Below, one piece after another: positions 1-64,000 of a stretch of DNA of 64,000 nt. Below the pieces are notes generated by a model. That model saw nothing but the letters and a program-made list of their open reading frames with translations, was not told the origin of the DNA and did not search any database. The stretch comes from Candidatus Rokuibacteriota bacterium. GTDB lineage: Bacteria > Methylomirabilota > Methylomirabilia > Rokubacteriales > CSP1-6. Made by a program: the position numbers and the translations under genes. The stretch spans positions 47,917-111,916 of the forward strand of contig QHSL01000060.1 in the NCBI GenBank assembly GCA_003220435.1, given 5' to 3'. Position 1 is the first letter of the stretch, and each line of letters begins with the position of its first letter.

Positions 1-280
1 ACGTCCCCCGGTGCGCGCAGTGCAGGTGCAACATGCCCACGCGCCCACCGCGATCGCGGAACACGACCAGGTCCTCGCCGAGCACTCGCACGCGCTGCGG
101 CGTCGCGATGAGATCGCGCGCGAACGCGACCGGCTGCCAGAAGCGCCGCAGATACTCGCCGCACGGAGTCCCGGGGCCCACCCGAGTCAGCTCCGGATCC
201 GGTGCGGGGACGTCGCGGCGATGGTAGCCGTCGAACGGACCGGCCGGCGGCTTCGCGGCGCGTGCTCGAGCTCGCTTCAC
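1..280 (-). CDS. Aromatic ring-hydroxylating (Rieske 2Fe-2S) oxygenase, N-terminal part. The gene runs off the window start.
   Basis: The reverse-strand translation from GTG at 280 reads VKRARA...EYLRRFWQPVAFARDL...LVVFRDRGGRVGMLHLHCAHRGT. CAHRG is the first CxH half of a Rieske motif. An AAGGAAG Shine-Dalgarno-like sequence lies 7 nt upstream of the GTG. The ORF is open to position 1. Confidence 0.55.
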   Translation of the reverse strand, partial: MKRARARAAKPPAGPFDGYHRRDVPAPDPELTRVGPGTPCGEYLRRFWQPVAFARDLIATPQRVRVLGEDLVVFRDRGGRVGMLHLHCAHRGT

Positions 281-332
281 GGCACTTCTTCCTTAGCGCC
301 GACGAGAGAGCGGAGTCAAGCCGCGCTGGACG

Positions 333-641
333 ATGCGCTGGGCGACCTTGACCTCGCGCAGTGGCGACGGTAGCCTAACCGCCATCAGGCTTGAACCCGA
401 AGCGATCGCCAAAGCCCTCGCTACCTTCATCAATGCCACGATCATGGCCCGCGGCCATCCGGTGCAGCCCGACGACGATCTCGAGCTGGCCGGCCTCGAT
501 TCGATGGCGCTCTTGAAGATCCTGCTCTTCATCGAGGCCGAATACGGATTCTGGATGCCCGACGAGGACCTCGTCGAGGGGAACATCAGGACGGCACGCG
601 CCCTGGCGCGCTACGTCTCCGGACGGCGGAGCGAGCCGTAG
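333..641 (+). CDS. Acyl carrier protein (phosphopantetheine-binding). The start is uncertain and may be TTG at 348.
   Basis: LAGLDSMALLKILLFIEAEYGF contains the ACP DSL/DSM serine attachment motif in a helix-II-like context. Size is about 85-100 aa. It lies immediately upstream of the condensation-domain and adenylation genes. Confidence 0.6.
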   Translation: MRWATLTSRSGDGSLTAIRLEPEAIAKALATFINATIMARGHPVQPDDDLELAGLDSMALLKILLFIEAEYGFWMPDEDLVEGNIRTARALARYVSGRRSEP

Positions 642-645
642 AGTC

Positions 646-1962
646 GTGAGCCCGCCTCCTCGCCGGCTGCCCCTGCGCGGCGCCGATCTCGTTCTGGTCG
701 CGATGCAGTCGCTCTGGCGCCGCGAGAAGATCAGCAACAACACGCTCATGATCGTCGAGTGCGACGGCCCGCTCGACCCGGCACGGGTGCGCCGCGCGCT
801 CGACCGCTTCCTCGACATCTGTCCCTGGCCCCTCGCGCGCCTGCGCCGCCCGTTCCCGTGGGGGAAGCTGCACTGGGCGGCGGCCGGCCGTGCCGCGCCG
901 GGCTCGCTGCCCTTGCTCCACCAGCGTGTCGACTCACTGAAGCTGCTTCACGTGATGCTCGAAGCCGAGCTGAACACGGTGATCGATCCGCGACGCGAGC
1001 CGCCGCTCCGGGTGTCGGTCCTGTACTCGCCCGCCGGGCGTGACCGCGCGCACAGCTTTCTCGTGTTCACGTGGTTCCATCCGCTGATGGACCCGCGGGG
1101 CGCGCAGAACTTGCTCGCGCATCTGGCCAACATCGACGAGGCCAACGGCCGCCCGCCGTGGGACGGGGCGCCGCCCGCGTTCGTGGCCGAGCCCGATCCG
1201 CGGCCGTTCAGCGTGCGTGGGCGCATGGGCCGGCGGAGCCGCGCGTACATGCGCTCGCTCGCGCCGGCGCCACCGGTATCGCCCGGGTCCGGCTTGACGA
1301 CCCCGGGACGTCCTCGATTTCGCCAGGCAAGATTCGTCGACCGTGATCCGGCCGGCGCCCGCGCCAAACGCGAGATCTGCTGGCGGCTGGCGCTGGTCGG
1401 CAAGGCCATGAGCGAGCTCTGGAGTCACCGCGGGCTCCCCGACGACCCGTTCCTGCTCCCGATCTCGATCGACCTGCGCCCCAAAGGCGACCCGGGACCG
1501 ACGTTCGGCAACATGCTGGCGTTTCACTTCGCCCGGTTCCGCCCCTCGGAGACGGCCGACCTGGCCGCCCTCACGCAGGCACTGCGCCGCCAGATGGTGG
1601 ACGCGCTCCGCGACGGTCAGATCGACGCGAACGCGGTGGCGATGGAGTTTCTGACGTACCGTCGGCTCTCGGTGATGCTGAACGACCTGCCGGGCACCGC
1701 GGCCCGCGAGACCTTCTCGTTCAACTGCGCCGACCTCGGAGATTTCCCCGTAACGCTCGAGAAGGTCTTCGGGGCGCGGGTCGTGAACGCCTACCACGCG
1801 CCGTCCGTGCTGCCCCGGCCTGGGATCGGGGTATTCTTCAACCGCTGTGGGAAGGACAACAACCTCGTCGTCTCGTGGATCGACGGGGCGGTGGCCGAGG
1901 ACGAGGTGACGCGGATCGTGGAGGTCATACGCGACGAGATGGACTGGATCGAGGCTCGCTGA
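646..1962 (+). CDS. Free-standing condensation-domain-like acyltransferase (NRPS C-domain, PapA5 or WS/DGAT-like fold).
   Basis: 438-aa ORF. WFHPLMDPRG resembles a degenerate HHxxxDG condensation motif. It sits between the ACP and the acyl-AMP ligase and has the same strong GC3 bias as its neighbours. Confidence 0.5.
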   Translation: MSPPPRRLPLRGADLVLVAMQSLWRREKISNNTLMIVECDGPLDPARVRRALDRFLDICPWPLARLRRPFPWGKLHWAAAGRAAPGSLPLLHQRVDSLKLLHVMLEAELNTVIDPRREPPLRVSVLYSPAGRDRAHSFLVFTWFHPLMDPRGAQNLLAHLANIDEANGRPPWDGAPPAFVAEPDPRPFSVRGRMGRRSRAYMRSLAPAPPVSPGSGLTTPGRPRFRQARFVDRDPAGARAKREICWRLALVGKAMSELWSHRGLPDDPFLLPISIDLRPKGDPGPTFGNMLAFHFARFRPSETADLAALTQALRRQMVDALRDGQIDANAVAMEFLTYRRLSVMLNDLPGTAARETFSFNCADLGDFPVTLEKVFGARVVNAYHAPSVLPRPGIGVFFNRCGKDNNLVVSWIDGAVAEDEVTRIVEVIRDEMDWIEAR

Positions 1963-1964
1963 CG

Positions 1965-3449
1965 ATGAATCTCGCCGATCTGCTCCACGCGTCGGCCGGT
2001 CGGTGGCCCGACTGCCCGGTCGTGACCGACGTGCGCTCGGGCCGCTCGATGAGCTACGGACAGCTCGCGCGCGAGTCACGCCGGGTCGCGGCGTTTCTGA
2101 AGGCGCGCGGCGTAGAGCCCGGCCAACGCGTCGGGCTCCTCACGCCGAACGGCGTCGCGTACCTGCCGGCGGCGTTCGGTCTCCTCGAGTCGGGCGCGTG
2201 CCTGGTGCCGCTGGCCAGCAACCTGGCCCACGCCGAGATCGCCGAGATCATCCGCGAGGTCCAGCTCAACGGCTGCCTGGCCTGGCCGGGCGCCGACACC
2301 CCTGCCGCGCCCGAAGCGGTCGCGTCTCTGCACGGCGGCGAGTGCGACGGGTTCACGTTCGGCTGGATCGATCGCGGCGCCCGAGCGCCCACGGAGTTCT
2401 ATCGGCTCAACGCCGCCTTCATCCGATTCACCTCAGGGACGACCGCCCGAAGCAAAGGCGTCGTGCTCTCGCATGAGGCGACGGCCGCCAGGGTCGAAGC
2501 CGCCGATCGCGTGCTCGAGTTCACCGCGCGGGACCGCATTCTCTGGATGCTGCCGCTCGCCTACCACTTCGCGGTGACGATCGTCGCCTACGTGCGGGCC
2601 GGGTCGCACATTCTGCTGTGCCCCGACACGCTGCCCCGTGCGCTGGTCGACGCGACCCGACGGCTCCGGCCGAGCGTGCTGTACGCCTCGCCGCTCCACT
2701 TCGAGCGCATGGGCCACCTCGGGCCGAGCGAGCCGCTGACGAGCCTCCGTCTCGTGCTCTCGACCAGCGCGCCGATCACCCAGGCGGTGATGGACCGCTT
2801 CGAATCCGTCTACGGGGTGCCGGTCGGTCAAGCCTACGGGATCATCGAGTGCGGCCTGCCGTGCATCAACCTGCGAGCCGACGGCGTCCCGGCCACCGCC
2901 GTGGGTCGGCCCGTTCCCGGCTACGAGATCGCCGTGCTCTCCGAGGAGGGGGCGCCGCTCGCCATCGACGCGATCGGTGAGATCGCCGTGCGGGGCCGCG
3001 GGCTCTTCTCGGCCTACTACGCGCCCTGGCAGCTGCACGAGCAGGTCGCGCGCGACCGCTGGTTCCTGACCGGCGACCTCGGTCAGGTGGATTCGGCGGG
3101 CGTGCTGCACCTCAAGGGCCGGAAGAAGGCGGTCATCTTCGTGGCGGGTCTGAAGTTCTTCCCCGAGGAAGTGGAGGACTGCATCAACCAGTTCCCGGGG
3201 ATCAAAGAGTCCCGCGTGTTCGGCCGACCGCACGCCCGTATCGGTGAAGTGCCCTGCGCCGAGGTTGTCGTGGATCCGGCGGGCTGCGACCTCGACGCGC
3301 TCAAGGCGCACTGCGCCCGCGCGCTCTCCTCCTACAAGGTGCCGCTGGAGTTCAAGGTCGTGGACGCCGTGCCGCGGACGCCCGGCGGGAAGATCTCCCG
3401 GCGGTCGGCGCGGGACGACGCGGCGACGGTCTCCCTCGAGCGAGGGTGA
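1965..3449 (+). CDS. AMP-dependent synthetase/ligase (acyl-AMP or acyl-CoA ligase, adenylation enzyme).
   Basis: MNLADLL... contains FTSGTTARSKGVVLSHE (AMP-binding motif I, T[SG]GTTG-K), YGxxE and GDLG motifs, and K(x)SRR near the C-terminus. The ATG at 1965 overlaps the upstream stop (ATGA). Confidence 0.85.
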   Translation: MNLADLLHASAGRWPDCPVVTDVRSGRSMSYGQLARESRRVAAFLKARGVEPGQRVGLLTPNGVAYLPAAFGLLESGACLVPLASNLAHAEIAEIIREVQLNGCLAWPGADTPAAPEAVASLHGGECDGFTFGWIDRGARAPTEFYRLNAAFIRFTSGTTARSKGVVLSHEATAARVEAADRVLEFTARDRILWMLPLAYHFAVTIVAYVRAGSHILLCPDTLPRALVDATRRLRPSVLYASPLHFERMGHLGPSEPLTSLRLVLSTSAPITQAVMDRFESVYGVPVGQAYGIIECGLPCINLRADGVPATAVGRPVPGYEIAVLSEEGAPLAIDAIGEIAVRGRGLFSAYYAPWQLHEQVARDRWFLTGDLGQVDSAGVLHLKGRKKAVIFVAGLKFFPEEVEDCINQFPGIKESRVFGRPHARIGEVPCAEVVVDPAGCDLDALKAHCARALSSYKVPLEFKVVDAVPRTPGGKISRRSARDDAATVSLERG

Positions 3450-3456
3450 CGAGACC

Positions 3457-4737
3457 ATGAGAGTCGCGATCATCGGGGCGGGCCCGGCGGGATCGGCGCA
3501 GGGGCTCCTGCTCGCCCGAGCGGGCGCGGACGTGACGCTCTTCGACGACGGGCGGCGCCCGGAGCTGCTGGTCGGCGAGTCGCTGATCCCCGCCGTCATT
3601 CCGATCTTCAAGCGCCTCGGCATCGAGGACACCATGGCGACGTGCGGCCGGCTGAAGCCCGGCGTCTCGTTCGTGTGGTCGGAGTCGGAGCGCTTCAGCT
3701 TCACGTTCGCGCGGTTCGCGCCGGCCGTGGCCCCGTACGCCTACAACATCGCGCGCCCCCAGTTCGACGAGGCGGTGCGGGCGCGAGCGCTGGCCGCCGG
3801 CGTCCAGCACGTGATCGCGCGGGCGCGCCTCATGCCGGCGGGCACCGGATCGGCCGAGCTGGCGCTCGACGCCGAGACGCTCGCCGCCGCGCCGACGCTC
3901 GGAGGCCGTCAGCCCGATTTCATCGTCGACGCGACCGGGCGCGGCCGGCTCGCGGCCGGCGCGCTGAGGATTCCCGCGCGGGTCGGGCCACGCAATGACG
4001 TGGCGCACTTCGCCCACTTCGAGGGTTTCAAGTGGGACGACGTGCCCGGCCAGGTGCTCATCTCACGACTCAAGGCGGGATGGAGCTGGGGCATCCCCCT
4101 CAAGGAGCGTCTCTCGGTAGGCATCGTGATGGGCCGCGAGGACGCGGCCGGTCTCGGCGCCACGCCCGCGGAGCGTCTCGAGCGGGCGATCGCGATCGAC
4201 CCGTGGCTCACCTCGATGGTCGGCGGCGCCAGGCGAGTGACGTCGGTCGCGACCTACTCCAACTACCAGCTGATTTCCGAGCGAGGCTGCGGCCCGGGCT
4301 GGGTGACCATCGGCGACGCGTTCGGCTTCGTCGACCCCATGCTGTCGCCGGGCGTCTTCCTGGCGCTCCGCTCGGCGGAGCTGGTGGCCGAAGCGCTCGC
4401 GCCGTTCGTGCGCCGGCCGGCGACGCCCTCGCCTGACGAGCTCCACGTGGCGCTGCGCCCCTACGCGGCGACGCAGCAGCGCATGCTGACCGCGTGGCTC
4501 GACCTCGTCGCCCACTTCTACGACGGGCGCATGCTGGCGCTCATGCGGTCCGGGCGCAATTGGATCGACGAAGGGCCGAGCGCCTTCAAGAACGCGGCGC
4601 AGAACCACATCGAGCGCCACATCGCCCTACAGGCTTCCGGCGTCGGAACCACGTCTCGCTACAGCCGCGCCCTGCTCCGCGTGCTCGCGCGCTACGGCAT
4701 GCGCGGGGTCACGCCCGCGGAGATGGCCATACATTGA
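3457..4737 (+). CDS. Flavin-dependent halogenase (FAD-dependent, tryptophan-halogenase-like family).
   Basis: MRVAIIGAGPAGS is an N-terminal GxGxxG FAD motif. GESLIP is present. AGWSWGIPL matches the WxWxIP motif that distinguishes flavin halogenases from monooxygenases. The product is 426 aa. Confidence 0.8.
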   Translation: MRVAIIGAGPAGSAQGLLLARAGADVTLFDDGRRPELLVGESLIPAVIPIFKRLGIEDTMATCGRLKPGVSFVWSESERFSFTFARFAPAVAPYAYNIARPQFDEAVRARALAAGVQHVIARARLMPAGTGSAELALDAETLAAAPTLGGRQPDFIVDATGRGRLAAGALRIPARVGPRNDVAHFAHFEGFKWDDVPGQVLISRLKAGWSWGIPLKERLSVGIVMGREDAAGLGATPAERLERAIAIDPWLTSMVGGARRVTSVATYSNYQLISERGCGPGWVTIGDAFGFVDPMLSPGVFLALRSAELVAEALAPFVRRPATPSPDELHVALRPYAATQQRMLTAWLDLVAHFYDGRMLALMRSGRNWIDEGPSAFKNAAQNHIERHIALQASGVGTTSRYSRALLRVLARYGMRGVTPAEMAIH

Positions 4738-4744
4738 TTACATG

Positions 4745-4990
4745 GGGGGCCCCGACATGGCCCCCCAATCCCCCCAACCTTCGGAGCGTCCCGGCGTAGC
4801 CGTGACGCTCCTCTACCTCCCGCGGCAGTGTTGGGGCCCCGACATGGCCCCCCAATCCCCCCAACCTTCGGAGCGTCCCGGCGTAGCCGTGACGCTCCTC
4901 TACCTCCCACGGCGGTGTTGGGGCCCCGACATGGCCCCCCGGCGGCGGCAGGGGGCGCCGACATGGCCCCGGGCGGTCAGCACGCTGGCT
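4745..4990. repeat. Tandem direct repeat. An 87-bp unit occurs twice and is followed by a degenerate partial third copy.
   Basis: GACATGG recurs at 4754, 4841 and 4928, giving a period of 87. Copies 1 and 2 are almost identical. Each unit contains two GC-rich hairpins: GGGGCC-N7-GGCCCC and GGAGCGTC-N13-GACGCTCC. The array lies between the convergent halogenase and methyltransferase genes. Confidence 0.9.
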
Positions 4991-5753
4991 TCAGCGCGAT
5001 GTACTCGTTGAGCATTCCGCCGCGCACGCGACGGGTAACTCCGGCGAAGGCGCTCGCCCTCAGCACGTCGAGGATCTGGTCCGACGGCACACAGTGGGCG
5101 ATCGTGTCCCAGTAGTACTTCATGAGCAGCTCGGCCTCCCCGCTTCCGGTGCTGAGCCGGGTGAGCAGCGGCAACACGCTTTCGAAGTAGAGCCGGAAGA
5201 CGCGCTGGCCCACGGCTGAGCTCGGCAGCGAGATCTCGAGGATCAATAGCCGCCCACCCGGCTTCAAGACCCGTCGGCACTCGCGGAACGCCACGCCGAG
5301 ATCGGTCACGTGGCGCAGTGCGTAGCCCATGCACAGGAAGTCGAAGTGGTTCGTGGTGAACGGGAGATCTTCCACGATCCCCTGCACCAGGGGAACCGCC
5401 AGCGCCTTGCGGGCCTCCCTGAGCATCCCGGCGCTCGGATCGAGCCCGACGACCGCCCGCGGTTCACGCAGCACGTGCGTCGCCGCCCGGGCCACGAGGC
5501 CGGTGCCGGTGGCGATATCGAGGAACTTCATGCCGTTGCGGAGCCCGGACTGTGTCAGCACCCACCCCCGATAGAATCGTCCCGAGCCCAGCGAGCCCAT
5601 CGCGCAGACCCAGTCGTAGTGCTTCGCCGCATTATCGAAGAGCGCGCTGACGAACGGCCGCCGCTCGCTCGCGCTCTCGTAATATTTCTTGAGCACCGGA
5701 TGCGGCGCCGTCGCCGCCGTCCGATCCGCAGTCTTGTCGCTCATCGGTTCCAC
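4977..5753 (-). CDS. Class I SAM-dependent methyltransferase, UbiE/MenG-like.
   Basis: LDIATGTGLVA is methyltransferase motif I. The product is about 255 aa and overall resembles the UbiE/COQ5 demethylmenaquinone/ubiquinone methyltransferase family. Confidence 0.8.
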   Translation of the reverse strand: MEPMSDKTADRTAATAPHPVLKKYYESASERRPFVSALFDNAAKHYDWVCAMGSLGSGRFYRGWVLTQSGLRNGMKFLDIATGTGLVARAATHVLREPRAVVGLDPSAGMLREARKALAVPLVQGIVEDLPFTTNHFDFLCMGYALRHVTDLGVAFRECRRVLKPGGRLLILEISLPSSAVGQRVFRLYFESVLPLLTRLSTGSGEAELLMKYYWDTIAHCVPSDQILDVLRASAFAGVTRRVRGGMLNEYIALKPAC

Positions 5754-5892
5754 CTACCTCCGCGGTCGACAATAAGCGAGGGTCAGAGTCCTGGCAATGC
5801 CGACACGCCCGGCGCAGGGCCCATCGCGACTGGGCGGTCTTGCGGAAGGATCCGTGCTCGATCAGACTACGACGTCACGAGGAGGACGCACG

Positions 5893-6990
5893 ATGCGAGT
5901 GACCGCGGCGGTGTTGTACGACACGAAGAAGCCGGTAGTGGTGGAGGACGTCGAGCTGCTCGAGCCCGGCCCGAACGAGGTGCTCGTGCGGTGGAAGGCC
6001 AACGGCGTCTGTCACAGCGACCTGCACGTGATCACGGGCGACTATCCCCATCCCCTGCCGGTCGTGCTCGGACACGAAGCGGCCGGGGTGGTCGAGAGTG
6101 TCGGCCCGGGCGTAGTGACGGTGACGCCGGGCGACCACGTCTGCTCGAGCTACATCCCGTCGTGCGGGAAGTGCTGGTACTGCATCGGCGGTCAACCCAC
6201 CATGTGCGCGCTCCGCGACAAGCCGCGCTGGTTCATGCTCGACGGCACGCCGCGCCTCCGCAAGGACGGGCGCGGCCTGCACCACTTCCTGCAGGTCTCG
6301 GGCTACGCGACGCATTCGGTGCTGCCCGAAGAGTGCGTGATCCCGATCCGGAAGGACGCGCCGCTCGACGTCGTGTGCCTGGTGAGCTGCGGCGTCCTCG
6401 CCGGCGCCGGGCCGGTCTTCAACCGCGCCAAGGTGCCTCCCGGGGCCAGCGTGGCCGTGTGGGGGTGCGGCGGCGTCGGGCTGAATACGATCCAGGCCGC
6501 GCGCCTCGTGGGTGCGGCCAAGATCATCGCCGTTGACACGGTGAAGCAGAAGCTCGCCTGGGCCGAGGAGTTCGGTGCGACCCACGTCGTCGACGCCGCG
6601 GCCGAGGATCCGGTCGCTCGCGTTCAGGCGTTGAGCGGCCGGGGCGGCGTCGACTTCGCGTTCGAGGTAGTGGGAACGCAGAAGACGATCGAGCAGGCGC
6701 TCAACGCCACCCATCGCGGCGGCACATGCGTGGTCGTCGGCGTGTCACCGGCCGGCACGCGGGTCTCCGTCGATCCCGGGATGCTCCTGCAGCAGCGCGT
6801 GCTCACCGGCAGCTCGTTCGGCGGCGGCCACCAGCGGACCGACGTCCCGATGCTCATCGACCTCTACATGAGCGGCAAGTACCGGCTCGACGAGCTCATC
6901 AGCCGGCGCCTGCCCCTCGGTGAGCTGAACCACGCCTTCGACCTCATGGTGCGAGGCGAGGTCAAGCGCAGCGTGATCGTCTACGAATAG
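5893..6990 (+). CDS. Zinc-dependent alcohol dehydrogenase (MDR superfamily).
   Basis: GVCHSDLHV and GHEAAGVVESVG are the catalytic Zn motifs. CGKCWYC is the structural Zn cluster. GCGGVGL is a Rossmann motif. A GGAGGA Shine-Dalgarno sequence lies 7 nt before the ATG at 5893. Confidence 0.9.
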   Translation: MRVTAAVLYDTKKPVVVEDVELLEPGPNEVLVRWKANGVCHSDLHVITGDYPHPLPVVLGHEAAGVVESVGPGVVTVTPGDHVCSSYIPSCGKCWYCIGGQPTMCALRDKPRWFMLDGTPRLRKDGRGLHHFLQVSGYATHSVLPEECVIPIRKDAPLDVVCLVSCGVLAGAGPVFNRAKVPPGASVAVWGCGGVGLNTIQAARLVGAAKIIAVDTVKQKLAWAEEFGATHVVDAAAEDPVARVQALSGRGGVDFAFEVVGTQKTIEQALNATHRGGTCVVVGVSPAGTRVSVDPGMLLQQRVLTGSSFGGGHQRTDVPMLIDLYMSGKYRLDELISRRLPLGELNHAFDLMVRGEVKRSVIVYE

Positions 6991-7008
6991 GCGACCGGCG
7001 GCGGGCGG

Positions 7009-7482
7009 TCAGCTCGCCCTGGCCATGCTCGCCATGCGACGCTTCATCTCGTCCTCGGGCACGTCCTCCTTGTGGGTACCGACGTGCCAGATGTGCCCGA
7101 ACGGATCCTCGATGGTCCCGGTGCGATCGCCGTAGAACTTGTCCTCGACCGGCTGGACGAGCTTGGCGCCGCCGGCCACCGCCGCCTTGACCGTCGCGTC
7201 GACGTCCTCGACGTAGAGCATGATGCCGACGCCCGAGCCACCGAATGCCCGTGGGCTCCGCGCCCGGATGTCCGGATGCTCGTCGGCCAGCATGATCATG
7301 GAATCACCGATGCTGATCTCGGCGTGGCCCACCTTGCCACCCGGTGACGGCATGCGCATCCGCTCGGTGGCACCGAATATCCGTTTGTAGAAATCGAGGG
7401 CCTTGGCGGCGCCGTCGATGATCAGGTACGGCGTGGCGGTGTGATACCCCGTGGGAACCGGCGTCACCTTGGCTTTGCTCAT
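7009..7482 (-). CDS. VOC-family protein (glyoxalase/bleomycin-resistance/PhnB-like).
   Basis: MSKAKVTPVPTGYHTATPYLIIDGAAKALDFYKRIFGA...GHAEISIGDSMIMLADE is the PhnB/VOC fold pattern. A GGAGG Shine-Dalgarno sequence lies before the ATG at 7482. Confidence 0.75.
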   Translation of the reverse strand: MSKAKVTPVPTGYHTATPYLIIDGAAKALDFYKRIFGATERMRMPSPGGKVGHAEISIGDSMIMLADEHPDIRARSPRAFGGSGVGIMLYVEDVDATVKAAVAGGAKLVQPVEDKFYGDRTGTIEDPFGHIWHVGTHKEDVPEDEMKRRMASMARAS

Positions 7483-7549
7483 CGCGACCTCCATCCCCCT
7501 CACCCTGCACCCCGGCGGAAATCCGCCGGCGTCACCACGAACGGCGCGG

Positions 7550-8266
7550 TTACTCGAACCCCCACCGGCTCTCGACGATGATCTCGGCCGTCAGCGCGAG
7601 GTGATCGCTCAACGCGCGAACCGCCGCGTCGACATCGCGGTCACACACCGCCCGAGCGATCGTCGCGTGCTCCGCCCCGACCGCGCGCGGGCGCACGCCG
7701 TGAGCGAGGAAGCGATAGCGCTCCGACTGCTCGTAGAGCGTGTCGCGGAAGCGGAGCAGCCACGGAGACGCGCAGGCCGACACCAGGGCGAAGTGGAATC
7801 GCCGGTGGAGCGTCCGCCACGCCTCGAAGCGCGCGCCCGCATCGCCCGGTTGTGGGAGCGGCGTGGCCTCGAGCTCGCGGTACGCGGCGCGGATTCCCGC
7901 GAGCCAGTCAGCGCCGCCGAGCTCGATCGCCCGACGGAGCGCGAGCGCCTCGATGTCGATCCGCGCCTTCGTGATGTCCCGCAGCCTGCCGATCGACACC
8001 GGACTCACGCGGAATCCCCGCTGGTCCTCGGCCTGCACCAGGTCCTCGGCCGCCAGGCGTGACAGCGCTTCGCGGACGGCGCTGAGGCTCACGGCGAAGC
8101 GCCGCGCCAGCCCGGCGATCAGGAGCTTCTCGCCCGGCTTGAGGTGGCAGGACAGGATCTCGGCCCGCAGCTGCGCGAAGACGGCGCTGGTCAGGCTACG
8201 GACCGGCTGGCCGTCACGGGTCAGCCCGATCGTGAGGCCCGGGCGAGGCGAGAGGCGGACGGCCAT
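7550..8266 (-). CDS. GntR-family transcriptional regulator (FadR/FCD subfamily).
   Basis: The N-terminal winged HTH is LIAGLARRFAVSLSAVREALSRLAAEDLV. The C-terminal half is an all-helical FCD-like effector domain. Confidence 0.8.
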   Translation of the reverse strand: MAVRLSPRPGLTIGLTRDGQPVRSLTSAVFAQLRAEILSCHLKPGEKLLIAGLARRFAVSLSAVREALSRLAAEDLVQAEDQRGFRVSPVSIGRLRDITKARIDIEALALRRAIELGGADWLAGIRAAYRELEATPLPQPGDAGARFEAWRTLHRRFHFALVSACASPWLLRFRDTLYEQSERYRFLAHGVRPRAVGAEHATIARAVCDRDVDAAVRALSDHLALTAEIIVESRWGFE

Positions 8267-8307
8267 GGCGGCGCGACTATAGCCCGCGGCCACGAGGGTC
8301 ACAAGCA

Positions 8308-8325
8308 GAAAATCGATTTTCGATG
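8308..8325. promoter_or_regulatory. AT-rich perfect palindrome GAAAATCGATTTTCGATG in the divergent GntR / unknown-gene intergenic region. It is a candidate operator.
   Basis: AAATCGATTT is a 10-bp perfect palindrome, and ATCGA-AAA-TCGAT overlaps it. This is an AT island inside an otherwise roughly 70% GC region. It lies about 40-60 bp upstream of both divergent starts. Confidence 0.4.
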
Positions 8326-8358
8326 ACAAGAGCAGGTGGGCATGTTAAGGGGAGCCCG

Positions 8359-9807
8359 ATGATCATCCACGTCAACTTCCTGCCGAAGCCCGGCGACACC
8401 GGAGCCAGCGAGGTGATCGCGTCGCTCGCCGGCCTGCTCGATCAGGGTCGGCTCGACGGCGAGGTGCTCTCCCGCCTGCGGCTTCACCTGGACTGGCTCC
8501 AGTACAAGGCGAACTTCCGTGAGCCGATCACGGTCCGCCACGCCACCGGCGCTCGCGGCGAGCCGACCGCGCTCGCAGAGCTCGCGATCGACGTGCGCCG
8601 CGCGCGGCCCGAGCGCCTCGGCGACGAGCTCGCGCACGCGATCGCGTCGGTCGGCGCCGTGGAGCACGAGGTGGCCGGCCGCGCCGTCCTCGAGGACTGG
8701 GCACCGCTCAGCCGGAGTGCGATCTGGCAGTTCAATCGGCTCTTCTGGCAGCGCCTCGTCGATTGGGAGCGCCAGACGGGCCGGGGGTTCGAGGCGGCGC
8801 TGCCGAGCGGTCGGTCGGACGCGAACCATCCGGCGGCCGTCGCCGACGCGGTCGCCGATTTCTGGACGCTGCTGGTCGAGCTCGACAAGCGTGGCCAACT
8901 CCCGCAGGAGATCTTCGCGCTGGAGATCGGCGTGGGTCCAGGCACGCGGGCCGGGCTCTGGCTCGATCGCTTCAAGGCCCTCGACGAGGCGCGCGCCACC
9001 GGCTTCTATCCCCGCCTGCGCTTCCTGCTCGCGGATTACTCGATGCCGACGCTCGACCGCGCACACCGCGCCGTCGAGGCGCACCGCGACGTCGTCAGCA
9101 CGATCGCCACCGACGCGCTGAACCCGATGCGCGCGCTGTCGTTCCTCCGGTACAAGATCCTCTATGTCCACCTCACCAACGTGTACGACAACCTGCCGGT
9201 GGACGAGCTCGTCCGCCGCGACGGCCAGCTGTATCTGGTCGAGACCCGTGCGTATCTGCCGGAGCCGGCATCGACGGCAATTGCTCAGGCCTTCGGGGTT
9301 GGCCCGTCCGAGCAGCCGGCGACCGTCGGTCGCCTGCTCGAGGCGGGTCCCGACCTCTTTGGCGACCGCGAGCGCGGCGTGGCGTTCTGGCGCGCGGTAT
9401 GGGACGGCGTGTGTCTGGAGGAGCGCCTTCGCCGCCTCGAAGGCATCGCCGACGTGCCGCTGCCGCCCGGGCTCGACGGCACCGACCTGGAGGAGCTGCT
9501 CACGACCGCGCCCGCCGACATCCGGTTTCACCTCTCGGGTGGCGCGGTGGAGAGCTTCATGAACACGGTCCCGCTGTTGCACCCGCGCGGTTATCTCCAG
9601 GTGCAGGACATCTTCGTGGCCACGATGGACGAGTACCGCCAGGGGTTCCGGGGGCCGGGCAAGCTCGACGGCTCGGTCGTGAACTGGGTCAACGGCCCCC
9701 TCCTGCGCGTGGTCGGCGCGCGGGCCGGGTACGACGTGCACTTCGCGCCGTTCCGGTATCGGCCGGGCTCGCGCACGACCATTCTCTACACGACGCTCCG
9801 GGAGTGA
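8359..9807 (+). CDS. Hypothetical protein of 483 aa. It has a weak resemblance to a SAM-methyltransferase-like fold (ExGxGxG).
   Basis: Long ORF with strong codon bias. FALEIGVGPGTRAGLWLD loosely resembles methyltransferase motif I (MidA/DUF185-like). I recognise no confident family. It lies immediately upstream of the core-MetE gene. Confidence 0.55.
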   Translation: MIIHVNFLPKPGDTGASEVIASLAGLLDQGRLDGEVLSRLRLHLDWLQYKANFREPITVRHATGARGEPTALAELAIDVRRARPERLGDELAHAIASVGAVEHEVAGRAVLEDWAPLSRSAIWQFNRLFWQRLVDWERQTGRGFEAALPSGRSDANHPAAVADAVADFWTLLVELDKRGQLPQEIFALEIGVGPGTRAGLWLDRFKALDEARATGFYPRLRFLLADYSMPTLDRAHRAVEAHRDVVSTIATDALNPMRALSFLRYKILYVHLTNVYDNLPVDELVRRDGQLYLVETRAYLPEPASTAIAQAFGVGPSEQPATVGRLLEAGPDLFGDRERGVAFWRAVWDGVCLEERLRRLEGIADVPLPPGLDGTDLEELLTTAPADIRFHLSGGAVESFMNTVPLLHPRGYLQVQDIFVATMDEYRQGFRGPGKLDGSVVNWVNGPLLRVVGARAGYDVHFAPFRYRPGSRTTILYTTLRE

Positions 9808-9815
9808 GGGAGATC

Positions 9816-10817
9816 ATGGCCGGTCAGCACCTGACCACCGCCGTCGTCGGCAGCTACTCGATGCCCGGCTGGCTCGAGCGGGCGAAGAACGACTATCTGC
9901 GCCGGCGCATCACCGCGCACGATCTGGACGAGATGCACGACACCGCCGTGAAGGCCGCCATCAAGGACCAGGAGGTCGCCGGCATCGATATCGTCTCCGA
10001 CGGTGAGCTCCGCCGCGACAACATGATCGACTACTTCGCGATGCGGCTGCCCGGTGTCGAGATAGACCGTACGTCCAAGACGTCGTACTACGACTTCTAC
10101 GAGTCCGTCGTGCGCGGGCGGATGCCGATGGCGCCGCTCGGCCTCGTCGAGCACTACCGGTTCCTGCGCCGCTTCACCGACCACCGCACGAAGGTCTCGG
10201 TCACGGGCCCCCACTCGCTGGTCAAGCGCATCCGCAACGAGCACTACCCGAGCGAGGAAGCGTTCGCGATGGAGATCGCGCGCATCATGAACCTCGAGCT
10301 GCGCGAGCTGGTCCGTGCCGGCGCCGAGCAGATCCAGATCGACGAGCCCTACTACTCGGGGTTCCCCGAAGATCTGCCCTGGGGCGTGCGCGCAGTCAAC
10401 GCGTTGGTGGAGAACGTCGACGCGCGGCTGAGCCTCCACGTCTGCTACGGCAACCGCTACGGCAAGCCCTCGTGGGAGGGCAGCTACCGCTACCTGTTCC
10501 CGGCGATCCTCGAGGCGCGCATCGACCAGGTCACGCTCGAGTTCGCGCGGCGCGGCAGCGAGGACCTCCGGCTCTTCAAGGAGTTCGACGCGCCGTTCAC
10601 GCTCGGCCTCGGCGTCATCGACGTGAAGACCCACGATGTCGAGACGCCCGCGGTGGTGGCCGAGCGCATCCGGGAGGCGCTCGCGATCCTCCCGACCGAG
10701 CGGCTGTCCGTCAACCCGGACTGCGGCCTGCTGCATCTGCCACGCGAGATCGCCTTCGCCAAGCTCTGCGCGATGGTGGAGGGCACGCAGCTGGTGCGCC
10801 GCGAGATCTCTGGATGA
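9816..10817 (+). CDS. Core MetE: cobalamin-independent methionine synthase with only the C-terminal catalytic domain and no N-terminal folate-binding barrel.
   Basis: 333 aa. LSLHVCYGN supplies the Zn-ligand His/Cys, and NPDCGL is the MetE C-terminal DCGL motif. A GAGGGAG Shine-Dalgarno sequence precedes the ATG at 9816. The product is less than half the length of canonical MetE (about 750 aa). Confidence 0.8.
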   Translation: MAGQHLTTAVVGSYSMPGWLERAKNDYLRRRITAHDLDEMHDTAVKAAIKDQEVAGIDIVSDGELRRDNMIDYFAMRLPGVEIDRTSKTSYYDFYESVVRGRMPMAPLGLVEHYRFLRRFTDHRTKVSVTGPHSLVKRIRNEHYPSEEAFAMEIARIMNLELRELVRAGAEQIQIDEPYYSGFPEDLPWGVRAVNALVENVDARLSLHVCYGNRYGKPSWEGSYRYLFPAILEARIDQVTLEFARRGSEDLRLFKEFDAPFTLGLGVIDVKTHDVETPAVVAERIREALAILPTERLSVNPDCGLLHLPREIAFAKLCAMVEGTQLVRREISG

Positions 10818-10859
10818 CCAGAGCTGAGCAGTCTGGATGACCAGACCGGAGCTCTCCGG

Positions 10860-12287
10860 ATGACGAACCCGCTGCGGGTGGCGCTGGCGGCGGGGCGCTT
10901 CTGCTACGTGGTCGAGCTGGTCGCGTCCGCGCTCACCCGCGAGGCGCGGCTGCTGGAGACGGCGTCGGGCCTGGCGCGACTGCCCCAGGTGGTCGCCGGC
11001 AGCGTCACGAGCTACGCGGGCGGCGCGATGGGTCACGATCCGCTGCGGGTGGCCGCGGCGGCGCGCGCCCGCGGGCTGACCCCCAACATCCACCTGACGT
11101 GCGTGAGCCAGGACCGCGGCGGGCTGCGCAAGACCCTGGACGACATGCACGCGCTCTCGCTCGAGAACGTCTTCGCGCTCACCGGCGACTACCCGGGCGC
11201 GGGCGACCAGCCGCCGGTGTTCGATCTGGACTCGGTGCAGCTCGTCCATCTGGTCGACGAGCTGCGCCGGGGCGGCAAGGCGTTTCACGTCACGGTGGCG
11301 GTCTCGCCCTTCAAGTACACCGAAGCGGACTGCGTGTACCAGTACGTCAAGCTCGAGAAGAAGATCGCCGCCGGCGCCGACGCCGCCGTCACTCAGGTCG
11401 GCTGGGATGCGCGAAAGCTCGAGGAGCTCAAGCGCTACCTCGACGCGCGGGGGCTTCGCACCCCGCTGCTCGGCAACGTCTACGTGCTCGGCCCGAGGAC
11501 TGCCGAGCGGATGGCGACAGGCCGGCCGCCTGGATGCTGGGTCTCGCCCGAGCTGCTCGCCGCCGTGCGGGCCGAGAGCCTGGCGCAGGACGGCGGGCGT
11601 CAGGCTCGGCTCGAGCGGGCGGCCCGGACGGTGGCGGTGCTGCGCGGGTTGGGCTACGCCGGAGCCTATATCGGCGGCACCCACGACCCGGTGCAGATCG
11701 CCTGGATCATCAGGCGCGCCGACGAGCTGGCACCGAGGTGGGAGGCCCTCGCCGCCGAGCTTCGCTACGGCCCCGCCGGCGGCTTCTATCTTTCGGCGTC
11801 AGCGCCGCGCCCTCGGCACCCGCGACGGGACGCACTGCCGCGAATGCTGGAGTGGCTCGGGCGCGCGCTGCCGGTCACCCGCGACACGCCCCTCCGGCGA
11901 GCGCTCGCGCGCGTGTTCGCCTGGATCGACCGCCACCGGCCGGCCGCGGTGCTGCTCGAGCACGTCGAGCTCGCGATCAAGAAGCCCCTCTTCGGGTGCC
12001 AGGCGTGCGGCAACTGCGTGCTGGGCCACCTCGAGTACGTGTGCCCGCAGACCTGTCCCAAGCAGATGCGCAACGGCCCGTGCGGTGGCACCGACAACGG
12101 CCGATGCGAGGTGGTGCCGGACAAGCCCTGCATCTGGGTCGCGGTCCACGACCGCGCCAAGGCGTCGGGATCGCTCGACGGCCTCAAGACCTACGTCCCG
12201 CCGCCGCATCGCCAGCTTCGCGACACGAGCTCGTGGATCAACTACTTCCTGGACCGAGACAGCCGGCCCGGTCCGGGCGGAGGCTGA
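10860..12287 (+). CDS. metF: Methylenetetrahydrofolate reductase (MetF-like) fused to a C-terminal MetV-type zinc-ribbon domain.
   Basis: The N-terminal roughly 300 aa form an MTHFR TIM barrel (HLTCVSQDRGGLRKTLDDM, FALTGDYP). The C-terminus has CQACGNCVLGHLEYVCPQTCPKQMRNGPCGG, a Cys-rich MTHFR_C/MetV domain. That domain is a separate small protein in acetogens. Confidence 0.8.
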   Translation: MTNPLRVALAAGRFCYVVELVASALTREARLLETASGLARLPQVVAGSVTSYAGGAMGHDPLRVAAAARARGLTPNIHLTCVSQDRGGLRKTLDDMHALSLENVFALTGDYPGAGDQPPVFDLDSVQLVHLVDELRRGGKAFHVTVAVSPFKYTEADCVYQYVKLEKKIAAGADAAVTQVGWDARKLEELKRYLDARGLRTPLLGNVYVLGPRTAERMATGRPPGCWVSPELLAAVRAESLAQDGGRQARLERAARTVAVLRGLGYAGAYIGGTHDPVQIAWIIRRADELAPRWEALAAELRYGPAGGFYLSASAPRPRHPRRDALPRMLEWLGRALPVTRDTPLRRALARVFAWIDRHRPAAVLLEHVELAIKKPLFGCQACGNCVLGHLEYVCPQTCPKQMRNGPCGGTDNGRCEVVPDKPCIWVAVHDRAKASGSLDGLKTYVPPPHRQLRDTSSWINYFLDRDSRPGPGGG

Positions 12288-12424
12288 TGTGCACCGGTCC
12301 CCTGGGCCAAGATGATCGAGGAGAAGAGCGGCGGCCGCCTCAACGCCGTGTCAGCGCAGGTCGCGCAAGCAAGACACGCAGGCGAGCTCGTGTCGGCAGC
12401 TACTGAGATGCGTTCGCTGAGATC

Positions 12425-12595
12425 AACCGCCGACGCGGCCGCGACGGGGGTCGAGGGCGGGGGTCCCCTGGGCGACCTGTGTAGTCAGGGTTGACCAGAA
12501 ATCTCGCGTCGAGACACAGGCGAAGCGCGTCGCAGCTACCAGGTCGCTCAGGGGACCCCCGGCCTCGACCTCGTCGCGGCCGCAGACGACGCGAA
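12425..12595. repeat. Long imperfect palindrome (hairpin element A). Stems of about 50 bp enclose a 60-nt loop that begins TGTAGTCAGGGTTG.
   Basis: The left arm is 12431-12480 (GCCGACGCGGCCGCGACGGGGGTCGAGGGCGGGGGTCCCCTGGGCGACCTG). Its reverse complement matches the right arm at 12541-12590 with about 5 mismatches or indels. The loop spans 12481-12540. Confidence 0.7.
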
Positions 12596-12600
12596 GGCAG

Positions 12601-13026
12601 CTAAGTGAGGCGCTTGGCGCGAGTCGCCGGCACGAGCTGCCCGTACCTGACGCCTTTGAGCGCGAGCAGCTCGTTGGCGACGGAGCGGATCCGGCGCGGC
12701 GACCCGCGGAGGGCCACGACCTCGAGGCACGTGTGCGCGTCCAGGTGAATGTGGAGCGCCGCGGTGATCGTGCGATAGCTGTGGTGCTGGATGTCGGTGA
12801 GCTTGTCCTCCAGCGCGCGCGTGCCGTGGTCGTAGACCAGCGACAGAACGCCCACCGTCTCGCCCGGCCGCCGTGTCCATTCCTCCTTGACGAGCTCGGC
12901 GCGCAGCAGGTCGCGCACGAACTCGCTGCGGTTCGCGTAGCGGCGGCCGGCGCGCAGGCGGTCCAGCGTGCGCATCAGCCGGGCCGGCAGCGAGACGGTA
13001 AACCGGACGGCGCGCTCGTCGGGCAT
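12601..13026 (-). CDS. nikR: Nickel-responsive transcriptional regulator NikR.
   Basis: The N-terminal ribbon-helix-helix is VRFTVSLPARLMRTLDRL. The C-terminal ACT-like domain carries the Ni-site motif HIHLDAHTCLEV (H-x-H...H-x-C). The product is 141 aa. Confidence 0.8.
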   Translation of the reverse strand: MPDERAVRFTVSLPARLMRTLDRLRAGRRYANRSEFVRDLLRAELVKEEWTRRPGETVGVLSLVYDHGTRALEDKLTDIQHHSYRTITAALHIHLDAHTCLEVVALRGSPRRIRSVANELLALKGVRYGQLVPATRAKRLT

Positions 13027-13082
13027 CGCAGTCGCGATCGTACTGGATCGACCCGTCTCGGCGTGGTATTACCTTTCAGCCG

Positions 13083-15134
13083 ATGTTCATACCCAGCCGT
13101 ATCGCCGGCGCGATCCTGGCCGGCGCCTTGCTGGTGGCGCCCGGCGCTGAAGGCCAGGCGCCGCCCTCCCCCCCGGCGCCGCCGCCTCGAACGGACGAGC
13201 AAGCGCTACCGCCGGTCACGGTGACGGCGCCGCTGCCCGTTTCCGCGTCGTCCGAGACCCTGATCCCGGGACGCGACTTCGAGCTGCGCCCCCAGGGCCG
13301 GCCGGCCGACGTGGTGCGCCTCATCCCCGGGTTCGTCATCAGCCAGCACCAGGGCGGCGGCAAGGCCGAGCAATACTTTCTGCGAGGCTTCGACGCCGAC
13401 CACGGCACCGACGTCGCGCTCTTCGTCGACGGGCTTCCCGTCAACCTCCGGAGCCACGCGCACGGCCAGGGATACGCCGATCTCCACTTCCTGATCCCCG
13501 AGACGATCCAGCGGATCGAGGGGTTCAAGGGGCCCTATTTCGTGGAGTATGGGGATTTCGCCACCGCGGGCGCGGTGAACTTCGTGCTCCGCGACGTGGT
13601 GGACGAGAACGTGGCCGAGGCCGCCGGCGGAATGTTCAACACGCAGCGCTATCTCACGCTCTTCTCGCCGACGCGGGACACCCTCAAGACCCTCGTCGCG
13701 CTCGAGTACTACCGCAACGACGGCGCCTTCGAGCATCCGAACGGCTACCAGCGTTTCAATCTCCTGGCCCGGGCGCGCGCGACCGTGAGTGAGGGGATGA
13801 ATCTCGGCGGGTGGCTCTCCCACTACCAGGCCGAATGGCACGGCTCGGGCGAGATCCCGGTGCGCGCCGTCCGCACCGGGCTCCTCTCGCGCTTCGGGTC
13901 GATCGACCCCAACGAGGGCGGCTACACCCAGCGAAGCAACCTCAACGTCGACTGGAGCTGGCGCCTCGACGAGCAGCAGCTCGTGGCGGTGCGCGCGTAC
14001 GGCAGCTACTACGCGCTCGACCTCTTCAACAACTTCACCTTCTTTCTCAATGACGAGCAGAACGGCGACGAGATCAATCAGCGCGATCGTCGCGTCCTGG
14101 CCGGCCTCGACGCCCGGTACGAGCACGAGAGCAAGCCCTTCGGGGCGAGCCTCACCAGCACCGCGGGCTTCCAGTACCGCATCGACACGCCCCGGGTCGT
14201 CCTCGCGCGCTCGGTGCAGCGCCACCAGCTCGAGCGCGTCCAGGACGTCGACGTCGTCGAGCAGTCGTACGCGCCCTACGTCAAGCTCGACCTCGTCCCC
14301 CTCGACTGGCTGCGCCTCGTCACCGGCGCGCGCGGCGACATCTTCAGCTACGACGTGCGCTCGCGCGTCAACGCGACCGGCGAGAGCCTGGACGGCGAGG
14401 CCACGAGGGCCCGCGCGAACGTGAAGGCCAACCTCGTCCTGGGCCCCTGGTACCGGACCGAACTCTTCGCGAACTTCGGCACGGGTTACCACAGCAACGA
14501 CGCGCGCGCGGTGATCAGCGATCCGCGCCAGCCCGCCCTGCCGACCGCGCGCGGCTACGAGTTCGGCGTCAAGACGCGGGCCATCCCGCGGGTCGAGTTC
14601 TCCGCGACGTACTGGGTCATCGACCTCGCCAGCGAGCTGGTGTTCGTCGGCGACGACGGCACGACCGAAGCTCGCGGGCCGAGCCACCGCGACGGCTGGG
14701 AGCTGGCGCTGCGCGCGAAGCTGCTCGACTGGCTCGAGTTCGCGGGCGACACGACCTTCAGCAACGCGGCGTTCGATACGGGCGAGGCGATACCGCTGGC
14801 GCCGAAGGTGACGGCGCGGGCCGAGCTGACCGCGCGGATGCCGTGGGGGCTCTCGACGAGCTTCGAGATGCGCTACCTCGCCGACCGCTGGGCCGACGAG
14901 GCCCGCCAGCAGACGGCGCGCGGCTACCTGCTCTTCGACTGGACGGCCCGCTATCGCTACAAGTCGATCGAGGCGTTCGTGAGCATCGAGAACCTCTCGA
15001 ACGTCGACTGGCGCGAAGCCCAGTTCTTCTTCACCTCGCGCCTCGCCAACGAGCCCGCTACCGGCGTGCCCGACATCCACTACACCCCCGGCACTCCTCG
15101 CACCGTCCTCGGCGGCCTCGCCGTTCGCTTTTGA
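13083..15134 (+). CDS. TonB-dependent outer-membrane receptor. It is a candidate Ni/Co uptake receptor because it neighbours nikR.
   Basis: There is a signal peptide (MFIPSRIAGAILAGALLVAPGAEG) and a plug domain (DFELRPQGRPADVVRLIPGFVIS...GFDADHGTDVALFVDGLPVN). The 22-strand barrel ends in a terminal aromatic (LGGLAVRF). Confidence 0.85.
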   Translation: MFIPSRIAGAILAGALLVAPGAEGQAPPSPPAPPPRTDEQALPPVTVTAPLPVSASSETLIPGRDFELRPQGRPADVVRLIPGFVISQHQGGGKAEQYFLRGFDADHGTDVALFVDGLPVNLRSHAHGQGYADLHFLIPETIQRIEGFKGPYFVEYGDFATAGAVNFVLRDVVDENVAEAAGGMFNTQRYLTLFSPTRDTLKTLVALEYYRNDGAFEHPNGYQRFNLLARARATVSEGMNLGGWLSHYQAEWHGSGEIPVRAVRTGLLSRFGSIDPNEGGYTQRSNLNVDWSWRLDEQQLVAVRAYGSYYALDLFNNFTFFLNDEQNGDEINQRDRRVLAGLDARYEHESKPFGASLTSTAGFQYRIDTPRVVLARSVQRHQLERVQDVDVVEQSYAPYVKLDLVPLDWLRLVTGARGDIFSYDVRSRVNATGESLDGEATRARANVKANLVLGPWYRTELFANFGTGYHSNDARAVISDPRQPALPTARGYEFGVKTRAIPRVEFSATYWVIDLASELVFVGDDGTTEARGPSHRDGWELALRAKLLDWLEFAGDTTFSNAAFDTGEAIPLAPKVTARAELTARMPWGLSTSFEMRYLADRWADEARQQTARGYLLFDWTARYRYKSIEAFVSIENLSNVDWREAQFFFTSRLANEPATGVPDIHYTPGTPRTVLGGLAVRF

Positions 15135-15270
15135 CCAGCGCGAATCGCGCCCCGTCCTAAAGTCGGCCGTCGTCCCACACCTCGCTGGTTCTAGGCCCTC
15201 GACCGCTCGCAGCGGGTCTGCTAACAGACCTTCAGCAACGCGCGCTCCTGCGTCTCAAGCTTGCGCAACG

Positions 15271-15424
15271 GTAGTCCGGGCGGGGGGCGCGGGGGTGGGT
15301 AGGCCCCTCCGCGGTCCGTGTAGTCAGGGTTGTCCCGAAGGGGAGTTCTTAGAAGAGGAAGCAGCGGGCAGCGGCTACCGGACCGCGGAGGGGCCTACCC
15401 CCCCGCGCCCCCCGCCCGGACTAC
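15271..15424. repeat. Long near-perfect palindrome (hairpin element B). Stems of about 48 bp enclose a 60-nt loop that begins TGTAGTCAGGGTTG and ends GGCTAC.
   Basis: The left arm 15271-15318 is GTAGTCCGGGCGGGGGGCGCGGGGGTGGGTAGGCCCCTCCGCGGTCCG. Its reverse complement matches the right arm 15379-15424 with about 2 differences. The loop shares its first 14 nt and last 5 nt with element A. The arm sequences are unrelated to those of A. Confidence 0.75.
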
Positions 15425-17712
15425 TTAATAGCGACAGCTTTGACCTGGCGGAAGTCCGTAAGCCCGCTGATGGTCTTGAGCACGCCATCCTGCACGAGCG
15501 TGGTCATGCCTTCGGTCTTCGCCTGTACCAGCATCTCGGCGACGCGCGACCTGGTCTGGATGAGGCGCTTCAGCTCGTCGGTCGCGATCAGCAGCTCGTG
15601 GATCGCGGCCCGCCCGCGGTAGCCGGTCTTGCCGCAGGCGCTGCAGCCCTTGCCGCGGTAGAGCACGAACGACTCCTCATACTTGTGGCCGAGCGCGGCC
15701 AGGGCCTCCGCGCCGTACGCCTCGGCGAGCTCGTCGAACTCGCCGCGGTCGGGATGGTACTCCGTCTTGCAGTCGGTGCAGATGCGCTTGACGAGGCGCT
15801 GCGCCATGATGCCCAGCAGCGCGTCGGCGAAGTTGAACGGGTCGAGGCCCATGTCGAGCAAGCGGATGACCGTCTCCACCGAGCTGTTCGTGTGGAGCGT
15901 GCTGAACACCAGGTGGCCGGTCAGCGAGGCTTCGATGCCGGTCGACGCCGTCTCCTCGTCGCGCATCTCGCCGACCATGATCACGTCGGGGTCGGCCCGG
16001 AGGAAGGCGCGCATCGCGGCCGCGAAGTCGAAGCCGATCTTCGGCATCACCTGCACCTGGCGCAGGCCGTACTGCGTGATCTCGACCGGGTCCTCGGCGG
16101 TCCAGATCTTGCGCTCGGGCTTGTTGATGTGGCCGAGGAGCGAGTGCAGCGTGGTAGTCTTGCCCGAGCCGGTCGGCCCGACGCACAGGATGAGCCCGTA
16201 CGGCTTCTCGGCGACCCGCTTGAGCTCGCGGAGGTTGCGGTCCGTCATGCCGAGCTTGTCGAGCGCGATCAGCTCGCTGGCCGCCAGGATCCGCATGACC
16301 ACGTCCTCGTTCTGGTTCGCGGTCGGGATCGTGGCGACACGCAGCTCGATCTCACGGTCGGAGAGCTTGAACTTGATCTTGCCGTCCTGCGGCTTGCGCC
16401 GCTCGGCGATGTCGAGCTGGGCCATGATCTTGATGCGCGCCACGATGGCGCGCCGGTAGGCGCCGGGGATCTTCTGGTACTCCGAGCAGCCGCCGTCGAT
16501 CCGGTACCGGATCACGGTGTCCTTCTGGGTGCCATAGGGCTCGATGTGGATGTCGGAGGCACGCGCCTTGTAGGCGTCCACGATGATCTGGTTGGCGAGC
16601 CGGATGACCGCGCTGTCGTTCTCGTCGAGCTCGCCCAGGCCCATGTCGAGCGTCTCGGTGACGTCTTCGTTCCGCAGGTCGCCGAGGATCGTGCCGATCG
16701 AATCCCTCGCGGTGGTCTCGCCGCCGGCCTGGGCGAGGAAGCGCAGGATGTCCTTCCGGAGCCCGACCGCCCACTTGATCTTCCGGCTCTTCAGCGCCTG
16801 GCTGACGCTGTCCACCCGTTGCAGGTCTTGAGGATTGTCGATGATGACCAGCACACCGTCGTCCTCGCGCCGGAGCGGCATCCAGAAGTTGCGCCGCAGG
16901 TATTCGATCCGAAGATCCTTCATGAGATCGGGCGGCGGGATGATCCGCTCGTCGTACTCGACGAACGGGCACCGGTAGAACTGGCTCAGCGAGACGCCCA
17001 GCTCGTTCGTGGGGACCTTGTACTGCTCGATCAGGATCGACTCGACGTCGGTCTGTCGGCGCCGCGCCTCGGCGATCGCCGAATTCAGCTCGTCCAGCGA
17101 GACTCGGTGCTGCGCCAGCAGGTAGTCGAACTTGGTCTTGGGCCGGTTCTGGCTCTGGATCAGCTGGGTCTGGTTGTTGAACGCGATGCCGAGCGTCTTG
17201 GCGATCCGCGAGACGCCGGTCTCGTCGTCCTTCGTGAAGCGAGGGCCTTTCTTCTTGTTCAGGAGCTGGATCACGCCGATCGTCCGGCCCTCGTGCTGCA
17301 CCGGCATGCCCAGGATCTGCTTGGTCCGGAAGCCCGTCTTCTTGTCCCACGAGCTGTCGAAGCCCAGGGTGGGCGAGATCATCATGAGCTCCGCCCGGTC
17401 GTAGGCGTCCGTGATGTTCACGATCTTGCCGGTGGCGGCGACGAACCCGGCGACGCTCTTTTCGTTGATGGGGAGCCGGATCTCCTTGACCGTGTCGAGC
17501 GCCAGGAACTTCGAGTAGAGCTCCTGCTTGCCGGGCTCGACCGCGTAGATCGTCATCCGGTCGGCGTCGAGCAGGCCGAGGATCTCACCCTGGAGCTCGA
17601 TGAAGAGGCTGTCGATGGTCTTTGCCGCGTGGATGCGGTCGACGAGCTGGACGAGCTTCTGCTCGTACGCGAGGCGCTGCTGTAGGACGACGACCGACTC
17701 TGCTTGGGCCAC
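15421..17712 (-). CDS. Type II secretion / type IV pilus assembly ATPase (GspE/PilB family) with an N-terminal GAF-like domain.
   Basis: Walker A is GPTGSGKTT. The Asp box, Walker B, His box and the C-terminal tetracysteine CTDCK...CSACG are typical of GspE/PilB. The N-terminal roughly 180 aa are GAF-like. I chose the GTG start at 17712 preceded by GGGAGGAAGC. Confidence 0.85.
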   Translation of the reverse strand: MAQAESVVVLQQRLAYEQKLVQLVDRIHAAKTIDSLFIELQGEILGLLDADRMTIYAVEPGKQELYSKFLALDTVKEIRLPINEKSVAGFVAATGKIVNITDAYDRAELMMISPTLGFDSSWDKKTGFRTKQILGMPVQHEGRTIGVIQLLNKKKGPRFTKDDETGVSRIAKTLGIAFNNQTQLIQSQNRPKTKFDYLLAQHRVSLDELNSAIAEARRRQTDVESILIEQYKVPTNELGVSLSQFYRCPFVEYDERIIPPPDLMKDLRIEYLRRNFWMPLRREDDGVLVIIDNPQDLQRVDSVSQALKSRKIKWAVGLRKDILRFLAQAGGETTARDSIGTILGDLRNEDVTETLDMGLGELDENDSAVIRLANQIIVDAYKARASDIHIEPYGTQKDTVIRYRIDGGCSEYQKIPGAYRRAIVARIKIMAQLDIAERRKPQDGKIKFKLSDREIELRVATIPTANQNEDVVMRILAASELIALDKLGMTDRNLRELKRVAEKPYGLILCVGPTGSGKTTTLHSLLGHINKPERKIWTAEDPVEITQYGLRQVQVMPKIGFDFAAAMRAFLRADPDVIMVGEMRDEETASTGIEASLTGHLVFSTLHTNSSVETVIRLLDMGLDPFNFADALLGIMAQRLVKRICTDCKTEYHPDRGEFDELAEAYGAEALAALGHKYEESFVLYRGKGCSACGKTGYRGRAAIHELLIATDELKRLIQTRSRVAEMLVQAKTEGMTTLVQDGVLKTISGLTDFRQVKAVAIK

Positions 17713-17779
17713 GCTTCCTCCCGGACCAGCCAACCAATTCAGTCTAGCAGAGGAGGGCTCGGCCGCCGTAGCATGGCGC

Positions 17780-18973
17780 ATGGCGTCCATGCCCAGACGG
17801 GCCGACGTGATCGTCGTGGGTGGTGGTGCAAACGGGACCAGCACCGCATATCACCTTGCCGCTCGCGGAGTTAGGAGCGTTCTGCTGCTCGAGCGGCACC
17901 ATCTCGGCGCCGGCGCCACCGGAAAATCCGGCGCCCTGGTGCGGATGCACTACACCAACGAGGCCGAGTCCAGGCTCGCGTTCGAAAGCCTCAAGATGTT
18001 TCGCGAATTCCGGAACATCGTCGGCGGCGACTGCGGGTTCGAGCCGATCGGCTTTCTGCAGCTCGTGGCGCCGGGCTTCGAGGCGGCCCTCGAGCGCAAC
18101 GTGACACGGCAGCAGCGCCTCGGGATCGGCACCCAGGTCCTCAGCCCGGATCGGGTGCGGGATCTCCTGCCGGGCAGTCGCGTCGACGACCTCGGCGCCG
18201 CCGCGTGGGAGCCCAACTCGGGCTTCGCCGATCCGAACGCGACGACGTTCGGCTTCGCCGAGGCGGCACGGCGGCTGGGCGCCACGATCGAGACTGGCTG
18301 CGAGGTCACGAGGATCGTCACCGAGCGCGGGCGCGTCGTCGGTGTCGAGACCGCGAACGGACGCGTCGACACCGACACGGTGGTTCTGGTGCCCGGCGCC
18401 TGGGCCGCGCCCCTGCTGAAGCCGCTCGGCCTCGACTTCGGGCTGGCGCCGCACCGGATCCAGATCACCATCTTCCGCTGGCCGGCCGGATTCGACACTC
18501 GCCACTGCGTCGTCATCGACGCCACCCGGCACTCGTGGTTCCGTCCAGAGGGCTCGGCCGCAACGCTGATCGGCGTCGAGCTCGGCGTGGGTCACGCCGA
18601 CCCCGACACGTACGACGAGGGCGTCGATCCGGAGTTCGTGGCGACCTGCCGCGAAGCGTTGAGCGCGCGCCTGCCGGCCTTCGCGAAGGCCACCATGCGC
18701 GGCGGTTGGGCGGGAATGATCATGATGAGCCCCGACGGTCGGCCGATCATCGACCAGATCCCGTCGGTCGCAGGACTCTACTGCATGCTCGGCGACTCGG
18801 GAACCTCGTTCAAGACATCCCCGGCGATCGGCAAGTGCCTCGCCGAGTGGATCGTGGACGGTAAACCGCGGACCGTCGACCTCACGCCGTTCCGCTCGAC
18901 GCGGTTCGCCGAGGGGAGGCTCTGGCAGGACGCGGACAACTACGGGCTCGATGGGCTGACGATTTCCCGCTGA
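17780..18973 (+). CDS. FAD-dependent oxidoreductase (DAO family, sarcosine/glycine-oxidase-like).
   Basis: DVIVVGGGANGTSTAYHLA is a dinucleotide-binding motif. Length and the C-terminal pattern fit the DAO family. Confidence 0.8.
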   Translation: MASMPRRADVIVVGGGANGTSTAYHLAARGVRSVLLLERHHLGAGATGKSGALVRMHYTNEAESRLAFESLKMFREFRNIVGGDCGFEPIGFLQLVAPGFEAALERNVTRQQRLGIGTQVLSPDRVRDLLPGSRVDDLGAAAWEPNSGFADPNATTFGFAEAARRLGATIETGCEVTRIVTERGRVVGVETANGRVDTDTVVLVPGAWAAPLLKPLGLDFGLAPHRIQITIFRWPAGFDTRHCVVIDATRHSWFRPEGSAATLIGVELGVGHADPDTYDEGVDPEFVATCREALSARLPAFAKATMRGGWAGMIMMSPDGRPIIDQIPSVAGLYCMLGDSGTSFKTSPAIGKCLAEWIVDGKPRTVDLTPFRSTRFAEGRLWQDADNYGLDGLTISR

Positions 18974-18977
18974 GCTC

Positions 18978-20378
18978 TCAGCGGCCGAGCGCGGCCAGCA
19001 TCTCCTCCACGCGCGTAAATTTGATCCGGGGTCGTCGCTGGGCCTTCCCGCGCTGTACCTCGATCTCGTTGAGCTTGAGCCAGTCGGCGTAGGAGACGAC
19101 GCGCGGTTGGCGCTCGCGGATCAGCGCCTCGGCCGCGGCGGCGGTCGCCGGCGGCTGGAGCACGGCGCCGATCTCGAGATCCTCGAACATCATCTCGACG
19201 GTCTCGGCCGCGTCCGGCTTGTTGGTGCCGATGACGCCCGTCGGACCGCGCTTGATCCATCCCGCGGTGTACTCGCCGACGAGCGGCTGCTTGCTCGACG
19301 GGTCGAGCACGCGCCCCTTGTCGTTAAGGATGACGCCCCAGCTCTCGTTGAACGGCACGCCCGGCAACGGCACGCCGCGGTAGCCGACCGAGCGGAACAC
19401 GAGCCCGACTTGGAGCTCCTCGAAGCGGTCGGTCGCGCGCGGCTGCAGCGCGCCGGTCGAGGAGGCGTAGAGCTCGTTGCGCACCAGGCGCATAGCCGCG
19501 ACGCGGCCGGCACCGTCACCCCGCAGCTCGACCGGCGAGACGAGGAACCTCAAGACGAGCCGTCGTGACTTGCCCGTCGCCGGGCGCTGCGCATACCCCC
19601 GGAGGATCTCGACCTTCTTCCGCGTGGCCCGGTCCTCGCTGCGCTCGACGGCGGCCCGGCTCAGGTCGTCGAGCTCGACTTCGTCGGGCAGCGCCGTGAT
19701 GTCCGCATCGGCCAGCTCGCCGAGCTCCTTGATCTCGGGATTGGTGAAGGCCGCCTGGGCGGGTCCGCGCCGGCCGAGCAGGTAGACCTCCTTCACGCGG
19801 CTGTGTCGGAGAGTCTCCAGGGCGTAGTCGGCGATGTCGGTGGCGGCCAGCTCCTCCGCGGTCCGGCAGAGGATCCGAACGACATCCACCGCGACGTTCC
19901 CGACGCCGACGACCGCGACGCGTTCCTGCGTGAGATCGAACTCACAGTGGCGATAGTCGGGGTGGCCGTTGTACCAGGCGACGAACTCCGTCGCCGGGTG
20001 GCTCCCGGCCAGGTCCTCGCCGGGAATTCCCATGCGCCGGTCGGTCTGCGCTCCGGTGCAGTACACGATCTGGTGGTAGTGCTCCCGGAGATCCGCGAGC
20101 GTCACATCCTTGCCGAACTCGACGCCTCCGTAGAACCGGAAGCGCGGGTTGGCGGCGACTTTGTCGAACGCAGTGGTGACGAACTTGATCTTCTGATGGT
20201 CGGGTGCGACGCCCAGGCGCACCAGCCCGTACGGTGTGGGCAGCCGGTCGATCAGGTCGACCTCGGCGACCACCTGGGCGTTCTGGAACACGTGGTCGGC
20301 GACGTAGAACCCGGTCGGGCCGGCCCCGATGATCGCGACGCGCAAGGGCCGCGCCGGGGTGCCCGTCGTGAGCGTCAA
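18978..20378 (-). CDS. NADPH:ferredoxin (adrenodoxin-type) reductase, FprA-like.
   Basis: RVAIIGAGPTGFY and VAVVGVGNVAVD are two dinucleotide-binding motifs. The 466-aa length and overall pattern fit the FprA / glutamate-synthase-beta-like family. Confidence 0.8.
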   Translation of the reverse strand: MTLTTGTPARPLRVAIIGAGPTGFYVADHVFQNAQVVAEVDLIDRLPTPYGLVRLGVAPDHQKIKFVTTAFDKVAANPRFRFYGGVEFGKDVTLADLREHYHQIVYCTGAQTDRRMGIPGEDLAGSHPATEFVAWYNGHPDYRHCEFDLTQERVAVVGVGNVAVDVVRILCRTAEELAATDIADYALETLRHSRVKEVYLLGRRGPAQAAFTNPEIKELGELADADITALPDEVELDDLSRAAVERSEDRATRKKVEILRGYAQRPATGKSRRLVLRFLVSPVELRGDGAGRVAAMRLVRNELYASSTGALQPRATDRFEELQVGLVFRSVGYRGVPLPGVPFNESWGVILNDKGRVLDPSSKQPLVGEYTAGWIKRGPTGVIGTNKPDAAETVEMMFEDLEIGAVLQPPATAAAAEALIRERQPRVVSYADWLKLNEIEVQRGKAQRRPRIKFTRVEEMLAALGR

Positions 20379-20820
20379 CGCGGCGGCCCGCTCTCGTCGC
20401 CGAGGAGCTGCATCTGCAGCGTGTCGACCTCGCCCTGGTAGTGATCGCGCTGCGCCTTCACGACGTCGCCGATCGACACCATGCCGACCAGCCGGCCGCC
20501 GCTGTCCACGACCGGCAGGTGACGGATCCGCCGCTCGGTCATCGTGTGCGCCACCGCGAGGAGATCGTCGTGCGGCTGCCCCGTGATGACGTCGCGGGTC
20601 ATGAGGTCGGCGACCGAGCGCTCGAGGAAGCCCTCGTTGCGCGCGGCCTCGCGCACGATGTCGCGTTCGGAGAGGATCCCCACCGGGCGATTTCCCTCCA
20701 CGGCGATCAGCGCGCCGATGTTGTGGCGATCCAGCAGCGCGAGCGCCTCCCGGATTGACTCCTCGGGACGGACCGTCACGGCGATCGAGCCCTTGCGCGC
20801 GAGGATGTTCGCGATGTTCA
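20375..20820 (-). CDS. CBS-domain pair protein.
   Basis: MNIANILARKGSIAVTV... has two CBS repeats (GALIAVEGNRPVGILSERDIV and HLPVVDSGGRLVGMVSIGDVV). The six-frame track fuses it with the upstream MeaB gene in another frame. Confidence 0.8.
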
Positions 20821-21852
20821 TCTGGCGTCTCCTTTGGCGTCTCCCTCTCCGGGTCCGAGTCCGGCTCCCGACATAGTACGCCCCGTCTGGGTTAGGAGCT
20901 GCCGGGCACAGGCGTGGGGCGCGAGCTCGCGCCGGGCCACGCGTTCCAGCAGGCTCGCGCCGGCCGTGCCCTCGGCGCCGAGGCTTTGATTCTCGAGCAC
21001 CGTCTCGGCGACGAGGTCCTGCGCGATCTTCAGCACGCGCGCGGTGACGATTCGCCGGCGCCGGCGCTCGAGCTCGCCGCTGGTCTTGAGATACGCGATG
21101 TGGCCGTCGAGCGCATCGGCGATCGCTTCGATCCCCTCGTCGCGCGCCGCGGACGCCGACAGGACCGGTGGCATCCACGCCGCCTCCGCCGTCGGCAGCA
21201 GCGTGAGCATCGCGCGTAGCTCGGCCACCGTTCGGTCGGCGCCCTCGCGGTCGGCCTTGTTGACCACGTGCACGTCGGCGATCTCGAGCACGCCGGCCTT
21301 GAGCGCCTGCACGTCGTCGCCCAGCCCCGGTACGGAGATGACCAGCACCGTGTGGGCCAGGCGCATGACGTCGACCTCGTCCTGCCCGACACCCACGGTC
21401 TCGACGAGGACGAGATCCCGCCCGGCCGCGTCCATGAGGTCGACGGCGTCGGCCGCCGCGCGGCAAAGACCGCCCAGGGCGCCGCGCGTCGCCATCGAGC
21501 GGATGAAAACGCCGGGATCGAGGGCGAGGTCGCTCATGCGGATGCGATCGCCGAGGATCGCGCCGCCGGAGAACGGCGACGACGGGTCGACGGCGACGAT
21601 GCCGACCGTGCGGCCGCGAGCCCGCGCCACCACCGCCAGCGCGCGCGCCAGCGTGCTCTTGCCGCTGCCGGGCGCGCCCGTGACGCCGACGATCTGGGCC
21701 CGCCCGGTGTGGGGATACATGCGGGCGGACAACGCCTCCGCCCGTGGACCGCCGGACTCCACCCAGGTGAGGCCGCGCCCGAGGGCGCGGATCGATCCTT
21801 CCGCGATCTGGGTTGCGAGCGTCTCGACGTCCGACCTCACCGCGGCGGCCAT
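20818..21852 (-). CDS. meaB: Methylmalonyl-CoA-mutase-associated G-protein chaperone MeaB/ArgK.
   Basis: Walker A is GVTGAPGSGKST, followed by VDPSSPFSGGAILGDRIRM, the NKADR G4 motif and an overall MeaB pattern. No mutase gene is adjacent in this window. Confidence 0.85.
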   Translation of the reverse strand: MAAAVRSDVETLATQIAEGSIRALGRGLTWVESGGPRAEALSARMYPHTGRAQIVGVTGAPGSGKSTLARALAVVARARGRTVGIVAVDPSSPFSGGAILGDRIRMSDLALDPGVFIRSMATRGALGGLCRAAADAVDLMDAAGRDLVLVETVGVGQDEVDVMRLAHTVLVISVPGLGDDVQALKAGVLEIADVHVVNKADREGADRTVAELRAMLTLLPTAEAAWMPPVLSASAARDEGIEAIADALDGHIAYLKTSGELERRRRRIVTARVLKIAQDLVAETVLENQSLGAEGTAGASLLERVARRELAPHACARQLLTQTGRTMSGAGLGPGEGDAKGDAR

Positions 21853-22314
21853 GGTCTCGTGCCATATTACGCGACCGGCGCGTCCCCAGCCCGCTTCCGG
21901 GAGGTTGGGGGGCCTGAAACCCCGGAGTTGTCCGGGCCGGGGCGCTGGTGCGCGTGGTGGCGTTCGGCTAGACTCCCCGGCAGCCGTCCCCAGCCGAGGT
22001 GCCCTTGCGGCTGATCGGACTCGCGGTCATTCTCGCTCTCTGGACATGATCGAAATGGGAAATGGTGCGCTATACAGATCCGTGCAACGCGACGACGGAA
22101 TGAGTAACAACGCCGCTAACGGCAAGGATCGCAAGACTGCCGGATCTCCGTATCTGGATCGCTGCTCCGCGCTAATGGACCGGGCGCGCTGCGTCACACG
22201 GATTATCTAGTTCCGTATACTTCTAGTTCGCCGCATTTGCGGTCTGTCCACGGCGATCGTCATCGGATTGGGTTATACCTGACCGTGCTGCTGAGTGCAG
22301 CCAAGGAGGCGCCG

Positions 22315-22485
22315 ATGTCGGCGGGCAACGCCAAACAGAAGGTCCTTGAGGTGATCGAGAAGCTTCCAGCGGATGCCACGCTGGAGGACGCGATCGAGCG
22401 CCAGGTACCGAGAACCTCCCTCGAAAAAGTAGACGTCACCCATTTCCCAGACGATGAGCGTCAGTGCCTGCAACCGGCGCAGTAG
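22315..22485 (+). CDS. Small hypothetical protein of 56 aa. It is possibly DUF2281-like and antitoxin-like. It sits in a lower-GC island.
   Basis: AAGGAGG lies 6 nt before the ATG. KVLEVIEKLPADATLEDAIERQ resembles small antitoxin-like proteins. The surrounding 21866-22800 region is visibly less GC-rich and contains only broken ORFs. Confidence 0.3.
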   Translation: MSAGNAKQKVLEVIEKLPADATLEDAIERQVPRTSLEKVDVTHFPDDERQCLQPAQ

Positions 22486-22799
22486 CGGTTCGACCGGCGG
22501 TCGTCGATGGAGATTGGGTATTCGTCTCGACCAGCGATCAGCAGCAGGCGCTCACCGAGATCTTCCTCGGCCGCGTGGGTGGAAGAAGAACTATGCTCGT
22601 GCAATCGGCGAGGTCTATGCAGTGAGACGCGCGAGCATCGAGCTGGACGCCACCGGCCGGCGGAGGCTGGGCCGAACAACGCGCTGGAGCCGACGGCCTG
22701 ACGGCCGCGGCTCAGCGCTGGCGTTCGGCGTTCAGCGGATCATCGTCAACGGATGGCACTTCGAGGGCCTGGCGGACCTGGGCCGACTCACCAACTAAA

Positions 22800-23108
22800 T
22801 TACACGACCGCGCCGCGAGGCCGGCGCGACGCCCGCGGCAGAGCCAGCTGAAGCTCGCGACAGCGCTTGCGGAGCGTGTTGCGGTTGAGCCCGAGCAGTC
22901 GCGCCGCGCGGAGCTGGTTGCCTCCGGTCAGCGACAGGACGTGTCCGAGCAGCGGGCGCTCGAGCAGCTCGAGCGCCTCACGATAGAGCCGACCCGGCTT
23001 CGCCGTCGAGAGTCGGTCGACGAGTTGCGGCACGGTCTCGGCCAACGCCCGCGCCACGCCGCGCAGCTCCGCCGTTCCCTCGCCCCGCCCATCCACCACA
23101 TCGACCAT
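22800..23108 (-). CDS. Fis-type helix-turn-helix DNA-binding protein. It is a small stand-alone NtrC-C-terminal-like regulator.
   Basis: The C-terminal HTH TGGNQLRAARLLGLNRNTLRKRC is the Fis/NtrC family signature. Confidence 0.6.
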   Translation of the reverse strand: MVDVVDGRGEGTAELRGVARALAETVPQLVDRLSTAKPGRLYREALELLERPLLGHVLSLTGGNQLRAARLLGLNRNTLRKRCRELQLALPRASRRPRGAVV

Positions 23109-23130
23109 CGCATCCCTCTCTTTTTATAGG

Positions 23131-23184
23131 CGCGCCTCGGCCGGCGGGGCCCCAGCCCCGCGACGGCCTGCGGCGCGCACCGCA
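23131..23184. repeat. Third, diverged copy of the palindromic element found twice at 59588-59713.
   Basis: GCGCCTCGGCCGGCGGGGCCCCAGCCCCGCGACGGCCTGCGGCGCGCAC matches the 59.6-kb copies except for C to G and G to C changes at two positions that pair in the predicted stem. Confidence 0.65.
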
Positions 23185-23199
23185 TGGATAACTCGTGGA

Positions 23200-26414
<3,215 letters not shown>

Positions 26415-26523
26415 GCGCGTGTCCCCCTCGGCGGTCGCTTGCGGCGCAGACCGGAAAAAGGAAAGGCGCCCTCTCGGGCGCCATTACCCGCTGCGACCTC
26501 CTTGTCGCGCGGCGTCCGGAGGC

Positions 26524-26539
26524 AGCAAGGGACGTGCCG
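26524..26539 (-). promoter_or_regulatory. Sigma-54 (-24/-12) promoter candidate for amt.
   Basis: The minus strand reads CGGCACGTCCCTTGCT, where GG and GC are separated by 10 nt. This matches TGGCACG-N4-TTGCW at every position but one. It lies about 110 nt upstream of the amt start. A possible enhancer-like partial palindrome TGCATGCCGGTGCT lies further upstream at about 26668-26681. Confidence 0.5.
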
Positions 26540-26712
26540 TGGTTGCTGGTCAACGACAACGCAAACTTATGCGACGTCGCCTCTCGATTCGGTGCCCGGT
26601 GAATAAGCAATCGCCTCGCGCTGCTCACCCGCCGGGCAGCCCGAGCTTCGTCGGCCTCGACCGTTGCCGGCAGTGCATGCCGGTGCTACGGTCCAGCCCG
26701 AAGGAGCACCCC

Positions 26713-27096
26713 TTGAACGTTCCGTTGGCCGTCAACGGCACCCTGATGCGCGGTCTGTCGCTCAACGGCAACCTTCTGGCAGTCGGCGCCACGTTCGACC
26801 GCGAGGCGATGACGATCCCGAGCTACCGTCTCTGGTCGATCGACGATCGGCATCCCGCGATGGTGCGCGTCTCGCAGGGCGGCGCGGCGATCGCCGTCGA
26901 GGTGTGGCAGGTGCCGGCGGCCGGGCTCGCGACGATCCTGCTCGGCGAGCCGCCGGGGCTGGCGATCGGCAAGGTGCGGCTGGCGGACGGCCAGGAAACG
27001 CTTGGTGTCCTCGGCGAGCCGGCGCTCTGCGAGGGGCAGCGCGAAATCACCGTCTACGGCGGCTGGCGCGCTTACCTCGCGGCAGCGCGCGGCTAG
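26713..27096 (+). CDS. Gamma-glutamylcyclotransferase / AIG2-like family protein.
   Basis: A TTG start at 26713 lies 6 nt after AAGGAG. VNGTLMRGLSLN is the GGCT-fold YGTLxxG motif. The product is about 127 aa. Confidence 0.55.
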   Translation: MNVPLAVNGTLMRGLSLNGNLLAVGATFDREAMTIPSYRLWSIDDRHPAMVRVSQGGAAIAVEVWQVPAAGLATILLGEPPGLAIGKVRLADGQETLGVLGEPALCEGQREITVYGGWRAYLAAARG

Positions 27097-27548
27097 GACC
27101 TGGGCTCGAGCACTTTCCGGTCGAGCTGGCCGAGCCGCTCGGCAAGGATGCCGGCGATGACCACGACGAGCTTGTAGGCGGCGAGGCTGTCGCTCGCGAT
27201 CAGCCGCTGGAACTGCGACCGGGTCAGCAGCTGGTAGTCGCACTCGGTCACGGCCACGACGGTGGCAGACGTCGGGCGGTCGGTGATGATGCTCATCTCG
27301 CCCAGGAGAGTCGGCGCGACGATCTTGGCGAGCAACTGGCGCTGCCCGTCGCCTCCCCGCTTGAAGATCTCCACGTCGCCTTGCAGCAGGAGCAGGAGGC
27401 CGCTCGGCCGCTCGCCCTCGTTCATGAGCGCCTGGCCGGCCGCGGCCCTTTTGCCGACCGAGGCCTGGGCGAGCTGCTCGACCTGAGGGGTGGTCAACCC
27501 ACGGCCGAGCAGCGTGTGCATCACCTCGCGGACCGCGGACGCCTGCAT
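27093..27548 (-). CDS. Cyclic-nucleotide-binding domain protein.
   Basis: GDVEIFKRG...LGEMSIITDRPTSATVVA is a cNMP-binding (CAP effector domain) pattern. The product is 151 aa. Confidence 0.7.
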   Translation of the reverse strand: MQASAVREVMHTLLGRGLTTPQVEQLAQASVGKRAAAGQALMNEGERPSGLLLLLQGDVEIFKRGGDGQRQLLAKIVAPTLLGEMSIITDRPTSATVVAVTECDYQLLTRSQFQRLIASDSLAAYKLVVVIAGILAERLGQLDRKVLEPRS

Positions 27549-27729
27549 CGACGTTGACCCTCCTCACTCGATTGTACGACGTGAGAAGGCGCAGACCGAC
27601 TAACGCCCGACGAGAGCGTCTCGCCGGCGGGCCTCAGCCTATCCGCGGACTTATCGCGCTCCGCGATTTCCCGCGCTGCCGGATTTCAGTGCGAGGCGAG
27701 TCGTTCTGCTGAAGTGGTGGGCAGCTCGA

Positions 27730-28104
27730 CTATCGGCGATCGCAACAGAGACGCCATCGATTCCGCGCGATCCAACCGTAGAGGCGTCGCGCCAGCAACC
27801 CCGTGCCCGGGATCGCCAGACCCGCCGCCAGCCAGCGGAGTCCGCGGATGCGGCGGAGCAACTCGGGCACGGCGTCGGCGCCCGCCAGCACGCGGCCGTC
27901 GGGGAGCACGATCCGCATCGCGGTCGCGCACATCGCCTCCGAGATCTGGGGAAAGCGTTCGCGGCGCGGCGCCGCGCGCCACGGAAGGATCTCGAGGGCG
28001 CCGCCCGAGAGCGCCAGGCGCATGATCCAGAGCGCGCCGGCGCGGCAGCGCGCGCACTCGCCGTCGTAGATCAGGGCGGCGGGTGGGGCTAGCGCTGACC
28101 CCAT
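27730..28104 (-). CDS. Thiol-disulfide oxidoreductase DCC (DUF393) family protein.
   Basis: IYDGECARCRAG matches the DCC YDGxCxxC signature. The product is 124 aa. Confidence 0.7.
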   Translation of the reverse strand: MGSALAPPAALIYDGECARCRAGALWIMRLALSGGALEILPWRAAPRRERFPQISEAMCATAMRIVLPDGRVLAGADAVPELLRRIRGLRWLAAGLAIPGTGLLARRLYGWIARNRWRLCCDRR

Positions 28105-28279
28105 CGCCGGAGGGTGCGGTAGTAGACGACGAAGCCGACCGCCACCGCCGCCGCGACCACCGCCTGCACCAGCGCCGCCGTCGCTCCCTCACGCAAGAAC
28201 AGGCGCAACTGGAGCGCGGCGTAGAGAATGAAGAACGCGATCCCCGCGCCGATGAGAATGCGATGGGCGGTGATCAGCC

Positions 28280-29659
28280 TCAGCTCAGCACGACCTTGAT
28301 GGCGTCGCGGGTGACGCTGACGAGCCGGTCGATCTCCGCCGCCGTCACCACGAGCGGCGGCGCGAAGTAGACCGAGTCGCCGGGCGCCGGGTGCGCGCCG
28401 GCCGCCGGCCGCGTGCGCGTGACGACGCCGCGCTTCATCATCTCGGCCTGGATGCGCGGGGCCACCTTGCGATCGCCGGCGAAGTTCTTTTTGGTGGCGC
28501 GGTCCTCCACCAGCTCGACGGCGGCCAGCAGTCCCTTGCCGCCGCGGATGTCGCCGGCGTTGGGGTGATCACCGAAGGTCTGCTTGAGCCCCTCGTAGAG
28601 CCGCGCGCCCATCGCGGCAGCGTTCTCCGAGAGGCGCTCGCGCTCCATGATGTCGAGGTTCTTCAGCGCGACCGCGCAGCAGGTCGGATGGCCCGAGTAG
28701 GTGTAGGCGTGCATCCAGCGGTCCTCGGGCTTCACCGAGTCCATCGTCTCTTTGATCGGCTTCGACACCATGATGCCGCCGAGCGGCAGGTAGCCCGAGG
28801 TCACACCCTTCGCGAACGAGAGGATGTCCGGCTTCACGTTCCAGTGCCCCAGCGCGAACCAGCGCCCGGTGCGACAGAACCCCGTGATCACCTCGTCGCC
28901 GATCAGCAGCACGTTGTGTCGCGTGCACACCTCGCGCACGCGCGGCCAGTAGTCGTCGGTGGGATAGATGACGCCGCCGCCGCCGTGGATCGGCTCGCCG
29001 ATGAACGCCGCGACGGTATCGGGCCCCTCGCGCAGGATCGTTTCCTCGAGCTCGCGCGCGGCCGCCTGGCCCACGCTCTCGCCGGGCTTGGCGCCCTGGA
29101 ACCGGTACGGGTAGCACGTCTGGATGTGCACGAAGCCCGGCACGCGCGGCTCGAACATCTTCCAGTAGGCGCCCATCCCGGTGGCGCTCATCGCCTGCAG
29201 GGTGACGCCGTGGTAGCCCTGCTGGCGCGAGATGATCTTGATCTTGTCGGGCTTTCCGTGAGCCTTCCAGTAGAAGCGCGCCGTCTTGAACGCCGACTCG
29301 TTCGACTCGGCCCCGCCGCAGGTGAAGAACACCGCCTGCATGTTGTCGTACGTGATCTCCATGAGCCGGTTCGCCAGCGTGATCGCCGGCACGCTCGACG
29401 AGCCGACGTAGCCGGAGAAGTACGCCAGATCCTTCATCTGCGCCGCGGCGGCGTCGGCCAGCTCAGTGCGCCCGTGGCCCACGTTGACGTTCCAGAGCCC
29501 CGAGAGCCCGTCGATGTACTCGTGGCCGCCGATCTCCTGGATCATCGCGCCGCGCCCGCGGACGTAGATGACCGGCTCGGAGTTGTCGACCGGATGATGG
29601 AGCGGGTGGATCAGGTGATCCTGATCGGCCTTGACGAGTTCTGCCGCGGTCAGCGCCAT
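28280..29659 (-). CDS. Class III pyridoxal-phosphate aminotransferase (omega-aminotransferase family).
   Basis: LLIGDEVITGFCRTGRWFA is the class III PLP motif. The lysine region SFAKGVTSGYLPLGG is present. The product is 459 aa. Confidence 0.9.
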   Translation of the reverse strand: MALTAAELVKADQDHLIHPLHHPVDNSEPVIYVRGRGAMIQEIGGHEYIDGLSGLWNVNVGHGRTELADAAAAQMKDLAYFSGYVGSSSVPAITLANRLMEITYDNMQAVFFTCGGAESNESAFKTARFYWKAHGKPDKIKIISRQQGYHGVTLQAMSATGMGAYWKMFEPRVPGFVHIQTCYPYRFQGAKPGESVGQAAARELEETILREGPDTVAAFIGEPIHGGGGVIYPTDDYWPRVREVCTRHNVLLIGDEVITGFCRTGRWFALGHWNVKPDILSFAKGVTSGYLPLGGIMVSKPIKETMDSVKPEDRWMHAYTYSGHPTCCAVALKNLDIMERERLSENAAAMGARLYEGLKQTFGDHPNAGDIRGGKGLLAAVELVEDRATKKNFAGDRKVAPRIQAEMMKRGVVTRTRPAAGAHPAPGDSVYFAPPLVVTAAEIDRLVSVTRDAIKVVLS

Positions 29660-30051
29660 TGCTTCCTCCCCAGTGGAGCCCGTGAGCGACTCGGGCGGGC
29701 CCGCCGATAGTCGCCGTCCGGGATGACGACGGCCCGATGTTGCGGCCCACGATACCGATAGACCCAGGCGCGCTCACGCCGGCCACTCGCGAGCGTGACG
29801 ATAGTGCGACGACGCTCGAAATTGTACCCCACCTCCTCGCGGTCAAGCACCGCGAGAAGTTCTGGATCGTCCAGCCGATACAGCTCCCCACGCGCGCGGG
29901 CATCCCCCTCGATCAGCCCCGGCCATCGGCCCAGATCGACCAGCCGTCCGCGCACGCGTCCCTCGCCGAGGAAGGTCGCATCTCTGGCGAGGAGCCGATG
30001 CAAGACGTAGCCGCGCATGAAGGTTCCGTAGGCGAACAGCAGCGGGGGCAC
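29650..30051 (-). CDS. Gamma-glutamylcyclotransferase / AIG2-like family protein (second copy).
   Basis: LFAYGTFMRGYVLH is the AIG2/GGCT YGTLxxG motif. Its 3' end overlaps the aminotransferase start by 10 nt. Confidence 0.65.
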   Translation of the reverse strand: MPPLLFAYGTFMRGYVLHRLLARDATFLGEGRVRGRLVDLGRWPGLIEGDARARGELYRLDDPELLAVLDREEVGYNFERRRTIVTLASGRRERAWVYRYRGPQHRAVVIPDGDYRRARPSRSRAPLGRKQWR

Positions 30052-30077
30052 GGCGCGGCGGGTCCGGCGGCCGGCCG

Positions 30078-30728
30078 TCAGGAGGTCTCCACCGCCTGGA
30101 GGACCGCGCCCAGGAAGTCGCGCTCGGGCACGGCGCCTTCGAACTGCACCCGGTCGTTGATCACGACCTTCGGCACGCCCATCACGTGGTAGGCGCGCGA
30201 CAGCTCGGGGAACTCGGTCGCCTCGATGACGGTGGAACGCACGCGATCCGACGCCACCGACATGTGCTGTGCCAGGCGCACGGCCCGGGGGCAGTGCGGT
30301 CAGGTGGGCGTCGAGAAGACCTTGATGTCGACGTCGGACGCCAGTGCCCGCAGCGAGGCCAGGGTGTCCTCGCTCAGCGCCGGCGCGCCGGTCGAGGCCA
30401 CGATGATCGCGTCGATCAGGTTGCTGAACTCGTAGCCGAGCGGGACGCCGTAGAAGCGGATGCCATAGTCGCGGGCGCCCTCGACGACAATGGCCGGCAC
30501 CTGGTCGATCCCGTAGGTCTCGGCGCGCTCGCGGTCGATGGCGAGGTTGAGCACCTCGACCGTGATCTGCGCGGAGAGCGCGGCGACCTCGCGCACGAGC
30601 TGCTCGTTCTGCCGGCAGAGGTCGGCGGCGGCGAGCTCCTGCGAGAAGACGACGAGCTTCACCCCTCCGGCGATGCGCTCGAATTCCTTGCGGACGGCGG
30701 CCTGGTCGCGCTCGGTCAGAATGGGCAT
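30078..30728 (-). CDS. Candidate selenoprotein: a PDO / AhpF-N-terminal-like double thioredoxin-fold oxidoreductase. The in-frame TGA at 30300-30302 is read as Sec in the motif TPT-U-PHCP.
   Basis: The track ORFs 30300..30728 and 30078..30281 are in the same frame and separated only by TGA plus 6 codons. The junction reads ...KVFSTPT-[TGA]-PHCPRAV(R)LAQHMS..., and PHC completes a DsbA/PDO-type CPHC active site whose first Cys is the TGA. The second ORF would otherwise begin 6 codons after the active site with no redox motif. A hairpin lies 12-28 nt downstream of the TGA. Confidence 0.55.
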
Positions 30729-30771
30729 GGCGCCATTATACTGTTAGAATCGCGCGCGAGGGGGCCACACG

Positions 30772-31374
30772 ATGAAGCCCTTCGTGGTCAACCGCTACGG
30801 CCGGATCGTCTTCCCGTTCAACTTCTTCCCCGAGCTCGACTTCTCGATCTTCGGCGACGGCGCGGCGGCGCTCGTCGTGGCGCCGGCGCCGGCCGGCGCG
30901 CCGCCCGACGTCGAGTGGCTCCAGACCTACGCCAGCGGGCCCATGAGCGAGGTCGACTCGATCGTGTGGCCGAACCCCGAGTTCGACAACAACATCACCG
31001 TCTACGGCCCGCAGGTGGTCGCGCTCGTGAAGCGCTACCTCACGCAGATGATCGACGAGCTCCGTGGTCTCCCCGGCCCGGAGGGAGCGCCGGGCTCGCT
31101 CCTGGACGCGGTCGACCTGATCGTGCCCCACCAGGCCAACAAGATGATGGTCATCAAGCTCGCGCAGGCCGCCGGCGTCGCGCCCGACCGGCTCTACTTC
31201 GACATCGACCGGGTGGGCAACACGTCGTCGGCGTCGATCCCGATCGCGATCCAGGACGCGGTCCGCGACCGAGTCATCGACCGCCCGCCGCGCATCTTCG
31301 CCCCGGGCTTCGGCGCCGGCGCCGTCGCAGGCTACATCGTCGCGCGAATCGACCCCGCGATCGTCGCCGTCTAA
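30772..31374 (+). CDS. FabH (3-oxoacyl-ACP synthase III) C-terminal-domain-only protein. It lacks the N-terminal domain that carries the active-site Cys.
   Basis: IFGDGAAALVV, LIVPHQANK and RVGNTSSASIPIA (the His and Asn of the Cys-His-Asn triad) align to the C-terminal half of FabH. The product is only 200 aa. It has its own GAGGGGG Shine-Dalgarno sequence and a TAGAAT -10-like box. Confidence 0.7.
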   Translation: MKPFVVNRYGRIVFPFNFFPELDFSIFGDGAAALVVAPAPAGAPPDVEWLQTYASGPMSEVDSIVWPNPEFDNNITVYGPQVVALVKRYLTQMIDELRGLPGPEGAPGSLLDAVDLIVPHQANKMMVIKLAQAAGVAPDRLYFDIDRVGNTSSASIPIAIQDAVRDRVIDRPPRIFAPGFGAGAVAGYIVARIDPAIVAV

Positions 31375-31433
31375 GCGCCGACCCCGCCGCCTGTCTAAAG
31401 CGGGCCGCTGAAGAACCCGCAGGCGGCCGCCTG

Positions 31434-32294
31434 CTAGCCTTTGACGGCGCCGGCGGTGAGCCCCGAAACGTAATAGTCGAGGAACCAGACGTAGATGATG
31501 ACGATGGGCAGGCTCGCCACCACCGCGCCCGCCATCAGCGACCCCCAGTAGTAGATGTCGCCGCGGATCAGGTCGGCGGTGACGCCGACCACGGCGGTCT
31601 TGTTGGCCGTCTGCGAGACGAAGGTCAACGCGTAGGTGAACTCGTTCCAGGTCAGCGTGAAGCCGAACAGGGTGACGCAGACGATCCCCGGGACGGCCAT
31701 CGGCAGCACGATGCGGCAGAGCGTCTGCATGCGGCTGGCGCCGTCCACCAGCGCGCACTCCTCGACCTCGCGGGGAATCGTGCGGAAGTAGCCCATGAGA
31801 AGCCAGGTCGAGAAGGGCACCAGGAAGGTCGGGTACGTCACGATCAACGCCCAGATCGTATCCGAGATGCCGAGCCAGACCACCACCTGGGAGAGCGGCA
31901 GGAAGAGCAGGGTCGGCGGCACGAGGTACGTGATGAACACCGCGGTGCCGAACGTGCCGACGCCACGGTAGCGCAGGCGCGCGAGGCTGTAGCCCGCCAG
32001 GATCGCGATCACGAGCGAGACGCTGGTCGCCACCACGCTGATGATCAGGCTGTTCTTCATCCAGGTCAGGAACTCCGTCTTGAAGAAGAGGTACCGATAG
32101 TGGTCGGTGATCACACCGGTCTGAATGAGGAACGGCACCGCCTTGAGGTTGTAGAGCTCGGCGTCCTTCTTCAGCGAGGTGATCACCATGTAGTAGAACG
32201 GGAACAGCGCGAACGCGATGAACGGGATCATGTTCGCGTAGCCGAACACCGCCGACCGAATCCTCGCTCCGCGCGATCGAACGCCGACGTTCAT
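31434..32294 (-). CDS. Carbohydrate ABC transporter permease (MalG/CUT1-type).
   Basis: There are six TM segments. The EAA loop reads EECALVDGASRMQTLCRIVLP. Confidence 0.85.
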   Translation of the reverse strand: MNVGVRSRGARIRSAVFGYANMIPFIAFALFPFYYMVITSLKKDAELYNLKAVPFLIQTGVITDHYRYLFFKTEFLTWMKNSLIISVVATSVSLVIAILAGYSLARLRYRGVGTFGTAVFITYLVPPTLLFLPLSQVVVWLGISDTIWALIVTYPTFLVPFSTWLLMGYFRTIPREVEECALVDGASRMQTLCRIVLPMAVPGIVCVTLFGFTLTWNEFTYALTFVSQTANKTAVVGVTADLIRGDIYYWGSLMAGAVVASLPIVIIYVWFLDYYVSGLTAGAVKG

Positions 32295-32295
32295 C

Positions 32296-33234
32296 TCATT
32301 CCCTCCGGATGTAGCGGAGCTGGAGGAACACGAAGGCGCCCAGCAGCGGGAACAGGAAGAGCGAGACGGCCGCCCCCTGGCCGAGGTTGCCGCCGGTGAG
32401 CCCGATCTGGTATGCGAGCGTGGCGAACAGGTGCGTGGTGTTGACCGGCCCGCCGCGCGTGAGCACCTGGACGATGTTGAAGTCGGAGAACGTGAAGATC
32501 GTCGAGAACAGGATCACCACCGCGAGCACGGGCTTGAGCAGCGGGAGCGTCACGTGGCGGAAGCGGCCCCAGGAGCCGGCGCCGTCGACCTCGGCCGCTT
32601 CGTAGTACTCGCGCGGGATGGACACGAGGCCGGCCAGGACGATGATGGCGAAGAAGGGCAGTCCGCGCCAGACGTTGACGGCGATCACGGCGGTCACCGC
32701 GTAGCCCGTCAGGCCGAGCCAGTTGGGGCCGGGCGGGTTGATGAGCCCGAGGTGGATCGCCGTCCAGTTCACGACGCTGTAGAGCGAGTCGAACATCCAC
32801 CCCCACGCGAGCACCGAGAGCGCCGTGGGGATGACCCACGGTAGCAGAACGGCCCCCCGGATCAGCCGCTTGAACTTGAAGTCACGGAACAGGAGCATCG
32901 CCAGCCAGACCCCAAGTACGGTCTTGAAGGCGACGGCGATGAGGGCGAAGACGAACGTGTTGTAGACGGTCTGCTGGAAGATCTCGTTGCCGAGAATCTC
33001 CCAGAAGTTCCGCAGCCCGATGAACTGTCCCGGTGACCCGACCCAGTAGTCCGACAGGCTGAAGTAGATCGCCATGCCGAACGGGTACGCGACGAGGCCT
33101 ACGATCAGCGCCAGCGCCGGCACGATCAGGCTGTAGCCGAAGACGTGCTCCTGCTCCCACCACTCGCGGACTCGCGCGAGGCGACTAGGCCGAGCGAGCT
33201 CCGTCGCCTCGAGCGCGCGTTCACCGATGGCCAT
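32296..33234 (-). CDS. Carbohydrate ABC transporter permease (MalF/CUT1-type).
   Basis: MAIGERALE... contains the EAA loop YEAAEVDGAGSWGRFRHVTLP. Its stop lies 1 nt before the next permease start. The 618-aa track ORF is a frame artefact. Confidence 0.85.
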   Translation of the reverse strand: MAIGERALEATELARPSRLARVREWWEQEHVFGYSLIVPALALIVGLVAYPFGMAIYFSLSDYWVGSPGQFIGLRNFWEILGNEIFQQTVYNTFVFALIAVAFKTVLGVWLAMLLFRDFKFKRLIRGAVLLPWVIPTALSVLAWGWMFDSLYSVVNWTAIHLGLINPPGPNWLGLTGYAVTAVIAVNVWRGLPFFAIIVLAGLVSIPREYYEAAEVDGAGSWGRFRHVTLPLLKPVLAVVILFSTIFTFSDFNIVQVLTRGGPVNTTHLFATLAYQIGLTGGNLGQGAAVSLFLFPLLGAFVFLQLRYIRRE

Positions 33235-33235
33235 G

Positions 33236-34546
33236 CTAGGTCTTTCCCTTCGTCTCGAGCTTCCCCTGCGCCGCGAGCCTGATCTGATCCTCGCCCCACG
33301 CCAGCGCGCGTTTGGTGGGCATGCCGTTGATCGCTTTGGCGACGATGTCGGGCAGGATGAAATTGACGACGATGAGCTGCACGGCGGCGTTGGGCTTGGC
33401 CGGCCAGCCCTGCTCGTGGACGTACTCGGCTTCCTTCGGCAGCATCGCGTACTTCGGGTGGCTCGCCCAGATGGGGTGCTCGGCGAAGCGCTTGAGCGGG
33501 GGCTGATTGAAGGCGCTGCCCCCGACGATGAAGGAGTCGTAGTTCTCCTTCTGGTAGAGAAACTTGATGAAGTCCTTGGCGAGCGAGATGTTCTTCGAGA
33601 ACTTCCAGATCGCCAGCGAGTTGACGCCTGTTGCGGAATGGATTCCGGCCGGGCCGCCGGGGCTGTTGTGGTGGTTGATCTCGTCGGCGATCGGCATCTT
33701 CTTCTCCACGGCCGCGACGTAGGGGCTGATCGCGTTGTGGATCCACGAACCCTTTCCTGAAAGCAGGAAACGGTTGTTCGAGGCGTTGTCCCACGAGAGC
33801 ACTTCGGGCTCCATGGCATCCCGATAGAGTTCTTTGTACCACTCGACCACCTGGGCCGCCTTGTCGCTGTTGATCGCCGGCGTCTTGCCGTCGGTCTCGA
33901 GCACCTTGCCGCCGTTGCACCAGAGGATGGACCAGAAGCTGATGTTCGCATCCGTGCAGTGGCTGATCGGAATGCCGACGGGGTTGCCCTGCTTCTTGAG
34001 GATCTTCCCAACCTTGAGGAGGTCGTCCCAGGTCTTCGGCGGTTGGACTCCCGCCTTCTTGAACTGAACCTCGTTGTAGCACCCCGGAAACGCCACCCAG
34101 AACCACGGCACCGCCCGCCACCCCGATGCGGTTTGACAGGTGTCCCTGGCAAACGGGTACCAGCCCCCGTAGCGGTCGCCGAGGTAGGCGGCGAGGTCGC
34201 CCATGTCGACCAGCTGCTGCTCGTAGAGGAAGGGGTCGGCGGCGCCGGTGACGATGAGGTCGTGACCGGACTGCGACGCGGCCTGCGCAGCGCGCTTGGC
34301 GAACAGTTGCGGACCCTGAATGGTATCGACGCGCACCGTCACTCCCGCCTGTTTAGCGAAGACCTCGGCCTGCCGCCGGAGCTCATCATCCGATGCCGGG
34401 ACGAAATGGTTGAAGGTGAGGAACGTCAGCTCACGCTTCTGGGCGATCGCCGGCGCCCGCTCGAGGAACATCGACGACGTGCCGGCGAGAGCGCCTGCGG
34501 AGGTTTTGAGGAATCGCCGACGGTTGATCCCGCTGCTCATGGCCAT
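33236..34546 (-). CDS. ABC transporter substrate-binding protein (family 1) with a twin-arginine (Tat) signal.
   Basis: MAMSSGINRRRFLKTSAGALAGTSSMFLERAPAIAQ is an RRxFLK Tat motif with AxA cleavage. The mature protein is about 71% identical to the neighbouring paralog (about 45% at the N-terminus, about 83% over the C-terminal region). Confidence 0.85.
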   Translation of the reverse strand: MAMSSGINRRRFLKTSAGALAGTSSMFLERAPAIAQKRELTFLTFNHFVPASDDELRRQAEVFAKQAGVTVRVDTIQGPQLFAKRAAQAASQSGHDLIVTGAADPFLYEQQLVDMGDLAAYLGDRYGGWYPFARDTCQTASGWRAVPWFWVAFPGCYNEVQFKKAGVQPPKTWDDLLKVGKILKKQGNPVGIPISHCTDANISFWSILWCNGGKVLETDGKTPAINSDKAAQVVEWYKELYRDAMEPEVLSWDNASNNRFLLSGKGSWIHNAISPYVAAVEKKMPIADEINHHNSPGGPAGIHSATGVNSLAIWKFSKNISLAKDFIKFLYQKENYDSFIVGGSAFNQPPLKRFAEHPIWASHPKYAMLPKEAEYVHEQGWPAKPNAAVQLIVVNFILPDIVAKAINGMPTKRALAWGEDQIRLAAQGKLETKGKT

Positions 34547-34557
34547 GCTCCCTGCCG

Positions 34558-35862
34558 TTACACGGCGCCCCCTTCTTTGAGCTTGCCCTGCACCGCCAGC
34601 TTGACCTGGTCCTCCGCCCACGCCATGGCCCGCTTCGTGGGCATCCCGTTGATGGCCTTCGCGACCATGTCCGGCAGGATGTAGTTGACCTGGATCAGCT
34701 GGACCGCGGCGTTGGGCTTCGCCGGCCACCCGCGCGGATGAGCGTACTCGGCTTCCTTCGGCAGCATGGCGAACTTCGGGTTCTTGGCCCAGATCGGGTG
34801 GTCCGCGAAGTGTCGGAGCGGGGGATGGTTGAAGGCGTTGGAGGCGACGATCCAGGAGTCGAAGTTGTCCTTCTGGAAAAGGAACTTGATGAAGTCCTTG
34901 GCGAGCTGCCCGTTCTTGGAGAACTTCCAGATGCCGATCGCCGTGATCGGCGGGGCCGAGTGAGTACCGGCCGGTCCCGCCGGGCTGTTGTGGTGGTTGA
35001 TCTCGTCGGCGATGGGCATGCTCTTGGTCAGCGCAAGGTTGTACGGACTGATCGGGTTGTGGATCCAGGAGCACTTGCCGGCGAGGATACAGCGGTTGTT
35101 CGACGCGTCGTCCCACGAGAGGACCTCGGGTTCCATCGCGTCGCGATACAGCTCCTTGTACCACTCGATCACCCGCGCGGTCTTGTCCGAGTTGATGGCG
35201 GGGGTCTTGCCGTCGGCCTCGAGCACCTTGCCGCCGTAGCACCAGAGCACGGACCAGAACGTCGTGTTGGCATCGGCGCAGTGGCTGACGGCGATACCGA
35301 CGGGGTTGCCTTGCTTCTTGAGGATCGTGCCGTGCTTGAGCAATTCATCCCACGTCTTGGGGTGCTCGAGCCCGGCCTTCTTGAAGTGAGTCATGTTGTA
35401 CGTGGCCGGGAAGGACACCCAGAACCAGGGCACCCCACGCCAGCCGGCTTTGGTTCGCGCGGCTTCTTCGGCGAACGGGTACCAGCCGCCGTATCGCTTG
35501 CCGAGATCGTCGATCACGTCCCCCATGTCGACGAGCTGGTTCTCGAAGAGGAACGGGTCGGCGTCGGCGACGAACAGGAGGTCGTGGCCCGACTGCGCCT
35601 GCGCCTCGGCCGCACGCTTCGCGGGCAACTGGAGATGGGCGATGGTGTCTACCCTCACCGCGACGCCCGCTTGCTTGCCGAAAGTCTCGGCCTGCTTGCG
35701 TAGCTCGTCGTCGGAGGCAGGGACGAAGTGGTTCCAGCTGAGGAACGTCAGCTCACGCTTCTGGGCGAACGCGGGTGCCCGACCGAGGGCCAGCCAGGAC
35801 GCCATGCCGGTGGCTGCGCCGGAAGCGACACGGACAAAGTGTCGACGCGAGGTCCGTTGCAT
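34558..35862 (-). CDS. ABC transporter substrate-binding protein, tandem paralog, with a Tat signal.
   Basis: MQRTSRRHFVRVASGAATGMASWLALGRAPAFAQ is a Tat signal. The sequence is largely collinear with the 33236..34546 protein (KRELTFL..NHFVPASDDELR.QAE.F.KQAGV.VRVDTI...). Confidence 0.85.
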   Translation of the reverse strand: MQRTSRRHFVRVASGAATGMASWLALGRAPAFAQKRELTFLSWNHFVPASDDELRKQAETFGKQAGVAVRVDTIAHLQLPAKRAAEAQAQSGHDLLFVADADPFLFENQLVDMGDVIDDLGKRYGGWYPFAEEAARTKAGWRGVPWFWVSFPATYNMTHFKKAGLEHPKTWDELLKHGTILKKQGNPVGIAVSHCADANTTFWSVLWCYGGKVLEADGKTPAINSDKTARVIEWYKELYRDAMEPEVLSWDDASNNRCILAGKCSWIHNPISPYNLALTKSMPIADEINHHNSPAGPAGTHSAPPITAIGIWKFSKNGQLAKDFIKFLFQKDNFDSWIVASNAFNHPPLRHFADHPIWAKNPKFAMLPKEAEYAHPRGWPAKPNAAVQLIQVNYILPDMVAKAINGMPTKRAMAWAEDQVKLAVQGKLKEGGAV

Positions 35863-35979
35863 ACAGACTCCATGGGCTGGGCAGGGTTGACGGGACGGCG
35901 AAGGATTCGGAAGGACCGGGGAGATCACCCCCTCGCGGCTCAGATCGTTGCAAGTTTCTATCACCGAGGGTCTGGACGG

Positions 35980-37434
35980 TCAAGGCCACACTCCGACGAG
36001 CGCCGGCCCCCCGGCCCGGAGCGCTCGGCCGAGGAGTTCGCTGAAGCGCGATTCGCTGTCGGCCGCGAAGGCGGCGACCCCGAAGCTCTGAGCCAGCTTC
36101 ATCGAATTCGACGCGCCCGTCGAGGTGTCGTTGAACACGACCACGACGATCGGCGCGGCGAGCCGCGCGGCGGTCTCCAGCTCGGTCGCGGCCACCGTCA
36201 GCCCGGCGGCGCCCGTGAAGCACACGATGCGGCGGTCGGGGTGGACGAGGTGCGCGGCGATCGCCGCGGGCAGGGCGAAGCCGGCCGTCGCGAGACCGTT
36301 GGACGTCAGGAACTCCCGCGGGGCGATCGCCTGCCAGCCAGCGGCAACACCCGCGTGATGTGGCCCGGCATCGACGGTCGCGATCGTGCCGGCGGGCGTC
36401 GCCTCGCGCGCGAGGCGCACGACGCGGGCCGCGAGCCCGTCGCCGATGCTCCGGGCCGCGCCCTCGCGCCGGAGGCGATCGAGCTCGGCGACGTCCCAGT
36501 CAGCGCGGGGCTTGTCACGCAGCCGCTGCGCCAGCTCCTCGATGACGGCGCCGATATCGCCGAGGACCTGCACCGCCGGCATCCAGTCGTCGAGCGCCTG
36601 CGGCGGGCCGATGCCGAGCACCGGCGCACTCGACCAGCACGCGGCCGGTACCGGCTCGAGCGCGTCGAGCCCGATTCCTACCATGAGATCGGCGCGGCGC
36701 AGCAGGCGCTCGTCGACGCCGGCAGTGCCCAGCACGCCGAGCATCAATGGGTGCGGATCCGGCAACGTGCCCTTGGCGCGAGCCGTCGTCAGCAGAGGCG
36801 CCGGCAGCGCCTCGGCGACCGCGCGCAGCCACTGTGCGGCGCCGGCGGAGCGACAGTGAAGGCCGGCGAGCAGCAGCGGGCGGGAGGCGCTGGAGAGCGC
36901 GCGGGCCGCCGCGTCGAGCGCCACCGCGTCGGGATACGGGAGCGGATCGGGGCGGCACGACGTCGCCACGGGCACGGCGGGGCGCGTGACGACGTCGGCG
37001 GCGACGTCGAGATGGACCGGGCCGCGCGGCTCGGCCATCGCGAGCCTCGCGGCGTGGGCGATCCGGTGCGCGGCGGACTCGGCCTCGACGCCGAGCGTTT
37101 CCTTGCAGGCGAGCACGGAGGCCGGGTGCCCGCTGGTCAACAGGACCACGGGCGCGCGATCCAGCAGCCCGTGGACGACGCCCGCGACGGCGGCCGCGAC
37201 GCCCGGCCCCGGCCCGATCACGACCGCGCCGGGCGCGTCGACGAGATCGCCGGTGACCGCGGCCATGATGCACGCGGCGGTCTCGCCGGACGCGAGCGTC
37301 AGCGGAAGCCCGCCGGCGCGCGCCGCCTCGATCAGCGCGAGGTTGGCCCCTCCGCTCGGGACACCGAAGATGCGAGGCGTTCCGGCGCGCTTCAGGCCGT
37401 CGACGACAACCTCGGCGACGGTCGTACGGCTCAC
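35980..37434 (-). CDS. Thiamine-diphosphate-dependent enzyme (acetolactate-synthase-large-subunit-like family).
   Basis: TVAEVVVDGLKRAGTPRIFGVPSGGANL is the TPP_enzyme_N pyrimidine-binding domain. The central domain and a C-terminal GAAG...NDT TPP-binding fold are present. The GTG start at 37434 overlaps the upstream TGA (GTGA). Confidence 0.75.
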   Translation of the reverse strand: MSRTTVAEVVVDGLKRAGTPRIFGVPSGGANLALIEAARAGGLPLTLASGETAACIMAAVTGDLVDAPGAVVIGPGPGVAAAVAGVVHGLLDRAPVVLLTSGHPASVLACKETLGVEAESAAHRIAHAARLAMAEPRGPVHLDVAADVVTRPAVPVATSCRPDPLPYPDAVALDAAARALSSASRPLLLAGLHCRSAGAAQWLRAVAEALPAPLLTTARAKGTLPDPHPLMLGVLGTAGVDERLLRRADLMVGIGLDALEPVPAACWSSAPVLGIGPPQALDDWMPAVQVLGDIGAVIEELAQRLRDKPRADWDVAELDRLRREGAARSIGDGLAARVVRLAREATPAGTIATVDAGPHHAGVAAGWQAIAPREFLTSNGLATAGFALPAAIAAHLVHPDRRIVCFTGAAGLTVAATELETAARLAAPIVVVVFNDTSTGASNSMKLAQSFGVAAFAADSESRFSELLGRALRAGGPALVGVWP

Positions 37435-37868
37435 GCGGTGCGGGACGGCAAGTAGACCGTGGCGCTCCCAGGGGTGGCGACGCCGTCGCGCGGATTCTCG
37501 ATCCAGACGTCGAGCTCGACGGCGCCGTTGTCGCCGTCGCGCCACTTGCGGGCCACGCGTCCCCTGACGGCGATCGTGTCGCCACGCAGGTGGGGGCGCC
37601 GCATCTGGAACGCGAGGCGCTTCAGGAATCCTGCGTCGCCCGCCCAGTCCGTGGCCAGCCGGCAAAGCGCGGCGCGGATGAACCCGGTGTTGATGAAGAT
37701 GTCGGCGTGGCCGCCGTCCCGTGCGAAGGCCGAGTCGTGGTGGACCGGGTAGAAGTCCTGGGTGCCCGAGACCTGCTGCACCATGCGCGTCATCGTGAGC
37801 GGGAGCGAGAAGCCGTCGAGGGCGTCCCCCGCGACGACGTCCTCCCAGCAGCGCTGCGGCTCAGCCAC
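37431..37868 (-). CDS. MaoC-like (hotdog fold) dehydratase subunit.
   Basis: FYPVHHDSAFARDGGHADIFINTGFIRAALCRL is the hotdog active-site region of the (R)-hydratase/MaoC family. A GTG start at 37868 is assumed. Confidence 0.65.
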   Translation of the reverse strand: MAEPQRCWEDVVAGDALDGFSLPLTMTRMVQQVSGTQDFYPVHHDSAFARDGGHADIFINTGFIRAALCRLATDWAGDAGFLKRLAFQMRRPHLRGDTIAVRGRVARKWRDGDNGAVELDVWIENPRDGVATPGSATVYLPSRTA

Positions 37869-38352
37869 GAGCCGCGTCTCCGGCGGCGCGGTGCACCATG
37901 ATCTGGTTGATGCGCTCGGCGATGATCCGCTGCTCGCCATCGACGATCGTCGTGCCGGTCCGGATCCAGACCGAGAGCGGATCGAGCCGGGTCTTGCGCA
38001 GCTCCACCGTCAGCACCCGGTGACGCGAGCCCAGGCGATCCCCCACCCTCGCAGTGCGGAACCACTCGAACTCGTGCCCCAGGTTCACGAGCCGGTCGCC
38101 CGGCGTCGGGATGCGCCGCACCAGCGAGATGATGTCGAGCTCGGCCGGCGGCCACGGGCCCGCCGAGGCGAAGTAGTCGACCATCACCGGCGGGCACTCG
38201 CCGCGCTCGAGGTAGCGCGGGTTGAGGTCGTCGACCATGTGGCAGTAGCGCCGGATCGGGTCGTGCTCGACGGGATAGCGTCCCCAGACGAGCGGCGTCT
38301 CGTAGCCTTCCCACGCCTTCCGCACCGTCTCGACGTCGAACGCGGCGGTCAT
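37861..38352 (-). CDS. MaoC-N-terminal-like (hotdog fold) dehydratase subunit, paired with the previous gene.
   Basis: MTAAFDVETVRKAWEGYETPL... is about 163 aa with the FAS1-like dehydratase MaoC_N pattern. The ATG at 38352 overlaps the aminotransferase stop (ATGA). Confidence 0.65.
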   Translation of the reverse strand: MTAAFDVETVRKAWEGYETPLVWGRYPVEHDPIRRYCHMVDDLNPRYLERGECPPVMVDYFASAGPWPPAELDIISLVRRIPTPGDRLVNLGHEFEWFRTARVGDRLGSRHRVLTVELRKTRLDPLSVWIRTGTTIVDGEQRIIAERINQIMVHRAAGDAARG

Positions 38353-39521
38353 TTCCTCGCGAAGCTCTCGAACACCGGGCGCATCCGCTCGAGCGCCTTC
38401 TTGAGATTGGCTTCCGAGTTGGCGTACGAGAACCGCAGATAGCCCTCGCCGTGGGCGCCGAACGCGGCGCCCGACAGCGCCGCCACGCCGGCCTCGTTCA
38501 GGAGCCGCTCGGCGACGTCGGCGGACGGCCGGCGCGTGCCGGTGATGTTCGGGAACACGTAGAAGGCGCCGCGCGGCCGCGCGCAGTTGACGCCCGGCAG
38601 CTGGTTGAGCCCGTCCACCAGCAGGTCCCGGCGCCGCTTGAACTCGGCCACCATGCGCGCGACCGGCGTCTGATCGCCCTGGAGGGCGGCGATGCCAGCC
38701 AGCTGCACGAAGGACGCCGTGCACGAGTTCGAGTTCACCATGAGCCGCGCCACGTGCTCGGCGAGCTTCGGCGGCATCACGCCGTACCCGAGACGCCAGC
38801 CGGTCATCGCGTACGACTTCGAGAAGCCGTCGAGCAGGATCGTCAGGTCGCGCATGCCGCGCATGTTCATGATCGACGCGAACTCGCCCTCGTAGAGGAA
38901 CTGGCGATAGATCTCGTCGGTGAGCACCGGGATCTGGTGGGCGACGGCGATCGCCGCGATGCGCTCGAGCTGCGACCGGTCCAGGACGCCGCCGGTGGGA
39001 TTCTCGGGCGAATTGATCACGATCAGCTTCGTCTTCGACGAGACGCTGCGCTCGAACAGCTCCAGGTCGAACCCGAAGCCGCTCTCCTCGCGCAGCGGAA
39101 TCGGCACCGGCGTGCCGCCGACGAAGTTGATGACGGACTCGTAGATCGGGAAGCCGGGGTTCGGATGGATGACCTCGTCGCCCTCGCCGATCATGGCCAT
39201 GATCGTGAAGAACATGATCGGCTTGGCGCCGGGCGTGACGACGACCTCCTCGGGCGAGACGGGCACGCCGCGCGTCTCGGCGACGTGCTTGGCGATCGCC
39301 TCGCGCAGCTCGGGCAGCCCGGCCGACGGGCCGTAGTGCGTGGCCCCCGCGTCGAGCGCCTGCTTGGCGGCGTCCTTGATGTGCACCGGCGTGTCGAAGT
39401 CCGGCTCACCGATCTCGAGGTGAACGATCTCGCGTCCGGAGCGCTCGAGCTGCCGGGCTCGCGCCAGCACCTCGAACGCCGATTCGGTGCCGAGCCGCGC
39501 CATCCGTGAGGCGATGTTCAT
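38349..39521 (-). CDS. Class I/II pyridoxal-phosphate aminotransferase (aspartate/aromatic aminotransferase family).
   Basis: The conserved lysine is in LDGFSKSYAMTGWRLGY. NPTG and the overall AAT-I pattern are present. The product is 390 aa. Confidence 0.9.
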   Translation of the reverse strand: MNIASRMARLGTESAFEVLARARQLERSGREIVHLEIGEPDFDTPVHIKDAAKQALDAGATHYGPSAGLPELREAIAKHVAETRGVPVSPEEVVVTPGAKPIMFFTIMAMIGEGDEVIHPNPGFPIYESVINFVGGTPVPIPLREESGFGFDLELFERSVSSKTKLIVINSPENPTGGVLDRSQLERIAAIAVAHQIPVLTDEIYRQFLYEGEFASIMNMRGMRDLTILLDGFSKSYAMTGWRLGYGVMPPKLAEHVARLMVNSNSCTASFVQLAGIAALQGDQTPVARMVAEFKRRRDLLVDGLNQLPGVNCARPRGAFYVFPNITGTRRPSADVAERLLNEAGVAALSGAAFGAHGEGYLRFSYANSEANLKKALERMRPVFESFARK

Positions 39522-39564
39522 GCGGTTCTCCTTTCACTTCTCTTCGGGCGCCCTATTATAGGGC

Positions 39565-40203
39565 GTGGACTTCGTCAACGTTCCGGCCGGATCGTTCCGC
39601 ATGGGCTGGGCCGACGGTCACCCGTGCGAGCGTCCGGGGCACGTCGTGTGGGTCGACGCCTTCCTGATCGCGCGCACCCCGGCGACGAATGCCGACTACG
39701 CCGCGTATCTGGCCGTCACCGGCGCCGCGCCCCCGCCGTTCTGGTCCGATCCGTCGTTCACCGATCCGCTCCAACCCGTCGTCGGACTGTCGTGGGTCGA
39801 CGCCGTCGCGTTCGCTCGATGGTCCGGTGCGCGTCTGCCGACGGAGGCCGAGTGGGAGAAGGCGGCGCGCGCCGGCGTGGAGGACCGCCGCTTCCCCTGG
39901 GGCGACGAGCGGCCCGATGCGACGTTCGGCCGACCGCCACGCGTCGGTCGGACGCTCGCCAACGCGCTCGGACTCACCGATCTCTCGGGCGTCTGCCACG
40001 AATGGTGCGCCGACTGGTACGACGACGCCTACTACCTCCGTTCGCCCGCACGCAACCCGTGCGGGCCGGAGAACGGCGAACGGCGCGTGAGCCGCGGCGG
40101 CGCCTGGCGCCACGCCGATCCGTGGAGCCCCGTCGCGCATCGCTCCTCGCTGCCGCCGCACCTGCGCTACTCCGACTACGGCGTGCGTCTCGTCCGCGCC
40201 TGA
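39565..40203 (+). CDS. Formylglycine-generating-enzyme (FGE/sulfatase-modifying-factor) domain protein.
   Basis: RMGW...GLSWVDAVAFARWSGARLPTEAEWEKAARAG...NALGLTDLSGVCHEWCADWY...RVSRGGAW follows the FGE-sulfatase / EgtB-C-terminal-like pattern. Confidence 0.7.
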   Translation: MDFVNVPAGSFRMGWADGHPCERPGHVVWVDAFLIARTPATNADYAAYLAVTGAAPPPFWSDPSFTDPLQPVVGLSWVDAVAFARWSGARLPTEAEWEKAARAGVEDRRFPWGDERPDATFGRPPRVGRTLANALGLTDLSGVCHEWCADWYDDAYYLRSPARNPCGPENGERRVSRGGAWRHADPWSPVAHRSSLPPHLRYSDYGVRLVRA

Positions 40204-40227
40204 CGGCGTACAATACCCGCGAATCAC

Positions 40228-41172
40228 ATGGCGCCCGCGCGGGAGTCGATCCTGAGGGAGGGGATCTTCGCCGGCCTGATCGGCGCGGCCGTCGTCGCGG
40301 TCTGGTTCCTGCTGTTCGATCTCTGGCGAGGGCAACCGTTCCTGACGCCGGGATTGCTCGGCGCCGCCGTCTTTCAGGGCGTGAACAACCCGATCGGCGT
40401 CCAGCCCACCGTCGGCAACGTCCTCGGCTACACGATCGTCCACGGCCTGGCGTTCATCGCGTTCGGCGTGCTCGCGGCGAGCCTCATGGCGGTGAGCGAG
40501 CGCGAGCCCACCCTGCTCCTCGCGTTCGTGATCCTCTTCGCCAGCTTCGAGGTGTTCGTGTTCGGCGTCGTGGGCGCGCTCGGGAAGTCGATGCTGGGCG
40601 CCCTCGTGTGGTGGGCGATCCTGATCGGCAACCTGCTCGCGTCGTTTGCGATGCTCTGGTATTTTTTCCGCGCTCACCGAACGCTGTCGCGGACGCTGAT
40701 CGGCTCCTGGGGCGGTGTTGTCCGCGAAGGGGTCGTGGCCGGCCTTCTCGCCGCCGCGGTCGTCGCGGGCTGGTTCCTGGTGATTGACGCGATCCAGGGC
40801 GAGCCGCTGCGGACGCCGAAGCTCCTGGGCACGGGGCTGCTGCGCCAATCCGACCCGCTCGCCGCGATCGTCTCGTACACGATCGCGCACGGGATCGCGT
40901 TCGCGCTGTTCGGCATCATCGGCGCGGCGCTCATCGCCAGCGCCGAGCGGCAGCCACTCTTCGTGTTCGCCCTGGTGATCTTCTTCACCGCGTTCGAGGT
41001 GTTCTTCATCGGCGGCGTCCTCATCGCGGCCAAGTGGATTTTGGACGAGCTCGCCGGCTGGACCGTCCTGGTCGGCAATCTCCTCGCTACCGTCGCCATG
41101 CTCGCTTACTTCTTGGCTAACCATCGGGCGCTTGCTCGGCGGCTTACTGAAGCTTGGGCTGAAGAAGACTAG
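40228..41172 (+). CDS. Integral membrane protein built from two tandem homologous halves of about 150 aa each (DUF-type).
   Basis: ESILREGIFAGLIGAAVVAVWFLLFDLWRGQPFLTPGLLG...ASFEVFVFGVVGALGKSMLGALVWWAILIGNLLASFAML in the first half parallels GVVREGVVAGLLAAAVVAGWFLVIDAIQGEPLRTPKLLG...TAFEVFFIGGVLIAAKWILDELAGWTVLVGNLLATVAML in the second. This is a clear internal duplication. Confidence 0.7.
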   Translation: MAPARESILREGIFAGLIGAAVVAVWFLLFDLWRGQPFLTPGLLGAAVFQGVNNPIGVQPTVGNVLGYTIVHGLAFIAFGVLAASLMAVSEREPTLLLAFVILFASFEVFVFGVVGALGKSMLGALVWWAILIGNLLASFAMLWYFFRAHRTLSRTLIGSWGGVVREGVVAGLLAAAVVAGWFLVIDAIQGEPLRTPKLLGTGLLRQSDPLAAIVSYTIAHGIAFALFGIIGAALIASAERQPLFVFALVIFFTAFEVFFIGGVLIAAKWILDELAGWTVLVGNLLATVAMLAYFLANHRALARRLTEAWAEED

Positions 41173-41941
41173 CGGCGGACGGGCGGCGGAGGACCAGGAG
41201 GTCGATGGCTTCGAGAACTGGCGTCGGGATGGTTTCCTGGTCGGCGGCGTGGCGCATGCGGGCGAGGCCGGCTTGGAACTCGGCGTCGGTGATGAGGGCG
41301 AAGGTGGAGAGGGCGCGCTGCTTGATGCGGTCGTAGTGGGCGGTGAGGCTCGCGTCGATCTCTTGCTCGAGCGTGTCGAGGGCGACCAGCTCGAAGCCGT
41401 GGGCGGCGAAGGCCGAGCGCACCGACTCAACCGTCGGCAGACGCGCCTCGTCGGCGGCGCGCGCCTCGGGGAAGAACTCGAAGTAGCGCACGCGGTCGAG
41501 CCGCCCGGCGAAGGTGTTGCGGATGAACACGAGGCCACCCGGCTCGAGAACCCGGCGCAGCTCGCGCGCGCAGGCGCCGAGGTCGCCCACGTGATGGATG
41601 ACCATCGAGAGGAACGCGAAGTCGAACTCACCGTCGGCGGCCGGGATGGCGTCGGCCGCGCCTCCCACGTAGGCGACGTCGCGATGCGCGCCGTGGCGCT
41701 CGGCCTCCTCGCGCATCTTCGCGGACGGCTCGACGCCGACGACGCGGGCGCCGAAAGCGTCGGCCAGGATCCCCGAGAAGCGACCGGTGCCGGCACCGAG
41801 GTCGAGGATCGCTCGCGCGCTCCGCCGGCCGAGGTAGGCGGCGATCGCATCCATCCAGAGCCCACCGGTGTCCGGCGCGAGCGCGCGGCCCGTGCGATAC
41901 GTCCGATAGAGATCGCGGTCGTAGTCGACCGGCGTCACCAC
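41144..41941 (-). CDS. Class I SAM-dependent methyltransferase.
   Basis: ILDLGAGTGRFS is motif I, and a post-I acidic residue follows. The product is 265 aa. The GTG start overlaps the upstream stop. Confidence 0.8.
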   Translation of the reverse strand: MVTPVDYDRDLYRTYRTGRALAPDTGGLWMDAIAAYLGRRSARAILDLGAGTGRFSGILADAFGARVVGVEPSAKMREEAERHGAHRDVAYVGGAADAIPAADGEFDFAFLSMVIHHVGDLGACARELRRVLEPGGLVFIRNTFAGRLDRVRYFEFFPEARAADEARLPTVESVRSAFAAHGFELVALDTLEQEIDASLTAHYDRIKQRALSTFALITDAEFQAGLARMRHAADQETIPTPVLEAIDLLVLRRPSAASLLQPKLQ

Positions 41942-42699
41942 AAGGCGTCGGGGAGGGGCAGTCCCTTGAACTCGTGGGTCGGCAGTGGCACGGACGGCGT
42001 GATGCCGAGCCGCTCGGCGAGCGCATAGAGCTGCCGCAGGTGCTGCGCCGCGTGCCAGGTCGTGCGCTCGAGCAGGTCGTGGCCGGACTGCGGGCCGTAG
42101 TAGACCTTGATCACGCGCTCGAACTCACCCGGCGACGCGCCCTCGAACCAGCCGGTGATGCGCCCGCGCACGAGGGCGCCGTAGCGCGCGATGGCCGGAC
42201 CGTCGCGCAGGTCGTCGGGCGCCTGGTCGAGCAGCCAGGTCCCCGGGAACTCCCCGAGGTCCATGCCGTCCACGAACGCCAGCGAGAGCCGGAAGACGTG
42301 ATAGCCGAGGTTGCGGAAGGTCCGGTTGCGCTCGGGAGGCCGCCACTCGAGATGCTGGTCCGGCACGATCCGCATGAACTGCTGGGTCGTGTCCAGGAAG
42401 ACGTCGAGCCGCCGGGCCAGCTCCGTCGGCGGAAGCTTGGTCACCCCCGCGTAGGGAATGCCGAGCAGCGCGGCGTAGGCCGGCGGGTTCCAGCCGTGCG
42501 CGGCACGGTCGCCGACGGTGACCGCCGGCACGCGGGATACGCCCAGCCGCTTGAGCTCGTCGTAGCCCGCCGGGTTCGCCTGAACGTCCACCGGGTCGAA
42601 CTCGACCCCCCAAGACGAGAGAAGCTCCTTCGTCTTGGCACAGGACGATCAACCCGGGCGATAGAAGAGCTTGACCACTGTTCCAGAAACCTTGCTCAT
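41935..42699 (-). CDS. Candidate selenoprotein: a glutaredoxin-like domain (U-S-S-C motif, TGA at 42649-42651) fused to a DinB_2/YfiT-like thiol-dependent enzyme domain.
   Basis: ATG at 42699 gives MSKVSGTVVKLFYRPG-[TGA]-SSCAKTKELLSSWGVEFDPVDVQANPAGYDELKRLGVSRVPAVTVGD..., a textbook Grx fold (xCxxCxxxKxLL..GVxFxxVDV) whose first active-site Cys is the TGA. The track starts this gene at GTG 42591, in the middle of the Grx fold. A perfect 9-bp stem with an 11-nt loop (CCAAGACGA-AGGAGCUUCUC-UCGUCUUGG) starts 11 nt downstream of the UGA. Confidence 0.55.
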
Positions 42700-42749
42700 G
42701 TCGGTCCCCCTCGCGGATCGCGGTCCCGATTGTACCCGGGCGACCCGTC

Positions 42750-43022
42750 TCAGTCGACGCCCAGGGCAGCCAGACGATTGTAGAGCCACGCCCACGCGAA
42801 CCCGGCAACCCACGAGCCCGCGACCAGCGCCAGCAGGGTGCCGAGGAATCCGCCGTAGGTCAGGCTCGCGGGCAGGAGCGCGGCGACATCGGCCCCGAAG
42901 AACTGGGCATTGAAGAGGAACCGGAACACGTCCCGTTGCACGACCGCCAGGACATAGAAGACCACGTAGAAGGCCCCACAGAGCACGGCCAGCGAATGGG
43001 CGAACGCGAATCTCTTCAGCAT
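42750..43022 (-). CDS. Small hypothetical membrane protein of 90 aa.
   Basis: A GAGGAGG Shine-Dalgarno sequence precedes the ATG at 43022. The product has two predicted TM helices (MLKRFAFAHSLAVLCGAFYVVFYVLAVV... and ...GGFLGTLLALVAGSWVAGFAWAWLY). Confidence 0.5.
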   Translation of the reverse strand: MLKRFAFAHSLAVLCGAFYVVFYVLAVVQRDVFRFLFNAQFFGADVAALLPASLTYGGFLGTLLALVAGSWVAGFAWAWLYNRLAALGVD

Positions 43023-43060
43023 GGCTCCTCCTCGCGGCTCGAGTTGGGATCGCCCGCGCG

Positions 43061-43849
43061 TCACTTCCCGCGGAACGTCGGCGTCTGCTTGCGGGCGAAC
43101 GCGGTCACACCGTTCTTGAAGTCCTCGGTGTGGCCGCTGGCGGCGATGGCCTGCGCCTCCAGCTCCATCTGGGTCTCGAGGCTCTCCCACGTCGACTGGT
43201 GGAACAGCCGCTTGGCGCCGCCGAAGGCCTTCGACGGCCCCTGCGCCAGCTCCCGGGCCAGCGTCTTGACCGCCGTCGCGAGCTCCGCGTCCGGCACCAC
43301 GCGCGTCACCAGCCCCCACTCGAGCGCCTCGCGGGCCGTGAGGACGCGGTTCGTGAAGTAGAGCTCCATCGCGCGGCGGAGCCCGACGAGCCGCGGCAAG
43401 AAGTAGGACGACGAGCCGTCGGGCGTGGCGGCGATCCGCGAGTAGGCCATCGTGAAGCGCGCGGACTCGGCGGCCATCACGATGTCACCGGAGAGCGCGA
43501 AGCTGAGCCCGCCGCCCGCGGCGACGCCGTTCACCGCCATGATGACGGGCTTGTCGCTGCGGCAGAACCGCGACACGGTCCCGTGCAGATAGGTCGTGAG
43601 CTCCTTGACCAGCACGCCGATGCGCTCGAGGTTGTCCGCGAAGTCCTTCACGTCGCCGCCGGCGCAGAAGGCGCGGCCGGCACCGGTGACGACGACGCAG
43701 CGGACGGCCGGATCCTCGTCGACGTCGAGTGCGGTGTGGAACAGCTCGCGGCCGAGGCCGAGGCTGAGCGCGTTGAACGCGTCCGGCCGGTTGAGCGTGA
43801 TCGTCGCGACTCCCTCGCTGCGCTCCAGCGTCAAGAACTCGAGGCTCAT
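43061..43849 (-). CDS. Enoyl-CoA hydratase/isomerase (crotonase family).
   Basis: ITLNRPDAFNAL, VVVTGAGRAFCAGGDVK and AVNGVAAGGGLSFALSGD are crotonase signatures. The product is 262 aa. The 594-aa track ORF is an artefact. Confidence 0.85.
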   Translation of the reverse strand: MSLEFLTLERSEGVATITLNRPDAFNALSLGLGRELFHTALDVDEDPAVRCVVVTGAGRAFCAGGDVKDFADNLERIGVLVKELTTYLHGTVSRFCRSDKPVIMAVNGVAAGGGLSFALSGDIVMAAESARFTMAYSRIAATPDGSSSYFLPRLVGLRRAMELYFTNRVLTAREALEWGLVTRVVPDAELATAVKTLARELAQGPSKAFGGAKRLFHQSTWESLETQMELEAQAIAASGHTEDFKNGVTAFARKQTPTFRGK

Positions 43850-43866
43850 GGCGGTCGTCCTCCCCT

Positions 43867-46800
43867 TCAGGTCAGTCCGAGGCGCCGCCGGGCCACCGCC
43901 CCGACGACGTTCAGGACGTCCTCGATCTTCAACGGCTTGCCGAGCACCAGCTCCACACCGTGGGTCTGGCGCTCCGCCGCCGACAGCTCGACCCCGAATC
44001 CGGAGACGAGGACCACCGGCACCGCGGGGGCATGCTCCTTGACGGCCTGGGCCACCTGCCAGCCGGACACCCGGGGCATCGCCAGATCGGTGAACACGAG
44101 GTCGAAGAATTCGGAGCGGATCCGCGCGATCGCCTCGCCGCCGTCGTTGAGCACCACGACCCGATGGCCCGCCATCTCGAGCAAGTCGCCGAGCACCGCG
44201 CCCACGTCCTCCTCGTCGTCGACCACCAGACAGCGCAACGACACACCGGGCGGCGCGGGCTCGACGGCCGACACGGTCTCCGCCCGCTCGGGCGCCGCGC
44301 GCGGCGTGAACCGGAGGCGGAACGTGGTACCGCGGCCCTCCTGGCTCTCGACCGTGATCCGCGCGCCGTGGCGCGTGAGGATGCCGTACGTCATGGAGAG
44401 CCCCAGGCCGGTGCCCTGCGGGCCCTTCGTGGTGAAGAACGGGTCGAAGATCTTGCCGCGGATGGCCTCGGGGATTCCGACGCCGGAGTCGACCACCGTC
44501 ACCACGACCTCGTCGCCCTCCACGGCGGTGGTGAGGGTCAACGACCCGCCCCCCGGCATCGCGTCCAGCGCGTTCAGGATGAGGTTGGTCATGGCCTCGC
44601 GGAGCTCGGCGGGGTCGCCGGCCACCCGGGGTAGGTTCGCGAACGAGGTCCGCACGTCGAGGGCCACGCCGCGACTGCTCGGCTCTTCCTTCCAGCTCGA
44701 CTGGGTGATCTCGAGCGCTTCGCGCACGATCTCGTTGAGGTTGATCGCGACGAAGGGCTGATCGCGGCGCGTCCGCGTGAACTCCTGCAGCCGCCGGACG
44801 GTCTGCGCTCCGTCGAGGGCGGCGCGCTCGATCACCTTGAGCCACTGGCGCAGCTGCGGGTCTTCGAGCCGCTGGAGCGTCAGCTGCGCCCGGCCCAGGA
44901 TCGACGCGAGCAGGTTGTTGAAGTCGTGGGCGACGCCCGACGCCATCTCGCCGAGCGCGCGCAGCTTCTCCGTGCGGACGAGCTGGTCCTGCGCCGCCGC
45001 CAGCTCGCCGTACGCACGAGTGCGCTCCTCGAAGAGCTGCGCGCTACGCAGCGCGAGCGCGACGAGGTGGGCGATGTTGGTGAGGAGCCGCTCATGGGCC
45101 ACGCTGAACGCGCCCTCCGCGCTCCGGAGGCCGAGCACGCCGAGCACCGCTTCGTCCGCCATCATCGGGACGCCCAGCCAGTAGCGCAGCGGCGCGACGG
45201 CCAGCGTGGGCTCGACGCCCCGGCGGGCGCACTCGCCGATGTAGTCGTCGGTGCGGAGCGGCCGCCCGGTCTGGATCACGACCGACATGAGTCCGACCGA
45301 GCCGAGAGGATACCGGAGCGGCGCGCGCGCGTCCGGCGCGCCGTCGACGACGCGGAGCGCGATCTCGAGCTCCTTGCGCTCGGGGTCGTGGAGCGCGACG
45401 AACAGGTGACGGGCGTCCAGCACGCGAGCGACCTGCACCCGGATCGCCTCGATGAGGGCCACCCGATCGAGCTGGCCGGTGACCGCCTGCGACAGCTCGT
45501 GGAGCACCGACAGCTCCTCGACCTGCCGACGGTTCTCCTCGAAGAGGCGGACGTTCTCGAGCGCGACCCCGGCCTGCGTGGCGACGGCTTCCATCAGCGC
45601 CATCTCGCCGGCCGAGAGCTCGCGCACCTGCTCCCACCAGATCAACGAGAACCCGCCGATCACCCGCTCCTGCGCAACGATCGGGACAAACAGGTGGCTC
45701 TGGTGCGCGAGCAGCTCCTTGGCAAACTGTGGAATCCGTCCGTCGCCGGGCACGTCGGCCGAGAAGATCGGGCGCTTCGTCCGGATCGCCTCCGCCAAGA
45801 AGGCATGCTCGGCGAGCGGAATGCTGAAGCCCGTCATGCGGGCGCGGAGATCGACGGGAACGTGGTAGCCGGCGACCGGCAGGAGCCGCGAGCCGTCCTC
45901 ATCGAGCAGCCACACCCCCGCCGAGTCGGCGCCCAGGGCGCGAGTCACGCGGCGGAGGAAATGGCGGAGGAGGGCCTGGAGGTCGAGCGTCGTCGACATC
46001 GCCTGGCTCAGCGACAGCAGTGTCTCCGTCTCACGCACCCGCTCCCGGGCCTCGGCGTAGAGTCGCGCGTTCTCCAGCGCGATGGCGGCCCGCGCGGCGA
46101 AGCTCTCCAGGACGGCCAGATCCTCGTCGAGGAAGGGCGCCGCAGGGTCCCCCGCGCGATTCATGGCGATGACGCCGAGCAACCGGTCCTGGAAAATGAG
46201 CGGGCACGCCACCGCACGCGTCACGCCGAGATCGACCCATCGCTGGAGGGCGACGCTCGAGTCCGCGTAGTCGTTGACGATCAGCCCCCGCTGTTGCTCG
46301 GCGCAGGCGCCGACCACGCCGTGCCCGAAGCGGACGGTGACGCCGCCGAACCCGCCGCCCTCCGTCCACGCGCGGGGCGCCAGCATCCGATCGCCGTCGA
46401 CGAGATAGATGACGCCGTTGGCCTCGAAGAGGCGCGTGGCGCGCTCGACGATCAGCGTGAACAGGCGCGCCGGATCGAGCTCGGGCGCCAGCTCGCGCTC
46501 GGCCTCGGCAAGCGTCGCGATCTGGGCGCGGCGGGCCGCCTCGAGCGAGAACAGCCGGGCGTTCTCGAGCGCCAGCGCGGCCTGGTCGGCGAACGCCTCG
46601 AGCAGTGCGACCTCGGCCGGCGAGAAGACGCGGCCGCTCGCGTCGGCCAGGGCCAGCGCGCCGATGATCCGTCCCTTGGCTCGGAGCGGCACCGACAGGA
46701 CCGCGCCGTCACCCGCTTGCCGCATCGTCGCGCGCAGGTCGTCGGTCATGACGACGGTCGGATCCGTGAAGAGATCGGCCGATGCGACGGCCCGCCCCTC

Positions 46801-49800
46801 GGCGACGGCCCGGCCCGACGCGCCGACGCCGGCGGGCACCGTGGATCCGAGCTGCAGCACGTTGCGAAGGTGACCGCCCACCGCCAGCGTCACCAGCGAG
46901 CCGTCGGGCTGGAGCAGCCGCAGCGTCGAGGACTGGGCCCGGAAAAATGCGGTGACGCTGTCGACGATCCGCTCGCCGACCGCCCTGGGATCGAGGCTCT
47001 CGGTGAGCGTGCGGGCGAGTCGCGCCAGCTCTTCCGCCTCGAGCCGGCGGCGCGTACCCTCCGTGTAGAGCCGGGCATTCTCCAGCGCGAGCGCGGCCTG
47101 GTCGGCGAGCGCCTCGGCGACGCGGATCTCGTCCTCGCCGAACCGCCGGCCGGGCTGGTCGCCGACGGAGAGCGCCCCCACGACGCGCTCGCCCACCCGC
47201 AGCGGCACCGCCAGCACCGCGCGATGGCCGGCGCGCTCGGGGCGCGGGCGCGTCTCGTCGGTGAACGTGAAGCGGGGGTCCGTCGAGACGTCGGGGGTCG
47301 CGAACGGTCGGCGCTCCTCGACCGCGAGGCCCGCGACACCGATGCCGCTGGGCATCACCGGGTTCCGGCCGACCGCCACTCCGGAGGTGCCCGAGACGGC
47401 GAGCGCGACGAGCGATGCGGACTCCGTCTCGAGGCGATAGAGCGTGGAGGACTCCGCGGCCAGCACGCTGAGGGCGTTATCGGCGACCCGTTGCGCGACG
47501 AGGTCGGGATCGAGGGTTTCCGAGAGGAGTCGGCCGAGGTCGGCCAGCGCCCGCATGCGCTGCGCCTGGCGCGTGGCCTCGTGATACAGGCGGGCGTGCT
47601 CGAGCGCGATCGCCGCCTGCCCGGCGAACGCCTCGGCGATCTCCTGGTCGCGGGCCGAGAACGGTCGCCGCGCTCGGAAGCTGAGCACGCCGATCGCCCG
47701 GTCCGCCACCTTGAGCGGCACGCCGAGGAACGTCGTGTAGCCAAGCCGCTGCTGCGCCTCGTAGTGCTCCGGCACCACGTCGGTGACCGACGTGAGCTCG
47801 CAGTTGATCGTCCCGCCGCTCGTCATGACCCGACCGCTCAGGCTCTCGTCGATCCGGATGCGCGGGCGGAGCATCGTCTCGTGGGCGGCTCCGGCGAGCC
47901 CCGCGATGACCAGTTCGTCGCCGTCGAGCAGGCGGAACCTGGCGTTGTCGACCTCGAGGAGCCGGGCGGCCTCCTCGGCGATCGAGGAGAGCAGCGAGTC
48001 GGTCGGCGTCACCCCGCCGATCTTCTTGTTGATCTCGAGCAGCGCCGCCAGGTAGGCGCGGCGGGCGCGCTCGTCCGCGAACGCCTTGGCGTTGTTGATC
48101 GCGTTCGCGGCGTGCGAGGCCAGGGAGCCCAGGATCTGGATCTCTTCGAGGGTGTGCGCGTGCCGGACCCGGGAGCCCAGCGCCAGCGCGCCGAGCGCCC
48201 GCACGCCGACCTCCAGCGGGACCACGACCACGCTGACCACGCCTTCAGCGCGCACGCGCTCGACGAATCGGGTCCGCGGGTCGTTGAGCACGTCGACGAC
48301 CTCCAGCGGCTCGCGAGTCACGACGACGGTTCCGATCAGTCCCTCCCCCACCCGCAGCCGCGAGACCTCGCCCCTCGCCACGGTGGTGCCCGCCTCGGTC
48401 CGGAGCGAGACATGCCGCGCGTCGTCGTCCACGATCCACAGCTGCGCGGCGCTCGAGCCGAACAGCTCGACCGCGGCGTCGACCACGCGCTGGAACACCT
48501 CGTCGAGGGAGAGCGTGGCGGTGAGCGTGTGGGCCAGGCGCGCCAGCGTCTCGAGCCGCCGGCTCTTCTCGCGACTCTCGATCAGGAGCGTGGCGCGGGC
48601 CACCGCCTGGCCCACCTGATGCGCGACCGCTTGCAAGAGGTTCAGCTCGTCGGCGTCGAACGCGCGGACGTCCCGGGAGATCAGCGCCATCACTCCCCAT
48701 GTCCGGCCGCTCACGGGAATCGGCAGCCCGAGCTGCGTCCGGTAGCCTCCGGCCCGCAGCCGATCGGCCACGTCGGGGGTCAGCGCTTGCGACGACGTGA
48801 GATCCGAGACAACGGGCCGGCCGCTGTCGATCACCTCGCGGACGTGGCTCTGGTCGAGGGGGCGGACCCGAACTCGCTCGATGTCCGCGGGTAGGAGCCC
48901 GCGGTGGCCGACCAGGACGAGCGTCTGCGCCGCGCGGTCGAAGCGGAAGACGGCCCCGAAGTGCATCCGCGCCAGCGCGCACACGACCTCGAGCGTGCGC
49001 TCCGCGGTGACGGTGAGGTCGTCGCCGCTGCCGGTGGCCACCGCGACGGCGTGCAGTGCCTCGAGCTCCCGGCTTCGGCGCGCGTACGGCGCCTCGCGTC
49101 CTTCCGTACGCGGCTCTCGCGATCCTTCCCCTCGCCCCGACACGATGCCCACGACGACCACCCCGACCGCGACGGCCACCGCGCCGCCCAGCGAGACCGC
49201 CCACCAGAACCAGAGGCGCCGGCTCTCGCCTTGATGCTCGCGCTCCGAGACCAGCGCCCAGATGCTGCCGCCGGCTTCGGCGACCGGACGCGCGATCCAC
49301 GACTCCCCCTTGATGCTCACGCGCCCGGTCCGGGCGACGGCGTCCCAGCCCTGCGTCAGCGCGCCGGCCAGCGTGGAGCCGAGCACGCGGTCGCCCGACA
49401 CCACCACGAGCGCCGCGCGGGTCGGCAGGCGCGCCAGCAACGCGTCCAGCGACTCGAAGCGCCGCCCGACCACGACCATGCCGGCGGGGAGCGGCGCGAT
49501 GCCGAGGACGTAGGGCCGCTCGTCGACGACGGCGAGGCGTGCGACGGTCTCCGGGGGGCGGGCGACCGCCGGCACGACGACCGGGCGCGCCGCCGGCACC
49601 TGGACCAGCGGGGCGCCGGTCGCGTCGACGATGAGCAGCAGGTCGGCGAAGCGCTCCCGCGTCAACGCCTGCATCCGCGGCCCCGCACCGCGCGCGAGCG
49701 TGGCCCAGTCGCTCCGGCTCGTGCCCTCGACGACGGCCGGGTCCTGGGCCAGGAGCCACGCCTCGCGACGCACGTCCTCGAGCGCCGTCGCGACGATCGC

Positions 49801-49953
49801 GTGGACGGACGCGAGCGCGGCGCTGACGGTGGTCGCCTGGCGGGACGCGAGCTGGCGCGCGAGCAGCACGCCGGCGACGGACCAGAGCGTGAGGAGACCG
49901 ACGAGCGGGAGAACCAGGCGGCGCACGGATCGGTGTCCGAGCGCGAGCCTCAC
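43867..49953 (-). CDS. Hybrid sensor histidine kinase. It has a periplasmic sensor domain, about nine tandem GAF domains, HisKA + HATPase_c, and a C-terminal receiver domain.
   Basis: Two TM helices flank a periplasmic domain of about 250 aa. Repeated GAF units each end in ...LENARLY/F. HisKA reads ASGVAHDFNNLL. HATPase_c has DSGVGIP and GTGLGLS. The receiver has LVVDDEEDV...D...LVSGF...K. A GTG start at 49953 overlapping the pyk stop (GTGA) is preferred over the in-gene ATG at 50010. Confidence 0.85.
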   Translation of the reverse strand: MRLALGHRSVRRLVLPLVGLLTLWSVAGVLLARQLASRQATTVSAALASVHAIVATALEDVRREAWLLAQDPAVVEGTSRSDWATLARGAGPRMQALTRERFADLLLIVDATGAPLVQVPAARPVVVPAVARPPETVARLAVVDERPYVLGIAPLPAGMVVVGRRFESLDALLARLPTRAALVVVSGDRVLGSTLAGALTQGWDAVARTGRVSIKGESWIARPVAEAGGSIWALVSEREHQGESRRLWFWWAVSLGGAVAVAVGVVVVGIVSGRGEGSREPRTEGREAPYARRSRELEALHAVAVATGSGDDLTVTAERTLEVVCALARMHFGAVFRFDRAAQTLVLVGHRGLLPADIERVRVRPLDQSHVREVIDSGRPVVSDLTSSQALTPDVADRLRAGGYRTQLGLPIPVSGRTWGVMALISRDVRAFDADELNLLQAVAHQVGQAVARATLLIESREKSRRLETLARLAHTLTATLSLDEVFQRVVDAAVELFGSSAAQLWIVDDDARHVSLRTEAGTTVARGEVSRLRVGEGLIGTVVVTREPLEVVDVLNDPRTRFVERVRAEGVVSVVVVPLEVGVRALGALALGSRVRHAHTLEEIQILGSLASHAANAINNAKAFADERARRAYLAALLEINKKIGGVTPTDSLLSSIAEEAARLLEVDNARFRLLDGDELVIAGLAGAAHETMLRPRIRIDESLSGRVMTSGGTINCELTSVTDVVPEHYEAQQRLGYTTFLGVPLKVADRAIGVLSFRARRPFSARDQEIAEAFAGQAAIALEHARLYHEATRQAQRMRALADLGRLLSETLDPDLVAQRVADNALSVLAAESSTLYRLETESASLVALAVSGTSGVAVGRNPVMPSGIGVAGLAVEERRPFATPDVSTDPRFTFTDETRPRPERAGHRAVLAVPLRVGERVVGALSVGDQPGRRFGEDEIRVAEALADQAALALENARLYTEGTRRRLEAEELARLARTLTESLDPRAVGERIVDSVTAFFRAQSSTLRLLQPDGSLVTLAVGGHLRNVLQLGSTVPAGVGASGRAVAEGRAVASADLFTDPTVVMTDDLRATMRQAGDGAVLSVPLRAKGRIIGALALADASGRVFSPAEVALLEAFADQAALALENARLFSLEAARRAQIATLAEAERELAPELDPARLFTLIVERATRLFEANGVIYLVDGDRMLAPRAWTEGGGFGGVTVRFGHGVVGACAEQQRGLIVNDYADSSVALQRWVDLGVTRAVACPLIFQDRLLGVIAMNRAGDPAAPFLDEDLAVLESFAARAAIALENARLYAEARERVRETETLLSLSQAMSTTLDLQALLRHFLRRVTRALGADSAGVWLLDEDGSRLLPVAGYHVPVDLRARMTGFSIPLAEHAFLAEAIRTKRPIFSADVPGDGRIPQFAKELLAHQSHLFVPIVAQERVIGGFSLIWWEQVRELSAGEMALMEAVATQAGVALENVRLFEENRRQVEELSVLHELSQAVTGQLDRVALIEAIRVQVARVLDARHLFVALHDPERKELEIALRVVDGAPDARAPLRYPLGSVGLMSVVIQTGRPLRTDDYIGECARRGVEPTLAVAPLRYWLGVPMMADEAVLGVLGLRSAEGAFSVAHERLLTNIAHLVALALRSAQLFEERTRAYGELAAAQDQLVRTEKLRALGEMASGVAHDFNNLLASILGRAQLTLQRLEDPQLRQWLKVIERAALDGAQTVRRLQEFTRTRRDQPFVAINLNEIVREALEITQSSWKEEPSSRGVALDVRTSFANLPRVAGDPAELREAMTNLILNALDAMPGGGSLTLTTAVEGDEVVVTVVDSGVGIPEAIRGKIFDPFFTTKGPQGTGLGLSMTYGILTRHGARITVESQEGRGTTFRLRFTPRAAPERAETVSAVEPAPPGVSLRCLVVDDEEDVGAVLGDLLEMAGHRVVVLNDGGEAIARIRSEFFDLVFTDLAMPRVSGWQVAQAVKEHAPAVPVVLVSGFGVELSAAERQTHGVELVLGKPLKIEDVLNVVGAVARRRLGLT

Positions 49954-51383
49954 GTGCGGCGCTCGCCCACCCGGTGAAGCTTCAATAGATTTGTCGTCCC
50001 TCGGACCCACATCGGTGAGCCGGAGATGATAACGATCACGTCATTGGCACGCATCGAGTCGTCGCCGAGCAGGGTCGCCTCGACCTCCTCGATCATCTCG
50101 TCGGTCGTCTCGACCTTCCGGATGAGACGTGACGAGACCCCCCACGAGAGGGCCAGCCGTCGCTGGACCTCGACGAACGGGGTGAGCGCGATGATCGGCA
50201 CGTCCGGGCGCGCCTGGGAGATCAGTCGGGCCGAGAAGCCCGATTCGGTGAACGCCACGATGGCGCGCGCACCGAGCGCATGCGCCGCAGTCGCCGCCGC
50301 GTCCGAGATCGCTTCCGGGAAGCTCGCGCTCGGACGTCGCCGCCGCTCCCGGTCGATGGCCAGCACCGCGCCGTCCGCGCGCTCCGCGATCCGCGCCATG
50401 ACCGCGACGGCCTCGGCGGGATACCGCCCGGTGGCCGTCTCGGCCGACAGCATGATCGCGTCGGCGCCGTCGAAGATCGCCGTGGCGACGTCCGACACCT
50501 CGGCGCGCGTCGGGCGGAGATGCGTCACCATCGACTCGAGCATCTGGGTCGCGACGATCACGGCGACCTTGGCGCCGCGCGCCTGGCGGATGATCTCCTT
50601 CTGGATGTGGGGAACGTCCTCGAGCGGCACGTCCACGCCCAGATCGCCGCGGGCGACCATGACCGCGTCGACGACGTTCAGGATACCAGGCAGGTTGGCG
50701 AGGACCTCGTGCCGCTCGAGCTTGGCGACGAGCGGCACGTCGTCGGCGCCCTCGGCTCGCAGGAAGCTCCGCACCTCCTCGATGTCGTCGGCCGAGCGCA
50801 CGAACGAGACCGCGACGAAGTCGACGCGCTGTCGGAGGCCGAAGCGCAGGTCCGCACGGTCCTTGTCGGTCAGGCAGGACATCGGCAGCGACACGTGCGG
50901 CAGCGAGAGCCCCTTGTGGTCGCTGATGCGCCCACCGGCCACCACCCGGCACCGGACCTCGTCCGGTAGCACGGCCTCGACGCGAAGCTGGATCATCCCG
51001 TCGTCCATCCAGATCTGGTCGCCCGGCCGTAAATCCTTCAAGAACTCCGGATGGGTGATCGACGCGCGCTCGGCGGTGCCGACGACCGGTCGCATGCTGA
51101 GCGCGAACACACCGTCCGGCTCGAGGTCCACGCGCGCGCCGCCGCCGGGCCCGAACGTGCCCAGCCGGATCTTGGGCCCCTGCAGATCTTGAAGTATGGC
51201 CACCGGCCGGCCCCAGCGGGCCTCGCCTTCACGAATGCGACGGATGACTTCGGCGTGCTCCTCGTGCGTGCCGTGGGAGAAGTTGAGGCGCGCGACGTCC
51301 AAGCCGGCCGCCGCGAGGCGGTCCAGCTCGGCGGTGCTGCTGCTGGCGGGACCGATCGTGCAGACGATCTTGGTCCGGCGCAT
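49950..51383 (-). CDS. pyk: Pyruvate kinase.
   Basis: MRRTKIVCTIGPASSS...ARLNFSHG...MVARGDLGVD...VIVATQMLESM are canonical pyruvate kinase motifs. The product is 477 aa. Confidence 0.9.
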   Translation of the reverse strand: MRRTKIVCTIGPASSSTAELDRLAAAGLDVARLNFSHGTHEEHAEVIRRIREGEARWGRPVAILQDLQGPKIRLGTFGPGGGARVDLEPDGVFALSMRPVVGTAERASITHPEFLKDLRPGDQIWMDDGMIQLRVEAVLPDEVRCRVVAGGRISDHKGLSLPHVSLPMSCLTDKDRADLRFGLRQRVDFVAVSFVRSADDIEEVRSFLRAEGADDVPLVAKLERHEVLANLPGILNVVDAVMVARGDLGVDVPLEDVPHIQKEIIRQARGAKVAVIVATQMLESMVTHLRPTRAEVSDVATAIFDGADAIMLSAETATGRYPAEAVAVMARIAERADGAVLAIDRERRRRPSASFPEAISDAAATAAHALGARAIVAFTESGFSARLISQARPDVPIIALTPFVEVQRRLALSWGVSSRLIRKVETTDEMIEEVEATLLGDDSMRANDVIVIISGSPMWVRGTTNLLKLHRVGERRT

Positions 51384-51386
51384 GCG

Positions 51387-54281
<2,895 letters not shown>

Positions 54282-54309
54282 GGCGCCCTATTATACGGCC
54301 CGCACTGCG

Positions 54310-56016
54310 TCAGCGTCGCGAGGCCGCGGCGACATTCCACACGCGGCTCGCGGTCCACGCCAGGGGGGCGGCGGCCAGCGCCGGATAGGTCCACACCACG
54401 CCGGCCCACCCCGGCAGGCGTGAGCCGTACGTGGCAACGCCCGCCAGCGCGATCATGCCGGCGAGCGAGCCGGCCAGCCGTGCCCAGCGGTCGGCGCCGG
54501 CGAGACCGGGCGCCACGATGATCGACGCCGTCAGCCCGAGCCCGGCGAACAACAGTCGCGACGCGTCGCCGGGCCACAGGACAGCGGCGGCGGCGGCTAC
54601 GACTAGGATCACGGTCGTCGGATCGGCCAACACCGCTCGCACCGCGGGCGGCCCGAAGGAGACGAAGGGGGACTTCGATCGACTCGACCGGTCCAGCGTC
54701 GCGTCGAGGATGTCGCGCAACGCCGTCGCGGTCGCGAGAAAGAGCATGAGGAGTCCGGCAGCCCCCACCAGCGCGAGGGTCCGACCGGGCGCGCCCGGAA
54801 CGACTGCCGCCGGCAAGCCGAACACCGCGGCGAGCGCCGGCACCCCGATGGAGAGCCCGGGAGCGGCATACGCGCTGTAGATGCCGAGGCAGGCGGCGAT
54901 GAGCACCAGCACGAACAGGAGTCCCGCGCCGGTCGGAAGGCCTTCACCGGCCACCGCCCGACGCGACCGGAACAGAGCGAGTGCGCCGCCGACCAGTGAG
55001 AACACCGCCCCGAGCGCGCGCGCCGCCGTCGAGACGGTTCCCCGCTCGGGCGGATCGGCCCACGCGGCACCCGAGGCCGCCGCCCCTGGGACGCGCTTGC
55101 CCGCCTCGAACTTCAGGCGCGCCCCGGCGTCCAGCACGAGCCGGTCGCCGGGGCGCAGCGACAGCGCGTCCCCCGCACGCAGCTGCCACTCGCGGAGGCG
55201 GTCGAGCTCGAAGACGCGAAACGTCGCCGGGGCGAGCGCGGTGACGCGATGAGCCTCGGTGAACTCTAGGGCGACCGGCGCGGTGAGGGTTCGACCTTCG
55301 GTCACCCAGGAGTGGCGCTCGCCGAACGTGAGCGCCGGTCGCGACGCCACGTCGCGCCATGCGCTCCACGGGGAGACCGCCACCGTCAGCGCGACGACCG
55401 CCACCGGGACCACGAACCCCAGAACGCCGGCGCAGAGCAGCGTGAGACCTTTGCCGCCGGCGACGAAGTCGGCGCGGAGGCGGACGGCCATCAAGGCGAG
55501 CGCTGCCGCCACGAGAGTCGCCGCCCAGCGTGGATAGCCCAGGGCTCGCGCGACGTCGCCCAGAAGCGAGAGGTTCGCCCAGAGCACGAGCCCGATACTC
55601 AGGCCGGTTGCCACCGGCGCGACGGGGTTCTCGCGTACGGTCTCGTGCGTGGCCGGGACCAGCAATGCGATCAGCGGCGCCACGGTGATCGCGAGGACCG
55701 CGGCCGGCGCCTCCGCGGCGCCCGAGAAGACGGATGCCGCCACGACCGCGAGGATGACCGGCGACGCCCACGCGGCCACGCCGAGCGCGGCGGAGCCGGC
55801 GGGAACGGCGCCCTTGGCGCCGGCGCCGCGTTCGACGGCGGCCACCACGAGCACGGCGGCGAGCGGAGCGGCGAGGGCCGCGTACCACCAGAGCAGGCTG
55901 ATCCCGGCGAGCCTGAGAGCTCCGGGGTTGCCCGGCGCCGCCATCAGGAGGAGAGCGCCGGCGAGGAGACCGAGCAGGGTCGCGACTCCCGCCCGGCGCC
56001 GAGCGGCCGTCGGCAT
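54310..56016 (-). CDS. Polytopic integral membrane protein of unknown function.
   Basis: [26 protein letters not shown]... has at least 12 hydrophobic helices rich in Ala/Leu/Val. I recognise no catalytic motif. Confidence 0.55.
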
Positions 56017-56162
56017 CGCGCGATTATAGCGTTCCCACGCCACCCCCTGAATCGTTATCCTGAAACCTAGCATCTGTTGGAGCGGGGTCCGGGAGACCGG
56101 CTCGAACCGAGGGTGGCCCGAGAGAGGCGCGGCGTGGCTCCGACACGCACGAGGAGGGATCC

Positions 56163-56861
56163 TTGCCCGAAAAGATCGAGCGCGTCATGGTCGTGACGGC
56201 CCACCCTGACGATTCGGAGTTCGGCGCCGGTGGGACCATCGCGAAGCTGGTCAAGGAGGGCTGCGAGGTTACGTACGTGATCGTGACGAACGGCAACAAG
56301 GGCTCGAGCGATCGCACGATGACGCCCGAGCGCCTGGCGCTGATTCGCGCCGAGGAGCAGCGCAACGCCGCCCGCACCCTCGGGGTGGCGCGCATCGAGT
56401 TCCTCGGCTATCCCGACTGCGAGGTCGAGGACACCCGCGACCTGCGCCGCGACGTGACCCGGCAGATCCGAAAGTGGCGCCCCGACCTCCTGATCGCGAT
56501 GAACCCGAACCGCACCTACAACCTCGGCGGCTCCCACCGCGACCATCGCATCACCGCCGCCGTCGCCCTCGATTGTGTCTATCCGCTGGCCCGCGATCAC
56601 ATGTCGTTCCCGGAGCTCATACCCGACTACGAGCCGCACAAGGTGGTCGAGGTCTACCTGATGCAGTGGGAGACCCCCAACCTCGTGGTCGATATCACGG
56701 ACGTCATCGATCTGAAAATCAAGGCGCTGACCTGCCACGCGAGCCAGTTCAAGGATTTCGCGGCGGTCGAGAAGCGCATACGCGAGCGCTCGGCCGAGCT
56801 CGGCAAGGCGAAAGGCTACGCGTACGCGGAGACCTTCGACCGGATCGTCCTCTCGCGATGA
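56163..56861 (+). CDS. PIG-L / LmbE-family N-acetylglucosaminyl deacetylase.
   Basis: VVTAHPDDSEFGAGGT matches the HPDDE zinc-binding motif of the LmbE/PIG-L family. A TTG start follows an AGGAGG Shine-Dalgarno sequence. Confidence 0.8.
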   Translation: MPEKIERVMVVTAHPDDSEFGAGGTIAKLVKEGCEVTYVIVTNGNKGSSDRTMTPERLALIRAEEQRNAARTLGVARIEFLGYPDCEVEDTRDLRRDVTRQIRKWRPDLLIAMNPNRTYNLGGSHRDHRITAAVALDCVYPLARDHMSFPELIPDYEPHKVVEVYLMQWETPNLVVDITDVIDLKIKALTCHASQFKDFAAVEKRIRERSAELGKAKGYAYAETFDRIVLSR

Positions 56862-57595
56862 GCAAGTACGGGCCGGCGCTGGTCAGCGTGGCGCTCTCGC
56901 TCGGCGCCATCGTGGGCTACTTCTCGCTGCTGCGCGTGCCCCTCATCCGGAATCACCCCCTGCTCTACATCGTCGCCTTCGCGCTCGCGGCGGCGATCGC
57001 GGCCGTCGCCGCGCTGCGGGCCCCCCGCTGGCCGAGCCTGACGGCGCTCGCGATCTCGCTGGCGCTCCTGATCCTCGGCAGCTACTTCAACTTCGTCATG
57101 GCGAAGATTCCGCAGAGCTTGATCGCGGCGCGCGTTGGCCAGCCGGCGCCGGACTTCACGCTGCCGGACGCCAAGGGCGCGCCCGTCACGCTCGCGTCGT
57201 TTCGCGGCCGCTCGCCGGTTGTGGTCGTCTTCTATCGCGGCTACTGGTGACCCTTCTGCGTGTCTGAGCTCCAAGGCCTTGGAGCCGTGCTCACGGAGCT
57301 GGGTGACGAGGGCGTGCAGATCCTGGCGATCAGTCCCGATTCGAACGAGCGGAGCCAGGAGCTCGCCGAGCGGCTGCGCGCCCGCTACCGCTTCCTCGCC
57401 GATCGCGACCTCGCGGTGACGAAGCGGTACGGCCTCCTCCACCCTCGCGGCGGCGAAAAGGGCCAGGACGTGCCGGTGCCGGCGACCGTCGTCCTCGACC
57501 GCGACGGGATCGTTCGGTGGCTCACGGTGGCCGACAACTACCAGGTGCGACCCGATCCGGCCGATGTCGCGCGTGTCGTGCGGGCGATCAAGTGA
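56858..57595 (+). CDS. Candidate selenoprotein: a membrane-anchored TlpA/ResA-like (AhpC/TSA-redoxin fold) thiol:disulfide oxidoreductase. The in-frame TGA at 57248-57250 sits in a W-U-PFC motif.
   Basis: ATG at 56858 (overlapping the upstream stop as ATGA) gives three TM helices, then QPAPDFTLPDAKGAPVTLASFRGRSPVVVVFYRGYW-[TGA]-PFCVSELQGLGAVLTELGDEGVQILAISPDS.... This is the TlpA/ResA WCxxC redoxin pattern with the first Cys replaced by TGA. The track splits it at the TGA into ORFs 56474..57250 and 57260..57595, which share a frame. A palindromic hairpin GCUCCAAGGCCUUGGAGC starts 17 nt after the UGA. Confidence 0.6.
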
Positions 57596-57688
57596 TGGTC
57601 GTGCGAGCCGAGGCGGTGCCTCCGCCGAGGCGAGTCTAGTGATGGTCGTGCGAGCCGAGGCGGTGCCTCCGCCGAGGCGAGTCTATCA
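57591..57688. repeat. A 49-bp unit duplicated in direct tandem (GTGATGGTCGTGCGAGCCGAGGCGGTGCCTCCGCCGAGGCGAGTCTA).
   Basis: The copies at 57591-57639 and 57640-57688 are identical except for the last 2 nt. Each holds a GGCGG-N5-CCGCC hairpin. Copy 1 overlaps the stop codon of the preceding gene and copy 2 ends at the YbaK start. Confidence 0.85.
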
Positions 57689-58177
57689 ATGATCGAAAAT
57701 GCCAGCGTTCAGCGGGTCCGGGAGGCGCTGACGGCGGCCGGCGGCGGCCACACCGTAGTCGCCCTGCAACAGCCGGCGCGGACGGCGGCCGAGGCGGCGC
57801 AGGCGGTCGGCTGCCGCGTCGACCAGATCGCGAAGTCGCTGGTGTTCCGCGCCACTCGGAGCCAGCGCGCGGTGCTGGTCGTCGCGAGCGGCGCCAACCG
57901 CGTCGACGAGCTCAAGATCGCCGGGCTCCTCGCCGAGCCCATCGCCCGCGCCGACGCGGACTTCGTGCGCGCTCGGACAGGCTACGCGATCGGCGGCGTC
58001 GCGCCGATCGCCCACGCCGAGCCGCTCACGATCCTGATCGACGAAGACCTGATGCAGTGGCCGGAGATCTGGGCGGCGGCCGGTCACCCGAACACGGTCT
58101 TCAAGCTCACGCCCGACGACCTCGTGCGGATGACCGGCGGCCGCGTCGCACCCGTCAGGACTGGAGATGGAAGATGA
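57689..58177 (+). CDS. YbaK/ProX-family aminoacyl-tRNA deacylase (trans-editing domain protein).
   Basis: The product is 162 aa. ...IAKSLVFR...AVLVVASGANRVDELKIAGLL...TGYAIGGVAPIAH is the YbaK/prolyl-tRNA-synthetase-editing-domain pattern. Confidence 0.75.
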   Translation: MIENASVQRVREALTAAGGGHTVVALQQPARTAAEAAQAVGCRVDQIAKSLVFRATRSQRAVLVVASGANRVDELKIAGLLAEPIARADADFVRARTGYAIGGVAPIAHAEPLTILIDEDLMQWPEIWAAAGHPNTVFKLTPDDLVRMTGGRVAPVRTGDGR

Positions 58178-59574
58178 CCATCTTCAGCTCGGTCATCTCC
58201 TCGATCGCGTAGGCCGGTCCCTCTTTCCCAAAGCCCGACTCCTTGAGGCCGCCGTACGGCATGCGGTCGGCACGCCACTGCGGGCCCCAGTTCACGTGCA
58301 GGTTCCCCGCCTGTACCTCGCGCGCGAACTTCCACGCCCACTCGAGGTTCTCGGTGAAGATCCCGGCGGCGAGCCCGTAGTTCGTGTCGTTGGCGAGCGC
58401 TATCGCCTCGTCGATGTCGGTGAACGGCGAGACGGCGACGGCCGGGCCGAACAGCTCGTCGCAGGAGATCCGCATGTCCGGCTTGACGTCCGCCACGATC
58501 GTCGGCGCGTACATCGCTCCCTGGCGCGTGCCGCCGGTGACGACTCGCGCGCCGCTCGCCACCGCCTCGCGCACCCACTCGTCCACCCGGGCCGCCTCCT
58601 TCTCGCGGATCATCGGACCGATCTGGACGCTCGCGTCGAGCTGATTGCCGACCTTGAGCGCGCTGACCTTGGGCCGCAGCGCATCGAGGAAATCGTCGTA
58701 GACGCGCGACGCGGTCAGGACACGCTGAGTGGAGATGCAGACCTGCCCCGCGTTCGCGTAGCCGGTCGACGCGACCGCGGCGGCGACCTTGTCCAGGTCG
58801 GCGTCCGGCATCACGATCACCGGCGCGTTCGAGCCGAGCTCCATCGTCACCCGCTTGATGCCGGCCGTCTTGCAGATGTGCTCGCCGACGTCGCGGCTGC
58901 CGGTGAAGGTGATCTTGCGCACGCGGCGATCGGCCACCAGTGCGTCGCCGATGTCCCCGCCCGACCCGGTGAGGATGTTGATGCCCTCCGGGGGCAGGCC
59001 GGCCTCGAGCAGGATCTCGGTCAACCGGATCGCCGACAGCGGCGTGTCGGTCGCCGGCTTCACGATCACGGCGTTGCCGCCGGCGATCGCGGGGCCGACC
59101 TTGTGGCAGACCAGGTTCAGCGGGAAGTTGAAGGGGCTGATCGCGACCACGACGCCGCACGGCACGCGGATCGTCACGCCGAACTTTCCCTTGCCGTGCG
59201 ACGCCGCGTCGAGCGCGACGGTCTCGCCGTGGACGCGCTTGGCCTCCTCGGCCGACTCCATGATCGTGTCGACGGCCCGCAGCGCCTCGGCGCGTCCCTC
59301 GGCGACGATCTTCCCCTCCTCCCTCGAGATCAGCGTGCCGAGCTCCTCGACGCGCGCGGCCAGCAGCTCGGCGGCGCGATGGAGGATCTTCCAGCGCTCG
59401 TGGCTCGTCAGCTTCGCCATCGCTCGAGCGCCCCGCTCGGCCGACTGGAGCGCGCGCTCGATGTCACCGCGATCGGCGCGCGGCACGGTGTCGATGACGC
59501 TGTTGTCGTACGAATTGCGCACCTCGATCTTCTGGTCCTTGTCGATCCACTGGCCGGCCACGTACATTTTCATT
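58155..59574 (-). CDS. NAD(P)+-dependent aldehyde dehydrogenase.
   Basis: MKMYVAGQWI... contains TFTGS and GSRDVG. ELGSNAP holds the catalytic Glu and VCISTQRV the catalytic Cys. EGPAYAIEE is the ALDH C-terminal motif. The product is 473 aa. The 625-aa track ORF extends spuriously upstream. Confidence 0.9.
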
Positions 59575-59587
59575 ACGAGTCCCCCTT

Positions 59588-59713
59588 GAATCGTATCCGC
59601 GCCTCCGCCGGCGGGGCCCCAGCCCCGCGACGGCGTGCGGCGCGCACTACGATTCGTATCCGCGCCTCCGCCGGCGGGGCCCCAGCCCCGCGACGGCGTG
59701 CGGCGCGCACTAC
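59588..59713. repeat. A 63-bp unit repeated twice in tandem, containing a GC-rich palindrome (REP-like). It lies in the divergent aldehyde-dehydrogenase / peptidase promoter region.
   Basis: GA(A/T)TCGTATCCGCGCCTCCGCCGGCGGGGCCCCAGCCCCGCGACGGCGTGCGGCGCGCACTAC occurs at 59588-59650 and 59651-59713. The outer stem is GCGCGCC/GGCGCGC and the inner stem is CGGGGC/GCCCCG. A diverged third copy lies at 23131-23184. Confidence 0.85.
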
Positions 59714-59757
59714 GATGGGGAGCGTACGCCTCACAACAGCTGGAGTAAAATACGAGT

Positions 59758-61500
59758 GTGACTCGCCGCCTGGTTGTCCCCTTTCTGTTGCTCGCGTCCC
59801 TGCTGGTCGCCGCCGCCGGGGCCTTCGCGCGAGCCGCCGTCGTCCCGCCCGACGCCGCGCGGCTGGGAGCCGACGTGGAGACGCTGGCCGCTCCGGATAT
59901 GGAGGGCCGCCGCTCGGGCACCGCCGGAGGCGATCGCGCGGCGCGCCAGATCGCCGACTGGCTCGCGGCCGCCGGCCTCCGTCCCGGAGGCGACGCGGGC
60001 TCGTATCTCCAGACGTTCGTCCTCGAGACCACGACGCGCCCGGCCGCCTCGAGCAGCCTGGAGCTCGTCGCGCCGTCGTCGCGGCGCTTCGAGTCCCTCC
60101 GCGACTGGAGCCCGCACGGTGGGTCGCTCGCCGGCGAGGCCAGCGGAGAGGTTGTCTTCGTCGGCTACGGCGCGGACCTGCCCGACGCCGGATACGACGA
60201 CTACGCGTCCGTCGACGTTCGCGGCAAGATCGCGCTCGCATTGGAGGGCGCGCCGGCACACCTCGGCGGAACACACGTGAGCCGCCTCGACAAGCTGATC
60301 GCCGCGAAGCGGCGCGGCGCCGCCGCGCTGCTACTCGCCGGCGACGAGCTGCCGGCGCCGGCCGCGACCGCGGCGCGGGTCGGCCTCGTGTCGGCAGCGC
60401 TGACGCGCGAGTCGGCCGACGTCCTGCTGGCTCCGGCCGGCCGAACGACGGCCGGAGTCGCGACGAGTCTGGTCGCGGCGCGCGCGCCGACGTCGTTCGC
60501 GACGGGCGCGCGCGTCAAGGTCCGGGTCGAGATGGTCGCGGACGAGATCCGGGCGGCGAACGTCGTGGGTGTCCTGCCCGGCACCGACCCGGTGCGCGCG
60601 GGCGAGGCCATCGTGATCGGCGCGCACTACGATCATCTCGGTCGCGCCAACGGTATCGTCTACCCCGGTGCCGATGACAATGCGTCCGGCAGCGCGGTCG
60701 TCCTCGGCCTGGCGCGCGCGTTCGGGGCGGCGGGCGGCGCCGAGCGAACGCTTGTCTTCGCGCTGTTCGGGGCCGAGGAGCTCGGGCTCCTGGGCTCGCG
60801 CCATTACGTGAGCCATCCGCTGATCCCTCTCACGAAGACCGTCGCGATGCTCAACTTCGACATGGTCGGAAGGATGCAGGGCACCCGCCTCACCATCGCC
60901 GGCGGCGACAGCGGCAGCGGACTTCGCGCGAAGGCGGAAGAGGCGGCCCAGAAGGAAAGCGTGACGGCCGAGCTCCTCGGCAATCCCCACGGCCCGTCCG
61001 ATCACAGCCAGTTCTATAGCGCGGGCGTTCCGGTGCTGTTCTTCTACACCGGCGGTCACGGTGACTATCACCGCCCGACCGACACCGCGGACAAGATCAA
61101 CGCGGCGGGCATGGCGCGCCTGAGCGCCGTCGCGGTGCGGATCATCGAGAACCTCGCAGGGGACGGCGCCCGGCCCGCCTACGCTCAGGTCCCGCGGCCG
61201 GCCGGGCGCCGGACGCCGTCCGGCGCCGCCCCCGGGGGCGCGTTCCTCGGCATCTCCGCGCCGCCCAGCGGCAACGACGGTCTTCGGGTGGCCAGTGTCG
61301 TCCCGGGGACAGCGGCCGCGCAGGCAGGCTTACGTGAGGGCGACGTGATCGTCCGCATCGCCGGGACGTTGATCGCCGGCCTGGAGGACGTGAGAACGCT
61401 GCTCCGTGACCGCCGGCCCGGCGACACCGTGTCGGTGCTCTACCTCAGGGACGGCGAGGCGCACGCCACGACAGCGACGCTCGGGGTCCGCGCGGACTAG
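59758..61500 (+). CDS. Secreted M28-family metallopeptidase with a PA-domain insert and a C-terminal PDZ domain.
   Basis: There is a signal peptide. HYDHLG and DDNASGSAVVLGLA are M28 zinc-ligand motifs, and FGAEELGLLGS and NFDMVG are present. The C-terminal PDZ reads GLRVASVVPGTAAAQAGLREGDVIVRIAG. The start is GTG at 59758. Confidence 0.8.
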   Translation: MTRRLVVPFLLLASLLVAAAGAFARAAVVPPDAARLGADVETLAAPDMEGRRSGTAGGDRAARQIADWLAAAGLRPGGDAGSYLQTFVLETTTRPAASSSLELVAPSSRRFESLRDWSPHGGSLAGEASGEVVFVGYGADLPDAGYDDYASVDVRGKIALALEGAPAHLGGTHVSRLDKLIAAKRRGAAALLLAGDELPAPAATAARVGLVSAALTRESADVLLAPAGRTTAGVATSLVAARAPTSFATGARVKVRVEMVADEIRAANVVGVLPGTDPVRAGEAIVIGAHYDHLGRANGIVYPGADDNASGSAVVLGLARAFGAAGGAERTLVFALFGAEELGLLGSRHYVSHPLIPLTKTVAMLNFDMVGRMQGTRLTIAGGDSGSGLRAKAEEAAQKESVTAELLGNPHGPSDHSQFYSAGVPVLFFYTGGHGDYHRPTDTADKINAAGMARLSAVAVRIIENLAGDGARPAYAQVPRPAGRRTPSGAAPGGAFLGISAPPSGNDGLRVASVVPGTAAAQAGLREGDVIVRIAGTLIAGLEDVRTLLRDRRPGDTVSVLYLRDGEAHATTATLGVRAD

Positions 61501-61532
61501 CGGTACGCACGAAGGGCGCTGAAGGAGCTCGC

Positions 61533-63143
61533 ATGGTCGACGCCGACGTGAGGGCCGCCGTGACGCTCACCGAGATGATGCGGCGTCGCGCCGCGCTCTC
61601 GCCCGATCGCCAGTACTTCCACCTGTTCGACGAGATCGTGACGTACGAGCGGCTCTGGGCGCAAAGCGGCCGGTACGCCGTCGGGCTGGCGCGCGCCGGC
61701 GTCGGCGCCGGCGACAAGGTCTGCTTGATCTATCCGACGTGCGCCGAGTTCTTCTACACGTTCTTCGGCGCGCTGCGGCTCGGCGCGATCCCGGTGCCGC
61801 TCTATCCCACGCTCGGCGTGGAGATGACGGCGAACATCTTCCGCGACTCCGAGGCGGTCGCGGTCACGACCATCGGCTGGTTCCGCAGCGGCGTGGACGA
61901 GAGCTGTGCGCTGGCGCCGAATGTCCGCATGGTGCTGGAGCCGCCCGACCTCGACGCGGAGACGGAATTTTCGCCGTTCGTCGAGGCAAAGGCCGAAGAC
62001 CTGGCGTTCCTGCAGTACACGTCGGGCAGCACGGGGCAGCCGCGCGGCGTGATGCTCACGCACGCGAACGTGGTGTCGACCATTCACTTCATGGCCGAGG
62101 CGGCCGGGCTCACCGCCGACGACCGCGTGGTGTCGTGGCTGCCGCTCTACCACGACATGGGCCTCATCGGCTGCTCCTTCACGCCGCCGCTCACCGCCAC
62201 GCCACTCTGGCTGCTGCCGCCCGACCTCCGCAACCCCCGCCAGTGGCTCACGCTGGTCACCGAGATCCGCGCGACGTTCACGGTCTCGCCGGACTTCGGA
62301 TACCGGAACTGCGTGCGCAACGTCCGCGACACCTCCGGGCTCGATCTGAGCAGCCTCAAGGCCGCCCTCTCCGGCGCCGAGCCGGTGCGGACGTCGACGA
62401 TCGAGGCGTTCGAGTCGCACTTCGGCCTGGAGCGGATCGTCCGGCCGTGTTACGGCCTGGCCGAGGCGACACTGGCGGTCGCCATCTGGCCGCGCGCGGT
62501 CCCGCTCCGGCTCGACGCGAGCAGGCGATTCCTCTCGGTGGGCCAGCCGTGCCGCGGCGTGTCGGTCCGCATCCTGGCGCCGCGGGACGAAGCGCCGAAC
62601 GCCGAGCGTCCGGTGGGCAAGGAAGGCGAGATCTGTGTCAAGAGCCCCGGGGTCATGAAGGGCTACTACAACAACCCGGCGGCGACGGCGAGGGTGCTCA
62701 TGCCGGGCGGCTGGCTCCGGACCGGCGACCTCGGGTTCGTCGACGCCGAAGGCTTTCTCTACGTGACCGGCCGCCTCAAGGACCTCATCATCCTGGGCGG
62801 CGTCAACGTGCTGCCGGCCGACATCGAGGAGGTCGTCGACCGCGTCGACGGCGTGCGCTACTCGGCCGCCGTCGGCATCGACAGCGAGCGGACCGGCACC
62901 CAGCGGCTGCACGTCGTCGCGGAGGTGCGCAGCGAGACCGCCTCGTCCGAGGACTACCACGGCCTCGTGCGCGAGATCACCAGCCGCGTCCACCGGGCGC
63001 GCGGCCACCGGCCGGCCCGGGTCATCCTCGTCCGGTCGAGCACGATTCCCAAGACGTCCAGCGGGAAGATTCAGCACTCGCGCCTGGTGCAGATGATCCA
63101 GGAGGACGAGCTCGGCGAGCGCGTGGTGTACGGCGATGCCTGA
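61533..63143 (+). CDS. Fatty acyl-AMP ligase (FAAL) / AMP-dependent synthetase.
   Basis: YTSGSTGQPRGVMLTH is AMP-binding motif I. YGLAE and GDLGF are present, and a lysine lies near the C-terminus (SSGKIQH). The pattern is FAAL-like and there is no CoA-ligase-specific motif I could verify. Confidence 0.85.
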   Translation: MVDADVRAAVTLTEMMRRRAALSPDRQYFHLFDEIVTYERLWAQSGRYAVGLARAGVGAGDKVCLIYPTCAEFFYTFFGALRLGAIPVPLYPTLGVEMTANIFRDSEAVAVTTIGWFRSGVDESCALAPNVRMVLEPPDLDAETEFSPFVEAKAEDLAFLQYTSGSTGQPRGVMLTHANVVSTIHFMAEAAGLTADDRVVSWLPLYHDMGLIGCSFTPPLTATPLWLLPPDLRNPRQWLTLVTEIRATFTVSPDFGYRNCVRNVRDTSGLDLSSLKAALSGAEPVRTSTIEAFESHFGLERIVRPCYGLAEATLAVAIWPRAVPLRLDASRRFLSVGQPCRGVSVRILAPRDEAPNAERPVGKEGEICVKSPGVMKGYYNNPAATARVLMPGGWLRTGDLGFVDAEGFLYVTGRLKDLIILGGVNVLPADIEEVVDRVDGVRYSAAVGIDSERTGTQRLHVVAEVRSETASSEDYHGLVREITSRVHRARGHRPARVILVRSSTIPKTSSGKIQHSRLVQMIQEDELGERVVYGDA

Positions 63144-64000
63144 GCTACGCTTCGGCTGCCATCTCCCGGTCTACGGCGCCGCCGCGACGCGCGACGTGCT
63201 GCTCGGCTTCGCGCGGCGCATGGAAGCCCTCGGCTACGACTCGTTGTGGGCGAGCGACCACGTCGTGATCCCGTACGCGATCGCGTCGAAATATCCGTAC
63301 AGCCCGACCGGCGACTTTCCCCTACCGCCCACCGCCAGCTTCCTCGAGCCGCTGGTGGCGCTCGGCCTCGTCGCCGGGGCGACCGAGCGCATCCGTCTGG
63401 GCACGACCGTCCTCGTCCTGCCTCATCGTCACCCCCTGCTCGCCGCCAAGATGCTCGCGACGCTCGATCACCTGGCACCCGGGCGCGTCGTTCTCGGCGC
63501 GGGCGTCGGCTGGATGAAGGAGGAGATCGAGCTGTTCGGCGTCCCCTACGAACGACGGGGCGCCTGGAGCGACGAGGCGATCCGGGTCATGAAGGCGTGC
63601 TGGCGCGACGAGCGCGTGGCGCACCGGGGCGAGTTCTTTCGCTTTGACGCGCTCGGCGTCGCTCCCAAGCCCGCGCGCGGGACGATTCCGATCTGGATCG
63701 GCGGCCACACGCGCCGCGCGCTCCGGCGCGTGGTCGAGCTCGGCGACGGCTGGCACGCCGCGTTCCCCAGCGCCGATAAGATGCGGGCCGGGCTCGCCGA
63801 TCTGGCGACGGCCTGCGGCAAGGCCGGGCGTGACGTGAAGTCGCTCACGATCAGCGCGCGCATGGGGATGCCGGCGCGTCAGGACGCCGAGGCGCTCGTG
63901 CGCGAGATCCGCGACCTCGCTGCCCTCGGCGTGACCCACGTCATTCTGGAATCGCGCGTCCGCGACCTCGACGATCTGATCTCGCTCTACGAGAAGTTCG
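63135..64000 (+). CDS. LLM-class (luciferase-like) flavin/F420-dependent oxidoreductase, truncated at the window end.
   Basis: MPELRFGCHLPVYG...YDSLWASDHVVIP...VLGAGVGWMKEEIELFG...IWIGGHT is the LLM fold. The ATG at 63135 overlaps the FAAL stop (ATGCCTGA). The frame is open to position 64000. Confidence 0.8.

Follow-up and report, generated by a model that had tools for sequence, protein, structure and literature searches.

A family of small mobile hairpin repeats, apparently undescribed, is dispersed through the genomes of Candidatus Rokubacteria, and three canonical copies of it lie in the window, the whole 64,000-nucleotide stretch of DNA analysed here (GC = 69.5%). Two of these copies form a perfect tandem repeat beside an aldehyde dehydrogenase gene, while the third fills the gap before a Fis-type HTH gene. 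The element is a mobile repeat and not a dedicated regulatory site. With moderate confidence, we regard it as a REP/MITE-like mobile hairpin family whose members are co-transcribed as leader or intercistronic modules and are neutral to useful, any role at the level of the host being putative. Rokubacteria are abundant uncultured soil bacteria with large genomes, in which such repeats have consequences for assembly, where arrays collapse, for gene calling, where spurious ORFs and extended N- or C-termini arise (seen in loci L069 and L113), and, through variable copy number, for strain typing. With more than 130 copies and with filled and empty sites, the family also provides a natural data set on how stable hairpins are tolerated or exploited beside ribosome-binding sites.

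Hairpin repeats in the window

The two sites of canonical copies comprise the following features, given in window coordinates.

59591..59653, minus strand: tandem unit nearest the aldehyde dehydrogenase gene, a full 63-nt element (Tandem Repeats Finder, fold, covariance model, and insert size against the empty site of L115)
59654..59716, minus strand: second tandem unit, 100% identical to the first and missing in contig L156, which is 99.6-99.9% identical (Tandem Repeats Finder, covariance model, L156 comparison)
59580..59587, minus strand: Shine-Dalgarno (SD) sequence AAGGGGGA of the aldehyde dehydrogenase gene, 4 nt from the element (read from the sequence; gene call)
23118..23195, minus strand: third copy (core 23131-23180), filling the gap from the stop of a porin-like gene (gene end 23200) to the SD sequence of the Fis-type HTH gene (covariance model, 89.4 bits)
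23113..23120, minus strand: SD sequence GAGAGGGA of the Fis-type HTH gene (ATG 23108), directly after the A/U-rich head UAUAAAAA of the element (sequence)

The array upstream of the aldehyde dehydrogenase gene was delimited by Tandem Repeats Finder at 59591-59716 (period 63, 2.0 copies, 100% identity, score 252); the span 59588-59713 given in the earlier note is the same array in a shifted phase. On the sense strand, unit 59591..59653 reads TCGTAG-UGCGCGCC-GCA-CGCC-GUC-GCGGGGC-UGGG-GCCCCGC-C-GGCG-GAGGCGCGG-AUACGAU, and it corresponds to a covariance model match at 59585-59662 on the minus strand, with 80.5 bits. The tandem pair lies within a divergent spacer of 184 nt. On one side is the minus-strand aldehyde dehydrogenase gene, with its ATG at 59573 and a Pfam Aldedh match (E = 3.9e-158); on the other, an M28/PDZ peptidase gene starts on the plus strand from GTG 59758. 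At the third copy, both flanking genes, the porin-like one and the Fis-type HTH gene (HTH_8, annotated on an identical protein), are on the minus strand.

When matched over 50 nt, the third copy (23131-23180) and the tandem unit show exactly two differences. Whichever strand is folded, these positions form one base pair in the minimum-free-energy structure, G-C in the 23-kb copy and C-G in the tandem copies. A 28-mer common to all three copies occurs 3 times in the window, compared with 0 expected from 100 shuffles. On either strand, the minimum-free-energy fold of the window units is a long hairpin (-42.7 to -44.6 kcal/mol), the tandem unit having z = -3.8 to -4.0 and the third copy z = -2.3 to -2.8. 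Repeat detection, alignment and folds thereby confirm what the earlier note had described, a 63-bp tandem palindrome and a third copy in which the only two differences swap a base pair, and its label "REP-like" is a fair description. The covariance model gives the window copies 80-89 bits on the minus strand versus 14-19 bits on the plus strand, and its scan of the 64 kb detected no further strong copy of the family.

Family anatomy, fold and folding strand

The earlier note had proposed a wider search for copies. Such a search, with the exact 22-nt core GGCGGGGCCCCAGCCCCGCGAC against one genome per prokaryotic species, located the core in at least 113 genome stretches, with placement biased to gene starts; among the matches listed, almost all are MAGs of Candidatus Rokubacteria, Rokuibacteriota or Methylomirabilota. 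From the matches listed, 133-135 distinct copies were extracted (134 in most counts), and 122 arrays were counted, comprising 107 single, 14 double and 1 triple. All 15 multi-unit arrays, about 12% of loci, are head-to-tail, and several of the listed stretches hold 2-3 copies spaced 59-66 bp apart. The 22-nt core had no match in viral contigs. Rfam gave 0 matches in the window at gathering thresholds, and with an E-value threshold it placed sub-threshold noise alone on the element (at most 17.5 bits). A literature search combining Rokubacteria with palindromic repeats returned no description, CRISPR-type mentions excepted.

The anatomy of the element was drawn from the sense-oriented alignment and its column counts. 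In sense-strand order, it consists of a tail GGNNG, a 5' box UGCG(C/A)GCC belonging to helix P1, an asymmetric internal loop, helix P2 of 5 bp, a UC bulge, helix P3 (GCGGGGC, loop UGGG, GCCCCGC), a 3' box GAGGCG(C/A)GCC, and an A/U-rich head CUAURAA. The internal loop is conserved as G-C-A versus G-A, with one C-G pair. The full element measures about 65-75 nt, of which the earlier note had recognised a 50-nt core. P3, its loop and the bulge display extreme sequence conservation across species, while the middle two positions of the tail are variable, with GTAG present in about 18 of 134 tails (~13%).

Two further sites in the window share parts of this anatomy.

57583..57685, plus strand: 47-bp unit in 2.2 tandem copies, a superfamily relative with termini UGGUCG-UGCGAGCC ... 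GAGGCGAGUC-UA (Tandem Repeats Finder; covariance model, 19.7 bits)
54282..54309, minus strand: possible remnant CGCAGUGCGGGCCGUAUAAU..., which keeps the tail, one box and the head but has no hairpin, located between a stop codon and the start of uvrA (pairwise alignment)

The repeat at 57583-57685 is the best non-family covariance model match in the window. Its tail, boxes and head are as in the family, and its inner hairpin is short and different. Sense to its flanking plus-strand genes, it spans from the stop codon of the upstream gene to the ATG of the downstream one, and in L054 a near-canonical full element occupies the orthologous site. What stays constant across this superfamily is the termini, while the inner hairpins vary, further variants occurring in L051, L025 and L088. 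A permissive search for other inner hairpins flanked by the conserved boxes returned mostly noise, along with a few true variants. At the site of window positions 54282-54309, the ortholog L044 has two copies. The sequence at this site in the window looks like a remnant, and a single box with head is likewise kept at empty sites in L069 and L008; the hairpin may have been deleted between direct GCG(A/C)GCC boxes. The 3' box and head were also considered as an independent pre-gene motif, which was rejected, their solo occurrences being coding-sequence noise or remnants.

Selection on structure, which the earlier note had read from the single swapped pair in the window, holds at the level of the family. 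Compensatory double changes were found at 9 of the 12 variable stem pairs (134 copies, matches listed), and cells changed on both sides number 70, against 17 ± 3 in column shuffles, counts that are to be read with the copies being mutually related and not phylogenetically independent, and with P3 fixed by the search pattern. On the sense strand, 93.7% of cells are paired, and this value falls to 35-46% when the 3' partner is slid. Pair 34-60, for instance, is C-G in 78 copies, A-U in 32, U-A in 6 and G-C in 4. RNAalifold independently recovers P2, P3 and inner P1. Additionally, a subfamily without the exact 22-mer, recognised with the covariance model, has CGGGGGC/GCCCCCG in P3, which amounts to a double compensatory swap in an otherwise fixed helix. 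Half-changed intermediates of the pair that is swapped within the window occur in L103 and L111; the G-C of the 23-kb copy is the family consensus, and this Fis-site copy is identical across four independent assemblies. The evidence supports a fold under selection at the family level. The covariation of the family could, however, reflect competence for mobilisation, with fold-competent copies propagating, and not a function for the host.

The strand that folds can be told from the non-Watson-Crick cells, in what is an unusually clear case of wobble pairs and G.A asymmetry marking the folding strand. Read on the window plus strand, these cells are A.C in 72 instances versus G.T in 15, and the A.C cells become U.G wobbles on the complement. 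In 36 copies, T stands in both boxes (GCTCGCC ... GGCTCGC), giving adjacent T.C/C.T mismatches on the plus strand and a stable tandem 5'-GA-3'/3'-AG-5' on the complement. Folded as RNA, the sense strand is the more stable in 113 of 134 copies (-37.3 versus -35.1 kcal/mol). These data show that it is the minus strand of the window, sense to the flanking genes, that folds. Since G.T and G.A are also tolerated in DNA hairpins, the asymmetry cannot separate an RNA from a single-stranded DNA reading, and folding with DNA parameters likewise favours the sense strand, in 120 of 134 copies.

The latter result is compatible with a purely DNA-level selfish repeat, in which the hairpin would be the single-stranded substrate of a strand-specific transposase (HUH/RAYT-like or other) and would have no role as RNA. 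Structure and sequence would then be kept solely for mobilisation, and polarity would arise from an exposed non-template strand or from one replication strand. The extreme conservation of P3, loop and bulge across species, which suggests a sequence-specific protein, also speaks for this explanation. Weighing the evidence on mobility and placement given below, we consider it possible, though doubtful.

Mobility and known repeat systems

Comparison with several syntenic loci, about 70-85% identical to the window, reveals filled and empty versions of the same sites. The Fis site is empty in L031. Conversely, elements are present in L065, L069 (two copies), L044 and L066 where the orthologous window sites are empty. 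Further filled/empty pairs are L010/L027, L071/L038 and L097/L008. Additionally, in L012 (4272-4412) one element is inserted in the loop of another.

The site upstream of the aldehyde dehydrogenase gene (aldH) was followed through a metagenome scan with that gene, which yielded 80 orthologous loci. The element is missing in L115, which is 95% identical in aldH and has the same synteny, and in L116-L120 (~88%); the empty site in L115-L120 reads ...CTCTCCA|GCACGGGAGGAGTCGTAATG. Compared with L115, the window lineage carries an insert whose extent is exactly the 63-nt unit and which lies 4-5 nt upstream of the SD sequence. The copy at aldH is a recent insertion, acquired after divergence from the 95%-identical relative. 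L156, 99.6-99.9% identical to the window, contains one copy, with C-G at the swapped pair; the insertion was subsequently duplicated, and the duplication is polymorphic at 99.9% identity, unless the single copy reflects assembly collapse. One copy also stands at the same spot in L121, L122 and L054 (~85%). Either insertion took place twice at the same SD-adjacent spot, or the element was precisely lost several times.

These observations bear on two claims of the earlier note. The swap within the window had been taken as a sign of selection on structure, but since the aldH copy is a recent insertion, missing in the 95%-identical relative, the swap does not count as evolution in place. The suggestion of operator sites meets with filled and empty orthologous sites and with the nested copy, which mark the element as mobile. 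Similarly, the window and L054 differ at the aldH site by two compensatory double substitutions with no unpaired change; in-situ compensatory evolution was rejected as an account of these differences, intermediate relatives being without the element.

Mobility and recent insertion are what a selfish DNA repeat would predict, and so is the outcome of the search for target-site duplications. Across the filled/empty pairs, no consistent duplication or common target motif was found, the candidates being GAG, GATGA, CA or none; the lack of a clear duplication is as in IS200/IS605- or REP-type "peel and paste". The search for a mobiliser weighs on the other side. A tblastn search with E. coli RayT as sole query, covering the window and the 113 loci (870 kb around them), gave no match to a RAYT-like ORF, which is a weak test. 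In the loci examined, no gene bracketed by inverted copies qualified as mobiliser, those so flanked being an ordinary permease (L030) and an acyl-CoA dehydrogenase (L107), and no cognate IS was seen in the loci.

Among known repeats, REP, BIME and REPIN elements are likewise short GC-rich imperfect palindromes with many intergenic copies that are plausibly transcribed. Also as in REP elements, the termini of the Rokubacteria repeat sometimes give TAG stop codons to flanking ORFs, and in-frame gene fusions occur occasionally. According to Di Nocera et al. (2013, PMC3733652), REP families occupy co-directional and convergent regions, where they lie close to ORF 3' ends and mostly form inverted dimers, and their spacing to the following ORF varies. 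In contrast, the present element forms head-to-tail arrays, is tightly coupled to the downstream SD sequence (mode 19 nt to the start), and is longer, comprising a 50-nt hairpin of three helices as well as a tail and a head. Two REP superfamilies, tagged GTAG and CGTC, have been distinguished, and the CGTC class likewise lacks a known transposase (PMC3733652). GTAG REPs have a conserved, unpaired GTAG (or GTGG) at one end of the palindrome and are associated with a RAYT (Y1/HUH transposase) gene that the repeats flank; the Rokubacteria copies have no conserved GTAG tag, their tail being G-G-N-N-G. With the CGTC class they share a CGTC directly 5' of the inner stem and the absence of a known transposase, but the CG of this CGTC is paired in P2, whereas in CGTC REPs the tag is terminal and unpaired. 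CGTC REPs also have a stem of 8-9 bp starting from A-T pairs, a loop of 4-5 nt and a CCA tail, compared with 7 bp that are all G/C, a loop of 4 nt and no CCA tail here.

Other comparisons concern co-transcribed, MITE-like hairpin repeats, namely Correia/NEMIS of Neisseria, ERIC/IRU of enterobacteria and BOX/RUP of pneumococci, which often lie in 5' UTRs or between cistrons. Such repeats are non-autonomous and dispersed, form RNA hairpins, exert orientation-dependent effects on mRNA processing and stability, and have filled and empty sites between strains. The Rokubacteria element resembles them as a dispersed, non-autonomous hairpin with filled and empty sites, but it has no sequence similarity to them, no demonstrable TA or other fixed target duplication and no related IS element in the loci examined; it is also much smaller than ERIC or Correia, and its core is conserved across many species of a phylum. 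An IS-derived MITE has terminal inverted repeats, a target-site duplication of fixed length and a cognate IS or transposase; here, the outer helix P1 could act as inverted repeats, while the duplications are inconsistent.

MIRUs are head-to-tail direct repeats of about 50-100 bp between the cistrons of operons, with gene polarity, with start and stop codons of neighbours overlapping the unit, and with copy number that varies between strains. They are not strongly palindromic and are regarded as translated. The present element has the head-to-tail repeats, the polarity, the overlap with neighbouring starts and stops and the variable copy number in common with them, but arrays make up a small fraction of its loci, its periods are not multiples of 3, and it carries a base-pair covariation signal. 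Integron attC sites have R''/R' core sites (RYYYAAC ... GTTRRRY) on either side of an imperfect palindrome and stand at the 3' ends of cassettes arrayed beside intI; the consensus of the present element contains neither GTTRRRY nor RYYYAAC, and its loci hold 1-3 copies without cassette arrays. The element misses defining features of GTAG and CGTC REPs, MIRUs and attC sites and is probably not an IS-derived MITE, yet clearly belongs to the general class of small bacterial hairpin repeats.

Placement beside genes and possible roles

Genes were called with a home-made codon/GC3 caller, which reproduced the window genes. The position 5' of genes remarked on in the earlier note applies to both window sites, which precede minus-strand genes, and extends to the family as a bias. 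In 83 of about 118 arrays (~70%), the 3' (head) end faces a sense-strand gene start, and 58 of these 83 arrays are at 0-32 nt from it, with a mode of 19 nt. The SD sequence follows at +8 to +13 after the 3' box, in the layout AURAA, 1-4 nt, GGAGG, 5-9 nt, AUG. On the other side, a sense-strand stop codon lies upstream of 66 arrays, about 43 of them at -2 to 22 nt. Region usage is near background (73 co-directional, 21 divergent and 8 convergent, versus 565, 102 and 99), with convergent regions mildly depleted. In the 73 co-directional regions, sense and antisense orientations number 54 and 19 (p = 5e-5). In the 21 divergent regions, the element is nearer its sense gene in 17 and is 17-23 nt from it in 14, the other gene being 16-450 nt from the element. 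The 19 antisense co-directional copies also abut an SD sequence, via the tail, so that part of the overall pattern reflects the places at which an 88%-coding genome tolerates an insertion. The earlier note had held that random, non-compensatory substitutions or indiscriminate placement, as for selfish REP elements, would speak against its reading; neither was found, but the element still behaves like a selfish repeat.

Under the reading we prefer, a mobile hairpin family co-transcribed with its flanking gene or genes, the hairpin (about -37 kcal/mol) and the A/U-rich head would make a neutral-to-useful leader or intercistronic module. The hairpin might shield the SD sequence from upstream sequence, and it might hinder exonucleases and 5'-end-dependent entry of RNases. 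The base of the helix would place the upstream stop codon beside the downstream SD sequence, and translational coupling could in this way outlive the insertion. Leader or insulator effects of this kind would explain the persistence of sense-oriented, SD-adjacent copies.

Placement also weighs against a repeat that is selfish at the DNA level alone. Genes are biased between replication strands, but this bias would usually be expected to give less co-orientation than the 74% observed here. Within the one 64-kb window, the canonical copies (minus strand) and the 47-bp relative (plus strand) have opposite orientations, each following the local gene direction, which favours a link to transcription. 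Moreover, a selfish DNA repeat alone leaves the tight SD-adjacent placement in long divergent regions unexplained.

Going beyond co-transcription, the element could be a mobile RNA module, phylum-wide and conserved in sequence, that is actively targeted to ribosome-binding sites and so places a 5' stabilising hairpin and an A/U-rich enhancer next to the SD sequence. We judge this unlikely. The 3' end of the element (GAGG-N7-AUG) does resemble a ribosome-binding site, and several copies lend it to the downstream gene as SD sequence and start codon; targeting might possibly proceed via this likeness, although a guiding role for it in insertion is speculation. Were the module real, a domesticated mobile element would adjust the translation or the mRNA stability of hundreds of unrelated genes, and its insertion mechanism would be unlike that of REP/RAYT or of IS-derived MITEs. 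Should the SD-adjacent polarity prove to be targeted, it would suggest that bacterial mini-repeats can insert by a mechanism not reported so far.

The stop codons upstream bring to mind a factor-independent terminator or attenuator, of the high-GC "I-shaped" kind without a U-tract, at which partial termination after the upstream gene would set expression ratios within operons. A very stable hairpin does lie 0-8 nt past stop codons in about 40 cases, and the element is oriented with transcription. Nevertheless, we give this explanation little credence. No T/U run follows the hairpin on either strand, its 3' flank being CUAURAA on the sense strand and CACYRCC on the antisense strand, and a terminator scan was blank at both window elements. 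The 21 arrays in divergent regions have no upstream gene and hug the downstream SD sequence, whereas convergent regions hold only 8; tandem arrays and the coding-region fusions in L069 and L113 are also hard to reconcile with termination. As for initiation, a sigma-70 promoter scan of both window sites found nothing at the elements, and TATAAA/TATGAA in the head was rejected as a -10 box, there being no -35 element, the final T being missing and the distance to the SD sequence being too short.

A shared operator or riboregulatory leader, as proposed in the earlier note, would subject all flanked genes to a single DNA- or RNA-binding regulator. The conservation of sequence and structure directly 5' of genes agrees with this idea, and the conserved internal loop and UGGG loop could be protein contacts. 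However, the 59 genes downstream of SD-adjacent copies represent 93 Pfam families with at most three genes per family, and include TPP enzymes, ABC components, rpoC, cytochrome oxidase and transaldolase. The downstream genes being functionally unrelated, there is no regulon. Among genomes that are 95-99.9% identical, the same gene occurs with or without the element; copy number varies, and antisense copies and copies beside gene ends occur. An operator or gene-specific leader is accordingly very improbable.

Least probable of the readings weighed here is a MIRU-like translated spacer, in which a mini-ORF (GUG ... VRAAGRRGAGAPPAEARL ... UGA in the head) would overlap the starts and stops of its neighbours and couple their translation. 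The GUG at the 5' box is about 75-80% conserved, an in-frame stop lies in the head of 47 of 134 copies (35%), and the 63 nt of the window unit equal 21 codons. Yet the in-frame stop is missing in the other 65% of copies, array periods of 59-66 nt depart from multiples of 3, covarying positions freely change the amino acids, and the start codon has no SD sequence and lies buried inside helix P1. All three sense frames are open, as expected at 70% GC. The frame of the mini-ORF is the one used in gene fusions, at the N-terminus in L069 and at the C-terminus in L113, whose upstream gene takes its last 19 residues and its stop codon from the element. In L010, L069, L106 and L113, the gene calls start the downstream gene at the AUG of the head.

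Window sites at which related loci carry the hairpin element

The hairpin element, a mobile repeat of about 65-75 nt in Rokubacteria, was found in other genomes at the counterparts of the following window sites:

57583-57685, plus strand: tandem repeat of a 47-bp unit, 2.2 copies
4746-4940: tandem repeat of an 87-bp unit, 2.2 copies, 98% identity, with GGGGCCCCGACATGGCCCC hairpins
54282-54309, minus strand: tail, one box and head of the element, lacking the hairpin; sequence CGCAGTGCGGGCCGTATAAT

The 47-bp repeat, flanked by a thioredoxin-like gene, whose stop codon (TGA, 57593-57595) falls within it, and a YbaK-like gene (ATG at 57689), shares its tail, boxes and A/U-rich head with the hairpin family, but its inner hairpin is different and short. 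At the orthologous site, L054:5001-5077, a near-canonical full element is present. The 87-bp repeat occupies the spacer of a convergent gene pair, whose ends are at 4737 (plus strand) and 4977 (minus strand), and the syntenic locus L075 carries a canonical element in its place. CGCAGTGCGGGCCGTATAAT constitutes the spacer from a stop codon to the uvrA start, and the orthologous spacer in L044 contains two full copies of the element; the window site resembles the footprint that a deletion between the direct boxes would leave.

UvrA itself contains a repeat, and uvrA and other repair genes often host repeats (Di Nocera et al., PMC3733652):

53446-53504, minus strand: in-frame repeat of 15 bp, 3.9 copies, within uvrA (51387-54281), coding for (K/N)(D/H)PAT pentapeptides

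Near the Fis-type gene, a minus-strand HTH gene, a block of about 900 bp (21865-22800) separates this gene from a MeaB-like gene and includes small ORFs:

22237-22485, plus strand: small ORF
22454-22798, plus strand: small ORF

This block is missing from the syntenic locus L031, where two tandem copies of the hairpin element are found instead. The amtB-glnK-porin block (window 23200-26390) is absent from the corresponding neighbourhood in L066.

Composite and protein-coding forms of the element

At L012:4272-4412, one element, belonging to a subfamily with P3 CGGGGGC/GCCCCCG, is inserted within the loop region of another. Loci of the DASYUM01 MAG (L006, L030, L055, L070, L072, L102) carry a CCCCGG...CCGG subfamily, in which the bases of the internal loop pair to give a perfect helix, save for a single bulged base, and which forms part of a longer composite repeat that also holds a second recurring motif, GCGGCATACGCCTCGGCG.

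Two elements are read as protein, in the identical reading frame: L069:3106-3180 encodes MNEVVRAAGRRGAGAPPA at the N-terminus of a DCC/DUF393-like protein, and L113:3341-3412 supplies the C-terminus, EVRAAGRRGAGAPPSEASL followed by the stop, of a CoA-binding protein. The respective ATG or TGA comes from the element head.

Unrelated repeats upstream of aldH

Upstream of orthologs of the aldehyde dehydrogenase gene aldH in other Rokubacteria lineages (L123-L133, L138, L141), unrelated tandem repeat families occupy the gap separating the aldH Shine-Dalgarno sequence from the upstream stop codon. Repeats in general seem to land or become amplified in this gap. The unit measures about 77 nt and is present 2-4 times in one such family; in another it measures about 67 nt and is present 3-4 times.
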